Below are positions 1 through 64,000 of a DNA stretch of 64,000 nucleotides, one piece after another. This DNA is from Alphaproteobacteria bacterium (lineage in GTDB: Bacteria; Pseudomonadota; Alphaproteobacteria; SP197), in assembly GCA_964291265.2 (NCBI GenBank), contig OZ219747.1, forward strand, positions 2,592,001-2,656,000, read 5' to 3'. A program made the translations under genes and the position numbers. How positions within the stretch are numbered: the first letter of the stretch is position 1; every line of letters begins with the position of its first letter. The notes under the pieces are model-generated. The model saw only the letters and a list, made by a program, of their open reading frames with translations, was not told the DNA's origin and ran no database searches.

Positions 1-756
<756 letters not shown>

Positions 757-785
757 CCTTGCGAGTGAGCGAAGGAGACACCCTC

Positions 786-1076
786 ATGGCCCTCACCCCT
801 GCCGAGAAGCAGCGCCGTTATCGGGAACGCCGCAAGGCCGGCATCCCTGCCGTCCACCACCGAAAGCCCTGCGACCGTCGTTCCCGTGCGCAACGCTGGC
901 GCGATGCGGTGGCCGAGCTCGGTGCATTGCAGGAGCATTATCGAGACTGTCTCGACAGTCTTCCCGACTCCCTGCGCGACACGGCTTACGGAGAACGTCT
1001 GCAGATCATCGTCGAGGCCGACATCGAGGCTCTCGAGGAGATCGAACCGCCGCGCGGCTACGGACGGGACACATGA
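786..1076 (+). CDS. Accessory 96-aa basic protein inside IS110 (MALTPAEKQRRYRERRK...)
   Basis: RBS GAAGGAG at 771-777, ATG at 786; Arg-rich N-terminal helix; present in both IS110 copies. Confidence 0.7.
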   Translation: MALTPAEKQRRYRERRKAGIPAVHHRKPCDRRSRAQRWRDAVAELGALQEHYRDCLDSLPDSLRDTAYGERLQIIVEADIEALEEIEPPRGYGRDT

Positions 1077-1330
1077 CACCTGGAACCCCCTTGATCACGG
1101 TAACGTTACCATGCCCGGGGACGCTGGGCGGCAAGGTGGCCGCGCTCATCGGTAACGTTACCGTGATCAATGGACGGCAACTCGCTCATGCCGCCGGGAC
1201 GCATGACACCTGGAACTTCATCAAACACGGTAACGTTACCATGTCCGGGAACGCCGGCGGCAAAGCGACCGCACTCGCCGGTAACGTTACCATGATCAAT
1301 GGACAACAACCCGCCCATGCCGCCGGGACC
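1066..1330. repeat. Two ~130-bp tandem units with four GGTAACGTTACC palindromes (IS110 right region)
   Basis: Palindromes at 1099-1110, 1151-1162, 1229-1240 and 1280-1291; perfect 20-bp inverted repeat 1091-1110/1151-1170. Confidence 0.92.
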
Positions 1331-1459
1331 ACAAGCTGCATGTCGCCTCGCTCGCAGGACAAGAACATCGACAAGGCGGAACCCCAGACCGCTGTGGACA
1401 ACCACAGAAAACATCACCACGGACACCCGCAAAAAACCTTGCCGGGAAACATGGATGCT

Positions 1460-1809
1460 GGCTCAGACCCGTCGTCGCCTTCGATCCATACCATGCCGCC
1501 ATCAATATCTCCGACGCAAACCGCCCCGATGGCCAGCATGTAGAGTGCCCCTCCTACAATGTCAAGCGCATATCTCCAGAGGATTGGAAAGGCAGCCAAC
1601 CGCTGTGGATGATTGCATCATCACGGGGACAAAACCTGGCCATATAAGGCCGGAACGTGGAGCTGAAGACGAAGATCGATCCGCTTCTTGTCAGTCGGAA
1701 CACGCACATCCGATCATCGGAAGCGAGCAAGTGAAGGCGGCAAGAGACAATGCCGGATTCGAACCCGTCAGGAAAAACGATCCGTCATCAGTAGGGGGTG
1801 AGTAGTTAC
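1460..1809 (-). mobile_element. IS66-MTase element copy A (visible terminal part with MTase 5' fragment)
   Basis: Matches 13292-13641; TIR GGGGTGAGTAGTTAC ends at 1809; encodes MMAAWYGSKATTGLS up to the IS110 junction. Confidence 0.9.
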
Positions 1810-2633
1810 CCCGGTTCCATGAGGTCCCTTCGACGCTCCGGGGTCATCGACCATGGCAGCCACGGGTCGAGGTCATCCGGCGGCTTGCCGCCGTTCTGCG
1901 CGCAGGCCTCAAGCCACTCATGAAGCCAGCGCCGAACATTGATGTTGTTCATGGCAAGGGTGCCGATGACCGAGTACATGATGGCGGTGAAGGCGGCGCC
2001 TTCCTCGCTGTCGGAGCCGAAGCTCAGCTTTCTCGCGGTCACCGCACCCCGGAGGGTTCTCTCGGCAAAGTTGTTGTCCATGGGCACCTGGGGATGGTCG
2101 ACAAAGACGCACAGTCCCTCGCGGTGACGGATCAGGGAACGCAAGGGCTTCGCTTCGCGTGCACCCTCGGGCAAGGCGTCGAGTTCCTCCTGAGCCTGCC
2201 TGAACAGCGCCTCGACAGCCGCACGAAGGTCCTTCTGCAGGGCATTGAACCTCGCTGACTGACGCTTGCGTGCGGGATCGTAGTGCTTCAGCCGTTGCCC
2301 ATTCAGTGTGTAGATCAGCGCGATCCTGTCGAGCCACTTGTCGCACCACTCTTCCAGCCCCTCTTGGCCTGCCGCAGCCTCGATCACATCGCGCCTGGAG
2401 TGCGCCCAGCAAAGGCAGAGGATCACCTTGCCATCAAGCTCACGCTCCAGTTTCCTGTAGACCGCGTAGCGATCGCAGACAAGGAAGACGGTGCCTTCGG
2501 TGGAGGCGAACAGCACCATGGCCACCCGGGTGCTGCGTGACGGGTCGATAAGGAAGAAGACGGAGTCGGCGCTGACCGCGGTCCACAGCCAGGCCTTCTG
2601 CGAGCGCCCCGAGGCCTTGAGGGACTGGATGCG
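1806..2633 (-). pseudogene. tnpC: IS66 TnpC C-terminal half (RIQSLK...CWAH...DNNFAERTLR)
   Basis: IS66 motifs CDRY, CWAHSRR and DNN.AER; joins in frame to DETSW at 6519 once 2634-6518 is removed. Confidence 0.9.
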
Positions 2634-2769
2634 GTGTGCCAGCATCCATGTTTCCCGGCAAGGTTTTTTGCGGGTGTCCGTGGTGATGTTTTCTGTGGTT
2701 GTCCACAGCGGTCTGGGGTTCCGCCTTGTCGATGTTCTTGTCCTGCGAGCGAGGCGACATGCAGCTTGT

Positions 2770-3034
2770 GGTCCCGGCGGCATGGGCGGGTTGTTGTCCA
2801 TTGATCATGGTAACGTTACCGGCGAGTGCGGTCGCTTTGCCGCCGGCGTTCCCGGACATGGTAACGTTACCGTGTTTGATGAAGTTCCAGGTGTCATGCG
2901 TCCCGGCGGCATGAGCGAGTTGCCGTCCATTGATCACGGTAACGTTACCGATGAGCGCGGCCACCTTGCCGCCCAGCGTCCCCGGGCATGGTAACGTTAC
3001 CGTGATCAAGGGGGTTCCAGGTGTCATGTGTCCC
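2770..3034. repeat. Palindrome array of IS110 copy 2
   Basis: Mirror image of 1066-1330. Confidence 0.9.
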
Positions 3035-3314
3035 GTCCGTAGCCGCGCGGCGGTTCGATCTCCTCGAGAGCCTCGATGTCGGCCTCGACGATGATCTGCA
3101 GACGTTCTCCGTAAGCCGTGTCGCGCAGGGAGTCGGGAAGACTGTCGAGACAGTCTCGATAATGCTCCTGCAATGCACCGAGCTCGGCCACCGCATCGCG
3201 CCAGCGTTGCGCACGGGAACGACGGTCGCAGGGCTTTCGGTGGTGGACGGCAGGGATGCCGGCCTTGCGGCGTTCCCGATAACGGCGCTGCTTCTCGGCA
3301 GGGGTGAGGGCCAT
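3024..3314 (-). CDS. Accessory 96-aa protein inside IS110 copy 2
   Basis: Same as 786-1076. Confidence 0.7.
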   Translation of the reverse strand: MALTPAEKQRRYRERRKAGIPAVHHRKPCDRRSRAQRWRDAVAELGALQEHYRDCLDSLPDSLRDTAYGERLQIIVEADIEALEEIEPPRGYGRDT

Positions 3315-3343
3315 GAGGGTGTCTCCTTCGCTCACTCGCAAGG

Positions 3344-4495
<1,152 letters not shown>

Positions 4496-4958
4496 TCTCT
4501 GCAACCATAGACCGGGCCCTCTCCCACAGTCGGGGTTGTCCACATTTTCCCGCCGCCAACCGCTGTGGATGATTGCATCATCACGGGGACAAAACCTGGT
4601 CATATAAGGCGAACTGGCGGAAGGTAGGGGGTGAAAGTCCCCTGAAACGAAGGAGTAACCAAACCACGTTTCTCCGCGAGCCGTGCGTCGGTTCCCGCGA
4701 GGGGGCAGGCGAAGCGTCGGTAGCGGTACGGATGGGCAGGGCTAATGAGCACCGAAAAGTCCGTTGTTCGGGGTGCCGAGGCTTTCGCATCGGTCGAAGG
4801 CAACATCGCAGGCATCGATTTGGTGAGATGTCGGCGAGCCCCGCGGTGTCGGAGAACCCATGCACGTCCGCACGCCTTCTGTTGGGACCCTGGGAGGTCT
4901 TCGAACTATCCCGCCTGTCGTGGCGGGACCGTGTAGGGAAAGGAGAAAGCCGAAGCCT

Positions 4959-6446
4959 ATGAGGAACGGTTTGAAGAAGTCGGATGGGGCCGTAAGACCG
5001 GTGAAGGCGGCGAACAAGGGAGCGTCAGCTTCTGCGGAGTCGCTGGAGGAAAGGGCCTCAACCAAGGGGAATCCGGGACGCCAAAGCACGCACCGAACGC
5101 AGTGTCGGGCAAGTGTGCCACAGGCGGCGGACCGGATACGGGAAGCTGCAGAGAGGAACCCGAAGGAGCGTCTCACTGCACTCTTCCATCACATTACGCC
5201 GGACGCGCTCCGGGCGGCCTACTTCGGTTTGAAGAAGGAAGCCTCGGCAGGTGTCGACGGCGTGACGTGGGCGGCGTATGGCGAGGGTCTGGACGAGCGC
5301 TTGCTTGATCTGCACTCGCGCCTGCATCGTGGGGGAGCGTACCGGGCGCCGCCGGTTCGGCGGGTTGAGATACCCAAGCCGGACGGCGGGACACGACCGC
5401 TCGGGATTGCCGCACTGGAGGACAAGATCGTCCAGAAGGCGGTTGTGGATGTGATCCTGACACCGATTTATGAGGTGGAGTTCCTTGGCTTCAGCTACGG
5501 GTTCCGACCGGGCCGAGGGGCGCATGACGCTCTCGACGCCCTGGCGTTCGGGATCGAGCGGCGCAAGGTCAACTGGATAGTCGACGCGGACATTCAGGGG
5601 TACTTCGACACAATCCCGAGGGATTGGTTGATCAAGTTCCTGGAGCATCGCATTGGCGACAGGCGGGTGATCCGTCTGATCCGCAAGTGGCTGAACGCTG
5701 GCGTCATGACCGACGGATCATGGAGCGACACCGGTGCGGGCACGCCTCAGGGCGCCATTGTCAGCCCCTGCCTGGCGAACGTGTTTCTGCACTACGTGCT
5801 CGATCTGTGGTTTCACAAGGCATGGCGTCCGAAGGTTCCGAACGGTAAAGCGATCATTGTCCGCTACGCGGACGATATTGTGGTCGGGTTCCAGCATAAG
5901 CGGGATGCGGAGACATACCTTCGCGACGTTCGGGAGAGGCTGGACCGCTTTGGTCTCACCCTTCACCCGGACAAGACCCGTCTCGTTGAGTTTGGACGGT
6001 TTGCCAAGGCGAACCGGCGATCTCGCGGGGCGGGCAGGCCGGAGACGTTCGACTTCCTGGGCTTCACGCACTTCTGCACGGAGACCCGGAGAGGACGCTT
6101 CAGGCTTGGTCGCAAGCCGGTCGCAAAACGGGTCGCAAGGACCCTGGCGCGCATCGAGGAGGTGCTTCGCAATCGACGGCATCACGACATATGGGAGGTC
6201 GGCATGTGGCTTGGGCGAGTTGTCAATGGCTGGTCCAACTACTTCGCCGTTCCGGGGTCGACCCGATGGCTGCGCACGTTCCGCCAAAGGCTGCAACGCC
6301 TATGGCTGCGAGCGATCCGCCGCCGCTCCCAGCGCCACTGCTTTGACTGGAAGCGATTGGAGCGCATGACCGAGCTTCTTTGGCCGCGCGTCTCCATCCG
6401 CCACCCATGGCCGGACCAGCGGTTTACCGTCAAGCACCCGAGGTAG
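4959..6446 (+). CDS. ltrA: Group II intron reverse transcriptase/maturase (no endonuclease domain seen)
   Basis: GVDG, RPLGI, SYGFRPGR, GTPQG, YADD and FDFLGF motifs; start may be upstream. Confidence 0.95.
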   Translation: MRNGLKKSDGAVRPVKAANKGASASAESLEERASTKGNPGRQSTHRTQCRASVPQAADRIREAAERNPKERLTALFHHITPDALRAAYFGLKKEASAGVDGVTWAAYGEGLDERLLDLHSRLHRGGAYRAPPVRRVEIPKPDGGTRPLGIAALEDKIVQKAVVDVILTPIYEVEFLGFSYGFRPGRGAHDALDALAFGIERRKVNWIVDADIQGYFDTIPRDWLIKFLEHRIGDRRVIRLIRKWLNAGVMTDGSWSDTGAGTPQGAIVSPCLANVFLHYVLDLWFHKAWRPKVPNGKAIIVRYADDIVVGFQHKRDAETYLRDVRERLDRFGLTLHPDKTRLVEFGRFAKANRRSRGAGRPETFDFLGFTHFCTETRRGRFRLGRKPVAKRVARTLARIEEVLRNRRHHDIWEVGMWLGRVVNGWSNYFAVPGSTRWLRTFRQRLQRLWLRAIRRRSQRHCFDWKRLERMTELLWPRVSIRHPWPDQRFTVKHPR

Positions 6447-6518
6447 GAGCCGGATGGATTAACGTCCATGTCCGGATCTGTGCGGGGGGTGCGCAGCAAT
6501 GCGCATCCCTACCGCGAC

Positions 6519-7487
6519 CCAGCTGGTCTCGTCGCCGTGGCGCACCGTCAGCCGGTTCTGATGATCGAGGATGGCCTGAGCGAGAGGCGCGAACATCGGC
6601 GTCATCTTCTTCATGCCGCCAGCGATCGTTCCCGGCGCCATCGGCAGTCCCTGGTCTTCCAGCCATCGCGAGACCCGGCGCAGGGGACGCAAGCAGGCGA
6701 AGCGCTCATAGAGCACGCATTCCCAGACACTGATGCCGAAGGGGGTATTCGCAAGCAAGCGCAAAGGTGGCGGCGCGATGATCTCCGCAGGCGCCGACGA
6801 ACACTGACAACCACGGCGCCAACGCCCACGCTCAATCCGCCGGGTATGAGCCTTGACATGGACCTCCATGATCGAGGTCTCGTGGCTGCCGTTGGCCACG
6901 TAGGGCTCGCCGCAACACGGGCACGTGCGCTGCGATGCCGGTGGATCATGGCGCTCGTGCTTCTCCTCGAGCTTCGGACGCGGGGTGCGCCCGTGGCCGC
7001 TCTTGCCGGGTTGCTGACCCCGCTTGTTCCCGGTGCCTTCCTTCTTCTTCCGCTTCTCGCTCTTCGACCCGAAGCGCGCCGTCGCGTGCTTGGCACGCGT
7101 CCCGCGGAGATTCCTCAGCTCGCTCGCCTGTTCAGCGTTCTTGAGCTTCAGAGCGTCCCTTTCCTGCTCCAGCGCCTCCGCCAGGTCCTGTCCACGCTTC
7201 ACCTCCCGGCGAGCCTCCTCGAGCTGATGACGAGTGCGGTCGAGATGAAACTTGAATGTGCCCGCACGGGCACGGGCAGAATTCTTCGCACGGCGCAGGT
7301 CACGCATGCTCGCTTCCGCCGCATCCGCACGAACCCGCTCCGCCTCATAGAGCGCCTGCCAGTCAGGCGCCTCGCATGACAAGGCCGCTGACGCCCGACA
7401 TAGGCCGTCACCACCTCCCGTCAGCTGCTGTGTCGCTCCGCGCGTCTCGGCAAAAGTCTTCATGGCCTCGACCATAATCGAGACCAA
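6519..7487 (-). pseudogene. tnpC: IS66 TnpC N-terminal half
   Basis: Coiled coil, FGSKSEK, GQQPG..GHGR, CPCCG zinc finger; ends at HGDETSW at the intron junction. Confidence 0.9.
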
Positions 7488-7583
7488 ACGAGTTTACCAG
7501 CACTTTCTCAGACGATAGTCAGCAAGACCCAAACCAACCAAAATCAGCCATCACCGCACGGCCGAACGCTTACGGACCAGCAT

Positions 7584-10489
7584 CAGACGTCCTGACTTCG
7601 GAAAGCTGTCTTGGGTCTGACGGAGCCCTTTTCCACAGGGAAACCAAGGGTTTTCAGGGTTTGGTGGGCTTGACAAGTGAATCTGCTGTCGAGCAAGGTA
7701 CGCAACCCCACTTTCTTTCTCCAGGTGGCCCATGGACACGCTTCCCCTGTCCCCTCCCGAGGCGGTTCCGATCGGACATTCCTGCTTCTCGTTCGCCGAG
7801 AACGAACGCGGTCAGGTGGTCTATTTTTCGAACCTCGAACCTTACGACTTTCACGATGTGGACGATCGCGGCGCCTGGCTCCTGCGGGCGGCCCGCCTGG
7901 CCGAGAGCGGGGTGCGCCGAGCGGACATCCGGATGGCCTTCGGTCTCTCTCGCACGACCCTGCAGCGGTCGGTGAACCGATTGCGCGATGAGGGCGAGGC
8001 CGGCTTCCTGCAGTTCTGTCCGGTACGCGGGGTGAGCGCGATCACGGGGGAGATGAAGGAGCGTGCGACGCGTCTGCTGGCCGAGGGGATGAGCGGTGCG
8101 GCGGTGGCGCGGGAACTGGGGCTGTCGAAGGAGACGCTGAACTACAACCGCCGGCGCGGCCATCTTGCGCCCGCGGGTTCGGGGGACGGTGCTGCCGCTC
8201 GCGGACTTCGTCCGTGCCGCGAGGTCCCGGCGCTCTCGGCCGCGACGAAGGAGCAGGCTCTCGGTCTCCTGGCCGAGGGGAGGAGCGATGCGGCGGTGGC
8301 CCGTGCTCTGGGGCTGTCGAAGGAGATGTTGCAGGCCCACCGCCGGAAGGGGCATCTGCCTTCCGCGGGACCGGTTGGAGGCTCCGGCGTGTCCGGTGTC
8401 CGTCCGGGTGGGAGTGGCCGCGTGGTGATCACGCAGGAGATCCGCGAGGAAGCGGACCGTCTGCTGGCCGAGGGCAAGAGCGTGTCGGCGGCGGCCCGCG
8501 AACTCGGCGTGAACGCCGCGACCCTGAACTACCATCGCCGGAAGGGTTCGATCGGCGCGGCGCGGCCGGAGGCCGCGACTGCCGGGTCCGGCCCGGATGC
8601 ATCGGAGAAGCCCGATGGGCCGCAAGAAGTGTCCATGCCGGCCTGCGACACCGAGGTCTGCGGATCCCCGGCGCCGCGTCCGCTCGACCGCGCCGCCCGC
8701 GACGATCGGGACCGTTCGGCGCCGATGGGTCGCGGTGCGCGGGACGGCATGGGGCGGGTCGCGGCCGCAGTCGGAAAGTTGCCCGAGGCGCAGCCCCGGT
8801 TTGCCGAGGCCCTGTCGGCGGTGGCGCACGGCGGCGTGCTCGCGGCGCTGCCGGCGCTTCTCCGGGAGGGGCTGCTGAAGCACGCGCCCGCGTTCCTGTC
8901 ATTGCCGAAGGGGTACTACGGGGTGACGAGCATCCTGTTGCTGCAGGCCTTTCTCCTGCTGGCCCGGGTGCGGAACGCGGAGGCGCTACGCTACCAGTCC
9001 CCGGGGGAATGGGGCGCCATCCTGGGTCTGGACCGCTGTCCGGAGGTCAAGACGCTGCGGAGCAAGGTTCGCGCGCTGGCGGCGGATGCGGAACGGCTCA
9101 CGGCGTGGCAGGGCGCACTGGCGAGGGACTGGTGCGCGGAGGACCCGGAGGCGACCGCGACGCTGTCGGTCGACGGTCACGTGAAAGTGTATACCGGCCG
9201 CAAGGGGGTTAAGCCGAAGCACTTCGTGTCTCGTCAGAAGCTCTGCCTGCCGGCTTCGGTCAGCTCCTGGGTCCATGCGCTTGGCGGTCGGCCGCTGCTG
9301 TGCCTGCACAAGAACCTCGATCCCACCCTGACCCGCGCCCTGGAACGGGATGTTCTGCCGGCGCTGGAGGAGTTGGGCGTGGCGGGGCCGGATGCACCGG
9401 ATCTCACCACTGCCGACATGGCCGTGCCGGCCCTGACGCTGGTCTTCGACCGGGAGGGCTGGAGTCCGGCCCTGTTCCGTCGTCTCGCCCGGCGCGGGAT
9501 CGCGGTGATCACCTGGCACAAGAATTTCAAGGGCAAGGACTGGCCGGAAGAGGAGTTCTCCCTCGAGACGGTGCCGATTCACGGCCCCGGAGGCGATCGC
9601 ACGAGCAACATCTGGCTGGCCGAGAAGCGCATCCGCCTGCACGACGGTCCCGAGGTCCGGCAGATCCGCCGTCGGCTGAACGACGGCCGCCAGATCGCCC
9701 TGATCACCACGGACTTCCACCTGTCGCGGGCCCGGGTCGCGAGTGCCCTGTTCTCGCGATGGTCCCAGGAGAACTTCTTCAAGTACGCTCGGGAAGAATT
9801 CCACCTCGACTCCCTGCCGGTGCACAGTCTGGTCCCCCAGGATCCGGACGCACAGGTCATCAACCCGGACTGGCGCAACAGGGACCGCGAGCTGCGCCGC
9901 CGCCGGCAGGCACTCGGCACGCTCCGCAACCGGATCGCCGAACTGGAACGCAAGCCCGAACCCTCCAACGCAATCCTCCGGAAAGTCGGACAACTGCAGG
10001 CCGAGAAGGAGACACTCGAAGCCAGGATCAAGACCCTGCAACAAGAACGCAAGGAAACCCCGAAGTATGTCCGGGTCAAGGATCTCAGAGACGATCAAGC
10101 CCTCGATGCCCTGGCGTCCCGGGAGAGGCACTGGCTCGACATCCTGCGCATGATCGCCTACCGCGCCGAAACCCGGATGATGGCGGCCGTGGCCAGGGAG
10201 CAGGGCAAGAAACAGCGACCGCGAAGACACCTCCGCGCACTCCTGCAGGCCGACGCCGACATCCTCCCCGACCCCGAACGGGGCATCCTCCGGGTGCGCA
10301 TCCTCGGAACCGCATGCAACGCCAGCGATGACGCCATCGCAGGGCTGCTGCAGGAACTCAACGATACCCGCACACGCTTTCCAGGAACCGAACTCCGCAT
10401 GGTCTACGAACTGCCCGAGAAGCCCACCTGAACGGCCACCAAGGGTTCACACTTCTTGATCGCCAACACTCCCGAAGTCAGGACGTCTG
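7584..10489 (+). mobile_element. IS with 18-bp TIR and 5-bp TSD (unclassified, ISNCY-like DDE)
   Basis: TIR CAGACGTCCTGACTTCGG at both ends; TSD AGCAT at 7579-7583 and 10490-10494. Confidence 0.9.
7732..10431 (+). CDS. Large DDE transposase with three tandem HTH modules
   Basis: VDGH, VFDREG and RWSQENFFKY motifs; three LLAEGxS..ARxLG repeats; lies between the TIRs. Confidence 0.85.
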   Translation: MDTLPLSPPEAVPIGHSCFSFAENERGQVVYFSNLEPYDFHDVDDRGAWLLRAARLAESGVRRADIRMAFGLSRTTLQRSVNRLRDEGEAGFLQFCPVRGVSAITGEMKERATRLLAEGMSGAAVARELGLSKETLNYNRRRGHLAPAGSGDGAAARGLRPCREVPALSAATKEQALGLLAEGRSDAAVARALGLSKEMLQAHRRKGHLPSAGPVGGSGVSGVRPGGSGRVVITQEIREEADRLLAEGKSVSAAARELGVNAATLNYHRRKGSIGAARPEAATAGSGPDASEKPDGPQEVSMPACDTEVCGSPAPRPLDRAARDDRDRSAPMGRGARDGMGRVAAAVGKLPEAQPRFAEALSAVAHGGVLAALPALLREGLLKHAPAFLSLPKGYYGVTSILLLQAFLLLARVRNAEALRYQSPGEWGAILGLDRCPEVKTLRSKVRALAADAERLTAWQGALARDWCAEDPEATATLSVDGHVKVYTGRKGVKPKHFVSRQKLCLPASVSSWVHALGGRPLLCLHKNLDPTLTRALERDVLPALEELGVAGPDAPDLTTADMAVPALTLVFDREGWSPALFRRLARRGIAVITWHKNFKGKDWPEEEFSLETVPIHGPGGDRTSNIWLAEKRIRLHDGPEVRQIRRRLNDGRQIALITTDFHLSRARVASALFSRWSQENFFKYAREEFHLDSLPVHSLVPQDPDAQVINPDWRNRDRELRRRRQALGTLRNRIAELERKPEPSNAILRKVGQLQAEKETLEARIKTLQQERKETPKYVRVKDLRDDQALDALASRERHWLDILRMIAYRAETRMMAAVAREQGKKQRPRRHLRALLQADADILPDPERGILRVRILGTACNASDDAIAGLLQELNDTRTRFPGTELRMVYELPEKPT

Positions 10490-10681
10490 AGCATCGCCAC
10501 CGTGCGTCATCAAGATCAGAACCGTATTCCGAAGCATCGGCTGCTCTTCCGATGGCGGCATGGCGCCGAGCAGTCGCCCGAACCCCTCGCCGTCTATAGA
10601 GCCGCTGTAAACGAATACCGCCGCGTCGAGAGACGCAGAGACAGCGTTCGCGGCTTCGACCACCTCTTCAGGAGGTTGCAT
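10490..10681 (-). pseudogene. N-terminus of an SDH/SppA-like Clp-fold serine protease, interrupted by IS
   Basis: YSGSID...LILMTHGGDA resembles the family N-terminus; cut at the TSD. Confidence 0.5.
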
Positions 10682-10892
10682 CGGTCCGCCAACGAGCGCG
10701 AGCCGCTTCCTTGGTCATCTCGGAACGCCGTTCTGGGCTGAGCTTCTTGGCGCGTGCCTGCCCGTCCTTCAGACCATCTGCGCGTGCGAATTCGTTCACC
10801 GGCGTCGTGGCCAGCGTTTCGCGGCGCCTGCCCGTCGCCACATCAACGATATGCTTGGCGAGCTGGCTGGTGTCGCGGGGTCTCTTGTCCAT
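10668..10892 (-). CDS. Small basic protein (KRPRD..QLAK.IVD.ATG...ARAKKLSPERRSE..ARW)
   Basis: Recognisable small conserved family often found near IS elements. Confidence 0.6.
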   Translation of the reverse strand: MDKRPRDTSQLAKHIVDVATGRRRETLATTPVNEFARADGLKDGQARAKKLSPERRSEMTKEAARARWRTDATS

Positions 10893-11193
10893 GTGCGCAC
10901 TATGGCATGGCCTAGATCGTAGGGAAAGGGGACTGGCCGGCATGTGTCCCCGTGCTGCATACCTCATAGCGTTCGCGCGGGCCGGAGTTCAGCATCGGCA
11001 CCGGGTGAGGGAGGCTGAATGAGGCGGTGCATAAGCGGAGCGGCGTGTGCAGCAGCCATTGTCACGGCATCCGGGTTATGGGGGACTTGGGCGGACATGA
11101 AGGAAATCTGCACGGGTAAGCGTTCGGACTGCACCACTTGAGGGTCCCGGCCTTCTGGGTCTGAAGGACTTTTCAATCGCAGGTGGTAACTAC

Positions 11194-12672
11194 TCACCCC
11201 TTGTTAGGGTCTGGTTGTCCGTAGTGTTGGTTGAGGATGTCTACGGCCTTTCCGTCGAGGGCGATGTGGATGGCGACGTGAGGGTTGTAGCCGAGTGCGT
11301 CCATGGTGGTGAGGTAGCTTGAGCCGCGGCACCATGCTTTGGCGTGGGGCATGGTGCGGAAACATCCGGACACCTTGATCTTGACCTTTGTCATCCTGAT
11401 CTTCTGCTCTCCGGTATTGTTGGTGAAACTGACGTTGGGGTCCTTCATGAAGCGCAGGACGGACTTCTCGTGTTTCACGAGACGTTCATGCAGGTTGTGC
11501 GCGTCGGACTTTGCGATGCGTCCACGTTTTCCTTTCGTCCGTGGCGGGATGTCGGGCAGTTCCTTGGCGCCCTGGGTGAGGATGGTGCGGTAGCGCTTGC
11601 GCACGGCCCGGCGGTCGGCCTCGTTCAAGGTCTTGGATGCGCTCTTGTTGACCCTGCGGGAGACCTCGCGCAGCAGGCTTTTCATCAGTCGCGCCCAGCG
11701 GTAGCCGTTGGACTCGACGACGAAGGTCAGTTCGCGCAGGAGATGGCTGCCGCACAGTTGGTGGCGGCATTGATCGTAGCCCATGTAGGCAGCCCAGCAG
11801 TCGTGGATCAGGACGCCCTTGTAGCGCGGGATGATGCCGATCTCTTCGATCGCCTCCCGGCCGCGCTTGGGGTGCGGGAACTTGCACGTCAGGGTGCCGT
11901 CGGTGACGACATGGAGCCATTGGGTCTTGCCGGCGACCCGGAAGCCGGTCTCGTCGACATGCAGGGCCGGTTGTTGCAGGAGATGGGCCACGGCGGCCTC
12001 CTCCCATGATGCGAGGGCATCGTGAAAGCGCCGGACATAGCCGAGGCAGGTCGCCTCGGAGAGCTTGATGCCGGAGATCGCGTGCACGAGCGAGACGGCA
12101 CGACGCAGGGACAGCATCTGGGCGATCAGCAGGTTGATGACGAGGGCCTGGATGCTGACGCCGTACTGCAGGGGGCCCGGCATGTTGTCTGGGAACCGGC
12201 CCTTGGTCCGGGCCCGGCACTTCGGGCATTCCTTGATCTCGGCTTCGACGCGGCGCTCGACGACTTCGAACACGATGTCGTAGAGGACGCGGCACTCCCG
12301 GTCGACGGGGTCGACATCGTGGAGGTCGGCGCCGCAGGCGTCGCAGGCATCGACGACGATCGTCTCCTCGATGGTGGTCGTGCGCAGGTTGTCGCCCGTC
12401 TGCTGGTTCGGTTTCGGGCCCTTGCCGTTGCTCCCGGTGCGCCTCGCGCTCTCGTCCTTGTCAGTCTGCGATGGCGGCAGACCGGAGTTCCGGCTTGTCT
12501 TACGTGTGATCTTCTCCATGAGCACGGTCAGCAACAGCTTTATCAGCATCAGCATGCCGCGGAAGAGCTCCTCGCACTCCTGGCTGACCTTGCCCTGCTT
12601 GCGGAGATCCTGGAACTGCTTCTGGAAGATGTCGGCCTCCTGGCGCACAGACGTGCCGTTCACGCTCGCCAT
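11194..12672 (-). CDS. tnpC: IS66 transposase (no tnpA/tnpB; ISBst12-like layout)
   Basis: NSGLPPS, HVDETG, HDCW, CGSHLLRE and FTNN.GE motifs. Confidence 0.93.
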   Translation of the reverse strand: MASVNGTSVRQEADIFQKQFQDLRKQGKVSQECEELFRGMLMLIKLLLTVLMEKITRKTSRNSGLPPSQTDKDESARRTGSNGKGPKPNQQTGDNLRTTTIEETIVVDACDACGADLHDVDPVDRECRVLYDIVFEVVERRVEAEIKECPKCRARTKGRFPDNMPGPLQYGVSIQALVINLLIAQMLSLRRAVSLVHAISGIKLSEATCLGYVRRFHDALASWEEAAVAHLLQQPALHVDETGFRVAGKTQWLHVVTDGTLTCKFPHPKRGREAIEEIGIIPRYKGVLIHDCWAAYMGYDQCRHQLCGSHLLRELTFVVESNGYRWARLMKSLLREVSRRVNKSASKTLNEADRRAVRKRYRTILTQGAKELPDIPPRTKGKRGRIAKSDAHNLHERLVKHEKSVLRFMKDPNVSFTNNTGEQKIRMTKVKIKVSGCFRTMPHAKAWCRGSSYLTTMDALGYNPHVAIHIALDGKAVDILNQHYGQPDPNKG

Positions 12673-13337
12673 GACGACGCCTCCACCGCCATGACTGCCG
12701 CCAGCACGGCGAGCCGCTCGCCTTCGGGCATCGTCCGGTAGCGCCGCGCCCAGCTCTCTGCGAGGCGCTTGATGCGCTGGCGGTCGATCGAGTTCCTGCC
12801 CGCACACGTATGCCAGTGCGGTCGGCCCGGTGCGAAGTTGAACCACAGCTTCTCGGTGACAACGCAGGCCTGGTTGTTGACCTGGACCTCGGCCGAGCGC
12901 CAGCCGGCGAGGTGCGTGTCGTAGAGCCGCGAGGGATAGCCGGAGATCATCACCTGGCAGGGCAGCGACGTCAGGATGTCGAGGAGCGCAACATGGTCAT
13001 CGTCCGTGCAGTCGAAGCGGTAGCGGCGCTGCGACCGGCGCGTCGACTGCACGTAAGGCGGGTCGCAGTAGACCAGCTCGCGGCCCTGGAAGGCGAAGGT
13101 CTCGAGAAAACGCAGGGCGCAGCCTTGGTGAAGCTCCACCGGATAGTCACAGCGGAAGGTGTCGATCGCCCGGCGGTTGAGGTCAATGCCGATGCTGCGC
13201 AGCGCCGGTGGCTTGCGCTTCATGATCGCGCCGCCCCCAAGGAACGCCTCGATGTACACGTCATGCGGCGGCATGGCCGCGACGATCGCCTGGCTCAGAC
13301 CCGTCGTCGCCTTCGATCCATACCATGCCGCCATCAA
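12660..13337 (-). CDS. DNA adenine methyltransferase (Dam/D12-like), IS passenger gene
   Basis: GSK, YIEAFLGGGA (SAM binding) and DPPY motifs; overlaps the tnpC start. Confidence 0.9.
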   Translation of the reverse strand: MMAAWYGSKATTGLSQAIVAAMPPHDVYIEAFLGGGAIMKRKPPALRSIGIDLNRRAIDTFRCDYPVELHQGCALRFLETFAFQGRELVYCDPPYVQSTRRSQRRYRFDCTDDDHVALLDILTSLPCQVMISGYPSRLYDTHLAGWRSAEVQVNNQACVVTEKLWFNFAPGRPHWHTCAGRNSIDRQRIKRLAESWARRYRTMPEGERLAVLAAVMAVEASSWRA

Positions 13338-13894
13338 TATCTCCGACGCAAACCGCCCCGATGGCCAGCATGTAGAGTGCCCCTCCTACAATGTCAAGCG
13401 CATATCTCCAGAGGATTGGAAAGGCAGCCAACCGCTGTGGATGATTGCATCATCACGGGGACAAAACCTGGCCATATAAGGCCGGAACGTGGAGCTGAAG
13501 ACGAAGATCGATCCGCTTCTTGTCAGTCGGAACACGCACATCCGATCATCGGAAGCGAGCAAGTGAAGGCGGCAAGAGACAATGCCGGATTCGAACCCGT
13601 CAGGAAAAACGATCCGTCATCAGTAGGGGGTGAGTAGTTACCGCAGGTGTACGATCAAGGGGGGACCATGACGCACATATCCCGGGTCTCGCCGGCATTC
13701 GCTCAGTTCCATGATGCCTCGGTCACTGCGTGACCGAACGCTTACGATTGTCGGCCTGCACGAAACACATGAAACCCTGCGTCACGGGCTGACGGAGCAC
13801 CTTGCAGACGGGGGCGACTTGGTGGAAAGTGAGCGTTGCCCGCCGGTCGCTGTGCCGGGTGGCTGCATGCCGTCGACTTCAGGGAGCACCTGTC

Positions 13895-14653
13895 ATGGCT
13901 GTCGTGTCCAGGATTCATCCGGAGAGAACCGGGACCGGGGAGTGGGAGATTCGCTGCGATCTCGCCGCCCTCTACCGGGCGTTCGTCCGCTACGGCTGGA
14001 CCGATCTCATCTACACCCACATCTCGGCGCGCCTGCCGGAGGAGCCCGGTCACTATCTCATCAACCCCTATGGACTTCTCTTCGAGGAGATCACGGCGTC
14101 CAACCTGATCGTCGTCGACTTCGACGGCCGACTGGTGCGTGGCGACTGGCCGGTGAACGAGGCCGGGCACGCCATTCACCATGCGGTCCTCAAGGCGCGC
14201 GAGGATGTCGGCTGGGTCCTGCATACGCATTCCCGCGCCGGCATGGCGGTGGCGTGCATGAAGTGCGGCCTCCTGCCGCTGACCCAGCAGGCCATGTTCT
14301 TCCATGGCCGTCTGGCATCCCACCCGTGGGACCTGCAGACGGCAGGGCAGGAGGAATGCGATCGTCTGGTTGCCGATCTCGGTCATCACCATGCCATGAT
14401 CCTGGAAAACCACGGGTTGCTCGCGTGCGGGCCGACACCGGGCTTTGCCTTCGGCCATCTCTACAACCTGGAGATGGCGTGCAAGGTCCAGGTCGATGTC
14501 CTGTCATCGGGCCAGGAGTTCATCATTCCCGATGCCGAAGTGGTGGAACGCACCGCCGCTGCCGGCGCCGACCCCGCGTTCGTGGCCGATGATCGCGCCT
14601 GGCAGGCCGTTCGCCGCTGCCTCGACAACACCCAGGGCGACTACGCCACCTGA
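13895..14653 (+). CDS. Class II aldolase/adducin family protein
   Basis: DLIYTHISAR, INPYG, HTH and NHG motifs; RBS AGGGAG. Confidence 0.9.
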   Translation: MAVVSRIHPERTGTGEWEIRCDLAALYRAFVRYGWTDLIYTHISARLPEEPGHYLINPYGLLFEEITASNLIVVDFDGRLVRGDWPVNEAGHAIHHAVLKAREDVGWVLHTHSRAGMAVACMKCGLLPLTQQAMFFHGRLASHPWDLQTAGQEECDRLVADLGHHHAMILENHGLLACGPTPGFAFGHLYNLEMACKVQVDVLSSGQEFIIPDAEVVERTAAAGADPAFVADDRAWQAVRRCLDNTQGDYAT

Positions 14654-14662
14654 TTCACGCGG

Positions 14663-16285
14663 TCAGTCGAGGAAACCGGCGTCCTCGCGCACTTCGATGA
14701 GCGTGGGACCGTCGGCGTCGAAGGACTCCCTGATGATCCCGGTGAGCGCCGCCAGGGACCCGGGTCGGGCAGACCGTGCCCCGAAGGCTTCTGCCAGGGC
14801 GGCAAAGTCGGGGTTGCGCCCCGGTGTCACACCGAGAGGTCCGATACGGCGCGCGATCATGTCATCGCGAATCTGACCGAGGCCGTGGTTGTTCCACAGC
14901 ACGATCGGCAGGCTGACCTTCTCGTCGACGGCGGTGGCGAGTTCGCTTGCCGTGAAGAGGAACCCGGCATCGCCGGTCAGGGCCGCACCGTGGCGCTCGG
15001 GTGAACCGAGCCTGGCCCCGATGGCCGAGGGCATGGCCGATCCGAGGGTGCAGTAGCCGTTGGGATGCGTGTAGCTGCGCGGTGTGGAGGTGGGCCAGTA
15101 CTCGTTGGCGAAGTAGGCGATCTGTGTGGCATCGGTGATCAGCCAGCCGTCATCGGGAATGGCGGCGCGCATGGCGTCGAGCACGGCCGTGAACCGCGCC
15201 GCGCCCGGGCGTGCGAGCAGGTGCTCCATGAACTTCCGTCGGAGGTCCGGGATGGCTCTGGAACCGGTGAGGCCCGGCTTTTCTCCGGCCGCGGGCAGGG
15301 CTTCGGCGAGCATGGTCATCGTCAGCCCGGCGTCTCCCAGCAGTGCGGCGTCGGGCGCGTAGTCCCTAGCGAGACTGCCGGCATCGACATCGATGCGGAT
15401 GAACCGCCCGGTGAACTCGAGGAAGTCGGGTTCCTTCCAGATATCGGTCTCGGCGAGTTCGGTGCCGACGGCAATGACCATATCGGCGTCTTCGATGAAC
15501 GCATGGGCCGGCGGAAACGCGAGGCAGGCGCCACAGTTGAGGGGATGGGACTCGGGCAGGGCGCCCTTGCCGGCGATGGTGAGGAACACGGCGGCGCCAA
15601 GCCGTTCGGCGAGAACCCGCAGGGCTTCGCCGTGGTCGATCGTCCCGCCGCCGGCGATGATGACCGGTTGCCGGGCGCCGGCGGCCATGGCGGCGGCCTT
15701 TTCGACCGCTGCCGGATCCGGGGCCAGGGGACCGGTGATGGGTGAGGCCCTGACGGCGAACTCCGCCGCTTCGGCAATCTTGTCGATGGGAAGCTCGATA
15801 TAGCAGGGCCGGGGACGGGCACAAGCGAAGGTGGAGAAGGCGCGATGCACGGCGCCCGGGATCCGTCGGCCGTCGAGAATGGTCTGTGCATGGGCGGTCA
15901 GCGGCCGGATTGTCGCCAACTGATCGGATATCTCGTGGAGGCGGCCGCGGCCGGCGCCGAGGTCGCTCGATCCGTTGGTGCTGGCAATCACGAGCATCGG
16001 CTGGCTGTCTGCATAGGCGTTGCCCACGGCGGTCGCGATGTTGGTCACTCCGGGGCCCGTGATGACGCAGCAAAGCGCCGGCTTCCCGGAAATCCTCGCA
16101 TGGCCGTCGGCCATGAAACCGCCGCTCTGTTCGTGACGGAACAGCACGTGATTCATGCCGGCATCGACGATGCCGCGATAGTACTCCAGGGTATGGACCC
16201 CCGGCATGCCGAACACCGTCTCGATCCCGTAGGCCCGAACCAGCTGCATCAGCGCCTGGCCCCGGGACAGGTTGCTCCCTTCCAT
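14663..16285 (-). CDS. ThDP-dependent decarboxylase, 5-guanidino-2-oxopentanoate decarboxylase (AruI)-like
   Basis: FGMPGVHTLEYY, RHEQ, TGPG and GDAG...NN motifs. Confidence 0.8.
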   Translation of the reverse strand: MEGSNLSRGQALMQLVRAYGIETVFGMPGVHTLEYYRGIVDAGMNHVLFRHEQSGGFMADGHARISGKPALCCVITGPGVTNIATAVGNAYADSQPMLVIASTNGSSDLGAGRGRLHEISDQLATIRPLTAHAQTILDGRRIPGAVHRAFSTFACARPRPCYIELPIDKIAEAAEFAVRASPITGPLAPDPAAVEKAAAMAAGARQPVIIAGGGTIDHGEALRVLAERLGAAVFLTIAGKGALPESHPLNCGACLAFPPAHAFIEDADMVIAVGTELAETDIWKEPDFLEFTGRFIRIDVDAGSLARDYAPDAALLGDAGLTMTMLAEALPAAGEKPGLTGSRAIPDLRRKFMEHLLARPGAARFTAVLDAMRAAIPDDGWLITDATQIAYFANEYWPTSTPRSYTHPNGYCTLGSAMPSAIGARLGSPERHGAALTGDAGFLFTASELATAVDEKVSLPIVLWNNHGLGQIRDDMIARRIGPLGVTPGRNPDFAALAEAFGARSARPGSLAALTGIIRESFDADGPTLIEVREDAGFLD

Positions 16286-16518
16286 GGCCGATCTCCTTGA
16301 AGGGCACGAAACGGTGATGATAGCTTCCCGCATACCTCACGGGAACGGAAAACCGCCATGGAATCCAATCCTCTTCGCTGCCGCCGGCCGGAAGGCAACA
16401 CCCCCCAACTCACCGATTGGGGATGCAATTCGGAATACGGTGTCCTCACCGATGTCCTGCTCGGACCGGCCGACAACTTTCACTGGCTCCCCACGAGCTC
16501 CATCTCCAGGGCTACGCT

Positions 16519-19101
16519 CTGCCCATTAGTCACAAAAGGTGTCATTACAAGTGAACTGAGAGGGGGTCTTCGCCACTGCCGCCGCCTGCCAGAAGCACGC
16601 CCGGCGATCGTGCGGACCGAATGCTTGACAAGACCAGCGCACCCTGTCAGGCTGCCCAACGTCATGGACTACACTCCCCTGCCGATCCGGTCAACATTGG
16701 ACCAACCCGAGGCCCTGGCCCGGCTGCAGCCGATCCTGGATGGCTCGTCGAGCCGCTGGGCCGCAACCCGCGCCACCTGTGCCGCCTTTGCGCTGCGCGA
16801 CGGGCGCGGACATCTGCGCCTGCAGAGCTGCCTGTCGGCGCTTGAAGCCCTGGACCGGGCCGGGCGCATCCGGCTGCCGCCGGCGCGTCCGGGGCCGGCG
16901 CACCGGGCGCCGCGCACGGATCCCCGGACGCGGCCGGCGCCGCCGTTGCCGGAGGTCCCGGACCAGGCGGGGCAGATCCCCGACCTTGCGGTGTCGCCGG
17001 TGACCGACCGCGCCGGCAAGCACACGTGGGCGGCGATGATGGCCCGGGAGCATCCTCTCGGTCCGGTGCGGGCGGCGGGATCGCAGATCCGCTACGTCCT
17101 GACCTCGGGCGAGGGGGTTCTCGGCGGCTTCCTGTGTGCGGCGCCGACCCGTGTGCAGGCGGCGCGGGATCGCTGGATCGGCTGGACCCCGGCGCAGTGT
17201 GCGGCGGGGCGGCACCGCATCGTCGGCCTGGCGCGCTTCCTGATCCGGCCGGCTCTTGGGCGCTGCCGCAACCTCGCGTCGCGGGCGCTCGGCCTGTGCC
17301 TGCGCCGGGTGGTTGGGGACTACGAGGCCCTCTACGGTCTGCGTCCGGTACTCATCGAAACGTATGTCGGTCCCGAGCACGACGGCACCAGCTGCCGGGC
17401 GAGTGGATGGATCCGGGTCGGGCAGACGGCCGGTCGCGACCGTCATCGCCGGCCGGTGGCGGTCAAGCAGGTCTGGCTACGCCCGCTCAGCACCGACTGG
17501 CGTTGGCAGCTGGGGGTCCGGGTGGAGCCGTTGACGCCGTGGGCGGGTCTGGACAGCACCCGGTGGGCGGAGCAGGAACTGGCCGGAGCGGACTTCGGCG
17601 ATGTCCGGCTGAGCCGGCGTCTTGTACAATCGGCTGCTCTGCTGGCGCAGACGCCTTCGAAGACCTTCGTGACCGCAGCCCGGGGAGATGCAGCGATGGT
17701 GACCGGCTATTATCGTCTGATTGAGCACCCCGATAGCGCCGCCGTCTCGGCACAGGCGATCCTCGCTCCGCATCGCAAGCGGACCCGTCAGCGGATCCAG
17801 GGACAGGACACGGTGCTGCTGATCCAGGACGGCTCCGACATCAACCTGGCGACGCACCAGGCCTGCGAGGGTCTCGGCGTGATCTCCCGCAACCGGGGAT
17901 CCAAGGGCACTCTCGGTCTGCATCTGCACACGACCCTCGCCGTGGCGGCGGACGGCATCCCGTTGGGCGTGCCACGGATCGAGTTCGATGCGCCGCCGCT
18001 CGAGGGCGCCGCCGACGACGACCGTGACACCAAGACCCAGCGCTGGGTCCGGGGACTGGAAGACAGCGGGGCCCTGATCGACGGATTGCACGAGGTTCGG
18101 GCCGTGGCCGTCATGGATCGCGAAGGCGATGCCTTCGAGGTCCTGGAGGCCTGGCGGCGCCTGGAAGGGCGGATCCACATCCTCGTGCGGGCCCGTCATG
18201 ACCGCAGTCTCGGCAAGGGACGATTGAAGCTGTTCGAACGCATGCGCCGACAGCCGGTCCGGGAGGCCTGGACGGTATCGGTGCCGCGGTTGTCGGTACG
18301 GCGGGCGACGGGGTCGCAGTCGGCCTTCATCGGACGGGCCGCGCGCACCGCTCCCTGCGCCCTGCGCTGGAAGAGCCTCGAGATACCGGTTCCCGAAGGA
18401 CGCGCCGAACCGGGCGCGCGGGCGATCCGCCTGTCACTGGTCCATGTCCAGGAAACCGCCGATCCCGAGGACGGAGCGAAGCCGCTGGAATGGCTGCTCC
18501 TGACCTCGCTGCCGGTGAGCGATGCCTGCCAGGCCCGGGAAGTGGTCGGCTTCTACGAGCGGCGCTGGCGCATCGAGGAGTTCTTCCGCATCCTCAAGTC
18601 CGGCTGCGACGTGGAGACGGGAGCCCATCGCACGCGGGAACGCGTCGAACGGGCCGTCGCCCTGCGCGCCGTCATCGCCTGGAGACTGTCGGTCCTGGCC
18701 CTGCTCGGGCGCGAGACGCCGGGGCTCGAGCCCGGGGTGCTGTTCTCCGAAGCCGAGCTGGCGGTGATCGCGGACTTTGCCCGGCAGCGCCGCCTGGAGG
18801 CGCCCGACAACCTCGGCGCCGCCATCACCCTCCTGGCCCGCATGGGCGGGTACCTCCAGCGCCGGCACGACGCACCGCCCGGCGCCCACGTGGTCTGGGA
18901 AGGATACAGCCACCTCGCGCTCGGCGCCGACATCGTCGAGCGGGCCCGGCAGGTCGGCCACCAGAGCGAGGTGAAGCGCTGGATCTCGGGCTGAGGGCTG
19001 AGGCAAGGGCGCCTCGACCCACACCTTTCGCTTACCTCACGGCACCCTCAATGTGTGGCAAAAGTGCACTTGTAATGACAGGGTTTGTGACTAATGGGCA
19101 G
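16519..19101 (+). mobile_element. IS4-family element
   Basis: 39-bp imperfect TIR CTGCCCATTAGTCACAAA...; 8-bp TSD GCTACGCT at 16511-16518 and 19102-19109. Confidence 0.94.
16664..18994 (+). CDS. IS4 (IS50-like) transposase with N-terminal DUF4338 (DruA-like) domain
   Basis: RDRWIGW...RFLI...NLASR...ETYV...GQTAGR, followed by GD.RL, QDGS, DREGD and YERRW.IEE.FR.LKSG. Confidence 0.88.
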   Translation: MDYTPLPIRSTLDQPEALARLQPILDGSSSRWAATRATCAAFALRDGRGHLRLQSCLSALEALDRAGRIRLPPARPGPAHRAPRTDPRTRPAPPLPEVPDQAGQIPDLAVSPVTDRAGKHTWAAMMAREHPLGPVRAAGSQIRYVLTSGEGVLGGFLCAAPTRVQAARDRWIGWTPAQCAAGRHRIVGLARFLIRPALGRCRNLASRALGLCLRRVVGDYEALYGLRPVLIETYVGPEHDGTSCRASGWIRVGQTAGRDRHRRPVAVKQVWLRPLSTDWRWQLGVRVEPLTPWAGLDSTRWAEQELAGADFGDVRLSRRLVQSAALLAQTPSKTFVTAARGDAAMVTGYYRLIEHPDSAAVSAQAILAPHRKRTRQRIQGQDTVLLIQDGSDINLATHQACEGLGVISRNRGSKGTLGLHLHTTLAVAADGIPLGVPRIEFDAPPLEGAADDDRDTKTQRWVRGLEDSGALIDGLHEVRAVAVMDREGDAFEVLEAWRRLEGRIHILVRARHDRSLGKGRLKLFERMRRQPVREAWTVSVPRLSVRRATGSQSAFIGRAARTAPCALRWKSLEIPVPEGRAEPGARAIRLSLVHVQETADPEDGAKPLEWLLLTSLPVSDACQAREVVGFYERRWRIEEFFRILKSGCDVETGAHRTRERVERAVALRAVIAWRLSVLALLGRETPGLEPGVLFSEAELAVIADFARQRRLEAPDNLGAAITLLARMGGYLQRRHDAPPGAHVVWEGYSHLALGADIVERARQVGHQSEVKRWISG

Positions 19102-19873
19102 GCTACGCTCAAGCGCGGCGACCGGTTCGATGCGCAATTGGCCATGAGACAGCACCGCGAGATGGTCGATGCCTATGAGGAGGCAGGTGTGAAGGTGCAC
19201 TGGCTGGAAGCCGACGGCGACCTTCCCTACCAGGTCTTCGCCAGGGATTCCTCCTTCATGACGCCCTACGGCGCCGTGGTCACCCAGATGGCCCAGTGGT
19301 GGCGGCGTGGCGAATACGGACCGGTCATCCGCTTCTACGTCGACAACGGCATTCCGATCTTCGACATGGTCACGGCGGGATCCTTCGAGGGCGGTGACTT
19401 CGACATCATCGAGCCGGGTTGCGTCCTCATCGGCTGGTGCGGCGAACGCACCCAGGAACAGTCGGCACAGCAGGTAAGGCAGTGGTTCGAGAAGGAGGGC
19501 TGGGAAGTCCGCGTGACGCCGATCGCCGAACACTACGTCCACATCGACCTCATGGTCTGCATGCTGGCCGAGAAACTCTGCGCGGTCTGTCTCGACACCA
19601 CCGAACCGGCTACCGTCGACTGGCTGAAGGCCAGGGGGATCGAGATCGTGCCGGTGAACTACCCCGATACCATGGCGCTGGCCTGCAACGTGGTCTCCCT
19701 GGGCAATGACCGGGTCATTGCGCCAGCCCATGCCAAGGACCTGGTGGCTCGCCTGAAGGCCCTCGGCCTTGCTGTCTATGACCCCGACGTGGACTGCTTT
19801 ACCCGCGGCGGCGGCGGTGTTCACTGCATGGCGCAATCGCTGCGCCGCGAGCCGGTCTGAGCGGAGACAGTTG

Positions 19874-20644
19874 ATGTCACGACCGGTCATGATCGTCACC
19901 GGCGGCAGCCGCGGCATCGGGGCGGAGATCGCCTGTCTGGCCGGAAGGCGGGGCCATGATGTCGCGGTCAACTACGCCGCCTCCCGGGCCCGCGCCGAAG
20001 AGGTGACGGATGCGGTTCGGGCCGCAGGCGGACGGGCCGTGGCCATCCGCGCCGATGTGTCCCGGCCCGATGACATCGATTCACTCTTCGAGGAGACCGA
20101 CCGCCTGCTCGGTGTTCCGGCAGTCCTGGTCAACAACGCCGGAATCTCCGTCGAGACGCCGGTGGCCGATCACGAGATCGGCACGGTCCGGCGGATCATC
20201 GACACCAACCTTCTGGGGCCGGTGCTCGCCAGTCGTCAGGCGATCCGCCGCATGTCGACGAAGAGGGGTGGCAGAGGTGGCGTCATCGTCAACGTGTCAT
20301 CGATTTCCGGTCTCTACGGTGGGCTGCCCGGTGACGTCGTCTACGCGGCGACCAAGGGCGGACTCGATTCCCTCACCCTGGGCCTCGCCAAGGAGGTGGC
20401 GGGAGAGGGCATCCGCGTATGCTGCGTGCGTCCCGGCCTCATCAGGACCGAAATCTGGGATGACGGCATGGGGCAGGACGAGGTGAGCGAACTCGGCAGG
20501 CGTGCCGTTCCGATCGGCCGCATCGGCGAGGTCGGTGATATCGCTGCGGCGGTCCTGTGGATGTGTTCCGACGAGGCGGCCTACATCACGGGCGCCCTTC
20601 TCAATGTCAGCGGCGGTCGCGAGACGTTCGTGCGTGGCGGCTGA
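19874..20644 (+). CDS. SDR family oxidoreductase
   Basis: TGGSRGIG, NNAG and YAATK motifs. Confidence 0.92.
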   Translation: MSRPVMIVTGGSRGIGAEIACLAGRRGHDVAVNYAASRARAEEVTDAVRAAGGRAVAIRADVSRPDDIDSLFEETDRLLGVPAVLVNNAGISVETPVADHEIGTVRRIIDTNLLGPVLASRQAIRRMSTKRGGRGGVIVNVSSISGLYGGLPGDVVYAATKGGLDSLTLGLAKEVAGEGIRVCCVRPGLIRTEIWDDGMGQDEVSELGRRAVPIGRIGEVGDIAAAVLWMCSDEAAYITGALLNVSGGRETFVRGG

Positions 20645-20658
20645 TCGAAGTTTCCGGT

Positions 20659-21456
20659 CTATCTCCCGGTGAACCGGGGCTTGCGCTTCTCTGCAAAGGC
20701 GCGCGGACCCTCCCTTGCGTCGTCGCTGGCGAGCATGCGCGCGTAGATCGGCAGGCCGCCGCCCCGCAGCGTGTGGAAGCAGTCGGGGATCGACATGTGC
20801 ATGGTATGGCGCACCGCCTCCTTGGTGGCCTGCAGCGCCAGCGGTCCGCCCTCGGCCAGATGTTCCGCGGTCTCGCGGGCGCGGGCCATCAATTCCTCGG
20901 GTTCCACGATCTCGTTCACGAGCCCCCACTTGAGGGCCTCTTCGGCGCCCATGCGACGCCCGCTGAGCAGGATGTCCATGGCAACCGAGTGGGGCAGGCG
21001 GCGGGGCAGGATCTGGATGGCGCCGGCATCGGCGATGAAGCCCATGTGCACGTCGGGAATGAAGAAGGTGGCGTGAGGAACCGCGTACTGGATATCGCTG
21101 GCCAGGGCAATTTCCCAACCGCCGCCCACGGCGTATCCGTTGATGGCGGCGATGACCGGCTTATAGAGGTCCCACATCTCCGTGATGCCGGCAAATCCAC
21201 CGTCAACCCGTTCCTCCGCGCCGGTGTCGCCGGTATCGAAGTCGCGCGCCGCTTCCTTGAGATCCCATCCCGGGGAGAAGAACTTGTCGCCGGCGCCCGT
21301 GACGATGCCCACCAGGAGATCGGGATCGTCGCGCAATGTCGCGAAGGCCCGGGAGAGGCCCGCCGTCACCTTGCGGCCGATGGCATTGGCCGGCGGATTG
21401 TCGATGGTGATCTCGAGGACCTTGCCCCAGCGTTCGCAGTGCACCACGTTACCCAT
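20659..21456 (-). CDS. Enoyl-CoA hydratase/crotonase (CaiD-like)
   Basis: FFSPGWDLK, KPVIAAINGYAVGGG and EGPRAFAEKR motifs. Confidence 0.9.
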   Translation of the reverse strand: MGNVVHCERWGKVLEITIDNPPANAIGRKVTAGLSRAFATLRDDPDLLVGIVTGAGDKFFSPGWDLKEAARDFDTGDTGAEERVDGGFAGITEMWDLYKPVIAAINGYAVGGGWEIALASDIQYAVPHATFFIPDVHMGFIADAGAIQILPRRLPHSVAMDILLSGRRMGAEEALKWGLVNEIVEPEELMARARETAEHLAEGGPLALQATKEAVRHTMHMSIPDCFHTLRGGGLPIYARMLASDDAREGPRAFAEKRKPRFTGR

Positions 21457-21459
21457 GTT

Positions 21460-23574
21460 TCACGTCTCCGTTCCGGTCATTCTCATCATGCAGTCGGCCA
21501 CCACGACGCCACCGCCCCTCGGCATGACGAGAAGTGGATTGACGTCGAGTTCCACGAGGCTCGCGGAATGTTCGGTTGCGAAGGTGGCCACGGCCATGAC
21601 GGCCTCCAGGAGGGCCTCCACGTCGCCGGGAGGCGCTCCCCTGTAGCCGTCGAGCAGGCGCGAGACCTTCAGGGACCCGATGGCCCGCTCGACGTCGTCG
21701 CGTTCGAGAGGAAGATGCAGGACGACGGAATCGTCGACGAGTTCGACGAAGGTGCCACCGGCGCCAACGATCAGCACCTGCCCGAAGGTGTCGTCCCGTG
21801 TCACGCCGATGATCAATTCGGCGACGTGGCCGGTGACCATGGCTTCAACCAGAAGTTCTTCGATGCCGGTGCGCCGGGCGATGGTTCCGGCCGCCCTGAC
21901 AACTTCCCGGTGATCGGTGAGATCGAGGGCGACACCGCCCGCTTCGGTCTTGTGGGCGATGGTGGCTGACAGTGCCTTCACGACCACCGGATATCCGATG
22001 CGCTCGGCAGCCGATGCGGCGCTTGCCGGGCGGGCGCACTCGCCGGTGGGAATCGTCAGCCCGGCGGCGGCGAGACGCTGCTTGCCTTCCTGTTCGTCAA
22101 GGACCCGCACCTCGCCGGCAAGGGGAACCGGCCCGGCAAGGGCACGGCCGCCGCGCGTCGTGCGGGCGAGAAATGCGCGCCGCCTGGCGCCATAGAGACA
22201 GGTCCGCGCCAGGGACAGCGTGCCCGCCCTGATGCCCTGGGTCATGGCGATGCCGGCATGGTGAAACTGCCTGCGGAGCCTGACGGAGGTGTTGTCGGGA
22301 AGTGACGAGGTGATGACACCGGGAACGTCGTGCCGGAGCAGGGATGTGCGAAAGGCGCGCATGGCCGCCGCTGCACCGTCGTCCTGCGAGCGCGTGTCCC
22401 GGGTCTGCTCGGCATCGGCGATCGTGTCGACCACCAGCAGTCCGGCGTCGACCCCCTGGCGAAGCAGCACGGCAAAGATGGCTTCCAGGACATCCTGGCG
22501 GCCCCAGTTCGAGGTGTTGTAGTCGAGTGGATTGGCGATCGTGGTGAAGGGCTGCATATGACAGGCGATGTCGTTGTGCTGGCGCTGATCGAGTTCCGGC
22601 AACTCGATGCCAAGGGGCTCCACGATATCGGCGACACACCCCGAATCGCCTCCCGAACACGTCATCACGGCCAGCCGGAGACCCTCGGGGATCCCCGTCA
22701 CCGACACCACCTTTGCGGTTTCCAGGAGGTCTTCCGGGGTCTCCACGCGAATGATGTCGAGCCGGTCGAAGAGCGCCTGATAGAACCTGTCATCACCGGC
22801 AAGGGACGCGGTGTGGCTCATGGCCATGGAAGCGCCCTTCCTCGAGACCCCGGACTTGAGCACGATGATCGGTTTGCCGGCCTCGACGGCGCGGAGTGCG
22901 GCCCGGCTGAAGGCCGCGGCGTCGGGCAGGGTTTCCATGAAGAGGGCGAACGAGGTGACGGCAGGATCGTCGACGAGAACCTCGATGTAGTCGGCAAAGT
23001 CGAGAACGGCCTGGTTGCCGCAGGAAATCACGTGGGAGAGCGGGGTGCCGCGCCGGCCGTTGGCGACATTGATGCAGATGTTGCCGCTCTGTCCGATGAA
23101 GGCGCACCCCCTCGCGGTTCTCTCCCCCAGGACAGGCGTCGCCATCGCCAGGGCGCCGCTGACGTAGTTGTTGAAGCCGTAGCAGTTGGGTCCGATGACG
23201 GCGAGACTACCTGCCCGTTGTCGGAGTTCCTGTTCCAGGGCGAGGCCCTCTGTGCCGGTTTCCGCATAGCCCGCCGCATAGCAGACGGCGCCTCCGGCCC
23301 CCATGTCAACGAGGCGCGCAATCAGGTCATTGGTCATCTCGCGGTTGACTGCGAGGAAGACGACATCGGGTGGCGCGTCGAGATCGTCGATGGACCCCAG
23401 GCACGGTTCGCCGGCGATCGTCTGCCGTCGCGGATTGACGACGCGGACGTCCCCGGCAAACCCCAGGTTCCTTGTCGCGGCAATGGCCGGTTCGAGGAAG
23501 GAACCTCCGACATAGCAGATGCTGGCCGGATCGAGGGCGCGCCGCAGGTTGGCGTGACGGGCCGCGCGGGACAT
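21460..23574 (-). CDS. ADP-forming acyl-CoA synthetase (acetate-CoA ligase family)
   Basis: GPNCYG, SHTASLAG, NPLD, HKTEAGGV and DVNP motifs. Confidence 0.9.
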   Translation of the reverse strand: MSRAARHANLRRALDPASICYVGGSFLEPAIAATRNLGFAGDVRVVNPRRQTIAGEPCLGSIDDLDAPPDVVFLAVNREMTNDLIARLVDMGAGGAVCYAAGYAETGTEGLALEQELRQRAGSLAVIGPNCYGFNNYVSGALAMATPVLGERTARGCAFIGQSGNICINVANGRRGTPLSHVISCGNQAVLDFADYIEVLVDDPAVTSFALFMETLPDAAAFSRAALRAVEAGKPIIVLKSGVSRKGASMAMSHTASLAGDDRFYQALFDRLDIIRVETPEDLLETAKVVSVTGIPEGLRLAVMTCSGGDSGCVADIVEPLGIELPELDQRQHNDIACHMQPFTTIANPLDYNTSNWGRQDVLEAIFAVLLRQGVDAGLLVVDTIADAEQTRDTRSQDDGAAAAMRAFRTSLLRHDVPGVITSSLPDNTSVRLRRQFHHAGIAMTQGIRAGTLSLARTCLYGARRRAFLARTTRGGRALAGPVPLAGEVRVLDEQEGKQRLAAAGLTIPTGECARPASAASAAERIGYPVVVKALSATIAHKTEAGGVALDLTDHREVVRAAGTIARRTGIEELLVEAMVTGHVAELIIGVTRDDTFGQVLIVGAGGTFVELVDDSVVLHLPLERDDVERAIGSLKVSRLLDGYRGAPPGDVEALLEAVMAVATFATEHSASLVELDVNPLLVMPRGGGVVVADCMMRMTGTET

Positions 23575-23700
23575 GTCAGGCGAACGCCTTCGGCAACGGT
23601 TCGGATGGCATCGGGAGCGCGTGATTCCTCGCGGAAGGATGTCGACCAAGAATGTGGACAAGGGGAGAGAAGAGGCCATGCCCGCGATCAGGGAATCGGC

Positions 23701-24957
23701 CTACCATCTGGACATGCGTCCCAGGTCGCGGTCCATGTGATCGCGCAGGGCCGATTCGGTCAGCACCTGAGAGGTTCGCAGGACCGTCACGAAGTCGCGC
23801 TGTTCGTCCATCGGCACCGGTGCACGCCGCGTCATCCGGTAGAGAGCGAAACCACCTAGCAGCATCAGGGATATCGCCGGAAACCAGAAATAGCCAGCCG
23901 GCCCGACAAGCTGCATCATCGCGCCGGCGACAGTCGGCCCGAGAATGCCGCCGATCCCGGCGGCGAGCAGCAGCCCGCTGGAGGCCGCCACCATCTGTTC
24001 CGACCTGAGATGATCGTTCGTGTGTGCAATCGACAGCGAATAGAGCGGGGACAGGAAACACCCGACAACCGCCACGGCACCGATCTGGACCATGGGTTCG
24101 GGACCCGCGAAGAGAGCTGCAAGGATGGCGGCGGTGCTGCCCGCGAAGGCCACGATCGTCAGGACCTTTCGGCGATCGAAACGGTCGCTCAGTCGGCCGA
24201 TCGGCCAGATCAGGATCGTGCCGCCGACGATGCTGGCTGCCATGAAGAGGGAGGTATGTGTGACGCCCATGCCAAGGCCGGCGCCGTAGAGCGACGCCAG
24301 CCAGACGAGTGCTCCCTGGGCGGCGCCATTGGTGAAGCATCCGGCGATTCCCAGCGGCGACGTTCTCACCAGTTCGATGACGCCGAGTCCGGCCGGGTTC
24401 TCGAAGTGCGGCGCCGGGTAGGTGGAAAGCGACACCGGCAACACGGCCAGTGACACCAGGATGGAGGCGGTCATGAAGAGGACAGGCCCGCCGGGGTCCG
24501 CAATGTTGAGGAGCAGGGGGCCAACCGCCATCGAACCCGACATGGCGATCATGTAGACACCGAGCAACTGACCACGGGTCTCGTTGGTCGACCGGTCGTT
24601 GAGCCAGCTCTCGGCGATGATGAAGAGGCCGATCGTGCAGAAGCCGGTGAGAATGCGCAGCGCGGCCCACACGGCGGTATCGACAAGGACCGCGTGACCC
24701 AGCGCCGAGATCGAGGCCAGCGACGCCAGGGCCGTGAACACGCGGACATGGCCCACGCGCTCGACGAGACGGGGCACAGCGAGGGCGCCGAAGACGAATC
24801 CGAAATAATAACTCGACATGATGATGCCGGTCACAAGGTCCGGAAAGCCGGCCGCCGGCGCCCGCAGCCCGAGAAGCGAGCCCTGGAGGGCGTTGCCTGA
24901 CGTCAGCAGGGAAACGCTGACAATGACCGCCCAGACGCCGAAGATCGCTGCCACCAC
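23701..24957 (-). CDS. MFS transporter (YcaD-like)
   Basis: About 12 hydrophobic segments; ESWLN and GRLSDRFDRR motifs. Confidence 0.9.
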   Translation of the reverse strand: MVAAIFGVWAVIVSVSLLTSGNALQGSLLGLRAPAAGFPDLVTGIIMSSYYFGFVFGALAVPRLVERVGHVRVFTALASLASISALGHAVLVDTAVWAALRILTGFCTIGLFIIAESWLNDRSTNETRGQLLGVYMIAMSGSMAVGPLLLNIADPGGPVLFMTASILVSLAVLPVSLSTYPAPHFENPAGLGVIELVRTSPLGIAGCFTNGAAQGALVWLASLYGAGLGMGVTHTSLFMAASIVGGTILIWPIGRLSDRFDRRKVLTIVAFAGSTAAILAALFAGPEPMVQIGAVAVVGCFLSPLYSLSIAHTNDHLRSEQMVAASSGLLLAAGIGGILGPTVAGAMMQLVGPAGYFWFPAISLMLLGGFALYRMTRRAPVPMDEQRDFVTVLRTSQVLTESALRDHMDRDLGRMSRW

Positions 24958-25082
24958 GGCGAAGAGTCCCGCGCAGATGAAGTTGCCGCCTATGCCCTAT
25001 CGGAGCGCGTGAATCCAGCCCGAAAATGTCGGTTTCCGATGCAGTCGGCGACGATGTTCGGACCGGGTTGGCGCCGGTCCCG

Positions 25083-26792
25083 TCACATGAGGAAATAGCG
25101 CCTCGAGAGGGCGACGTGACGCACCGGAGGGACATTGAGGAGATCACCGTCGGCATGGACTTCGAAGGTTTCCGGATCGACCCTGATCTGCGGCAGAGCA
25201 TCATTGCGAACCATGTCCTTCTTGGATAGATGCCGTGTTCCCGAGGCCGGCAGCAGTCTCCGGCCGAGGTCGAGTCTGGTGTCGAGGCCGTTGTCCATGG
25301 CGAGGGGATGGACGAAGAGAAAGGATATCCGGTCGGGAGCACCGCCGCATGCGGGCCAGGCCTCGCGGTAGACGCGGGGTTCACTCATCGACAGCGATGC
25401 CGCGGCCGTGCCGAACGGACTCCACACCTCCACGCCGGCCTTGAAGACCTGCTGCGCCTTGACCCCGAAGAACTCCGGGCGCCACAGAACGATATCGGCG
25501 ATCTTGCCGACCTCGATGCTGCCGATGTCCCTAGCGATGCCGAAAGTGATGGCGGGGTTGATGGTCACCTTCGCGAGATAGCGCAGGATCCGGGCATTGT
25601 CCGCATTGTCGAAGGGTTCATCGCCGAGTGGCCCCCGGCGGTCCTTCATCGCCGAGGCGAGACGCCACATGCCGGCGATGACATCCATCACCCGGCCCAT
25701 CCCCTCGGCGTCGGAACCGGCCATGGAGATGGCTCCGAGGTCATGCAGCACGTCCTCGGCAGCCATGGACTGGGGGCGCAGCCGGCTCTCGGCGAAGGCG
25801 ACATCCTCCGGAACGTCTCCTCTCAGAGTGTGGCACAGCATCATCATGTCCATGTGCTCGCCCAGGGCATTGAGAGTGAATGGATTGGTGGGCGAGGTGG
25901 AAGACGGCAGGCAATGGCGTTCTGCGTTGCAGCGGATGATGTCGGGTGCGTGCCCGCCGCCGGCGCCCTCGGTGTGATACATGTGGATGGTACGGCCCGC
26001 TATGGCTTCCATCGTGGCCTCGTAGAATCCCGATTCGTTCATCGAGTCGGTGTGGAGCTGGACCTGGAAATCCAGGCGGTCGGCGACGCCGAGGCAGGTG
26101 TCGATGAGAGCCGGCATGGCCCCGAGGTCCTCGTGGATCTTGACGCCGATGACCCCGGACGCCAGCTGTTCCTCGATGGCGTCCGGCCGGCTGGCGCTGC
26201 CGCGGCTGAACAGACCGAAGTTCATCGGGAAACGCCGGGTGGCCTGCAGCATGATGGCGTTCGCCCAGTCGCCGCCACTGTCGATGGCCCAGCACCCGGG
26301 GAATCCACCGCCGATCATCGTGGTGAGGCCGGCGGAAAGCGCGTGCCACACCTCGGCCGGCTGCAGGTAGTGGGCGTGAACGTCGATTCCTCCCGGCGTC
26401 GCGATCAGTCCCTGGCCATTGACGTGCTTGGTGCCCGGACCGATCACCATGCCGGGCGAAACGCCAGCCATGAAAGCGGGATTGCCGGCCTTGCCGATGG
26501 CAGCAATGCGGCCATCCCGCACTCCGACATCCGCCTTGTAGATACCGCCGACAGGGCACATGACGACGACGTTGCAGAAGACGGTCTCGAGAGCCCCTTC
26601 ATCGAGCCTGATGCCGCCGTGGATACCGGTGTCGCCGCGCAGGGTCTTGCCGAGGCCCGTGAGCGCTTCCTCGCCATGGACGGCATGGTCGTGCTCGATG
26701 CGGGCGACAAGGCTGGTGTCGCCAAGACGGACACGGTCGCCCGTGGTTGGTCCGAAGAGGGCTGCATAGCGTTCCCGGGTCATCGTCACCAT
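25083..26792 (-). CDS. ureC: Urease alpha subunit, divergent
   Basis: GPTTGD, HAH, KIHED, HTD, HTEGAGGGHAPD and SD.. metal-ligand motifs. Confidence 0.88.
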   Translation of the reverse strand: MVTMTRERYAALFGPTTGDRVRLGDTSLVARIEHDHAVHGEEALTGLGKTLRGDTGIHGGIRLDEGALETVFCNVVVMCPVGGIYKADVGVRDGRIAAIGKAGNPAFMAGVSPGMVIGPGTKHVNGQGLIATPGGIDVHAHYLQPAEVWHALSAGLTTMIGGGFPGCWAIDSGGDWANAIMLQATRRFPMNFGLFSRGSASRPDAIEEQLASGVIGVKIHEDLGAMPALIDTCLGVADRLDFQVQLHTDSMNESGFYEATMEAIAGRTIHMYHTEGAGGGHAPDIIRCNAERHCLPSSTSPTNPFTLNALGEHMDMMMLCHTLRGDVPEDVAFAESRLRPQSMAAEDVLHDLGAISMAGSDAEGMGRVMDVIAGMWRLASAMKDRRGPLGDEPFDNADNARILRYLAKVTINPAITFGIARDIGSIEVGKIADIVLWRPEFFGVKAQQVFKAGVEVWSPFGTAAASLSMSEPRVYREAWPACGGAPDRISFLFVHPLAMDNGLDTRLDLGRRLLPASGTRHLSKKDMVRNDALPQIRVDPETFEVHADGDLLNVPPVRHVALSRRYFLM

Positions 26793-26794
26793 GA

Positions 26795-27490
26795 TCAGGC
26801 CCCCCGGAATCCGCGTTCGCGGGCCCGGGCAAGGGCCCGCTCCCTGACGTCGGGATCGTGGATGTTGCCTTCGGTGAGACGATTGAAGCCCCGGATGTCT
26901 CCGCTTCCGGCGATGGCAGTCAACGTCACCCGTCGATGTTCACCCGGATCGAACCGTGCGCTCGCTCCGGCCGGCAGATCGAGACGCTTGCCGAAAGCCG
27001 CGCCGCGATTGAACTCGAGGTCGCGGTTGGCCTCGAAGAAGTGGTAGTGGCTGGCCACATGGACCGGCCGGTCGCCGCGGTTGAGAACGGTGAGCTCGGT
27101 CTTCGCGCTGCCGTCGTTGAGCGTGATGTCGCCGTCAGCGACAAGCAATTCGCCGGGGCGGCAGCCTGGTTCCGAAGGTTCCTTTCCCGGCCGCACCGGC
27201 TGCCAGACGGTCACCGTCTTCAGACCGTCGTCGAACTGGGCATCGACGTTGACCAGATCGATCATCTCCGCCACGCCGGGGAGCACGTCATCGGTCGTCA
27301 GGAGCGTCGCGGCGACGCTACGCACCTCGGCCAGCGTGTGCCCGTCGCGTGCCGCCTCCATGATCTCGTCGGCAATCAGCGCCACTGCCTCGGGCTGATT
27401 GAGCCTGAGGCCACGGGCCCGTCGTCTGCGTGCGAGCTCCGCTGCCGTGAAGAGGGTCAACCGGTCGATTTCCGCAGGCGTGAGCATCAT
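26795..27490 (-). CDS. ureA: Fused urease gamma/beta subunit
   Basis: MLTP.E..RL...LN.PE (gamma) followed by NRGDRP..V.SHYHFFE.N (beta). Confidence 0.9.
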
Positions 27491-27543
27491 GGACGAGTTT
27501 CCGGTGTTGCGATGTCAACAGGTGGCGCCATCGACGCTCCCGC

Positions 27544-27999
27544 TCAAGGATCGAAAGCGCGGTGCATGACACGGTCGCCGGGCTTGAGGCCCAGCCGCCG
27601 GGAGGTGCCGGCAAGCACTTCGAGGACTCCGGCCGCCGGCAGGCCGGAAGGAATGAACGTCTCATCGAGCGGTCGGGCATCGGCGGCGATGGACACGATG
27701 ACCCCTTGGCGATCGAGAAAGATGATGTCGAGGGGAAGATAGGTGTTCTTCATCCAGAAACTGCGTGGTGCCTCCCTGCCGAAGAGAAAGAGCATGCCCT
27801 CGTCTTCAGCCATGGTCTCGCGGAACATGAGGCCGCGGGAACGCTGCGCCGGCGTGACGGCGAGGTCCACGTGGAATGTCCACGACCGCTTGTCCGCGGT
27901 GACGACATCCAGGATGTCCCTGGCAAACGCCATGTCGTCCTCCGCGGCCGACGGAAGGGCGATCACCATGACCAGGAGGCGGAACAGTCGGCGATACAA
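27544..27999 (-). CDS. DUF192 family protein (start uncertain)
   Basis: GLMFR, GMLF, FWMKNT..PLD and VLE motifs. Confidence 0.85.
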   Translation of the reverse strand: MYRRLFRLLVMVIALPSAAEDDMAFARDILDVVTADKRSWTFHVDLAVTPAQRSRGLMFRETMAEDEGMLFLFGREAPRSFWMKNTYLPLDIIFLDRQGVIVSIAADARPLDETFIPSGLPAAGVLEVLAGTSRRLGLKPGDRVMHRAFDP

Positions 28000-28060
28000 G
28001 CCTTGTCCCCGGTTCGCTCTTGGGCATACTCGGGCGAACCATGTGAATGGAGAAAGTGCT

Positions 28061-28537
28061 GTGGGTCGCATGATCAGCCTCGCGGTCGTGCTCATGGGTG
28101 TATGGTTCATCCTCAGTGGTTCCACCGACCCGTTTCTTCTCGCATCGGGTGTGGTCAGTGTGCTGCTTGTCGTGATCATCGCCCATCGCATGGGAATGAT
28201 CGACGAGGAAGGGTTTCCGATCCAGCTTCTTGGCGGACTGATCCTCTATCTGCCCTGGCTTGTCTGTCAGATTGCCCTCGCCAACCTTGCCGTGGCACGC
28301 ACCATCCTTGCTCCGACCATGACGACGAACTGCGGTTCGGCCTGGGTGCCGGCCAGCCAGAAGACACCGGTGGGTCTCGTCGTGTTCGCCAATTCGATCA
28401 CCCTGACACCGGGCACCGTCTCCCTGTCGGTTCTTGAGGACCGCATACAGGTGCACGCGCTTTCGAGGAAGAGCCTCGAGGATCTGCAGCGGGGCGACAT
28501 GGACCGCCGGGTATGCGCTGTCGAGGGCCGGCGCTGA
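28061..28537 (+). CDS. mnhE: Mrp/Mnh Na+/H+ antiporter subunit E
   Basis: ANSITLTPGT motif. Confidence 0.88.
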   Translation: MGRMISLAVVLMGVWFILSGSTDPFLLASGVVSVLLVVIIAHRMGMIDEEGFPIQLLGGLILYLPWLVCQIALANLAVARTILAPTMTTNCGSAWVPASQKTPVGLVVFANSITLTPGTVSLSVLEDRIQVHALSRKSLEDLQRGDMDRRVCAVEGRR

Positions 28538-28800
28538 TGTTTGCGGTGGTGACGACCCTTCTGGTGGTGGCCATGGCCATGACCCTGGCGCGCGTCGTGA
28601 GGGGTCCCACGCCCTACGACCGCATTCTCGCTGTCAATGTTCATGGCACGATGACGGTCATGCTGATCGCCGTGACGGGCTACCTGACGGACCGGCCGGA
28701 CTTTCTCGACCTCTCCATCGCGTATGCTCTGATCAACTTTGTCGGCACTCTCGCGGCGTTGAAATACTTCAGGTTCGGTCACCTCGGGGATGAACCTTGA
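28537..28800 (+). CDS. mnhF: Mrp/Mnh subunit F
   Basis: GPT.YDRILA motif; translationally coupled. Confidence 0.88.
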   Translation: MFAVVTTLLVVAMAMTLARVVRGPTPYDRILAVNVHGTMTVMLIAVTGYLTDRPDFLDLSIAYALINFVGTLAALKYFRFGHLGDEP

Positions 28801-29129
28801 ACATTGTGATGGACGTTGTGAGCTGGGTCGCCCTCGTCGCAGGCGGTCTGGCGATGGTGACGAGCGCGCTCGGCATGGTGCGTCTGCCGGACATCTTCAC
28901 GAGGCTTCATGCCGGCAGTCTCGCCGATACCGGCGGCGTGGGCCTGATCCTTCTGGGGCTCGTCCTGCAGACCGAACCGGGGCTGAACACGCTGAAACTC
29001 CTGCTGATCGCTGTCGTGCTGTTCCTGACGACACCGGCCGTCAGCCACGCCGTGGGGCACGCGGCGCTCCTCGGGGGACTCTCTCCCGATTCCGATGATG
29101 CTGACGACAGCCGGAGCGCGGGTCCTTGA
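28797..29129 (+). CDS. mnhG: Mrp/Mnh subunit G
   Basis: RLPDIFTRLHA motif. Confidence 0.88.
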   Translation: MNIVMDVVSWVALVAGGLAMVTSALGMVRLPDIFTRLHAGSLADTGGVGLILLGLVLQTEPGLNTLKLLLIAVVLFLTTPAVSHAVGHAALLGGLSPDSDDADDSRSAGP

Positions 29130-29671
29130 CGGACGAATTCTCCATCTTCGGGCTTGTTCTGCTGCTGATCGTCCTGGCGCTCGCCACGGTCAGGCTGACC
29201 AATCTGCTCGCTGTCGCCATCCTGGCAGGCGCCATGAGCTTCATTCTGGCGACAGTCTACACGCTGCTCGATGCCGTCGACGTGGCGTTCACGGAAGCTG
29301 TGGTGGGCGCCGGCATCTCCCTTGCCCTCATGCTGGCGGCGATCTCGCTGACGACGCGTCAGGAAGCGCCGTGGCGGCGACGGTCGGCTGAACGGATTTT
29401 GGCGCTCCTGGTGAGCCTCGTCACCGGTGCAGGTCTTCTCTATGCCACCCTCGATATGCCGCTTCTCGGGGATCCGGCGGCCCCGGCCACCCTCCATGTC
29501 GCCGCCCGCTACATCGCCGAAGGCCCGGCAAGCACCGGGGTTCCCAACATGGTGACGGCGATCCTCGCCAGCTACCGGGGCTTCGATACGCTGGGGGAAG
29601 TAGCTGTGATCTTCACCGCCGGGGTCGGCGTCATCGCTCTGCTTCGGCACTGGCGCGAGGACGAGGCATGA
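29126..29671 (+). CDS. Mrp DUF4040/MnhB-related subunit
   Basis: DVAFTEA and YRGFDTLGE motifs. Confidence 0.85.
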   Translation: MTDEFSIFGLVLLLIVLALATVRLTNLLAVAILAGAMSFILATVYTLLDAVDVAFTEAVVGAGISLALMLAAISLTTRQEAPWRRRSAERILALLVSLVTGAGLLYATLDMPLLGDPAAPATLHVAARYIAEGPASTGVPNMVTAILASYRGFDTLGEVAVIFTAGVGVIALLRHWREDEA

Positions 29672-30093
29672 ACGAGTTCATTCTCGTTCGCGTGGTCGTC
29701 AAGATCATGGTGCCGTTCATCCTCCTGTTTGCATTCTACGTGCAGATGCACGGCGACTATGGCCCTGGGGGCGGTTTCCAGGCTGGTGTCGTCTTCGCCA
29801 CGGGCATCATCGTCTACACCATCGTCTTCGGAATCAGGAGGGCCGTGGAGGCTGTGCCCATGTCCGCCGTCATGGCCATGGTGTGTTGCGGCCTGATCCT
29901 CTATGCCGGTACCGGATTTGCGACGATGGCGCTGGGTGGCGGGTACCTCGACTACAGTGTTCTCGACAGTGCCCATCCCGTGCACGGCCAGCATGTCGGC
30001 ATCATCATCATCGAGCTTGGCGTCGGAATCACGGTCGCCGGTGTGTTGACGGCTGTCTTTCTCGTCCTTGCCGAACGCAGGGCACGGCGATGA
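29668..30093 (+). CDS. mnhB: Mrp/Mnh subunit B
   Basis: HG..GPGGGFQAG motif. Confidence 0.88.
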   Translation: MNEFILVRVVVKIMVPFILLFAFYVQMHGDYGPGGGFQAGVVFATGIIVYTIVFGIRRAVEAVPMSAVMAMVCCGLILYAGTGFATMALGGGYLDYSVLDSAHPVHGQHVGIIIIELGVGITVAGVLTAVFLVLAERRARR

Positions 30094-30452
30094 ACGCAGT
30101 CGATTTCGTCATGGGACATGCCCTGCAGTGGGGATCGGTGGTGCTGCTGATGATCGGACTCCACATCGTCATGACCCGCGGAAATCTCATCAAGAAAGTC
30201 GCAGGTCTCAATATCTTCCAGGGCGGTGTCTTCCTGTTCTACATCTCCATCGCCAATGTCCGGGACGGCACGGCGCCGATCGTCCATGAGGACGCGGTGC
30301 TCTACGCCAACCCGCTGCCTCATGTCCTCATCCTGACGGCCATCGTGGTCGCAGTGGCCACCACGTCTCTGGCGCTCGCCCTGATCGTGCGCATTCGTGA
30401 ATCCTACGGTTCAATCGAAGAAGACGAGATGGCGAAGGTGGACATGGGCTGA
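30090..30452 (+). CDS. mnhC: Mrp/Mnh subunit C
   Basis: NPLPHVLILTAIVV motif. Confidence 0.88.
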   Translation: MNAVDFVMGHALQWGSVVLLMIGLHIVMTRGNLIKKVAGLNIFQGGVFLFYISIANVRDGTAPIVHEDAVLYANPLPHVLILTAIVVAVATTSLALALIVRIRESYGSIEEDEMAKVDMG

Positions 30453-30456
30453 CCGC

Positions 30457-31932
30457 ATGGGTCTGCTCCAGCAGCTTCCCGCACTCCAGGTCGCGGTGCC
30501 GCTCATCGGTGCGCCGCTCTGTGCGCTCATGGTCAGGCCCCGCCTGGCCTGGGCGTTTGCTGTCGTGGTGGCATGGATCACCTTCGCCATCTCGATAGCG
30601 CTTCTGGAGCATGTTCTCGATGCCGGCCCCATCCACTACACCATGGGCGGCTGGCCCGAGACTCTCGGCATCGCCTATGTGATCGATCCTCTCAATGCCC
30701 TGGTCATGGTCCTGGTATCCGGCATGGCCGCCATCATCATGCCGGCAACCCGGATCGGCATCGATGTCGAGGTGATGCACAGGGCCCGCCATCTGTTCCA
30801 CACGGTGGCGCTGCTCGCCCTTGCCGGAATGCTCGGCATCGCCATTACCGGCGATATCTTCAATCTCTACGTCTTCCTCGAGATCTCCTCCCTGGCGAGT
30901 TACGCGCTGGTGGCCATGGGCATCGACCGGCGGGCGACGCGGGCGGCGTTCCACTATCTCGTCCAGGGAACCCTTGGCGCCACCTTCATTCTCGTCGGCA
31001 TCGGTCTTGCCTACATGATGACCGGCACCCTCAACATGGCGGACATGGCCGCCCGCCTTCCGGGCGTCAGCCACACGGCGCCGATCCAGGCGGCGCTTGC
31101 CTTCATTCTCATCGGCACCGCCATCAAGGCGGCCATCTTTCCGGCGCACTCCTGGATGCCCGGCGCCTATACCCATGCGCCGTCGCTGGTGTCCGCCTTC
31201 TTCGGCGCCACGGCGACGAAGATCGGCGCCTACATGATGCTGCGCTTCGTCTACAGCGTCTTCGGTGCGGACTACGCCTTCGGTGACATGAAGATCGGCT
31301 GGGTGCTCGTACCCCTGGGGCTGGCAGGCGCTGTCGCCGGTTCCGTCGTCGCCATATGGCAGCACGACCTCAGGCGCATGCTTGCCCATTCGAGTGTCGC
31401 CCAGGTGGGCTACATCGCCGCCGCCATCGGATTCGCCAATCGTGATGGCCTCGTTGCCGCCATTGTCCACGTTGTCAACCACGGACTCATGAAGGGTGCG
31501 CTCTTCCTTGTCATGGCCTGCGTCATCATGAGACTGGGCAAGGCGGACATGGAGAGTTTCCGGGGCCTGGGGCGTCGCATGCCACTGACCATGGGGTGCT
31601 TTGTCGTGGCCGGGCTGTCGATGATCGGTGTTCCGGCGACGGTGGGATTCGTCTCGAAGTGGTATCTTGTGAGCAGCGCCCTTGACGCCGGAATGTGGCC
31701 GCTGGCGCTCGTCATCGTGGCCGCCTCCCTGATGGCGATCATCTACATCTGGCGCGTGGTCGATGTCGCCTACTTCACGGACCCGCCGCCGGGAGCGAGA
31801 GACGAGGCACCGGCCACGCTGGTTGTTCCGGCCATGGTCCTGTGTGCGCTCTGCATCGTTCTTGGCGTCTGGACCGACCTCACGGTCGGCGTGGCGGACA
31901 CCGCGGCGCGACTCCTCGGAGGAGCGCCGTGA
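30457..31932 (+). CDS. mnhD: Mrp/Mnh subunit D family
   Basis: DIFNLYVFLE and HSW.P.AY motifs. Confidence 0.88.
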   Translation: MGLLQQLPALQVAVPLIGAPLCALMVRPRLAWAFAVVVAWITFAISIALLEHVLDAGPIHYTMGGWPETLGIAYVIDPLNALVMVLVSGMAAIIMPATRIGIDVEVMHRARHLFHTVALLALAGMLGIAITGDIFNLYVFLEISSLASYALVAMGIDRRATRAAFHYLVQGTLGATFILVGIGLAYMMTGTLNMADMAARLPGVSHTAPIQAALAFILIGTAIKAAIFPAHSWMPGAYTHAPSLVSAFFGATATKIGAYMMLRFVYSVFGADYAFGDMKIGWVLVPLGLAGAVAGSVVAIWQHDLRRMLAHSSVAQVGYIAAAIGFANRDGLVAAIVHVVNHGLMKGALFLVMACVIMRLGKADMESFRGLGRRMPLTMGCFVVAGLSMIGVPATVGFVSKWYLVSSALDAGMWPLALVIVAASLMAIIYIWRVVDVAYFTDPPPGARDEAPATLVVPAMVLCALCIVLGVWTDLTVGVADTAARLLGGAP

Positions 31933-33392
31933 CCAGTCTGGTGCTGCTGCTCGCCGTTGCCGTGCCGCTTGTCACTGCGGCAGGAGTCCTGGCGACGCAC
32001 CGCTGGTCCAACGTCAGGGAAGCGGTGAGTCTCGCCGGCGGCACGATCCTGTTCACCACCCTGGCCGTCGTGGCCGCGAACAGCGCCACGATACCCGAAC
32101 TGGTTGTCACGGAACCTGTCATCGGCCTTGCCCTCAAGTTTGCCCCGGAGCCGCTGGGTATCGCCTTCGCGCTCATGGCAAGCGGCCTGTGGGTGGTCAC
32201 GACGGTCTATTCGATCGGCTACATGCGCAGTCACCACGAGGCGCAACAGACCCGGTTCTTCGCCTTCTTCGCCATCTCCATCGCATCGGCGGTGGGTGTT
32301 GCCCTTGCCGGCAATCTCTTCACCCTCTTCGTGTTCTACGAAGCCTTGACGCTGTCGACCTTTCCGCTGGTCAGCCATGCCGGAACGGCACTGGCGAGAA
32401 GGGCGGGGCGAACCTATCTCGGCATCCTCATGGGAACATCCATCGGCATGTTCCTTGTGGCGATCGTTGTCACCTGGCAGGTGGCGGGGACGCTCGACTT
32501 CGTTCCGGGCGGAGTTCTCGATGGCAGGGTGACGGACCTGACCGCCGGGCTCCTGCTGGCACTCTATGTCTTCGGTGTCGGCAAGGCGGCCCTGATGCCG
32601 TTTCACCGCTGGTTGCCGGCGGCCATGGCGGCTCCGACACCGGCAAGCGCGCTGCTGCACGCCGTGGCCGTGGTCAAGGCGGGGGTCTTCACGATTCTCA
32701 AGATCTCCTGGTTCGTCTTCGGTTTCGATCTGCTGCAGGGCCTGCTGGTCCTTGACATCCTGCAGTGGGCCGCCGCCTTCACCATCGTTGCCGCGTCATT
32801 GGTGGCCATGACACGGGACAATCTCAAGGCAAGGCTCGCCTATTCGACAGTGAGCCAGCTCGCCTACATCGTCCTTGCAGCGCTGCTGGCCGGCGAAGCC
32901 GCCTTCGTTGCCGGCGGCCTTCACATGATCACCCACGCCTTCGCCAAGATCACCCTCTTCTTCTGCGCCGGCGCCGTTCTCGTGGTGACCCTGAAGACGC
33001 AGGTCTCGGAACTCGATGGCCTGGGACGCTCGATGCCGCTCACCATGACGGCGTTCACCATCGCCAGCCTCAGCATCATCGGCCTGCCGCCACTCGGCGG
33101 GTTGTGGAGCAAATGGCTGTTGTTCGAAAGCGCCCTGGCAGCCGGCCAGGAGCTGTTCATCGCCGTTCTTGCCATCAGCACCCTGCTCAACATTGGCTAC
33201 CTGTTGACGATTCCCTTCCGCGCCTTCCTGCGCGCTGCGCCGCAGGGAGAACCCACCACCTGGAACGAGGCTCCCGTCACCTGTCTGGCTGCCATGGTCA
33301 TCACGTCGCTGGGCTGCCTGGTTCTCTTCTTCATTCCCGATACCGTCACCGGGTGGCTGGACAGGGTCTTCATCATGGCGGAGGGTCGCTGA
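31929..33392 (+). CDS. Mrp/Mnh subunit D/A-like proton-conducting subunit
   Basis: FYE, HRWLP.AM.APTP.SALLHAVAVVKAG and LAYST motifs. Confidence 0.88.
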   Translation: MTSLVLLLAVAVPLVTAAGVLATHRWSNVREAVSLAGGTILFTTLAVVAANSATIPELVVTEPVIGLALKFAPEPLGIAFALMASGLWVVTTVYSIGYMRSHHEAQQTRFFAFFAISIASAVGVALAGNLFTLFVFYEALTLSTFPLVSHAGTALARRAGRTYLGILMGTSIGMFLVAIVVTWQVAGTLDFVPGGVLDGRVTDLTAGLLLALYVFGVGKAALMPFHRWLPAAMAAPTPASALLHAVAVVKAGVFTILKISWFVFGFDLLQGLLVLDILQWAAAFTIVAASLVAMTRDNLKARLAYSTVSQLAYIVLAALLAGEAAFVAGGLHMITHAFAKITLFFCAGAVLVVTLKTQVSELDGLGRSMPLTMTAFTIASLSIIGLPPLGGLWSKWLLFESALAAGQELFIAVLAISTLLNIGYLLTIPFRAFLRAAPQGEPTTWNEAPVTCLAAMVITSLGCLVLFFIPDTVTGWLDRVFIMAEGR

Positions 33393-33393
33393 C

Positions 33394-33642
33394 ATGAGCG
33401 AGGGAAGACGCCGTTTTCTGGACAACCCCGGGAACGTCCGCTGGATCATCCGGGCGCTCTATGGCCTGTGCCTGCTTCTGGTGGCCGCCGAATTCGTGGT
33501 GCACAGGCATATCGAACATCGCTTCGAAACGCTGTTCGGTTTCCATGCCTTCTACGGTCTTGTCGCCTGCGTCATCCTGGTGCTGGCGGCGCGTGAACTG
33601 CGCAAGCTCGTGATGCGCCGGGAAGATCACTACGATGACTAG
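33394..33642 (+). CDS. Small membrane protein of the mrp cluster
   Basis: Two hydrophobic segments; MR.EDHYD C-terminus; coupled to neighbours. Confidence 0.75.
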   Translation: MSEGRRRFLDNPGNVRWIIRALYGLCLLLVAAEFVVHRHIEHRFETLFGFHAFYGLVACVILVLAARELRKLVMRREDHYDD

Positions 33643-35335
33643 CGTGGCGCCGTTTCTGGTCTTCTTCGCCGGCGCGGCGACCGTCATGCTGTCGCCTGCG
33701 CGATGGCGTTCGGTCCTGCTGGTCGCCACACCCGTCGTCGGCGCCGTCAACCTGTGGTTTCTCGATCCCGCCACTGCGCCCGGCATCCCGTTCATGGGGT
33801 TCGATCTTGTCGTTCACGGCGGCGGCGACCGGCTTTCGCTTGTCTTTGCCTGGCTCTTCCACCTCGCCGCCCTGATCGCGGTGATCTACAGCCTGCACAT
33901 GTCGGACCGCCTCCAGCAGGTGGCAGCGCTGGCCTATGCCGGCTGTGCCCTCGGCGCCGTCCTCGCTGGCGACCTCGTCACCTTCTTCCTGTTCTGGGAA
34001 GGGCTGGCCCTGACATCGGCGGCACTGATCCTGGCACGGCGTCGAATGGGCTCGCTCCAAGCGTCCCTGCGCTACCTCGCGGTCCAGGTGACGTCGGGAC
34101 TGCTGCTCCTGGCCGGTATCGCGATGCTGCGCGCCGATGGCGAGGGCATCGGTCTTGTGGCCATGGAACTCGAAGGGGCGGCGGCGTGGCTCATCTTCCT
34201 GGCCCTCGGCATCAAGTGCGGCTTTCCACTGCTGCACGGATGGATCATCGACGCCTATCCGGAAGCGACCGAAACCGGCACCGTCCTGATGAGCGCATTC
34301 ACCACCAAGGTTGCGATCTATGCCCTGGCCCGGCTCTTTCCGGGAACCGGGGAGTTGATCTGGATCGGCGCGGCCATGACCATGTTCCCGATCTTCTATG
34401 CGGTCATCGAGAACGATCTCAGGCGCGTGCTGGCCTACAGCATGATCAACCAGCTGGGTTTCATGGTGGTGGGAATCGGCGTCGGCACGGAGTTGGCCCT
34501 CAACGGCGCTGTCAGCCACGCCTTCAACGATGTCCTGTTCAAGGGCCTCCTGTTCATGACCATGGGCGCCGTGCTCCATCGCACCGGCCGCATGGGTGGC
34601 TCGGAACTCGGCGGACTCTACCGCACCATGCCGGCGACCACGGGACTGTGCATTGTGGGTGCGGCCTCCATCTCGGCCTTTCCGCTGTTCTCGGGGTTCG
34701 TGTCGAAATCGATGATCATGGTCGCGGTCATCGAGGAAGGCCATGGATGGGTATGGCTGGCCCTGCTCTTTGCTTCCGCCGGGGTGTTCCACCATGCCGG
34801 CATCAAGATTCCCTTCTTTGCCTTCTTTGCCCACGACTCCGGGCTGCGCCCGAAGGAAGCGCCGCGGGCCATGCTGGTGGCGATGGCGGTCGCTGCCTCG
34901 GGCTGTCTCGTGATCGGAATGTGGCCGGATCTCCTCTACCGCATGCTGCCCTACCCTGTTCACTACGAGCCCTATACCTGGTCCCACATCCTGACGCAGT
35001 GCCAGCTGCTCTTCTTCTCGGCCCTTGCCTTCACGCTGCTCAAGCTCTATCGGCTCTATCCACCGGAACTGCCGGGTGTCAATGTCGATGCCGACTGGTG
35101 CTATCGTTGGCTGTTGCCGAGGCTGGCGCGTCACGCTCTCCGTCTGGGCCGCGATGCCGCCGTGCCGTTGCGCGCGGCGGCGCTGTCGTTGATGGCGGGT
35201 GTGACGGGTGTGGGCCGGCGCTGGGGCGGGCCGTCGGGCATCCTGGCGCGTGATCCGGTGACCGGCACCGCGTCACTTGTGGTGCTGTTCCTGTTTGCCC
35301 TCGTGCTCGTGCTGCATCTCGCGCGCGGCCTGTGA
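33635..35335 (+). CDS. Mrp/Mnh subunit D-like
   Basis: FWE, LH.W..DAYPE, SAFTTK and LFKGLLFM motifs. Confidence 0.88.
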   Translation: MTSVAPFLVFFAGAATVMLSPARWRSVLLVATPVVGAVNLWFLDPATAPGIPFMGFDLVVHGGGDRLSLVFAWLFHLAALIAVIYSLHMSDRLQQVAALAYAGCALGAVLAGDLVTFFLFWEGLALTSAALILARRRMGSLQASLRYLAVQVTSGLLLLAGIAMLRADGEGIGLVAMELEGAAAWLIFLALGIKCGFPLLHGWIIDAYPEATETGTVLMSAFTTKVAIYALARLFPGTGELIWIGAAMTMFPIFYAVIENDLRRVLAYSMINQLGFMVVGIGVGTELALNGAVSHAFNDVLFKGLLFMTMGAVLHRTGRMGGSELGGLYRTMPATTGLCIVGAASISAFPLFSGFVSKSMIMVAVIEEGHGWVWLALLFASAGVFHHAGIKIPFFAFFAHDSGLRPKEAPRAMLVAMAVAASGCLVIGMWPDLLYRMLPYPVHYEPYTWSHILTQCQLLFFSALAFTLLKLYRLYPPELPGVNVDADWCYRWLLPRLARHALRLGRDAAVPLRAAALSLMAGVTGVGRRWGGPSGILARDPVTGTASLVVLFLFALVLVLHLARGL

Positions 35336-35347
35336 AGGATCTGGCCG

Positions 35348-35932
35348 ATGAATCTGTCCGGCGAACATCGCATCAATGCGCCACGCGAGACGGTGTGGCA
35401 GGCTCTCAACGATCCCGTCGTCCTGCGCCAGGCGATACCGGGCTGCGAGACGATGGAACGGGAATCGCCGACCGCCTTCACCGCCCGGGTGAAGGCGAAG
35501 ATCGGTCCCGTGTCGGCGGTCTTCTCCGGAAGAGTCGAACTGAAGGATCTCGACCCCCCTGCAGGATGCGTGCTCAGCGCAGAAGGCAAGGGAGGAGTGG
35601 CGGGCTTTGCCAGTGGCGATGCGAGGGTCACCCTTCTCGAGGACGGAGAAGGAACGCTTCTTGGATATGAAGCCGAGGGGAGTGTCGGAGGCAAGCTCGC
35701 CCAGGTGGGAGCGCGTCTCGTGGAGGCCAGTGCAGTCAAGATCGCCAACACCTTCTTCCACCGTCTCGACGGCCTCGTAGCCCCTCTGGCAACACTTCCG
35801 CCGCCCTTGCCCGCCGATGCCTCTGCGTCGGCCGGACACAGGACGTCGCAAGCCGCCCTGGAACGGGTGTTCATCGCCCTGGCAGTCGCCCTGGTGAGCG
35901 CCCTTGGCATTGTTGCGGCCTTCTTCCAGTGA
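35348..35932 (+). CDS. coxG: CoxG (SRPBCC) protein
   Basis: VW..LNDP.VL...IPGC and [10 protein letters not shown] motifs. Confidence 0.88.
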
Positions 35933-35936
35933 GGAC

Positions 35937-36425
<489 letters not shown>

Positions 36426-36431
36426 GGGACC

Positions 36432-37226
36432 GTGTACGCCTTCCGCTATCACCGTGCCGGGTCGATCGACGAAGCCGTGCGTCTCCACGCAAGCTGCGAG
36501 GATCCAGGCTACCTCGCCGGGGGCCACACGTTGTTGCCGACGCTGAAAATGCGCCTCGCCCGGCCGAGTGATCTCATCGATCTGGAGGACATCGGCGCGC
36601 TGAAGCACACCTCCACCGGCACGGGCACACTCACCATCGGAGCCGGTGTGCGTCACAACGACGTGGCACGCATGACGCACCCCATCCCGGCCCTCGCCGG
36701 CCTCGCCGGCCAGATCGGCGACTTCCAGGTACGCAACCGGGGCACGCTCGGCGGCTCGATCGCCAATGCGGATCCGGCCGCGGACTATCCGGCGGCCCTG
36801 GTGGGTCTTGGCGCCACGGTCATCACCGACCGGCGGCAGATCGCTGCCGACGATTTCTTCGTCGATCTCTTCGAGACGGCACTCGAGGAGGGCGAACTCG
36901 TCACCTCGGTCGTCTTTCCCGAACCGCGCCGCGCCGCCTACATGAAGTTTCCGAACCCGGCGTCGCGCTATGCCATTGTCGGCGTCTTCGTCGCCTCGAC
37001 GGCCTCGGGCATGCGTGTCGCCGTCACGGGGGCCGGAGCCTGCGTCTTCCGGGTGACTGACATGGAAGCGGCACTTGCCCGCGACTTCTCTCCCGACGCC
37101 ATCGCCGACATCCAGGTTCCCGATGACGGCCTCAACAGCGACATCCATGCCACGCCCGACTACCGCGCCCACCTCGTCACGGTGATGGCCAGAAGGGCCG
37201 TCGCCCGCGCCAACGCCCCTCCCTGA
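36432..37226 (+). CDS. coxM: Molybdenum hydroxylase FAD subunit
   Basis: AGGHTL and QVRNRGTLGGS motifs. Confidence 0.92.
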   Translation: MYAFRYHRAGSIDEAVRLHASCEDPGYLAGGHTLLPTLKMRLARPSDLIDLEDIGALKHTSTGTGTLTIGAGVRHNDVARMTHPIPALAGLAGQIGDFQVRNRGTLGGSIANADPAADYPAALVGLGATVITDRRQIAADDFFVDLFETALEEGELVTSVVFPEPRRAAYMKFPNPASRYAIVGVFVASTASGMRVAVTGAGACVFRVTDMEAALARDFSPDAIADIQVPDDGLNSDIHATPDYRAHLVTVMARRAVARANAPP

Positions 37227-37299
37227 CGACCGCCCGGTCGCTCAGGCGGCGGTCATCCTTGCCTGCGGCCGGCAAGCCCGTATCGATCAGGCAGCCGAC

Positions 37300-38490
37300 C
37301 TAGCCACGCTTGGGCGGTCCGGCCTCCAGCACGTTCCGGACATGCTGATACCTGACATCGAGCGACCGGGCTATGGTTGCTCGAGGCCAACCGAGCTGGT
37401 CGAGTACTCGGATCTTGGCAGACGTGGTAAGACCAGATCCCTCGAGTTCGGGGGGGAGGGGCTTGACCTCCCCCTTGGCCCGGGTTGTTGATCGAGCTGT
37501 CTCGGCTTCGACCAGTTTGGCAATGTCGGTTGAGTTGCCGTGTGCGCCCCGCGCCTGCGCGAGCAGGCAGAGGATCTCGTACATCATGGTGGCTCCGACC
37601 AGGGCGGTGTTTCCCGTCTGGTCGAACGGCGGCGCCACCTCCACGACATCGCCGCCGCGCAGGTCGAGGCCGCCGAGGCCCCTGAGCAGCCTTTGCGCAT
37701 CGATCGTCGTCATGCCGCCGATCTCCGGGGTTCCGGTACCGGGCGCATAGACCGGGTCGAGGCCGTCCACGTCGAACGAGATGTACGTCGGGCCGTCGCC
37801 GACCACGCGGCGCGCTTCCTCGATCGTCGCGTCGACGCCCATGTCGTCGAACTCCTCCATGAACACCACGCGCATTCCCTGGTCCAGGGAATAATCCCAG
37901 CCCTCCGACGTGTTCTGCGCGCCCCGGATACCGATCTGAATCGTTCTCCCCGGGTCCAGGAGACCGTCTTCGACGGCCCGCCGGAAAGGGGCGCCGTGGG
38001 TGAACCTGGATCCCTGGAACTCGTCCCAGGTGTCCGTATGGGCATCGATATGGACCATGCCCAGACTCTCGTCGGCCGCGATCGCCCTGAAGATGGGATA
38101 GGTGATCGAATGATCGCCGCCGGCCGTCAGCGGAAACGCCCGGTGCCGGTGAACGTCGCGGTAGAACGCCGCAATCTCCTCGACGACTGCCGTGTCCTCG
38201 AAAATCCGGGTGAAACGGACATCACCGAGATCCGCAACTCTGCAGAGCTCATAGGGATTGCACCGTGACACGTGATGGATGGAGCGCATGAGGCTCGACA
38301 TGTTGCGGATCTCGCGCGGACCGTGCCGGGCGCCGGCCCTGTTCGTCGTTCCACCGTCATAGGGCACGCCGATCAGCGCAATGTCGACACCTTCGGCCGT
38401 GGCGGCGTACGGCGTGCGCATGAACGTCGCGATCTCGCCGTAGCGCGGCGCGACCATCGGGTCGAATCCTGTTGTCTGTCGTTCGTTCAC
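37300..38490 (-). CDS. speB: Agmatinase/guanidinobutyrase-family ureohydrolase with C-terminal HTH-like extension
   Basis: GGDHS, DAHTD and SFDVD.LDP motifs; about 75 extra C-terminal residues. Confidence 0.85.
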   Translation of the reverse strand: MNERQTTGFDPMVAPRYGEIATFMRTPYAATAEGVDIALIGVPYDGGTTNRAGARHGPREIRNMSSLMRSIHHVSRCNPYELCRVADLGDVRFTRIFEDTAVVEEIAAFYRDVHRHRAFPLTAGGDHSITYPIFRAIAADESLGMVHIDAHTDTWDEFQGSRFTHGAPFRRAVEDGLLDPGRTIQIGIRGAQNTSEGWDYSLDQGMRVVFMEEFDDMGVDATIEEARRVVGDGPTYISFDVDGLDPVYAPGTGTPEIGGMTTIDAQRLLRGLGGLDLRGGDVVEVAPPFDQTGNTALVGATMMYEILCLLAQARGAHGNSTDIAKLVEAETARSTTRAKGEVKPLPPELEGSGLTTSAKIRVLDQLGWPRATIARSLDVRYQHVRNVLEAGPPKRG

Positions 38491-38616
38491 GGACTGATGC
38501 TCCCTTCGCCCGGGTGTTCACGGTCATGCCGTTCGAAGGGACCGGGACCTGTCGGACAGGACGGATTCGACACGACATCCCGATCGCTGAACAATTCAAT
38601 TCTGTACATGGATTCT

Positions 38617-38631
38617 TCGATGACAGTCGAT
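38617..38631. promoter_or_regulatory. Candidate LysR operator TCGAT-N4-GTCGAT in the divergent speB/lysR region
   Basis: The same motif is at the centre of the 39750-39791 palindrome. Confidence 0.55.
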
Positions 38632-38645
38632 GTAACGTTGCGACC

Positions 38646-39578
38646 ATGCTGCACAACGTGTCCAATCCCGACCTTCACCTTCTCCGTGTCTTCATGGCCG
38701 TGGTCGAGGCGGGCGGCTTCTCGGCAGCCCAGATCAGCCTGAACGTCGCGCAGTCGACGATCAGCACCCAGATGACAGATCTGGAAACCCGTCTTGGAAT
38801 GCGACTCTGCAATCGGGGACGGACGGGGTTCTCCCTGACCGACGATGGTCGCGTCGTCTACGAAGCCGCCCGGGAGCTGTTCCGTTCGATGAGCAACTTC
38901 AGGACAAGGGTAAACGATCGAAGGGGCGGCCTGGCGGGCACGCTGCGGGTTGCGTTCGCCGATGCGCTGTTGAGCAATCCCGACTTCAGACTCGATGACG
39001 CGATCCTGCACTTCATTGCGGAGGCGCCGGACGTCGAGCTTGAACTGAAGACAGCAAACCCGCTGGATATCGAGCATGGCGTGCTGAACGGCAGATATCA
39101 TGCCGGCATCCATACGTTTCCGAATCATGCGCCCGGACTGACCTATACCAAGCTCTTCGCGGAACGCCAGACGCTCTATTGCGGAGAAAGGCATCCGCTT
39201 TTCGGGATTCCCGATTCGGAACTGAAGCCCGGGGACATCGAACGGCTCCCGTTCGTCAGGCGAACCTACTACGGGGGAACGCTTCAGACGGGAGCGTTCC
39301 GGCCCAGGAGGGTCGTCGCCAATGCCGATTCCATGGAGGCGCTGGCGTTGCTGGTCCTTTCGGGGGAAATGATCGGCCACCTGCCGGCTGAATGGGTCAG
39401 GAACAGTGTCATGTGCACCAGGCTTCAGGCTCTGATCGAGGACAGGTTCTCATACGATTCCAGCTTCGAAATCGTCATCAAGACCGGCACTCAGAACACG
39501 AAGCTGGTGCGGACGTTCCTGCGCGAGGTGTTCTCGCTCCATGGCGTCAGCAATCTGGGCATCAAACCGAAGCGTTGA
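38646..39578 (+). CDS. LysR family regulator (GbuR/GpuR-like context)
   Basis: GGFSAAQ..LNVAQSTIS HTH motif. Confidence 0.92.
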   Translation: MLHNVSNPDLHLLRVFMAVVEAGGFSAAQISLNVAQSTISTQMTDLETRLGMRLCNRGRTGFSLTDDGRVVYEAARELFRSMSNFRTRVNDRRGGLAGTLRVAFADALLSNPDFRLDDAILHFIAEAPDVELELKTANPLDIEHGVLNGRYHAGIHTFPNHAPGLTYTKLFAERQTLYCGERHPLFGIPDSELKPGDIERLPFVRRTYYGGTLQTGAFRPRRVVANADSMEALALLVLSGEMIGHLPAEWVRNSVMCTRLQALIEDRFSYDSSFEIVIKTGTQNTKLVRTFLREVFSLHGVSNLGIKPKR

Positions 39579-39749
39579 GGTGCAGTCCGGTCGCGTGCCG
39601 GCGTTCGAAGCTCAGCACCTGCCCATTTTGCGCCTGACGCCGCGTGGCTTGGCGGGCTGCGTGCGGCTCGCTTCAGCCAGAGCCATTGCGCCGGAGGGGA
39701 CCGGATCTGCCAACGCAACTCCGTATTCCCGGACAATGGTATGGGAAGG

Positions 39750-39791
39750 TGGCGTACTTCATATCGATAAACGTCGATATGAAGTACGCCA
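39750..39791. promoter_or_regulatory. Perfect 18-bp inverted repeat upstream of the ABC operon
   Basis: TGGCGTACTTCATATCGA-taaacg-TCGATATGAAGTACGCCA. Confidence 0.65.
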
Positions 39792-39989
39792 TCCTCATAT
39801 TCTTGCAGATCGCTCCTTGCGACACCGTTCCTGGTTCATGGGGCCGAAGCACATGGAGAGAGGTTGAGAGACCTCGGGCGGCCAACCTGATACGGTGACG
39901 AACCGAGCGTCAGGTTCGCCCTTGCAGCTTTTCTGCCGGTGCGGTCCCGATGCGCCGCTAAGGGCATGTGTCAATTCAGGAGAGCCAAC

Positions 39990-41051
39990 ATGAGCAAGAA
40001 GACAGCCAGGTCCTTCCTTCAGATGTCGGGCCGTTCCCTGTTCCGTGCCGCTGCAGTCAGTGTGACGTTCTCTTCGTTCATCCTGGCCGGTCTGATCGGA
40101 TCGGTTCAGCCTTCGACAGCGGACAACGTGGTGCGTTGCGCCTATCCGTTCTGGTTCGGCTTCGCGCCGGCGCCGGTCGCCAACGAAATGGGCTACTTCG
40201 CCGAGGAGGGCATCGAATTCGAAGCCGTCTTCGACAATGATCGGGCCAATGTCCTTCCGGGTCTCGAGTCGGGCGACATCAACTGCACCATGCGCACGAT
40301 CGGCGAGCATATCTCTCGCCCCATGAGCGCTGATTCGAACCTGGTCGTCATTGGATTGATCGACATCTCGGTCGGAGCCGACGGCGTCGTCGGCGCCCCG
40401 GGGATCGACTCGGTCGTGGACCTCGTGGGAAAGACCTTCGCGGGCGAGATCAACCATCCCGGAACCGTGATGACGGCGCACGCGCTGAAGCAGGCGGGAT
40501 ACAGCCTGGACGACGTCAACCTGCGACTGATCGCAACCGACGACAGCCCGGCCGTTTTCGAGGACCCTGAAGTCGCGGCTGTCGCGTCCTGGGAGCCGAT
40601 GTTGAGCGAGATCGTGGCGAACACGTCGCGCGAAGGATCGAAGATCCTGCTGTCCTCCAAGGATTTCGACGGCCTGATTACCGATGTGGTCATTGTCAAC
40701 CGCGACGACTACGAGGCCAACAGGGAGAAGTATGCGGGCTTCATGCGCGGCATCTACCGGGCCGTCGACCTCTACAACTCGGATCCCGACAAGTTCCTGG
40801 AGCTGGCCGCTCCCGGATACGACGTGACGCCGGAGCAGATGGCCGTTGACCTTGCGGGCGTGTACTACACGACCTACGAGGACGCCGTCGCGTACTTCGG
40901 AACGGACGGTTCGGAACCGAAACTCAAGCAGATCACGGAAGATCTGACGGCGATCAATCTCGATCTGGATCTCATGGACGAAGCCATCCCCTATGAGTTT
41001 CTGGTCGACGCGTCGACGACGAAGGATCTGTTCGAAGGCAGGACTCGTTGA
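39990..41051 (+). CDS. NitT/TauT-family ABC substrate-binding protein
   Basis: Signal peptide; W.G.AP, GYF.EEG, D.S.GADG and WEP motifs. Confidence 0.88.
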   Translation: MSKKTARSFLQMSGRSLFRAAAVSVTFSSFILAGLIGSVQPSTADNVVRCAYPFWFGFAPAPVANEMGYFAEEGIEFEAVFDNDRANVLPGLESGDINCTMRTIGEHISRPMSADSNLVVIGLIDISVGADGVVGAPGIDSVVDLVGKTFAGEINHPGTVMTAHALKQAGYSLDDVNLRLIATDDSPAVFEDPEVAAVASWEPMLSEIVANTSREGSKILLSSKDFDGLITDVVIVNRDDYEANREKYAGFMRGIYRAVDLYNSDPDKFLELAAPGYDVTPEQMAVDLAGVYYTTYEDAVAYFGTDGSEPKLKQITEDLTAINLDLDLMDEAIPYEFLVDASTTKDLFEGRTR

Positions 41052-41246
41052 TCGAATTGTCTGACGGCGTTTGTGTCCGGGTTGGTGCGCACTCCGCAGA
41101 CCCTCGTGCCTGCCTGGACACGCCGTCTTCCCGCAGAGGCGGCGTGTCCCGTCCCGTGGTACCTCAACACCATGGAATGATGTCGCGCGGTGGCGGTGCG
41201 ATCCGCCACATCTCCGTGGTATGAAGAACCCGAGGGCGGCGGATCC

Positions 41247-42089
41247 ATGGGAAAGACTGACATGCCGGGCACGGCAGGCCGGGGACTGGCGAGCGGCTCC
41301 GGGCAGATGCTGGGGGCGCTCGTCGCCTATCGCGGCGCGACAGGCGGCCGCGCAAACCTGACACTGGGAATCGTTGCGTTCGTTCTGTTCATCGCGGTCT
41401 GGTACCTCATCGTGCTCACGGGGCTCGTTACGGAGCGGTTTCTTCCCTATCCGGGCGTCGTCATCGGGACCATGGCGCAACTGCTCGTGACGGAGAGTTT
41501 CTTGAACGATGTCTGGATCTCCGTCGCCCGCGTCTGGGGCGCGTTTCTTCTCTCGGTCGCCGCCGCCGTGCCGATCGGGATCTGGATGAGCAGCTACAGG
41601 ATCGTCGGCGCATTGGTCGAACCGATCGTCGACTTCATTCGCTACCTGCCGGTTCCCGCTCTCGTGCCCCTTCTCATCATCTGGTTTGGAATCGGGGAGG
41701 CGTCCAAGGTCGCCGTGCTGTGGATGGGGACGTTCTTCCAGCTGGTTCTGCTGATCGCCGACGACGCGAAGCGCATTCCGCGGGAGTTCGTCGAAACGGG
41801 CTACACGCTGGGCGCCAGACCGCGACAGATCACTCGCAGCATCGTCCTTCCGTCGATGCTGCCCACCATGGTGGACAATCTCAGGATCACGCTCGGCTGG
41901 TGCTGGACGTGGATCATCGTTGCCGAGATCGTTGCCGCCAACAGCGGAATAGGCCACTACATCTGGTCGATGAGGCGCTTCCTGAAGACGCCGGAAGTGA
42001 TGGCCGGCATTCTGGTGGTGGGCATCATCGGACTGCTCACCGATCAGGCTGTCCGCATCGCCCATAGGCGGCTGTTCAGGTATCTGTGA
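41247..42089 (+). CDS. ABC permease (NitT/TauT)
   Basis: RYLP.PAL.PL.I.WFGIGE motif and EAA-like loop. Confidence 0.9.
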   Translation: MGKTDMPGTAGRGLASGSGQMLGALVAYRGATGGRANLTLGIVAFVLFIAVWYLIVLTGLVTERFLPYPGVVIGTMAQLLVTESFLNDVWISVARVWGAFLLSVAAAVPIGIWMSSYRIVGALVEPIVDFIRYLPVPALVPLLIIWFGIGEASKVAVLWMGTFFQLVLLIADDAKRIPREFVETGYTLGARPRQITRSIVLPSMLPTMVDNLRITLGWCWTWIIVAEIVAANSGIGHYIWSMRRFLKTPEVMAGILVVGIIGLLTDQAVRIAHRRLFRYL

Positions 42090-42097
42090 GGCCGGAC

Positions 42098-42904
42098 ATG
42101 ACCATGAACCAGCCCCGGGCTTTCGTCCAGATTCAGGATGTCTTCAAGGAGTTCGATACCGAAGGCAGGGGCGCCGCTCCGATCCCCGTGATCGACGGCG
42201 TGTCGATGGATATCCGCGAGGGAGAGTTCGTTGTCTACCTCGGTCCCTCCGGGTGCGGGAAGACCACCTTGATGCGCATCGTCGGAGGCCTTGAGACCGC
42301 GACGACCGGCGAAGTGCTCCTGGGCGGCGAGCGGGTCACGGGACCGGACCGGCGCAAGGGGATGGTCTTCCAGGCCTACACGTCGTTTCCATGGCTCACG
42401 GTTCTCCAGAACATCAGGTTCGGGACCAAGTATCGCGACGATGTCGGCGAGCCGGAGCGCGATGAGATCGCAAGACACTACCTGCAGCTCGTCGGGCTCG
42501 CGGACTTCGCCGATTTCTACGTCAACCGGATTTCCGGCGGCATGCGGCAGCGGGTCGCCATCGCGCGGACGCTTGCGGCGGCCCCGGACATCCTGCTGAT
42601 GGATGAGCCGTTCGGCGCCCTCGATGCGCAGACGCGCGATTTCCTTCAGGAGCAGCTCCTGGAAATCTGCCGAGCGGAGCGCAAGGCCGTGATCTTCGTC
42701 ACACACGATGTGGAAGAGGCGGTCTTCCTTGCGGACCGCGTGTTTATGTTCTCCGCCCGGCCGGCCCGGGTCATCGAGGAGATCGACGTCAATCGGGCGA
42801 TCGGTTCCGAGCGGATGGCGCAGACGAAGGAAACAGACACCTTCTTTCATCTGAGGAATCATGTCCGCGACCTGATGCGTGATCAGGCAAGAGCGCTGGG
42901 ATGA
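42098..42904 (+). CDS. ABC ATP-binding protein
   Basis: GPSGCGKT, ISGGMRQR and DEPFGALD motifs. Confidence 0.93.
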   Translation: MTMNQPRAFVQIQDVFKEFDTEGRGAAPIPVIDGVSMDIREGEFVVYLGPSGCGKTTLMRIVGGLETATTGEVLLGGERVTGPDRRKGMVFQAYTSFPWLTVLQNIRFGTKYRDDVGEPERDEIARHYLQLVGLADFADFYVNRISGGMRQRVAIARTLAAAPDILLMDEPFGALDAQTRDFLQEQLLEICRAERKAVIFVTHDVEEAVFLADRVFMFSARPARVIEEIDVNRAIGSERMAQTKETDTFFHLRNHVRDLMRDQARALG

Positions 42905-43707
42905 CGATGCCACGACCTGCGCAGCCCGGCACGGCGAGCTTCGACTTCTCCGGCCGCCGAGTTCTTGTCACGGGCGCGAGCCGCGGCATCGGACTTGGCG
43001 TGGCGGAGGGCTTCGTGGCCGCAGGAGCGGACGTCACGATCCTGGCCGTTGACGACGAAGTCGAGGAAACGGCGAAGATGCTCGCCGGCCTTCATGACCG
43101 GGAGGTCGGCGCGATCGTCTGCGACATCGCAGACCGGGATGAGGTCCGCGTTGCGCTGGCGCCGTTCGATCGCATCGATGTCCTCGTCAACAATGCGGGG
43201 CTGGAACTCGTGACGCCGATGTCCGATCGCTCCGAGGAAATGGTCTCGACCTTCGAGAGGATCGTCGAGGTCAATGTTCTGGGGACGTATCACGTGACGA
43301 GGACGGCGCTCCCCAGGATGGGGCCTGGTGGGCGAATCATCATCACGTCCTCCATGTGGGGAAAGACGGCGGTCGGCGAATTCAGCGCCTACTGTTCGTC
43401 CAAGCATGCGAACATCGGATTCATGCGCAGTCTCGCCAGGGAGCTCGGACCGCGCGGAATCAGCGTGAATGCCGTGTGTCCCGGCTGGGTTCGCACCGCA
43501 GCGGCGATGCGCACCCTGTCGGTCATGGCAAGACGCGACGCAAGGGAAGAAAGCGAACTCCTGCGAGAGATCGTCGATGGGCAGGCATTGGAGGGGCTGA
43601 TGGAGCCTGAAGACATGGCCGCGACCTACCTGTTTCTGGCTTCCGATGCGGCCAGGAACATCACGGGACAAGCCATCAGCGTGGATCGCGGAGAATTCGT
43701 CGGCTGA
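42901..43707 (+). CDS. SDR family oxidoreductase
   Basis: TGASRGIG, NNAG and YCSSK motifs. Confidence 0.92.
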   Translation: MTMPRPAQPGTASFDFSGRRVLVTGASRGIGLGVAEGFVAAGADVTILAVDDEVEETAKMLAGLHDREVGAIVCDIADRDEVRVALAPFDRIDVLVNNAGLELVTPMSDRSEEMVSTFERIVEVNVLGTYHVTRTALPRMGPGGRIIITSSMWGKTAVGEFSAYCSSKHANIGFMRSLARELGPRGISVNAVCPGWVRTAAAMRTLSVMARRDAREESELLREIVDGQALEGLMEPEDMAATYLFLASDAARNITGQAISVDRGEFVG

Positions 43708-43945
43708 GCGCGGATCCTGGTGGAACGGTGGCGTTCGGCACCGACGCCACAGTCATGACCGGCCAGGCGATCGGTCCGGTCGGCGGTTCGGTCATGTCCG
43801 GGGGGCTGCGGATCCAGGACGTCCGTTGGTAGAGCGGATTCCCTTCGAATGCCCCGAGCCACCGTTGAAGAGCTTGGAGCGTGGCCGGAGCTTCGGGTGT
43901 CCCTGGACGAGCATCGAATCTGGCCGGACCGATTGAGTACTCGTT

Positions 43946-44739
43946 ATGCGCAGGATCCTGGTTCTCGTTCTCGCCATCAGCGTGCTGACGCTGGCGGGCT
44001 GCTGGTCCATGGGAGTCATCGAGTCGTACACTGACAAGGTCCGGTTCGCCATGCGAGCACCGTCTGGGGAGGGGCCCTTGCCTTCAGTGATCCTGATGCA
44101 CGGTTGCAGTGGTCTTGGTGGTTCTGTGGGACGGGGCATGGCGCAACATGCCGACCACCTTGTCGACGCAGGCTTCATCGCGTTGATCCTGGACAGCTTT
44201 TCGTCGCGCGGGATCGACTCGACCTGTACGTCATCGAGAGGGATGGCCGAATCGACGCTGTTTCGCCAGTACGATGCAATTCAGGCCCTGCAGCACGTGC
44301 AGGGCCTGCCCAACGCCGCCCCGAGCAACGTGTTCCTGATGGGCCAGAGCGAGGGCGGAAGCGTCGCTGTCAAGCTTGCCGCCCACCACTCGGCCTCGGT
44401 CGTCAAGGATGCCGCTCTGGTCGAGGCTTCAGGGCAGCCCTGGTTTGCGGCAATCGTGGCCTACGATCCATGGAGTCCGCACGTTCCGAAGCGGCTCGAC
44501 ACTCCTCTGCTCGTTCTCTCCGGCGAAAGGGATGATTGGACACCATCGCAGGGCTGCGTCTGGCAGAAGGCAGTGTCAAGGGTGCGCCCTACGAAGTCAC
44601 GATCTACGAGGACGCTCATCACAGTTTCGATCTGCCGCTGCCGCACTACGCCGGCCATACCGACATCGGGGGACATCCAGAGGCCGCGGCCGATTCGCGG
44701 ACGAGGATGGTCACGTGGTTTCGCGAGCATAGGCGATAG
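43946..44739 (+). pseudogene. Dienelactone hydrolase-family lipoprotein, frameshifted near 44560
   Basis: HGCSG, GQSEGG and DDWTP in one frame; YEDAHHSFD in another frame. Confidence 0.75.
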
Positions 44740-44917
44740 GCGGCATCGCACGAATCCATCGTCGGCTTCGCTCCACCGGGGTGAAGGAACGCAGCGCATC
44801 ATGATCGGGCCGAGGGAGGCGCTGATGGTGCCCCGTGCGAATCCGCCGTTCCTGGAACCTGTCGCCGCCACCGGACCGGCGCACCGAACAACCGGGGCAA
44901 TGCTGTTCGCAAAGGAG

Positions 44918-45535
44918 TCAGATCCTGTCGGCGAAGGCGGAGATGCCACGCTTGTGATGGAGGATCTCGTCTCGGCCCAGACCGTGGAGTTCATGGGGAA
45001 AGACCAGCCAGCTCTCGGTCTTATGGACGTAGAAGTCCGGCACGCGATCGGTGCGGTTGTTGTCCGGCTTGTAGTAGACCGTGGCAATGCGCGTGTCGTC
45101 GGGCATGTTGCGGCGGGCCTTGCGGCGAAGATGGGAGATGACCGCACTGATGCTGAGGCCGCTATCGAAGACGTCATCGACGATGAGCAGGGCCTGGTCG
45201 GCATTCACGTTGTCGATGATGTACTGCATGCCGTGCACGCGGACCTTCTCTCGTTCCTGCGCGATGGACCGGTAGGAGGATGTGCGGATGGCGATGTGGT
45301 CGGTTTCCACACCGAAGAAATCGAGCAGTTCCTGAACGGCGATGCCAACCGGCGCTCCTCCGCGCCATACGCCGACAATGAAGGTCGGACGGAAGCCGCT
45401 GTCGAGGATCTGCACGCCCAGGCGAAATGAATCCTCGAGCAGGGATTCGGCGGTGATATAGTGCTTGTCCACCGCCGCCGGTTCGACAGGTGATCGGACT
45501 GCCGACGCCGTTCGTGCCATGATCTGCGAACTCAA
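44918..45535 (-). CDS. Type I phosphoribosyltransferase
   Basis: WRGG and LIVDDVFDSG motifs. Confidence 0.9.
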   Translation of the reverse strand: MSSQIMARTASAVRSPVEPAAVDKHYITAESLLEDSFRLGVQILDSGFRPTFIVGVWRGGAPVGIAVQELLDFFGVETDHIAIRTSSYRSIAQEREKVRVHGMQYIIDNVNADQALLIVDDVFDSGLSISAVISHLRRKARRNMPDDTRIATVYYKPDNNRTDRVPDFYVHKTESWLVFPHELHGLGRDEILHHKRGISAFADRI

Positions 45536-45651
45536 TCCTGGAATGTCGGGGAGGGTTCAGATCTCTTCAGCCGTGGCGGCGGCGATGGTCATGTCGGCGA
45601 TACCGTTCAGCGCGATCCATCAGCAATGCCCTCCGGCGGGAGGTCGGGGCA

Positions 45652-45978
45652 TCAGACGACCCGGTCACCGGCATGGGACGAGGTGACCGCAAACCGGTAG
45701 CCCCCGGGTCCGTCGATGTGGAAGGTGTCGTGAATGCGGCCGCGTTCGATGTCGGTTGCGGTGACACCGGCGGTCGCGAAGTCATCGTGTGCCGCATCAA
45801 TGTCGTCGACCATGAGATCGAAGGGCGCCGCGGTACCGGGTTTCACCGTTTCGCAGGCACGGCTTACCACGAGATGAGTGCCACCGCGCAACTCGAGAAC
45901 TCCGAAGTCGCCGCCGCGAAAGATGTCGCGCATGCCGTGGCGCACGAAGAAGGCGCAGGCGTCGTCGACATCTTCCAC
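45652..45978 (-). CDS. VOC/glyoxalase family protein (5' part probably frameshifted)
   Basis: LELRGGTHL and DLMVDD motifs; LAVGHV lies upstream in another frame. Confidence 0.7.
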   Translation of the reverse strand: MEDVDDACAFFVRHGMRDIFRGGDFGVLELRGGTHLVVSRACETVKPGTAAPFDLMVDDIDAAHDDFATAGVTATDIERGRIHDTFHIDGPGGYRFAVTSSHAGDRVV

Positions 45979-46099
45979 CTCGATCTCACATGCCCCACCG
46001 CCAGTTTCGGTCTTCCATCGTCGCCCACCGCAGTCTCCTTCCCGGTTCGTTCAGACGCCGATCATACGGCACGTTGATGACGGCAGGCCAATCGGCGGC

Positions 46100-47338
46100 C
46101 TACAGGGCAGGCTGCATGATCCGCCGCCGCCGGAACGTGGTTTCGCGTCCGGGCATCGGCCGGGAAGGAATCATGCAGGAAAGGGCGAGCGAGATGGCTG
46201 CCATGCCGGCGCCGACGAGAAAGACGGTCATGCGCCCGTCGGCATCGGCGACCCAGATGAGGCCCAGCATCCACGGCATGGTCACCGCTGCGATATGGTT
46301 GATCGTGAAGGAGACGCCAGCGGTCGAAGCAATGTCGCCGGTCTCGGCGATCTTGCGGAAGTAGCTCTTGATGGCGATGGCGAGGGCGAAGAAGAGGTGA
46401 TCAAGGATATAGAGTGCGGCGGCCATCCAGGCGACCTCGACGAACGCATAGGCGACAAAGATGCCGATCAGTCCGACGTACTCCAGGATCAGCGCCGGCC
46501 TTTCGCCCCAATGCATGATGAGGCGTCCTGCCCGCGGAGCCAGCCACATGGCGATGACGTGGTTGGCCGCGAACAGGGCAACGACGGCCTCCGGGCGGTA
46601 GCCGAACTCGGCGACCATGAGGAATGCGGCGAAGCCGATGAAGATCTGGCGGCGTCCGCCGGACATGAACTCCAGCGCGTAGTAGAGCCAGTAGCGTCTG
46701 CGCAGGACGATCGTCATGGTCTGGAATCCGGACTCCCCGAAACGCGGGAAGAACTTCCAGCAGAAGAGACCGAGCCCCAGAGTGGCCGATCCGGAGATCA
46801 GGTAGACGATCCAGTAGGGTGAATCCAGGAACTCGAAGGCGACATAGACCAGGGCGTAGGCGACCAGTGATCCGGCGGCAGCCACGGCGGCCATGCGCCC
46901 CAGGACAAGTGGCAATTCCTCCTTCGACGTCCACTGCATGGAGAGCGACTGCTCCATGGTGGCGAGGTAGTGAAAGCCGGTCGACATCACCAGGGTCGTG
47001 AAATAGAGACCCCAGACCGTGGGCAACAGACCGGTGAGGGCGACTCCCAGGCCCAGGACGCTGAGCGCGAGAATGGCGAAGGTCTGCTGGCGCCAGACAA
47101 GCAGCATGTAGACGGCCGTGAACGCAAGGAAACCGGGTATCTCACGCACGGATTCGAGAATCCCGCGTTCCAGCCCGGTGAAGTCCACGACATCGACCGC
47201 GAAGTTGTTGATCAGCGCCGACCACGGCTCGAAGGCTATGGGGATGGATGCGGCAAAGATCAGCAGCAGGATCTGGGGGCTGCGCCAGCCGTCCTTCAGC
47301 ACCCCCTGCCAGTCACGAAGAAGATGGCGGCTGCGCAT
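46100..47338 (-). CDS. MFS transporter
   Basis: REIPGFLAF and FTINHIAAV motifs; hydrophobic. Confidence 0.88.
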   Translation of the reverse strand: MRSRHLLRDWQGVLKDGWRSPQILLLIFAASIPIAFEPWSALINNFAVDVVDFTGLERGILESVREIPGFLAFTAVYMLLVWRQQTFAILALSVLGLGVALTGLLPTVWGLYFTTLVMSTGFHYLATMEQSLSMQWTSKEELPLVLGRMAAVAAAGSLVAYALVYVAFEFLDSPYWIVYLISGSATLGLGLFCWKFFPRFGESGFQTMTIVLRRRYWLYYALEFMSGGRRQIFIGFAAFLMVAEFGYRPEAVVALFAANHVIAMWLAPRAGRLIMHWGERPALILEYVGLIGIFVAYAFVEVAWMAAALYILDHLFFALAIAIKSYFRKIAETGDIASTAGVSFTINHIAAVTMPWMLGLIWVADADGRMTVFLVGAGMAAISLALSCMIPSRPMPGRETTFRRRRIMQPAL

Positions 47339-47341
47339 GGT

Positions 47342-48145
47342 TCAGCCGCCAAAGCTGTAGGAGTCCATGTCGAACCGCGGTTGGCCTGTGACACCTGTCA
47401 GGCCGCCGTCGCAGACGAGCATGGTGGAGTTGACGAAGCTGGCCTCGTCACTGGCGAGAAAGCAGATGGCGGCGGCACATTCCTCCGGTGTTCCAATGCG
47501 TCCGAGAGGAATCGATCGGGCATAGGCGGCAGCCTGTTCGGGCGCCGTCTCGAGGCTTCCCAGCATGCGCCGGGTGCCGATGGGGCCAGGACAGATCGCG
47601 TTGGCGCGAATGTTGTAGCGCCCGACTTCCCAGGCGAGGCACTGGGTGAGGTTCCAGACCGCCGCCTTCGCGGCGTTGTAGGCGCCCCATCCGGGGTCAC
47701 CTGCAAGGCCGGAGATCGACGACATGTTGACGATGGCGCCGCCACCCGTCGTCTTCATCCGGCGCACCGCGAGGCGGCAGCAGATGACGGTCGAGAGCAC
47801 GTTGAGACGCCACAGACGTTCCCAGTCGTCGCTGGCGAGGTCCTCGATGGTGCCGAACATGGAGTTTCCGGCGATATGGATCGAGGCGTCGAGCCGGCCG
47901 CCCGACGTGTCGTCGAGTGTCCCGAAGGCTGCTTCGATCCCGGACTCCTCCATGACGTCGGCCACGATCGCCGTCACGTTTCCACCCGCATTCGTCAACG
48001 GATCGACTGCACCCGCGAGGTCGCTGGCCTGGTGGTCCACGGCGACGACCGTGGCGCCTTCGCCCGCCAGTCGTTCCATCGTTGCCCTGCCGATGCCGTT
48101 GGCAGCGCCCGTCACGAGAGCCACCCTGTCTTCAAACCGGTCCAT
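47342..48145 (-). CDS. SDR family oxidoreductase
   Basis: TGAANGIG and YNAAK motifs. Confidence 0.9.
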   Translation of the reverse strand: MDRFEDRVALVTGAANGIGRATMERLAGEGATVVAVDHQASDLAGAVDPLTNAGGNVTAIVADVMEESGIEAAFGTLDDTSGGRLDASIHIAGNSMFGTIEDLASDDWERLWRLNVLSTVICCRLAVRRMKTTGGGAIVNMSSISGLAGDPGWGAYNAAKAAVWNLTQCLAWEVGRYNIRANAICPGPIGTRRMLGSLETAPEQAAAYARSIPLGRIGTPEECAAAICFLASDEASFVNSTMLVCDGGLTGVTGQPRFDMDSYSFGG

Positions 48146-48458
48146 GGTCACGACATAGCGCCTCCTGCTCACCGACGCCAGATATTCCGCATGGGGTGCT
48201 CCGGATGAGCCATCCTCTCCTGTGAGGCGGACTGCGGGGAATGGGGGTGCTTGCCTCGTCTCTTCCGGCGCCGGTGACAGGGCCGACATTGATGTCGAGA
48301 TCGAGAACCATCTGCCCATTCGGTTGATGATCTCTGCTGTCGGCGCGCTTCGTTGGGGAGGAAACGCCGAGCCGTCCCCGTGACAAATCATCCCGTTGCC
48401 GGCTGGTGCACCCACATGATGGCACGTGGGCATGGTTATAAGCGTTCGGTGTAACTAC

Positions 48459-49938
48459 TCACCCCTTGTTAGGGTCTGGTTGTCCGTAGTGCTCGTTGAG
48501 GATGTCTACGGCCTTTCCGTCGAGGGCGATGTGGATGGCGACGTGAGGGTTGTAGCCGAGTGCGTCCATGGTGGTGAGGTAGCTTGAGCCGCGGCACCAT
48601 GCCTTGGCGTGGGGCATGGTGCGGAAACATCCGGACACCTTGATCTTGACCTTTGTCATCCTGATCTTCTGCTCTCCGGTATTATTTGTGAAACTGACAT
48701 TGGGGTCCTTCATGAAGCGCAGGACGGACTTCTCGTGTTTCACGAGACGTTCATGCAGGTTGTGCGCGTCGGACTTTGCGATGCGTCCCCGTTTTCCTCA
48801 TCGTCCGTGGCGGGATGTCGGGCAGTTCCCTGGCGCCCTGGGTGAGGATGGTGCGGTAGCGCTTGCGCACGGCCCGGCGGTCGGCCTCGTTCAAGGTCTT
48901 GGATGCGCTCTTGTTGACCCTGCGGGAGACCTCGCGCAGCAGGCTTTTCATCAGTCGCGCCCAGCGGTAGCCGTTGGACTCGACGACGAAGGTCATCTCG
49001 CGCAGCAGGTGACTGCCGCACAGTTGGTGGCGGCACTGATCGTAGCCCATGTAGGCAGCCCAGCAGTCGTGGATCAGGACGCCCTTGTAGCGCGGGATGA
49101 TGCCGATCTCTTCGATCGCCTCCCGGCCGCGCTTGGGGTGCGGGAACTTGCACGTCAGGGTGCCGTCGGTGACGACATGGAGCCATGGGGTCTTGCCGGC
49201 GACCCGGAAGCCGGTCTCGTCGACATGCAGGACCGGTTGTTGCAGGAGATGGGCCACGGCGGCCTCCTCCCATGATGCGAGGGCATCGTGAAAGCGCCGG
49301 ACATAGCCGAGGCAGGTCGCCTCGGAGAGCTTGATGCCGGAGATCGCGTGCACGAGCGAGACGGCACGACGCAGGGACAGCATCTGGGCGATCAGCAGGT
49401 TGATGACGAGGGCCTGGATGCTGACGCCGTACTGCAGGGGGCCCGGCACGTTGTCTGGGAACCGGCCCTTGGTCCGGGCCCGGCACTTCGGACATTTCTT
49501 GATCTCGGCTTCGACGCGGCGCTCGACGACTTCGAACACGATGTCGTAGAGGACGCGGCACTCCCGGTCGACGGGGTCGACATCGTGGAGGTCGGCGCCG
49601 CAGGCGTCGCAGGCATCGACGGTGATCGTCTCCTCGATGGTGGTCGTGCGCAGGTTGTCGCCCGTCTGCTGGTTCGGTTTCGGGCCCTTGCCGTGGCTCC
49701 CGGTGCGCCTCGCGCTCTCGTCCTTGTCAGTCTGAGATGGCGGCAGACCGGAGTTCCGGCTCGTCTTACGTGTGATCTTCTCCATGAGCACGGTCAGCAA
49801 CAGCTTTATCAGCATCAGCATGCTGCGGAAGAGCTCCTCGCACTCCTGGTTGACCTTGCCTTGCTTGCGGAGATCCTGGAACTGCTTCTGGAAGACGTCG
49901 GCCTCCTGGCGCACAGACGTGCCGTTCACGCTCGCCAT
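48459..49938 (-). pseudogene. tnpC: IS66 TnpC, frameshifted near 48800
   Basis: Near-identical to 11194-12672, with small indels at 48785-48802. Confidence 0.88.
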
Positions 49939-50362
49939 GACGACGCCTCCACCGCCATGACAGCCGCCAGCACGGCGAGCCGCTCGCCTTCGGGCATCGT
50001 CCGGTAGCGCCGCGCCCAGCTCTCTGCGAGGCGCTTGATGCGCTGGCGGTCGAGCGAGTTCCTGCCCGCACACGTGTGCCAGTGCGGCCGGCCCGGTGCG
50101 AAGTTGAACCACAACTTCTCGGTGACAACGCAGCAGGACTTTCCTACGCTACGGCTGATTTTTCGGGAAGCCGATGAATCGCGCCCGAATCGGCCATCTG
50201 ATCTTTCGCGAGGCCGACGAATCGAGGCCGAATCGGGATGTCCTGGACGGATTCCGTGGCTTCAGTGCCGTCCGCATGGCGACACCGGCAGCGTTTTCGG
50301 CCCGGATGCTTGGTTCTTGATGTTCTAGCAGCGTTCCGGGGTCCCCGGACGCTCAAGGCGTC

Positions 50363-51748
50363 TCAGGGCCGGGTCAGGGCGTTGATGGCCTCGCGACGGT
50401 CCAGTTGTAGGCGGCGCCGGGTTTCGGCGAGGCTTTCGGCCTCGCGGCGGTTGGCGAAGATCACCGCGAGCGCGATGTTGTTGAGGCTGGCCCGGTTCGC
50501 CGGGCCGTTGTCGGTGCGGGTCAGGCAGGCGTCTTCGCCGAAGACGCAATCCCTTTGTCGATGGTTCAGATTTTCCACGGCCCAGTGGCGGCGGTTCAGT
50601 CGCAACAACTCTTCCGGCGACGTGGCCCCCGTATCGAGAGAGGTGATGATGTAATCGGTTTCCGTGTAATCCTTCTCTTCTTGCTTCCCGGCATCGCCGG
50701 AGCCTTTCTTCCCGGCATCGCCGGGGCCTTTCTTCCCGGCATCGCCGGGGCCTTTCTTCCCGGCATCGCCGGGGCCTTTCTTCCCGGCATCGCCGGGGCC
50801 TTTCTTCCCGGCATCGCCGGAGCCTTCCTTCCCGGCATCGCCGGGGCCTTCCTTCCCGGCATCGCCGGAGCCTTCCTTCCCGGCATCGCCGGGGCCTTCC
50901 TTCCCGGCATCGCCGGAGCCTTTCTTCCACGGCTCCCGATAGCGGGTGATGCGGGCGACCTGACGGACGCCCGGATAGTTGATCAGACCGTCCAACGGGA
51001 CGAGGACGCTGATCGAACGCTGCTCCAGTCGACCGTGCGCCTTGTCGAACGGCTCCGTGAAGTGGCCGGTAGCGTCTTTTTGCCAATTGATGCTGTCGAG
51101 GATGGCGAAGGTCTCCGGAGCGTTGCCCTTGACGACGAAGACGTAATCCGCGCGTTGTGTGATCAGCTTTGCGGTATGGCGTGTCGTGTGCAGCGCGTCG
51201 AGGGTGATCACCTTGCCGCCGATGTCGCTGCGCTCCAGGAGATCGTGCATGGCCGCCAGTTCGCCGCCTTCGTCGTTGAAGTTCAGGAGGGAAAAGGGCG
51301 CGCCGGTCTCATGGTCGACAAGGGCCACGGTCTCGTGACGGCCATCGCCGTTGCGGTTGGCGCCGCGGATGCGCTTGCCGTCGGCGGCGAGTGCACGGGC
51401 GAGGTGAAGCCGAGGCCGGGACCAGCGGGTGAGCACATCCTCCAGAGCCTCGGGGTCGATCGACTGGATAACCCGGTGGATGGTGGACTTGGAGACGGGC
51501 TCGCGAAGCCCCGTCTTCGGGTTAAGCCACGCGCCGATGGCCTCCAACTCCTCCTGGGACAGGGACCGCGCGAACTGCGCGGCGGCGACACAGCCCTTCA
51601 TGTTGGCGAACTCGGCGAGCACGTGCACGGTGAGCACCGATGCCGCGGTATGCTTCCTTCCCTGCGCCCGGCGGAAGTCGGGAATGGCCGCGCTTAAGCG
51701 TAGAGCGAGCGCAGCACCTTGGGGTCCCGGGGCGCCAGTTCGGGGCAT
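50363..51748 (-). CDS. ISAs1 transposase (start uncertain; probably once fused to the upstream DUF4338 ORF)
   Basis: PDFRR..G.KH, DGK, DALHT, VKGN, HGR.E, HWAVEN and D..FGED motifs. Confidence 0.88.
   Translation of the reverse strand: MPRTGAPGPQGAALALRLSAAIPDFRRAQGRKHTAASVLTVHVLAEFANMKGCVAAAQFARSLSQEELEAIGAWLNPKTGLREPVSKSTIHRVIQSIDPEALEDVLTRWSRPRLHLARALAADGKRIRGANRNGDGRHETVALVDHETGAPFSLLNFNDEGGELAAMHDLLERSDIGGKVITLDALHTTRHTAKLITQRADYVFVVKGNAPETFAILDSINWQKDATGHFTEPFDKAHGRLEQRSISVLVPLDGLINYPGVRQVARITRYREPWKKGSGDAGKEGPGDAGKEGSGDAGKEGPGDAGKEGSGDAGKKGPGDAGKKGPGDAGKKGPGDAGKKGPGDAGKKGSGDAGKQEEKDYTETDYIITSLDTGATSPEELLRLNRRHWAVENLNHRQRDCVFGEDACLTRTDNGPANRASLNNIALAVIFANRREAESLAETRRRLQLDRREAINALTRP
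50684..50923. repeat. 10 x 24-bp in-frame VNTR (GDAGK[K/E]G[P/S])
   Basis: Unit CTTCCCGGCATCGCCGGRGCCTTY, counted directly. Confidence 0.95.
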
Positions 51749-52485
51749 GAGGGCGGCGCCACGTCGGGGGGAAGCGGCAGTGGGCTCGACAGCAGCGCCC
51801 GGGCATCGCGCCTCAGTGCCGTAACGTAGATATCCTTGGGCTTGCCGTGAGGATCGGTGTAACGCCCGTTGGAGCGGGCAAACCCCTTGGTCTCACCCAG
51901 ACACGTCCAGCCCGCAGCCTTCAACATCGTGCCGGCAAAGATCTCCGGATCGCAGAACGTCTCCGCCAGCAGCACCCCGTGGCCGTGCACCTGCAGCCAA
52001 TCGTCACAGAGCCGGCGCGTCATGCACGCAAGGAAACAGGAAGCAAGGTTCGCAAACACCCCGGGCTTGGAGAGGATCAAGAACCGCGTGTTGTTGGCTA
52101 CCATCGAGAGCCGCTGGAACTGCTGCTCCGGCTTCCAGCCGGTCCACTGGTCGCGGGGAGCGCACTTGAAGGCGCCGTTCTGCCACGCCGCCAGCCCCAG
52201 CCAATGGCCCCTGAAGGTCGCAAGGTAGCGCAGACCGCGACCCGCCAGGCGACGGAAGCCGAGATAGTGGTGCTTGTTCATCAGCGCGTCCCACAGCGGA
52301 CGCTCCTCCGGCCTCGCCAGGCGAACATCGACCTCAGACAGGGAAAAACCCTCAGGTGCTTCCTGATGGATCGGGACAGCTTCCATGAGCTTGCGAATCG
52401 ACATGACCGGACCGTCGCACATCCCAAGCGGGATGGCCAGCGGAAAATGTCCGCGCGCGTGCAACATACGAACGCCTGACGTCAA
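51694..52485 (-). CDS. DUF4338 (DruA-like) domain ORF in ISAs1
   Basis: HHYLG, RD.WTGW, NN.RFLIL, NLAS, ETFCDP and G.TKG motifs. Confidence 0.82.
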   Translation of the reverse strand: MTSGVRMLHARGHFPLAIPLGMCDGPVMSIRKLMEAVPIHQEAPEGFSLSEVDVRLARPEERPLWDALMNKHHYLGFRRLAGRGLRYLATFRGHWLGLAAWQNGAFKCAPRDQWTGWKPEQQFQRLSMVANNTRFLILSKPGVFANLASCFLACMTRRLCDDWLQVHGHGVLLAETFCDPEIFAGTMLKAAGWTCLGETKGFARSNGRYTDPHGKPKDIYVTALRRDARALLSSPLPLPPDVAPPSCPELAPRDPKVLRSLYA

Positions 52486-53505
52486 GTGAAATCAAGCGAA
52501 TTCCAGCGTGGGAAGGCCTTGGACAACGCAGGCCTGGTTGTTGACCTGGATCTCGGCCGAGCGCCAGCCGGCGAGGTGCGTGTCGTAGAGCCGCGAGGGA
52601 TAGCCGGAGATCATCACCTGGCAGGGCAGCGACGTCAGGATGTCGAGGAGCGCAACATGGTCATCGTCCGTGCAGTCGAAGCGGTAGCGGCGCTGCGACC
52701 GGCGCGTCGACTGCACGTAAGGCGGGTCGCAGTAGACCAGCTCGCGGCCCTGGAAGGCGAAGGTCTCGAGAAAACGCAGGGCGCAGCCTTGGTGAAGCTC
52801 CACCGGATAGTCACAGCGGAAGCTGTCGATCGCCCGGCGGTTGAGGTCAATGCCGATGCTGCGTAGCGCCGGAGGCTTGCGCTTCATGATCGCGCCGCCC
52901 CCAAGGAACGCCTCGATGTACACGTCATGCGGCGGCATGGCCGCGACGATCGCCTGGCTCAGACCCGTCGTCGCCTTCGATCCATACCATGCCGCCATCA
53001 ATATCTCCGACGCAATCCGCCCCGATGGCCTGCATGTAGAGCGCCCCTCCTACAATGTCAAGCGCATATCTCCAGAGGATTGGAAAGGCAGCCAACGGAA
53101 CCCGCCCCACCGGACAGAACGGTTGACACGCAACCTCGGCGCGGGGTGCCGGATCACGTCGCAGCCCCCTCCCCATAAGGCCGGAACGTGGAGCTGAAGC
53201 CGAAGATCGATCCGCTTCTTGTCAGTCGGAACACGCACATCCGATCATCGGCAGCGAGCCAGTGAAGGCGGCAAGAGAAAATGCCGGATCCGAACCCGTC
53301 AGGAAAAACCATTCGTCATCAGTAGGGGGGTGAGTAGTTACCGTTCGGTTACGCAGTCATGGGCTGGCGAGGGCGCGGGGCTTAGCAAGCCAACGACATT
53401 CGACTTCCAGAGCGTCACGCACGACTGCGCGATGTCCCGGCGAGGATTGAACAGTGGGATTGTCTCGCCGCATCGCGTATCCTCGGCGCATATCCGGGAG
53501 GACCG

Positions 53506-53972
53506 ATGAACGCCGTCGAGATCGAGGAAGCGGTTTCCACGCTGGCCGACCGGCCCTTCGAGGCCGGGGAGTGCTCCTTCGCCTTCCTCCGGTGTTTCGG
53601 CAACAAAGCGACGACACTCAAGCGGTTGCGCGCCGACGTCTCGAACGGTTCCGACATCGGCGGCGTGCTTCAGCGCAGTACGCCAACGCGCGGCTTGATC
53701 CGACCTTCCTGATGGCCGAAATCGAGATCGTCGCTGCTTACCGGCTCTGCAATGTCGATTGTGGCGGGCTGGAGACGCTCAGCCACCGGATTTTCGCATC
53801 GGCCCGTCTGGATATCGAGATCGAAAACCGCTTCGACAATACCGTCATGCCGCGCGAGTGGTTCCTGGTGCCTCTCGACGCTATCGACGATGCTGTCGTG
53901 AAGATCAGGAAGGAGACGATCAAGCAAGACGTTTACGATTCGGACTCGGCTTCCTTCGTGCGGAGGCCGTGA
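53506..53972 (+). pseudogene. Deletion fusion: YeeA/MmeI-like MTase N-terminus joined to YeeC-like GIY-YIG/T5orf172 C-terminus
   Basis: MNAVEIEEAVS...FGNK.TT.KRLR, then NA.LDPTFLMA...PREWFLVPL. Confidence 0.7.
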
Positions 53973-54104
53973 TGAGCTCTCTGATCGTGATCGGCAGCGT
54001 CGTGCCCCGGACAACGCGGCCACGGCCCGAAGGCCAAGTTCATTCGCTGGACGCGCCTCCTTCGTCACGGACCCGACGGGACCAAGCCATCGACCCGGGA
54101 GGAC

Positions 54105-54330
54105 ATGATGACCGACACACTGATCGACCGGAACCCGGACATCTTCGGCGGAAGGTCCGCGTCCGCGGGCACGCGAGTTCCGGTGCGCATTCTGATGGAG
54201 CACCTCGCGGCGAGGGACCGACTGCCCCACCGTGTCGCTGTGCCGGGCGATGAAGCTGCTGGAACAGGCAACGACTATGCTGGCATCGGAGAGCGACGAA
54301 ACTGCTGCTTGAAGAACCCGTGGCGAGGGC
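54105..54330 (+). pseudogene. DUF433 antitoxin-like remnant
   Basis: I.RNPDI.GG....GTRVPV motif, degenerate afterwards. Confidence 0.6.
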
Positions 54331-54465
54331 GGCCCGCGGGGCATTGCAGCCGCTGGCGTCGGCGGGGTGGATGTGGTGCCGGTGGAGACCTCCCTGGCAT
54401 GCATGCCATGCTCCAGAATGAGCCACTGACCGAGAGTATCTTGGTCGAACGGAGAGAGCGCGCCC

Positions 54466-56025
54466 ATGATTGAAAGGCGTTTCAGAGAATTATGGGAACA
54501 GTTGCAGGGCAAGAAGCCCCACCTGCCACATTTCCTCGCGGAAATTCACCTGCGCGGGATTCGAGGCATCGACAACCTGCGGACCGTGTTCGACTATCCG
54601 GTCAGTGTCATCGCCGGCGGCAACGCCAGTGGGAAATCGACCGTTCTGTTTGCGGCAGCCTGTGCCTACCGGGTGCCCGGTGCCGGCGTGAAGGACTTCG
54701 TGCCCTCAACACTGTTTCCCGATTACCGCCCGAAGCTCGGGGTACGCGAGGATCACAGGGGCGAAGTTCGTATCGACTTCGACTATGCGACGCCGGAAGG
54801 TCGGCGCTCCATGCGATGGCGACGCTCCAAGGGCTGGAACCGAAGCTTCCTTGGCCGAAAGAAAGCCAGCCAGCCGAAGCGGCCTGTCTATCTCAGAACT
54901 CTCAGCAATCTCAGCAATCCCTCCGAAGTGCGCGGAGTTCTGAGCATGTCTCGCTCGACTCATACGGTCGAGGAGACAGTTCTGCCTGCCTCGCAGATTG
55001 AGTTTGCACATCGGATGCTTCCCTTTCGATATTCCGAGGTCGTGAATCTATCGAGTGGAACCAAGAGCTTGCTCTTTGCTGCCCAGGAAGGTGGCGCGGC
55101 GTACTCCGAACTGCACATGTCCGCCGGCGAGAGAGCCATTCTTCGTCTTTCCCGGGAAGTCGCCCAACTCAGGGGGGCGTTGATCCTGATCGACGAAGTG
55201 GAGGCGGGATTGCATCCTTGGGTGCAACAGCTTCTCATGTTGCAGTTGCAGCAGTTGGCGCTGCGCAACGACCTTCAACTCATTGTCACGTCCCACAGTC
55301 CGGTCGTTCTGGATTCGGTGCCGGCGAACGGACGTGTCTTCCTCGAACGCGACGATGCCGGTCAGGTTAAGGTCCGCCCTCCCTATCGCGATGTCGTGCA
55401 GAACGCGCTCTACGGACGGTCGGGGGAGGCCCTCAACCTCCTTTGCGAGGACGAGGTAGCCGAAGGCATTTTGCAAGGCGTGTTCGATGTCCTTCTTCCT
55501 CGGCAGAGGATCAGGCCGGGAATGGTTCGCATCGGTCGTGACACAGGAGCGGAGGAGTTTCCGTCCCACGCGGCCGCATTTCGGAAGTTCGGTCAGATTG
55601 ACAGCTTTGTTTTTGTTCTCGACGGCGACAAACGCGGAAGCCCAGCGGAATTGAAGTTGCGTGATCAAGCAGGGGATGAGTCGACCTTGTTCCTTCCCGG
55701 TGACGCACCGGAGGTCTGGATATGGCGCGCGTTGAGGGAGTTCTCTGCCGGGGAAGCCAGCGAACTGGGTGTTGGATCGGACGACCTCGCAGCACGCATG
55801 AATCAATTGGATTCGATCTATGATTCGGCATCGGACTCTCCTGCGCGGATCGCCAAGACCAAACTGAGTGGTCTCGCTGAAGGTCAGGGTCGGCATGCAT
55901 CGGATATTGCCCGCCTGGTCGGACGATTGGAGACAGGGAAACCGGAGAGCAGCATTCAGCCGTTGGTGGAGAGGCTGGAAAACGCGCTGCTCCGCTGGCG
56001 AACTGCCAACCTGTTGTCACGTTGA
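54466..56025 (+). CDS. ABC-type (AAA_21/OLD-like) ATPase with TOPRIM-like C-terminal domain
   Basis: GGNASGKST, MSAGE, LIDEVEAGLHP and TSHS motifs; later CED and LDGD. Confidence 0.8.
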   Translation: MIERRFRELWEQLQGKKPHLPHFLAEIHLRGIRGIDNLRTVFDYPVSVIAGGNASGKSTVLFAAACAYRVPGAGVKDFVPSTLFPDYRPKLGVREDHRGEVRIDFDYATPEGRRSMRWRRSKGWNRSFLGRKKASQPKRPVYLRTLSNLSNPSEVRGVLSMSRSTHTVEETVLPASQIEFAHRMLPFRYSEVVNLSSGTKSLLFAAQEGGAAYSELHMSAGERAILRLSREVAQLRGALILIDEVEAGLHPWVQQLLMLQLQQLALRNDLQLIVTSHSPVVLDSVPANGRVFLERDDAGQVKVRPPYRDVVQNALYGRSGEALNLLCEDEVAEGILQGVFDVLLPRQRIRPGMVRIGRDTGAEEFPSHAAAFRKFGQIDSFVFVLDGDKRGSPAELKLRDQAGDESTLFLPGDAPEVWIWRALREFSAGEASELGVGSDDLAARMNQLDSIYDSASDSPARIAKTKLSGLAEGQGRHASDIARLVGRLETGKPESSIQPLVERLENALLRWRTANLLSR

Positions 56026-56094
56026 TGGCGCTCATGGAAACTCACTGGCAAGGAAGACAACGGCTGAAGACAACACCGATACTGATGCAGGCCG

Positions 56095-56260
56095 CTCAGC
56101 TGGACAGTACTCCGATCTTCATCATGGCGAGGACGTTGGTGAGCGAGCTTTTCGCAGCGGGTGGCGATGCGCCGGAACGTCTTGAGTTTGTTGAAGGCGC
56201 GTTCGATCCGGTTGCGCAGTCGATACAACGGTTTGAAGATGCCGAAGGACTCATGAGAGG
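56095..56260 (-). pseudogene. IS5-family transposase C-terminal remnant
   Basis: YRLRNRIERAFNKLK.FRRIATR.EK motif. Confidence 0.75.
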
Positions 56261-56299
56261 ACGGCTTCCAGCGGTGTTTCCGCCGCGGCAGCGCCTGGC

Positions 56300-56614
56300 A
56301 AGGCCCAGGAAAAGCGGCGCCTTCCCCTTGCGCGACGGCGTTGTCTCCTCGCCGTCCCACAGGTGGGCGAGCACGGCCGCGCCTTCCCGGGGCGCCGCGT
56401 CGAGAGGCAGTTCGGGGAAGCGCCCGAGGATGATCTTGCGCATGCGTCCATTCATGCGGGTCTGGACGATCCAGGACCTGACGCCGGAGAGCTGCGCCCT
56501 GACCCCGAAATGCGCCAGCAGACTCTCCACAGGGTGTATTCCCGTTCCGCCGGCTTCGCTGGCGGCGATGGTCTTCACGGTGAGCCGTATACGATGCCTG
56601 CTGCCGCTCATCAC
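56300..56614 (-). pseudogene. Integrase arm-binding (DUF4102-like) remnant
   Basis: LTVKTI...FGVR...SGVRSWIVQ.R..G...LGRFP pattern. Confidence 0.65.
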
Positions 56615-56689
56615 CCGCCCCCTTGCCGCTCATGGCGCGCTGAACCATGCCGGAGATGCGCCGGCCGCCTCGCGGACATGTCTGTCGGC

Positions 56690-57150
56690 GACATGAGCGT
56701 AGCGTTCAGGGAGGCTGTGTCGGCATGGCCGAGCAGAGCGTGGTGGAGCGACATGGCACCCGGTTCGAGCTCGTTGTCGTGGGCCGGGCCACGTCGCGAT
56801 ACCGATCTTGCGGTCTGACCAGGGAAGAGCATGTTGTTGGCAGTCTGGCGTTCGTCGCGGATTGCGCGGCCGAGCAGGTGGGTTCCGGGGAGGAAGCGCA
56901 TGCAGCCGCTGGCCGATGTCGCTGGCGTGAGAGCAACACAGGCCGTGACGATGTCGAGTGGATCGAGGTTCCGGTAACCGGCATCCTGGTGAAGGGAGAT
57001 ATGACGCCGGTCCTGCGCAGGCCTGGTCTGGATGTCGGCGAACGTCACCACGATGCAGGGCCCGTCATCCGTTCCAATGCATCGAGGGTCGCGGGGCTGG
57101 CGGATCAGTTCGTCCATCCACGTGAAGAGCAGGCAGGACTTGCGTTGTCG
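56690..57150 (-). pseudogene. Phytanoyl-CoA dioxygenase-family remnant
   Basis: HQD..Y, GCMRFLPGTH and LEPG.MSLHH motifs; eroded. Confidence 0.65.
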
Positions 57151-57311
57151 GGGATGCGGCGGAGGTCGACGCCGACCGCACCCTCCGCAGGGATGGCCTT
57201 GAGCGGTACCGCAAATCCCGTGGCGCAATCATCCAGGATGTCGTGGCGTGTTCCCGATGCCATCCTTCTTGCAGTATACTCCGCCCCCAAGGATTGCCGA
57301 CAGGAGATACC

Positions 57312-58319
57312 ATGGGCAGGTTCTATTTTGATGACGATGCCGATCCGGCCCTGCTCGATGGCAGGACGGTTGCCGTGATCGGTTACGGCAACCAGGGACG
57401 CAGCCAGGCGCTCAACATGAAGGATCGTGGTGTCGACGTGGTCGTCGGCAACATCGAGGACGAGTACGCAGAAAGCGCGCGGGCTGACGGATGGGATCTC
57501 CTGACCATTGAAGAGGCCGCAGCCCGGGCCGATGTCCTGATGATGCTGACGTCCGATGACAGTCAGCCCGATGTCTATGAGAACCGGGTGAAGAACAGCC
57601 TCAAGCCCGGTGATGTCATGTGCTTTGCCCATGGTTTCAACATCCATTACGGCGAGATTGTCCCGGATCCGCAGACGGATGTCATCATGGTGGCGCCGCG
57701 CATGCTCGGAGAGGGCGTGCGGGCGACGTTCCTTGAGGGGCGAGGCTTTCCGAGCCTCATCGCCGTCGCCCAGGATGGCAGCGGCAGGGCTCTCGACATG
57801 TGCCTTGCGGTCTCCTGGGCTATCGGCACGACCAGAATGGGGGCGCTGGAATCGAGTTTCGGCGAAGAGGTCCTCATCGATCTCTTCGAGGAACATCAGC
57901 CGGGACTCTATGCCCTGCGCGTCATGTACACGGCCCTCGTCGAGGCGGGCTGTTCTCCCGAAGCGGTCATGCTCGACCTCTATGCCTCCGGTGAAAGCGT
58001 CAAGTTCGCCGAGTACGGGCGCGACCTCGGCGCCTTCGAGCGCATGAAACGGACGAGCGCCACGGCGCAGTTCGGCCATCTCGTGTGGTCGAAACAGTAC
58101 TTCGACGAGGAACGGACACTCGAAGGCATGCGCCGGATGATCGCCAACATCAAGGACGGCAGCTTCATCCGTGCCCTGAAGGCCGAACGGCAGAAGAACA
58201 GGCCGGCGGTCGAAGCTGTCTGGCAGGAGAACAACGATCACGATCTTGTCCGCCGTGAACACGACCTCTACCAGCTGCTCGGGCGCCGGGCAAAGGGCGC
58301 GTCGCCCCCCGGGACCTGA
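57312..58319 (+). CDS. ilvC: Ketol-acid reductoisomerase-like protein (divergent)
   Basis: GYGNQG, HGFNIHY, MVAP and DLF.E motifs. Confidence 0.75.
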   Translation: MGRFYFDDDADPALLDGRTVAVIGYGNQGRSQALNMKDRGVDVVVGNIEDEYAESARADGWDLLTIEEAAARADVLMMLTSDDSQPDVYENRVKNSLKPGDVMCFAHGFNIHYGEIVPDPQTDVIMVAPRMLGEGVRATFLEGRGFPSLIAVAQDGSGRALDMCLAVSWAIGTTRMGALESSFGEEVLIDLFEEHQPGLYALRVMYTALVEAGCSPEAVMLDLYASGESVKFAEYGRDLGAFERMKRTSATAQFGHLVWSKQYFDEERTLEGMRRMIANIKDGSFIRALKAERQKNRPAVEAVWQENNDHDLVRREHDLYQLLGRRAKGASPPGT

Positions 58320-58390
58320 CGACGGGACTCATGGCGGTGCGGGGCCGGCTGACGCAGTTCGGTGCCCGGTGAAGCAACCGATTCTCACGC

Positions 58391-60457
58391 ATGCCGCACG
58401 ATACGGACAGGACCCGCACGATGTGTGAAGACAGCTGGCGCCTCGGCGTCGATATCGGTGGAACCTTCACCGACTTGCAGCTCATGAACAACCGGTCGGG
58501 AGAGGTGGTGGCGCTGAAGACGCCGTCGACGCCGGAGGATCCGTCGCTGGCGGTGGCGAGAGGACTCGAGGACGTCGCCAAGCGTCATGGCATTGACCCT
58601 GCCTCCATCCGCTACTTCGCCCACGGCACCACGATCGCGGTCAACACGCTTCTCGAGCGCAAGGGTGCGTGCACCGGGGTGCTGATGACCCAGGGCTTTA
58701 CCGATACGCTCGAGCTGCGCCGCCTGCGTCTTCCGAAGGCGAACGACTTCTTCGTGCCCCGGCCCGTTCCGCTGGTGCCCCGTCGGCTGGTCCGTCCGGT
58801 CGACGAAAGGCTGAAGGCCAACGGGGAAGTGATCAGGCCGTTGCGGCGCGAGGACGTGGAGGAACAGGTCCGGACCCTGCTTGACGACGGCGCGGAGACC
58901 ATTGCCGTGTGCCTGCTCCACGCATATCGCAATCCACGTCACGAACGACTGGCAAGACAGTGGATCACGGAGAGTTTCCCGGAGACCTACGTCACGATCT
59001 CGACCGACGTGTGGCCCCAGCAGCGGGAGTATGAACGCGCGCTCGTCAGTGTCATCAACGCGTATGTCGGCGGTCGCATGGAGGCGTATCTCACCACCCT
59101 CGAGAAACGGACACGGGACCTTGCCATGCCTTGCCGTGTCTTTTCGACGAAGTCGAACGGTGGCGTGATGACCGCCGCCTCGGCGGCCCGCCGGCCGGTC
59201 GAGACCCTTCTCTCCGGTCCGGCCTCGGGGGTCATCGGTGCCCGCCATGTCGCCAGTTCCATCGGAGACGATCAGCTCGTCACCCTCGACATGGGCGGCA
59301 CCAGTGTCGACGTATCGATCATCCAGGGAGGAGTCATCGGCCAGGCGACCGACAACACGATCGGGGACATCCCGGTCATCATGCCGGCTGTCGATGTGTC
59401 GGCGGTCGGCGCCGGCGGCGGTTCGATTGCCTGGACGGACAGCGAAGGCGTGCTCAAGGTGGGCCCCCGGAGCGCCGGGGCCCTGCCGGGTCCGGCCTGC
59501 TATGGCAGGGGAGGCGCCGAGCCAACCGTCACCGATGCCTATCTCGTGGCCGGTATCATCGCCGAGAACGGCCTCCTCGATGGCGCGATGGTGCTCGATC
59601 ACGCGCGGGCCCATGCCGCAATCGACCGGCTGGCGGCCGTCATCGGCCGCTCGCGCCATGAAACCGCCGATGCGATTCTCCAGGTGACGACAGCCAACAT
59701 CTACGCACAGCTGCTCCCTCTGATGGCGCGGCGGGGGATCGACACGACGGGCTTTTCCATGCTGGCCTATGGTGCCGCCGGCCCGACACAGGCCTTCATG
59801 CTGGCCCGCGAACTCGACCTGCGCCGCGTCATCGTGCCGCCCGCCCCCGGGACGTTGTGCGCCCTTGGGTGCCTCGTTGCGGACTTTCGTGCCGACTTCG
59901 TCCAGAGCGTGTGGCGTGACCTCGACACCCTCTCGGACAGGGATCTTGGCGAGACCTTCGCCCTTCTCGAGAATGAGTCTCGCGCCTGGTTGGCCGAACA
60001 GGATGCCGGGGTAGCGGACGTTCACGTCCTGCGTTCGGCGGATCTTTGCCATATCGGTCAATCCTACGAGATCAACGTGCCGTTTCCGGACGTTGCGGAA
60101 TTGTCGACGGAAGACCTTGGTCGATGGTTTCTCGAGCGTTATCAGAAGGTCTACGGCTACCACGACCCGCACGCGCCCGTGCGGATGCTGGAAGCTCGCC
60201 TGCAGATTGTCGGTGTCACGCCCTCGCTTCCGGTCGTTTTCCGACCTGCCGGAGGCGGCGCTCCCCGGGACGTGCGACGTGTTCATGAAGCGGGCGACGA
60301 GGTCGAGGCGCACGTGTGGCGGCGCCATGACCTGCGGCAGGGGGAGAACTATCCCGGCCCCCTGGTGATCGAGCAGTACGACACCACGACATGGGTGCCG
60401 CCGGGATTCGTGTTGACGGTGGATGAATTCGGGAACCTCATCGGGGAACGCAGCTGA
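58391..60457 (+). CDS. Hydantoinase/oxoprolinase subunit A
   Basis: DIGGTFTD, HGTT, SGPASG and DMGGTS motifs. Confidence 0.92.
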   Translation: MPHDTDRTRTMCEDSWRLGVDIGGTFTDLQLMNNRSGEVVALKTPSTPEDPSLAVARGLEDVAKRHGIDPASIRYFAHGTTIAVNTLLERKGACTGVLMTQGFTDTLELRRLRLPKANDFFVPRPVPLVPRRLVRPVDERLKANGEVIRPLRREDVEEQVRTLLDDGAETIAVCLLHAYRNPRHERLARQWITESFPETYVTISTDVWPQQREYERALVSVINAYVGGRMEAYLTTLEKRTRDLAMPCRVFSTKSNGGVMTAASAARRPVETLLSGPASGVIGARHVASSIGDDQLVTLDMGGTSVDVSIIQGGVIGQATDNTIGDIPVIMPAVDVSAVGAGGGSIAWTDSEGVLKVGPRSAGALPGPACYGRGGAEPTVTDAYLVAGIIAENGLLDGAMVLDHARAHAAIDRLAAVIGRSRHETADAILQVTTANIYAQLLPLMARRGIDTTGFSMLAYGAAGPTQAFMLARELDLRRVIVPPAPGTLCALGCLVADFRADFVQSVWRDLDTLSDRDLGETFALLENESRAWLAEQDAGVADVHVLRSADLCHIGQSYEINVPFPDVAELSTEDLGRWFLERYQKVYGYHDPHAPVRMLEARLQIVGVTPSLPVVFRPAGGGAPRDVRRVHEAGDEVEAHVWRRHDLRQGENYPGPLVIEQYDTTTWVPPGFVLTVDEFGNLIGERS

Positions 60458-62445
60458 TGGACGACCCCGTTCGCCTCGAGATCCTTCTCAACCGCTTTCA
60501 GGCCATTGTCGACGAGATGGCGGGCGTGATTTCGCGCACGGCGCACACCGTCTTCGTCAAGGAAACCCAGGACTACGGTTCGGTTCTCGTGTCGCGGTCC
60601 GGTGAGGTGTTCGCCGCGCCGCGCCGCTACGGGGTGCTGATGATGATCGGCATGCCCATGGCCGGAGCCCTGGAGCGGATCGGTGACGATGTCGGGGAGG
60701 GCGATGTCTTCATGTCCAATGATCCGGATGCCACCCGGGGCATGGCGACCCATCTCTCCGATGTCTACCTGTGGGCGCCCATCCATGTCGACGGCGCCGT
60801 GCTGTGCTGGGCGTGGACATTCATCCATGTCTCGGACATCGGAGGCCGGGTTCCCGGATCGATCGCGCCGTCGAGTTACGAGATCATCCAGGAAGGCCTG
60901 CGGATCCCGCCACAGAAACTCTACCGCGGTGGCGTGCTCAACCAGCCTCTTCTGGACATGATTCTCGCCAACTGCCGGACTCCGGAGGGCAACTGGGGCG
61001 ACATGAAGGCCTGTCTCGCCGGACTGGCCACGGCCGGGCGAAGGGTGCGGCACCTCGTCGACCACTACGGCAGCGACGTGATCGATCAGACGATCGACGA
61101 GGCTCTGGACTATGCCGAGACCCAGGCGCGCCGGGTGATCGCCCATGTTCCCGACGGCTGTTATCGCTATACCGACTACATCGAGGCCGACATGGTGGGC
61201 CTCGGCCTGGTGCGCATCCATGTCACGCTGACGGTAGACGGCGATGACATGCTGCTTGACTTCACGGGAACGGCACCCCAGGTGAGGGCCGCTCTCAACA
61301 TCCCGACCTACAACCAGGACGGGCACTGGATGCTGATCACCGGCCTGGTGAACTGGATGTGCACCCAGGCGTCGGCCATCACCTACAATGCCGGCCTGGT
61401 GCGGCCGCTCAGGGTGACGATCCCGAAGGGAACAATTCTCAATCCCGAGCCCGGGGCCGCCTGCGGCGCGCGCTATTCAACCAGCCACAAGGTGTGCGAT
61501 GTCACCGTTGGGGCCCTGGCCCAGGCTGTGCCGATGCAGTTGCCGGCGACGGATTCGGGACAGGGGTCCATCCTCCTCGTTTCGGTTCCCGATCTGGAGA
61601 CCGGCGGCACCAGGGTGTCGGTGATCCAGCCCATCGTCGGTGGCTCCGGCGGCCGACCGGTGGCGGATGGTGTCGATGGCACCATGGTGATTCTCAACTT
61701 TCTCAAGAACATCCCGACAGAGATTTTCGAGAACGAGATGCCGGAAATCCTCATCCGCCACTACGGACTGAGGGAAGACTCGGGCGGCCCGGGCCGCTAC
61801 AGGGGAGGCACCGGCATCGAGATCGAAATCGAGACGTCTTCGCCTTACACCTCGATCACGTCGCGGTGCATGGAGCGCTATGTCTTCGGTCCGCCCGGCA
61901 GGCTGGGCGGGCACATGGGCGCCACGGGATACACCATGCTCAATCCGGGAACGCCGCTGCAGCGTGACCTCGGCAAGATCGATGTCCTCGAACTGGAACC
62001 CGGCGATGTCCTGAGGATCGGAACCCAGGGCGGAGGCGGCTTCGGTGATCCCCTCGAGAGACCGGAGGCTGATGTTGCCGTCGATGTCGCCAATGGCGTC
62101 GTGCATCGAACCGGTGCGGAGCGCCACTACGGTGTCGTGCTCGATGTCGACGGCGCCATCGATGCTGTGGCGACAGCAGACCGTCGTCAGGCCATCCGCC
62201 GGGAGCGAGGCTGGCAGGATCCGCCGCTTTACGGTTTCGGTGAGGCCCGGGAGGCATGGTCCGCGCTGTGGTCAGATGATCTCGAGGATGCCATCTCGAA
62301 GGCCACCGAAGACCTGCCGGTACAGCTGCGGCAATTCGTCCATCAGAAACTCACCGAGGCGATCCGCCAGCGTCTCGATGAGGGAGAATCCGTGCCGCCT
62401 GCTTCGGTTCCCGCTCTCCTCGCTTCCGTGAACCCCGGATCGTGA
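60457..62445 (+). CDS. Hydantoinase B/oxoprolinase subunit
   Basis: H..D, H.SDIGG..PGS and SGGPG..RGG motifs. Confidence 0.92.
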   Translation: MDDPVRLEILLNRFQAIVDEMAGVISRTAHTVFVKETQDYGSVLVSRSGEVFAAPRRYGVLMMIGMPMAGALERIGDDVGEGDVFMSNDPDATRGMATHLSDVYLWAPIHVDGAVLCWAWTFIHVSDIGGRVPGSIAPSSYEIIQEGLRIPPQKLYRGGVLNQPLLDMILANCRTPEGNWGDMKACLAGLATAGRRVRHLVDHYGSDVIDQTIDEALDYAETQARRVIAHVPDGCYRYTDYIEADMVGLGLVRIHVTLTVDGDDMLLDFTGTAPQVRAALNIPTYNQDGHWMLITGLVNWMCTQASAITYNAGLVRPLRVTIPKGTILNPEPGAACGARYSTSHKVCDVTVGALAQAVPMQLPATDSGQGSILLVSVPDLETGGTRVSVIQPIVGGSGGRPVADGVDGTMVILNFLKNIPTEIFENEMPEILIRHYGLREDSGGPGRYRGGTGIEIEIETSSPYTSITSRCMERYVFGPPGRLGGHMGATGYTMLNPGTPLQRDLGKIDVLELEPGDVLRIGTQGGGGFGDPLERPEADVAVDVANGVVHRTGAERHYGVVLDVDGAIDAVATADRRQAIRRERGWQDPPLYGFGEAREAWSALWSDDLEDAISKATEDLPVQLRQFVHQKLTEAIRQRLDEGESVPPASVPALLASVNPGS

Positions 62446-62534
62446 CGGCCCGGGGCCGCAGCGGGCGGGAACGCGTCACGCGCGAATGCGGCACAACCGT
62501 GGCGCCACTCGATGCCGGAGTGCCCGCAGGACGG

Positions 62535-63728
62535 TCAGGAAAGGGCGCCGTGGGGGAGATTCATGTTGGCCGCATCGCTTCCCAGGGAACCGGCGAGGAG
62601 GCGCAGGGTCGAGTTGAACTCGTCGGCCTCGATGTTGCATGACCTCATGTAGCGGTCGCTGTCGGCGGCGAACTCCGTCCTGCCGTGGAGCACCCGCTGA
62701 TTGTTGAAGAACAGCGCTTCGCCGGAGGCGCAGGGGAGCGTGATCCGGTATGCCGGATCGAAGAGCATTTCCTGGAGGAGACGCATGGCGCGATAGAAGG
62801 AGCGGATCTCGCCATCGGGGAGATCGCCTGGACCGATGGCCCGGTCGAGAAGGCGGATGCCGGCAATCTCGCCGTCTTCGTCGAGGCTGAAGGCCGGCGC
62901 CCGCATGCGGAAGTCGCGGTCCGGGTTGACGAGGCGTCGGTAGAAGGTGATGGGCCGGGTCGACAGCAGGCGGAAGGCTTCTTCGTTCATCTCCCTGAGG
63001 CGCTTGCCGACGTTGAAGCCGTCGGTCAGGGTCGAGGCCCCGCCATGCGCCGATGCCTGGACAAAATGAAAACAGGTCACGGATGGTGGATTCTGGCGGT
63101 AGGGTTCCGTGTGAGGATCGAGCCTGACATTGAGGTCACCGAGAACGAGAGCGTCCCGCTTGTAGGTGAACTCGTAGATCCTGCCATAGTTCGTGGTCCG
63201 CAACGGGCCTGCCAGAGAGGCGATGGCCTCGGTGTGGTTCGGGTCGCGCGGCACACCGCGCACCAGGACAAATCCGTAGTCCCTGAGCGCCTCCAGCATC
63301 GCCAGATGCGCGGCGCCGCCCTCCTGACATGCGACATAGTCCGCCTCGGGCGCGTGGCCCTCGAGACCGTTGTCCCACAACACCGGCCGGAATCGCCGTC
63401 GATCCCGTTCGGCAGCACTGTTGCATCGGCTGCGCAGCCATTCGCCGGCAAAGCTGCTGGCATGACCGGTGCTTGACCAGACGATGTCCAGAACTCCGTG
63501 CTCGTTCACCCGGGCGCTGGCGATGTGGATATCCTCGGGGATGTCGACGAGTCGCAACGAGCGTATGGCGCTGTGGTAGGTGCCGCACGCGGCGCACTTG
63601 CAGGCATACCTCAGCCAGAGTGCATCAAATCTGCTTCGGTGTCTGTCCTGCCAGTGAACGACCAGATGATCCCCGGCATTGTCGATAGCGGTGATTCGGT
63701 AACGCGCTGTCGAGGAAACCCCGGCCAT
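62535..63728 (-). CDS. TauD/gamma-butyrobetaine hydroxylase-like Fe/2OG dioxygenase
   Basis: WLR..C.C..C N-terminal domain; DGF and NQRVLHGR motifs. Confidence 0.88.
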   Translation of the reverse strand: MAGVSSTARYRITAIDNAGDHLVVHWQDRHRSRFDALWLRYACKCAACGTYHSAIRSLRLVDIPEDIHIASARVNEHGVLDIVWSSTGHASSFAGEWLRSRCNSAAERDRRRFRPVLWDNGLEGHAPEADYVACQEGGAAHLAMLEALRDYGFVLVRGVPRDPNHTEAIASLAGPLRTTNYGRIYEFTYKRDALVLGDLNVRLDPHTEPYRQNPPSVTCFHFVQASAHGGASTLTDGFNVGKRLREMNEEAFRLLSTRPITFYRRLVNPDRDFRMRAPAFSLDEDGEIAGIRLLDRAIGPGDLPDGEIRSFYRAMRLLQEMLFDPAYRITLPCASGEALFFNNQRVLHGRTEFAADSDRYMRSCNIEADEFNSTLRLLAGSLGSDAANMNLPHGALS

Positions 63729-63884
63729 GGTGGCACCTCCCGGCGAATCGACACAACGAAAGTTCCACAAAGCTGTTGCCGAGGCAAGCGGGATTGGTTG
63801 CGGTGGCCACAATCCACGATGTCCCTGACAGGCATGACGGGCTGCTGGTAGACTCGGTGCTTCGTCTGATCGGATCGAGACGCC

Positions 63885-64000
63885 ATGGTTCAGCCAAGAG
63901 AGATTCCCGACTCCATGTCCGAGGAGGAATGGCAGGTCCGCTGCGATCTTGCGGCATGCTACCAATTGGTCGATCTCTACGGCTGGTCGGATCTGTCGAG
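63885..64000 (+). CDS. Class II aldolase/adducin family protein (partial, runs off window)
   Basis: EW.VRCDLAACY.LVD.YGWSDL, paralogous to 13895-14653. Confidence 0.75.
   Translation, partial: MVQPREIPDSMSEEEWQVRCDLAACYQLVDLYGWSDLS

What the first reader, a model, noticed from the sequence alone, without database searches (positions are those of the whole stretch)
757..1076. IS110 carries a second, accessory ORF
Seen: both copies have a 96-aa ORF with a strong RBS directly after the recombinase and inside the CT-defined ends. It has an Arg-rich N-terminus (AEKQRRYRERRK), an acidic helical C-half and a PPRGYGRD tail. Established: characterised IS110 elements usually encode only the recombinase and the RNA. 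Inference: it could be a directionality factor, regulator or DNA-binding partner, making this a three-component bridge system.
Basis: partly seen in the sequence, partly recalled or inferred. Interest (0 to 1): 0.75.

Follow-up and report, generated by a model that had tools for sequence, protein, structure and literature searches.

The report
Portable regulator cassette riding on IS110
The extra gene is real and lies inside this RNA-guided jumping gene, but it belongs to an undescribed family that rides on several unrelated jumping genes together with its own short palindromic DNA site, so it is likely a portable DNA-binding regulator picked up as cargo rather than a third part of the RNA-guided machine.

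Summary
Observation confirmed. The 96-aa ORF is at 786-1076, under purifying selection, inside CT-core ends fixed by empty sites, in all 4 genome copies. The element already has a normal recombinase and a predicted left-end bridge RNA whose guides match its target and donor.

The ORF is not IS110-specific. This genome has 36 further full-length homologues (76-79%) in an IS21 element. Among 105 de-duplicated loci the upstream partner is IS21 in 43, IS110 in 22, IS66 in 5, IS3 in 2. IS110 relatives at 32-46% identity lack it (0 of 22).

New here: a palindrome GTNACGTNAC flanks the gene in 84 of 105 loci (shuffles 0.34; background 1 of 2189 windows). It usually sits just before the ribosome site; this element has four copies just behind the gene.

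Best reading: a basic-helix, probably dimeric DNA-binding repressor plus operator, swapped between insertion-sequence families, probably acting as negative feedback. Binding and function are untested. The scan met what appears to be this family before, as the third gene of an IS21 (e1-776560).

The parts
786..1076 (+). ORF96, copy A: basic N-terminal helix, helical hairpin, PPRGYGRD tail; predicted DNA-binding regulator
772..777 (+). Ribosome-binding site AAGGAG of ORF96
   Evidence: sequence; GGAG conserved before homologues on IS110, IS21 and IS66
1..756 (+). IS110 recombinase, copy A (5' part lies outside the window)
1099..1110 (+). Palindrome GGTAACGTTACC no. 1 (predicted operator), just after the ORF96 stop
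1151..1162 (+). Palindrome no. 2
1229..1240 (+). Palindrome no. 3 (second unit of a ~130-bp tandem duplication)
1280..1291 (+). Palindrome no. 4
1077..1459 (+). Right non-coding end of copy A, ending in the CT core (1458-1459)
2641..4608 (-). Complete IS110 element, copy B, core CT to core CT
3344..4291 (-). IS110 recombinase, copy B, 315 aa (Pfam DEDD_Tnp_IS110 + Transposase_20)
3024..3314 (-). ORF96, copy B (identical to copy A)
2809..3001 (.). Four palindromes of copy B (10-mer cores at 2810, 2861, 2939, 2991)
4290..4470 (-). Predicted bridge RNA in the left end: 5' hairpin, target-binding loop (guides about 4415-4407 and 4391-4383), donor-binding loop (about 4342-4335 and 4314-4309)
   Evidence: z = -3.14; guides compared by eye with the target and donor

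Best explanation
ORF96 is likely a small DNA-binding repressor that travels with its predicted operator, the palindrome GTNACGTNAC, as a portable cassette found on IS21, IS110, IS66 and IS3 elements, and this IS110 lineage probably picked it up as cargo while its recombination would still need only the recombinase and the left-end bridge RNA. Shown: the gene, its place inside the element, its spread over unrelated IS families, and its tight positional link to the palindrome. Inferred: a dimer whose AE(R/K)QxRYR helices each read one half-site. In the usual layout the site lies about 20 nt before the start codon, so the protein would repress its own transcript and whatever follows it (tnpC in IS66, istB in one IS21, the right-end RNA in another IS110 group). 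In this lineage the sites lie behind the gene. In the excised circle they would sit upstream of the bridge RNA and recombinase, so the most likely role is negative feedback on the element's own expression. That last step is the weakest.
For: Partners of 105 de-duplicated loci (from 158 near-full-length matches): IS21 43, IS110 22, IS66 5, IS3 2, other 8, none assigned 25. Of 80 metagenome loci: IS21 34, IS110 16. Own genome: 36 of 41 full-length homologues are in a 5.3-kb IS21, 4 in IS110, 1 unassigned. Exact palindrome within 150 nt upstream in 66 of 102 loci and downstream in 17 of 97; either side 84 of 105; background 1 of 2189 windows. Dinucleotide shuffles: mean 0.34, max 2. After clustering at 70%: 24 of 31. 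ORF-less IS110 loci: 0 of 13. All 8 matches in the 64-kb window lie just behind the two ORFs (chance 0.5). Genome-wide, 24 of 27 GGTNACGTNACC sites and 72 of 75 sites of a 2-bp-longer variant lie within 400 nt of a homologue. Helix type tracks site type: AERQARYR with CGT(T/G/C)ACGT(A/C/G)ACG, AEKQRRYR with GGTAACGTTACC. In the recombinase tree the ORF-bearing clade nests among ORF-less relatives. In the ORF tree the IS110 label needs 11 changes, at least 7 forced by well-supported branches.
Against: No binding or expression data. The model matches no known DNA-binding fold and no Pfam, NCBIfam or named PHROG family. The sites here lie 167-348 nt inside the right end, so they would not overlap a junction promoter. 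The palindrome is almost absent more than 600 nt from the ORF, so there is no operator at transposase promoters; in most IS21s the protein could then only repress itself. The bare 10-mer is not rare: 28 of 53 genome sites are far from any homologue. The helix-site covariation rests on two clades, which is one event. The AU test did not reject a single clade for IS110-linked ORFs (p = 0.116 despite a log-likelihood drop of 394). The ORF or a fragment is kept in 31 of 33 loci of the close IS110 clade, although those genomes were picked because they hold the ORF.
Confidence: 0.6

Rival explanations
1. The protein binds the palindrome only to limit its own level; its real job, through the invariant PPRGYGRD tail, is to bind a host factor (anti-defence, anti-silencing or replication/repair helper) that benefits any insertion sequence.
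For: The tail and the DRRS..QRW motif are as conserved as the basic helix. In many IS21s it is the last gene with nothing downstream to regulate; a recurring ATTGACA motif, likely the IS21 right end, lies within 300 nt in 17 of 38 IstB loci. It is independent of transposase chemistry. It also occurs in non-IS contexts (L078-L083, L258-L261).
Against: No family or fold match points to such a function. Four sites in tandem behind the gene suggest the site itself is under selection here.
Confidence: 0.22
2. It is a true third component of this bridge system: a directionality factor or recombinase partner.
For: Directly behind the recombinase with a strong RBS. Kept in 31 of 33 close-clade loci. 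Also found with distant IS110 groups; in one it lies between the recombinase and a conserved right-end non-coding region.
Against: Proteins 76-79% identical serve an IS21 in the same genome, and sister proteins sit on IS21 and IS66. ORF-less IS110 relatives are present in several intact copies per genome. The bridge RNA is complete and matches target and donor. IS621 is described as working with one recombinase plus RNA (PMC11208160, passages; Hu et al. 2026 preprint, passages).
Confidence: 0.07
3. A selfish or neutral hitch-hiker: an autoregulated gene with no effect on transposition, spread by boundary shifts and recombination among abundant IS.
For: IS110 elements are reported to expand with cargo through flexible boundaries (10.64898/2026.08.14.744561, section 9). 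Decayed fragments occur.
Against: Purifying selection. Placement is non-random, mostly right behind a transposition gene on the same strand, including between tnpB and tnpC and between istA and istB.
Confidence: 0.11

Closest known systems
IS621-type IS110 bridge recombination system (Durrant et al. 2024, PMC11208160; passages read)
   Same: DEDD + Tnp20 recombinase, CT core, left-end RNA with target- and donor-binding loops whose guides include the core.
   Different: About 1.97 kb instead of about 1.3 kb; a conserved 96-aa gene and four 12-bp palindromes lie between the recombinase and the right end.
Cargo-bearing expanded IS110 elements (Hu et al., bioRxiv 10.64898/2026.08.14.744561; abstract, passages and section 9 read; supplements closed)
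   Same: Extra coding DNA inside IS110 ends, plausibly gained by boundary shifts.
   Different: That cargo is mostly plasmid-derived resistance DNA. Here it is one small conserved gene with its own site, shared with IS21, IS66 and IS3. The terms 'IS21', 'regulator' and 'DNA-binding' do not occur in that main text.
IS21 elements with extra genes (istA-istB plus passenger)
   Same: The commonest home of this family is directly behind istB.
   Different: No named family covers the protein; my paper searches found no description.
Eukaryotic bZIP basic region with CRE (TGACGTCA) / PAR (TTACGTAA) sites (recalled from memory, not from a call)
   Same: Arg-rich helix and an ACGT-centred palindrome (commonest sites CGTTACGTAACG and CGTGACGTCACG).
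   Different: No leucine-zipper continuation: the basic helix (5-17) is followed by a basic linker and a helical hairpin. No Pfam bZIP hit. An analogy only.

Membership tests
IS110 family, IS621-like (the host element) | DEDD RuvC-like plus Transposase_20 recombinase | tested here: met
   PF01548 E=4e-24, PF02371 E=2e-17
IS110 family, IS621-like (the host element) | Short core shared by target and donor, no terminal inverted repeats needed | tested here: met
   Empty sites TCGC-CT-GGC[A/T]CA and four filled sites
IS110 family, IS621-like (the host element) | Bridge RNA with two internal loops guiding target and donor | tested here: met
   Predicted fold z=-3.14; right target guide 9/9 with three insertions, left 7/9; left donor 8/9, right donor 5 nt including the core (by eye). 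The RNA itself was not observed.
IS110 family, IS621-like (the host element) | Circular intermediate with junction promoter | tested here: inconclusive
   No circle joint listed in 3 contig-only runs; no sigma70 site in the linear element; the joined ends were only inspected by eye
Dedicated third component of IS110 (directionality factor / partner) | Exclusive genomic link to the cognate recombinase family | tested here: not met
   IS110 is the upstream partner in 22 of 105 loci, IS21 in 43; 36 vs 4 copies in the own genome
Dedicated third component of IS110 (directionality factor / partner) | Present across the recombinase's relatives | tested here: not met
   0 of 22 loci with flanking room at 32-46% identity (3 further loci had no room); 31 of 33 in the >=72% clade
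Dedicated third component of IS110 (directionality factor / partner) | Physical contact with the recombinase or effect on direction | not testable with these tools
Autoregulated DNA-binding repressor with cognate operator | Conserved palindrome at a fixed position beside the gene | tested here: met
   84 of 105 loci vs shuffle mean 0.34
Autoregulated DNA-binding repressor with cognate operator | Sequence-specific binding and repression | not testable with these tools
   Needs EMSA and reporter assay
bZIP | Basic region continuous with a leucine zipper | tested here: not met
   Model breaks after residue 17; hairpin from 34; no Pfam hit

The most novel reading that the evidence does not exclude
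ORF96 and its palindrome are an undescribed, family-independent control switch for insertion sequences: a bacterial basic-helix repressor with a CRE/PAR-like site that IS21, IS110, IS66 and IS3 exchange, and that gates transposase and bridge-RNA expression, for example from the circular intermediate. It would be a natural protein regulator of a bridge-RNA system.
Probability: 0.25. Interest if true: 0.75.

Novelty: new variant of a known kind. Interest (0 to 1): 0.47.

Why it matters
It removes the claim of a three-component bridge system, and exposes a widespread unnamed protein family with a predicted binding site that can be tested directly. If the cassette regulates transposition, it would be one regulatory module shared by DDE and RNA-guided insertion sequences, and a possible natural on/off control for bridge recombinases. 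The basic-helix/ACGT-palindrome pairing also bears on bZIP-like DNA recognition in bacteria.

Tried and rejected
Wrong-frame searches (start 787) gave nothing and were repeated in the right frame. No family: Pfam (best E=0.93); NCBIfam (none for the query); PHROGs (only unnamed families; phrog_10506 hits 35 of 48 members, for the query over residues 2-30); PDB sequences; ESM Atlas (only hypothetical clusters). No fold match: Foldseek PDB and BFVD 0 at E<=0.001; VIA best Z 6.4, generic helical hairpins. No match in PLSDB plasmids or INPHARED phages. The family is rare in a class-wide sample: 4 of 401 genomes including this one. Longer forms: 40 proteins, mostly singletons; 5 carry IstB, 2 IS110 and 1 Tn3 Pfam domains, likely read-throughs. 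Co-folding with the recombinase or as a dimer: tool not available, so no verdict. No RNA holder listed. No circle junction in contigs. Rejected: that the ORF belongs to a neighbouring element outside the IS110 (empty sites). The word 'sponge' in my notebook was a guess; the small-share runs do not establish a habitat. Paper searches found no description of this family or site. The site string was one of four terms and had 0 occurrences in the 12 papers listed. The library lacks most subscription papers, and bioRxiv supplements (e.g. the cargo tables of Hu et al.) were closed.

Full report
OBSERVATION. The ORF runs from ATG 786 to TGA 1076 (96 aa), 29 nt after the stop of an IS110 recombinase (Pfam DEDD_Tnp_IS110 and Transposase_20), with AAGGAG at 772-777. 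A second copy is inverted at 3024-3314, and the genome holds four identical elements. Comparing filled and empty sites gives a CT core and the target TCGC-CT-GGC[A/T]CA; copy B spans 2641-4608, so the ORF lies inside. It is a genuine gene: 1415 homologues, 903 cluster representatives, and dN/dS 0.10-0.26 in 16 of 17 comparisons. The outlier L016 is most likely mis-registered by my script.

THE BRIDGE SYSTEM IS ALREADY COMPLETE. The 181 nt before the recombinase fold into a hairpin plus two stem-loops with internal loops (z = -3.14). By eye, the first loop carries guides matching the left and right target (7/9 and 9/9 for three of the four insertions). The second matches the element's own right end (8/9) and left end (5 nt including the core), as described for IS621 (PMC11208160, passages). 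Nothing is missing that a third protein must supply.

THE GENE IS NOT IS110-SPECIFIC. Of 41 full-length homologues in this genome, 4 follow the IS110 recombinase, 36 (76-79% identical) follow a Toprim gene inside a 5.3-kb IS21, and 1 is unassigned. I classified loci by the nearest same-strand gene within 600 nt upstream. Of 80 metagenome loci: IS21 34, IS110 16, IS66 4, IS3 3, six single others, 17 unassigned (7 with little room). Of 76 GTDB loci, which are biased to close relatives: IS110 32, IS21 21, IS66 8, RT 1, 14 unassigned. After keeping 158 near-full-length matches and de-duplicating at 90% to 105: IS21 43, IS110 22, IS66 5, IS3 2, other 8, none 25. These are top-scoring loci, not a random sample, and some single labels come from queries taken from the same locus. 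The gene also sits between tnpB and tnpC (L085, L087, L090) and between istA and istB (L153).

THE CONVERSE TEST. 25 loci of IS110 relatives at 32-46% identity from 16 genomes lacked the ORF (0 of 22 with flanking room). Among loci at 72% or more, 31 of 33 kept it whole or as a fragment; those genomes were selected for holding it. In the recombinase tree (quick method, 33 rows) the ORF-bearing clade nests among ORF-less relatives, and the other ORF-bearing IS110s are only 24-41% identical, some over short alignments. In the ORF tree (102 rows, 95 columns, bootstrap not fully settled) the IS110 label needs 11 changes, at least 7 forced, and is never one group in 200 bootstrap trees. The AU test, however, did not reject one clade (p = 0.116). 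The link to IS110 does recur inside elements. In a distant group the ORF lies between the recombinase and a conserved downstream non-coding region, likely an IS1111-type right-end RNA (not tested further). In genome G275 several copies share about 180-200 nt after the ORF before diverging.

A COGNATE PALINDROME. GTNACGTNAC lies within 150 nt upstream in 66 of 102 loci, peaking about 20 nt before the likely start codon and just ahead of the RBS. It lies downstream in 17 of 97, peaking at +27 to +31; either side 84 of 105. Background was 1 of 2189 windows, shuffles gave a mean of 0.34, and the count at 70% clustering was 24 of 31; 0 of 13 ORF-less IS110 loci had it. It is independent of the partner: upstream in 33 of 41 IstB, 12 of 22 IS110 (plus 8 downstream), 4 of 5 IS66 and 2 of 2 IS3 loci. 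In the window all 8 matches lie behind the two ORFs. In the genome, 24 of 27 GGTNACGTNACC sites and 72 of 75 sites of a 2-bp-longer variant (the IS21 copies) are within 400 nt of a homologue, while 28 of 53 bare 10-mers are scattered. AERQARYR-type proteins go with CGT..ACG sites and AEKQRRYR-type with GGTAACGTTACC, but this is a two-clade contrast. Three distant viral hits that share only the N-terminal helix have GTAACG/CGTTAC repeats just before the matched helix.

PROTEIN. The AlphaFold model (pLDDT 86, pTM 0.57) has a basic helix 5-17, an extended basic linker, a hairpin 34-84 and a low-confidence tail. There is no family or fold match. Many members begin with MPRGR(K/Q)P, which resembles an AT-hook (recalled). 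The resemblance of helix and site to bZIP-CRE/PAR recognition is recalled and is an analogy only.

MECHANISM. Shown: a real gene, inside the IS, shuffled among IS families with a fixed palindrome. Inferred: a dimer binds the palindrome and represses. In the usual layout this is autorepression plus repression of downstream IS genes. Here, four sites follow the gene in a 130-bp duplication. IS3, IS21 and IS110 are listed as forming circles (10.1101/2023.06.07.543989, passages; IS66 is not mentioned there). In a circle these sites would precede the bridge RNA and recombinase, which gives a feedback route. Against this, they are 167-348 nt from the end, no sigma70 promoter was found, and no operator lies at transposase promoters. 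I put 0.6 on the regulator-cassette reading, 0.22 on a host-directed function with autoregulation, 0.11 on a hitch-hiker and 0.07 on a true third bridge component.

WHAT IS KNOWN. Cargo-bearing IS110s have been reported (10.64898/2026.08.14.744561; abstract, passages, section 9), so a second gene in an IS110 is not in itself new. PMC11187229 (passages) mentions no IS110 accessory ORF. PMC8141618 (search listing only) mentions a hed gene for IS900. Seven paper searches found no description of this family or its site; closed supplements may bear on this. An earlier AI note of this scan (e1-776560), found by sequence similarity, reported a small third gene of an IS21 that also rides on unrelated elements. 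It agrees with my reading but is not independent support.

VERDICT. A real feature and an ordinary two-component IS110, carrying an undescribed portable gene-plus-operator cassette. New variant of a known kind; interest 0.47.

Noticed in passing
G000:C2 (e.g. L167); 5326-bp element: A highly amplified IS21 (about 30 near-full copies) with a Cys-rich gene, istA, istB, a Toprim gene, an ORF96 homologue and a duplicate of its C-terminal half; its palindrome is 2 bp longer (GGTCACGCGTTACC / GGTAACGCGTGACC).
   Followed up: partly
window 4609-4700 and 2600-2640: Three of four IS110 copies sit at the same site at one end of a multicopy group II intron element (over 25 empty copies of the site in the genome), matching the right target guide 9/9; the fourth is in a DNA-methylase-like ORF of another repeated element.
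   Followed up: partly
window 1592-1650 and 13424-13482: The first ~59 nt of the IS110 left end recur in another repeated element in about a dozen places in the genome.
   Followed up: no
L125, L128, L134, L136, L142, L147, L123: A distant IS110 group has a strongly conserved ~250-nt non-coding region after the ORF96 homologue, likely a right-end bridge/seek RNA.
   Followed up: partly
L046, L056, L069, L091, L092, L126: A recurring insert with a large serine recombinase and an HTH_17 gene interrupts istB shortly upstream of the ORF in several unrelated samples.
   Followed up: no
L268, L269, L271: Viral-contig genes sharing only the ALTPAEKQRRYR-type helix carry arrays of GTAACG/CGTTAC repeats just before it.
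   Followed up: no
window 1806-2640: An IS66 transposase fragment lies between the two inverted IS110 copies.
   Followed up: no
window 50632-50991: A tandem array of a 24-bp unit.
   Followed up: no

What the first reader, a model, noticed from the sequence alone, without database searches (positions are those of the whole stretch)
1066..1330. Array of four GGTAACGTTACC palindromes in the IS110 right region
Seen: two diverged ~130-bp units each carry two perfect 12-bp palindromes about 51-52 bp apart. The palindromes are invariant while the spacers have diverged, which suggests selection on the motif. Unit 1 also forms a 20-bp-arm inverted repeat. Inference: operator-like binding sites, plausibly for the adjacent 96-aa protein, or a structured second ncRNA.
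Basis: partly seen in the sequence, partly recalled or inferred. Interest (0 to 1): 0.7.

Follow-up and report, generated by a model that had tools for sequence, protein, structure and literature searches.

The report
Operator array of transposon passenger regulator
Four identical 12-base palindromes inside a jumping gene (IS110) are duplicated copies of a site that accompanies a small passenger gene across many bacteria and unrelated mobile elements, and they are likely the binding sites of that gene's protein, whose short basic helix is predicted to read DNA much as yeast bZIP transcription factors do.

Summary
The four GGTAACGTTACC palindromes are real and lie inside a 1,968-bp IS110 element whose bridge RNA is at the other (left) end. 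They go with the 96-aa passenger gene, not the transposase. A GTNACGTNAC site lies next to 47 of 50 and 67 of 81 non-redundant homologues (44- and 33-fold enriched), mostly as one copy just upstream of the start codon. The homologues ride behind IS21, IS110, IS3 and other recombinase genes. The site varies with the protein's basic helix: Lys forms have G-flanked sites, Arg forms C-flanked ones (only 1-2 independent switches). Unrelated phage proteins with the same helix carry matching repeats. The helix resembles the Pap1 bZIP signature NxxAQxxFR. Four copies are lineage-specific: an inverted, then a 130-bp tandem duplication; relatives have one or two. Best reading: operators of this protein (0.75); binding, dimer and effect are untested. 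A second ncRNA is unlikely. This scan found the helix/site code before on other DNA (phage initiators, phage-plasmids) and this gene on an IS21; seven paper searches found no description.

The parts
1..756 (+). IS110 transposase of element copy A (3' part; the element begins about 500 bp before the window)
   Evidence: Pfam DEDD_Tnp_IS110 and Transposase_20 on the identical copy P0002; four identical genome copies
752..758 (+). Half-site CGTGACC over the transposase stop codon; likely remnant of the upstream operator of ORF96
   Evidence: sequence; two related loci (L373, L377) have a whole site GGTAACGTGACC at this place
786..1076 (+). ORF96 (P0001): N-terminal basic helix (AEKQRRYRER, residues 5-18) plus a C-terminal helical hairpin; predicted DNA-binding protein
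   Evidence: 1415 homologues; dN/dS 0.12-0.22 in 6 of 6 pairs; model pLDDT 87; no Pfam family
1066..1195 (+). Repeat unit 1 (130 bp) with sites 1 and 2
1088..1173 (.). Inverted repeat, arms 1088-1110 and 1151-1173: an inverted duplication of a TTG-N5-palindrome block
1099..1110 (.). Site 1, GGTAACGTTACC
1151..1162 (.). Site 2, GGTAACGTTACC
1196..1324 (+). Repeat unit 2 (129 bp), tandem duplicate of unit 1, absent from related elements in other genomes
1229..1240 (.). Site 3, GGTAACGTTACC
1280..1291 (.). Site 4, GGTAACGTTACC
1439..1459 (+). Right end of the IS110: -35-like TTGCCG (1439-1444), left-donor ATGGATG (1451-1457) and core CT (1458-1459)
   Evidence: shared end of all 4 copies; conserved end in 5 of 5 relatives aligned; matches the donor guide of the bridge RNA
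2641..4608 (-). Complete IS110 element, copy B (1,968 bp, core to core), inserted in the 5' end of a group II intron
   Evidence: intron domains and reverse transcriptase at 4634-6518
2809..3001 (.). Second four-site array (2809, 2860, 2938, 2990)
3024..3314 (-). ORF96, copy B (identical)
3344..4291 (-). IS110 transposase, copy B (315 aa, P0002)
4298..4432 (-). Predicted bridge RNA (target and donor loops) in the left end
   Evidence: guides match the element ends and the target flanks; guides change with the flanks in relatives

Best explanation
The four palindromes are likely operator sites for the 96-aa passenger protein, which is predicted to bind each GGTAACGTTACC as a dimer through its N-terminal basic helix; a single ancestral site was multiplied here by an inverted and then a tandem duplication. 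Shown: the sites and the gene lie inside the IS110; the site travels with the gene family rather than with the transposase; in most of the family it is one copy, 7-23 bp before the start codon and in register with a sigma70-like spacer; its flanking and variable bases change with helix residues; the copy number is lineage-specific. Inferred: in the family the protein represses its own promoter. In this IS110 lineage the gene was fused behind the transposase, its upstream site decayed to a half-site, and the sites that survive are downstream, 180-360 bp inside the right end. There the bound protein would act as a roadblock or insulator against transcription through the right end, or, in the circle, on the junction promoter that drives the bridge RNA and transposase. 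That would make it a negative feedback on the element; I put this downstream effect at about 0.4.
For: Motif next to 47 of 50 (44-fold) and 67 of 81 (33-fold) non-redundant homologues from several phyla. 84 of 103 upstream sites lie 7-23 bp before the first in-frame start codon, with TTG at -9 in 23 and TA at +14 in 19, i.e. a 17-bp spacer. Among 26 related IS110 loci, 20 of 22 with the ORF have a site and 0 of 4 without it do; one copy (L374) lost ORF and site together. In the genome 24 of 27 GGTNACGTNACC lie near ORF96-like sequence, and the IS21-borne paralogue has its own variant in 72 of 72 cases. Outer base G in 59 of 64 half-sites for Lys helices, C in 174 of 180 for Arg helices; L023, an Arg form inside the Lys clade, has the C-type site; among Arg forms Asn goes with T in 81 of 88 half-sites. 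Phage proteins that share only the helix (2 of 96 match the rest of ORF96) carry CGTNAC repeats 6-7-fold (38 of 38 and 50 of 51 loci). GGTAAC is enriched 6.7-fold only with the Lys helix (7 of 13 loci; 0.9-fold with Arg), TGTAAC with an RVRKHR helix (28 against 2.9, 8 of 9 loci), and the repeats lie in all three frames. Pap1 reads a TTAC half-site with NxxAQxxFR (PMC7261193, passages); the family has (N/P/G/D)xx(R/K)Qxx(Y/F/H/W)R. ORF96 is under purifying selection.
Against: No binding, dimer or expression data. Within the family the K/R switch needs only 2 changes on the tree and one origin is not excluded, so the Fisher value there is not independent evidence. Lys forms with Asn have A, not T (14 of 14), so the code is not context-free. 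None of the 8 non-redundant helix-only viral loci has a whole palindrome nearby. 17 of 131 homologues lack a strict site. The window's sites keep the TTG but have no recognisable -10, and they lie downstream of the gene, where promoter occlusion cannot work. Invariance could partly come from self-correction of palindromes; the sites are also intact in dead, helix-less derivatives. Only 23 of 103 upstream sites show the -35 TTG.
Confidence: 0.75

Rival explanations
1. The repeats form an RNA (or single-stranded DNA) hairpin at the 3' end of the transposase-ORF96 transcript, or a second non-coding RNA of the IS110.
For: The region folds at z=-4.05; single units fold at z=-2.5 to -5.5 in 6 of 6 cases; 109 of 143 outer-arm positions pair, with some double changes; the hairpin starts 12 nt after the ORF96 stop.
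Against: Any inverted duplication folds well. Most homologues have one site and no long arm. Arm conservation concentrates on TTG/CAA (12, 12, 13 of 13), while positions 4 and 9 pair in only 6 of 13. The bridge RNA is already in the left end. No Rfam match. No U-tract terminator here. One relative lineage has deleted the hairpin but kept one site (L009).
Confidence: 0.1
2. The sites are true recognition sequences of the family but functionless relics in this element; they persist because palindromes and inverted repeats correct themselves and the element copies are recent.
For: The -10 boxes next to the sites have decayed. The sites are intact in internally deleted derivatives that have lost transposase, bridge RNA and basic helix. 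The first site has two mismatches in L001 and L008. The four element copies are identical.
Against: 20 of 22 related ORF-bearing IS110 loci keep at least one strict site at 72-83% transposase identity. Changes fall mostly on the N positions that the family tolerates. The ORF is under purifying selection in the same elements. The dead derivatives share a genome with 4 + 37 intact genes that could supply protein.
Confidence: 0.1
3. The array is an iteron-like or recombination-accessory structure (protein-bound loop or origin remnant taken from a plasmid), not a transcription operator.
For: The same words form in-gene repeat arrays behind the same helix in phage proteins, 10 of 40 of which have replication-initiator-type Pfam domains. 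ORF96 homologues occur on small plasmid-like contigs with replicase, ParA or relaxase (L011, L019, L021). The 51-52-bp spacing is about five helical turns.
Against: On those plasmid-like contigs and in most of the family there is one site per promoter position. No AT-rich tract or initiator lies in the element. One or two sites suffice in relatives.
Confidence: 0.05

Closest known systems
Pap1/Yap subfamily of fungal bZIP factors (signature NxxAQxxFR, site TTACGTAA; PMC7261193, passages read)
   Same: Short basic helix with Q and an aromatic residue plus R at the same spacing; ACGT-centred palindrome, which for the Asn/Arg forms of the family is GTTACGTAAC.
   Different: No leucine zipper follows the helix (a linker, then a helical hairpin); R or K replaces the Ala; the window's form has Pro at the Asn position and a GGTAACGTTACC site; no sequence or fold match to solved structures. 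Likeness of mechanism, not shown homology.
IS621-type IS110 elements with a left-end bridge RNA (Durrant et al. 2024, PMC11208160, passages read) and cargo-bearing IS110s (bioRxiv 10.64898/2026.08.14.744561, passages read)
   Same: DEDD transposase, CT core, left-end bridge RNA whose guides match ends and targets, junction-promoter layout, an expanded element carrying cargo.
   Different: The right end carries a conserved regulator-like gene and its palindromes; the words 'palindrom', 'regulator' and 'transcription factor' do not occur in the main text of the cargo preprint (its supplements were not read).
Small autoregulated plasmid and phage repressors with palindromic operators (KorA/KorC, CopG, Cro type; recalled, no call)
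   Same: Small gene with an operator over its own promoter, on mobile DNA.
   Different: Those use helix-turn-helix or ribbon-helix-helix folds; ORF96 has neither in the model, and no Pfam match. It rides at the 3' end of several IS families.
Phage replisome organiser and related initiators (Phage_rep_org_N, DUF1376, DnaT) with iterons inside the gene
   Same: The same basic helix with the same GTNAC words next to it.
   Different: There the words are in-gene tandem arrays; ORF96 has no initiator domain and its sites are discrete non-coding palindromes.

Membership tests
IS110 group element (IS621-like) | DEDD RuvC-like plus Transposase_20 recombinase | tested here: met
   PF01548 E=4e-24, PF02371 E=2e-17
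IS110 group element (IS621-like) | Bridge RNA in the left end with guides matching donor and target around a CT core | tested here: met
   Donor guides match the right end (ATGGATG, CT) and left end (CT, TAT); the right target guide matches 9 nt of the flank in 3 of 4 copies; 27 empty targets. The guide changes with the flank in relatives: 8-9 nt in 3, 5 nt in 2, 3 nt in 1 of 6, read by eye.
IS110 group element (IS621-like) | Circular intermediate with a junction promoter | tested here: inconclusive
   Joining the ends gives TTGCCG, 17 nt, TATGAC; no circle joint among contigs of 3 runs, which drop rare forms
Second IS110 ncRNA / IS1111-type right-end bridge RNA | Guide loops in the right end complementary to donor and target | tested here: inconclusive
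   The guides were found in the left end; the right end was not scanned separately for a second set; Rfam has no match there
bZIP (Pap1/Yap subfamily) | Basic-region signature NxxAQxxFR | tested here: inconclusive
   Family pattern (N/P/G/D/S/H)xx(R/K)Qxx(Y/F/H/W)R: Q, aromatic and R kept, Ala replaced; the window protein has P at the Asn position
bZIP (Pap1/Yap subfamily) | Leucine zipper continuous with the basic helix | tested here: not met
   Model: helix 5-18, 15-residue linker, then helices 34-57, 61-64, 67-77, 81-84; no bZIP Pfam
bZIP (Pap1/Yap subfamily) | Binds an ACGT-centred palindrome as a dimer | not testable with these tools
Autoregulated mobile-element repressor with operator | Operator conserved beside the gene across homologues | tested here: met
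   47 of 50 and 67 of 81
Autoregulated mobile-element repressor with operator | Operator overlaps the gene's own promoter | tested here: inconclusive
   In the family 84 of 103 upstream sites lie 7-23 bp before the start, TTG at -9 in 23; in the window the whole sites are downstream and only a half-site is upstream
Autoregulated mobile-element repressor with operator | Repression shown in vivo or binding in vitro | not testable with these tools
   needs EMSA or a reporter
Replication origin with iterons | Initiator gene and AT-rich unwinding tract beside the repeats | tested here: not met
   The 1,968-bp element holds only the transposase and ORF96; no AT-rich tract beside the repeats in the sequence

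The most novel reading that the evidence does not exclude
ORF96 is a bacterial transcription factor that reads DNA with a bZIP-like basic helix and a simple residue-to-base code. It was recruited independently, with its operator, as a general accessory regulator at the 3' end of IS21, IS110, IS3, IS66 and serine-recombinase elements, and in this IS110 the amplified, helically phased operator array sets a feedback on bridge-RNA-guided transposition.
Probability: 0.3. Interest if true: 0.8.

Novelty: new variant of a known kind. Interest (0 to 1): 0.55.

Why it matters
It gives an unnamed, widespread passenger gene of insertion sequences (873 clusters at 50% identity with E<=1e-10) a concrete DNA target and a testable recognition code. 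That points to a bacterial DNA-binding module that works like the basic region of eukaryotic bZIP factors. If the protein controls its host element, it would be a regulatory layer for IS110 bridge recombinases and for IS21, for which my paper searches found no account. The four-copy array itself is a local amplification; the interest lies in the protein-site pair. The scan has met the helix/site code before on other DNA.

Tried and rejected
Pfam and PDB sequence search of ORF96: nothing. PHROGs match the helix (phrog_10506, 9651, 23279; unknown function), with a few weak matches elsewhere. ESM Atlas: unnamed clusters only. PLSDB tblastn: no match. Fold searches: best viral E=0.044; best VIA Z 6.3, none at 8 or more, generic helical hairpins; inconclusive. 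Sequencing runs: no RNA holder listed; contigs of three runs show no circle joint; neither is evidence. Control scan with a charged-helix pattern returned only 2 loci (CGTNAC 4 against 2.7), too few to serve as a control. Permutation test of arm pairing (109 against 100.7 +/- 3.2) was set aside: at least two rows were entered in the opposite orientation and the rows are related. My by-eye idea that the element was bounded by 59-bp terminal inverted repeats was rejected: the 57-bp sequence is the native left end of this IS110 family, and the look-alike at 1592-1648 belongs to another element. A wider regulon in the genome: not found (3 sites away from ORF96-like DNA against 5.0 expected). Promoter scan of 700-1700: none. 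Papers (search listings only unless stated): GTAACGTTAC 5 unrelated papers; GTTACGTAAC with plasmid, palindrome and bacteria 0; helix peptides 0; bZIP-like/phage/initiator/iteron and bacterial bZIP/operator listings nothing relevant; IS110 cargo listing. PMC7157519 passages gave nothing on this motif. No supplements were read; most subscription journals are not searched.

Full report
Observation. The four palindromes are at 1099, 1151, 1229 and 1280; the window holds a second, inverted copy of the whole region with four more (8 found, 0.02 expected). The two units are 84-85% alike and the unit-1 inverted repeat has 23-nt arms. The sites are unchanged at 24 of 24 positions while 22 of 106 other columns differ (p=0.007).

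The element. The transposase is an IS110. Four identical copies of a 1,968-bp unit lie in the genome, each from a CT core to a CT core. The left non-coding end holds a two-loop RNA laid out like the bridge RNA described in PMC11208160 (passages read). Its donor guides match the right end (ATGGATG before the core at 1458-1459) and the left end. Its right target guide matches 9 nt of the flank in the three copies inserted in the 5' end of a group II intron; 27 empty targets remain. Five related elements end at the same 12 letters, and their target guides change with their flanks (read by eye). ORF96 and the array are therefore true cargo inside the right end, and the element needs no second RNA there. 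Cargo-bearing IS110s are known (bioRxiv 10.64898/2026.08.14.744561, passages read).

The site follows the small gene. ORF96 has 1415 homologues and 2,182 profile hits among 50% clusters. It has no Pfam family and dN/dS of 0.12-0.22 in 6 of 6 pairs. After removing near-copies, a strict GTNACGTNAC lay near the gene in 47 of 50 (51 sites in 30 kb against 17 in 443 kb) and 67 of 81 loci (72 in 52 kb against 8 in 188 kb). The 11 helix-only viral hits were left out of the count; none of their 8 distinct loci has a whole site. Mostly there is one site just upstream: 84 of 103 lie 7-23 bp before the first in-frame start codon, with TTG at -9 in 23 and TA at +14 in 19, the register of a 17-bp sigma70 spacer. 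Of 124 loci with enough upstream DNA (of 138), 87 have a same-strand transposase or recombinase gene within 1.5 kb upstream: IstB 46, IS110 25, IS3 7, an HTH-bearing probable transposase 4 (label mine), serine recombinase 3, IS66 2. One has a replicase, 2 are on the opposite strand and 34 had no hit with my 14 queries. Three loci are plasmid-like. Among 26 IS110 loci from 9 related genomes, 20 of 22 with the ORF have a site and 0 of 4 without it do (many are copies within a genome). In the window's genome 24 of 27 GGTNACGTNACC lie near ORF96-like DNA, and a 37-copy IS21 element with a 76-79% paralogue has a 14-bp variant in 72 of 72 occurrences.

Where four came from. Single-site relatives carry one block, CCATTGA-N-palindrome, about 25 bp after the stop codon. 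IS110 relatives carry that block twice, inverted, 52 bp apart, often with one site altered. Only this genome has the 130-bp unit twice. Two internally deleted derivatives elsewhere in the genome have lost transposase, bridge RNA and basic helix but keep three and four intact sites (0 of 48 against 59 of 558 changed, p=0.006). This fits binding in trans, but also palindrome self-correction.

The model (pLDDT 87) shows a basic helix at 5-18, a linker and a helical hairpin; fold and PDB searches are blank. In 127 family members the outer base of the site is G in 59 of 64 half-sites when residue 8 is Lys and C in 174 of 180 when it is Arg. The tree needs only two changes of that residue and does not exclude one, so this is one or two events. 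L023, an Arg form within the starred Lys clade, has the C-type site. Among Arg forms the residue three places earlier also tracks the variable base: Asn with T (81 of 88), His with C (6 of 6), Asp with G (9 of 14, in at least three places of the quick tree), Gly with C or T (16 and 20). Lys forms with Asn have A (14 of 14), against a simple code. Independent support comes from phage proteins found by the helix alone, of which 2 of 96 match the rest of ORF96. Against dinucleotide shuffles, CGTNAC is enriched 5.9- and 7.1-fold with Arg helices (38 of 38 and 50 of 51 distinct loci, of 44 and 68). GGTAAC is enriched 6.7-fold with the Lys helix (7 of 13 loci, of 25) and 0.9-fold with Arg helices. 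TGTAAC is 28 against 2.9 with an RVRKHR helix (8 of 9 loci, of 37). The words lie in all three frames (169, 175, 48 in the largest set), as expected for selection on DNA. Ten of 40 of these proteins (40 chosen of 101) have initiator-type Pfam domains. My peptide control returned only two loci. The helix pattern parallels the NxxAQxxFR signature with which Pap1 reads TTAC half-sites of TTACGTAA (PMC7261193, passages read), but there is no zipper: it works like a bZIP basic region and is not filed as a bZIP.

Mechanism. Shown: location, co-occurrence, position, covariation, duplication history. Inferred: a dimer binds the palindrome and, in most of the family, represses its own promoter. In this lineage the gene sits 30 bp behind the transposase, the upstream site is a half-site (whole in L373 and L377), and the whole sites lie 180-360 bp inside the right end, in pairs about five turns apart, without a -10 box. 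Bound protein there would most plausibly block transcription through the right end or act on the junction promoter of the circle (TTGCCG, 17 nt, TATGAC). I give 0.75 to the operator reading and about 0.4 to this effect. Rivals: RNA hairpin 0.1 (it folds at z=-4, but most of the family has a single site and the variable arm positions pair in 6 of 13 units); functionless relic 0.1; iteron-like structure 0.05.

Novelty. Seven paper searches found no description of the family or the site; subscription journals and supplements were not seen. Earlier notes of this scan report this gene on an IS21 (e1-776560) and the basic-helix/GTNAC code in phage regulators, phage-plasmids and initiators (e1-3467644, e1-3541394, e1-421400, e1-2901436, e1-3420399). 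I reached the helix and Pap1 reading before seeing the latter (precede); they are unchecked notes, not support. New here: the site for this IS-passenger family, the Lys/GGTAAC variant, and the array's place inside a bridge-RNA element. Verdict: a real feature, a new variant of a known kind (small autoregulated regulator with operators on mobile DNA); interest 0.55.

Noticed in passing
window 2634-2642 and 4609-6518: Three of the four IS110 copies sit in the first bases of a group II intron (itself inside an IS66 transposase); the right target guide matches 9 nt there and 27 empty intron ends remain. That this is the intron's 5' end rests on a recalled consensus.
   Followed up: partly
window 1592-1648: A 57-bp near-copy of this IS110's left end lies in 13 copies of another multi-copy element, which seems to encode a DNA-methylase-like protein (label by eye); IS110 copy A is inserted in that same element about 190 bp away.
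   Followed up: partly
L384 and L385 (genome C2 2.535 Mb and 3.295 Mb): Internally deleted IS110 derivatives behind a probable serine recombinase gene (label by eye): about 30 bp of left end joined by microhomology to a scrap of transposase and to ORF96 without its helix, followed by three or four intact sites.
   Followed up: yes
L386:4154-9480: A 5.3-kb IS21-type element in about 37 copies carries IstA, IstB, a Toprim protein and an ORF96 paralogue with a partial duplicate, each followed by a 14-bp site in which the two half-sites abut instead of overlapping.
   Followed up: partly
L178-L351 (viral contigs): Phage proteins with the AE(R/K)Q..YR or RVRKHR helix carry in-gene GTNAC repeat arrays (VT/RD/SN-rich linkers), likely origins inside initiator genes; the flanking base follows the helix type.
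   Followed up: partly
L022:5301-5344: In this locus the downstream site lies just before a large serine recombinase gene, which suggests where the downstream position came from and a possible target gene.
   Followed up: no
window 7732-10431: An 899-aa Transposase_29 protein with several N-terminal helix-turn-helix repeats.
   Followed up: no
window 1439-1459 and 4600-4608: Joining the element's ends would give a -35/-10 pair 17 nt apart, as in IS621.
   Followed up: partly
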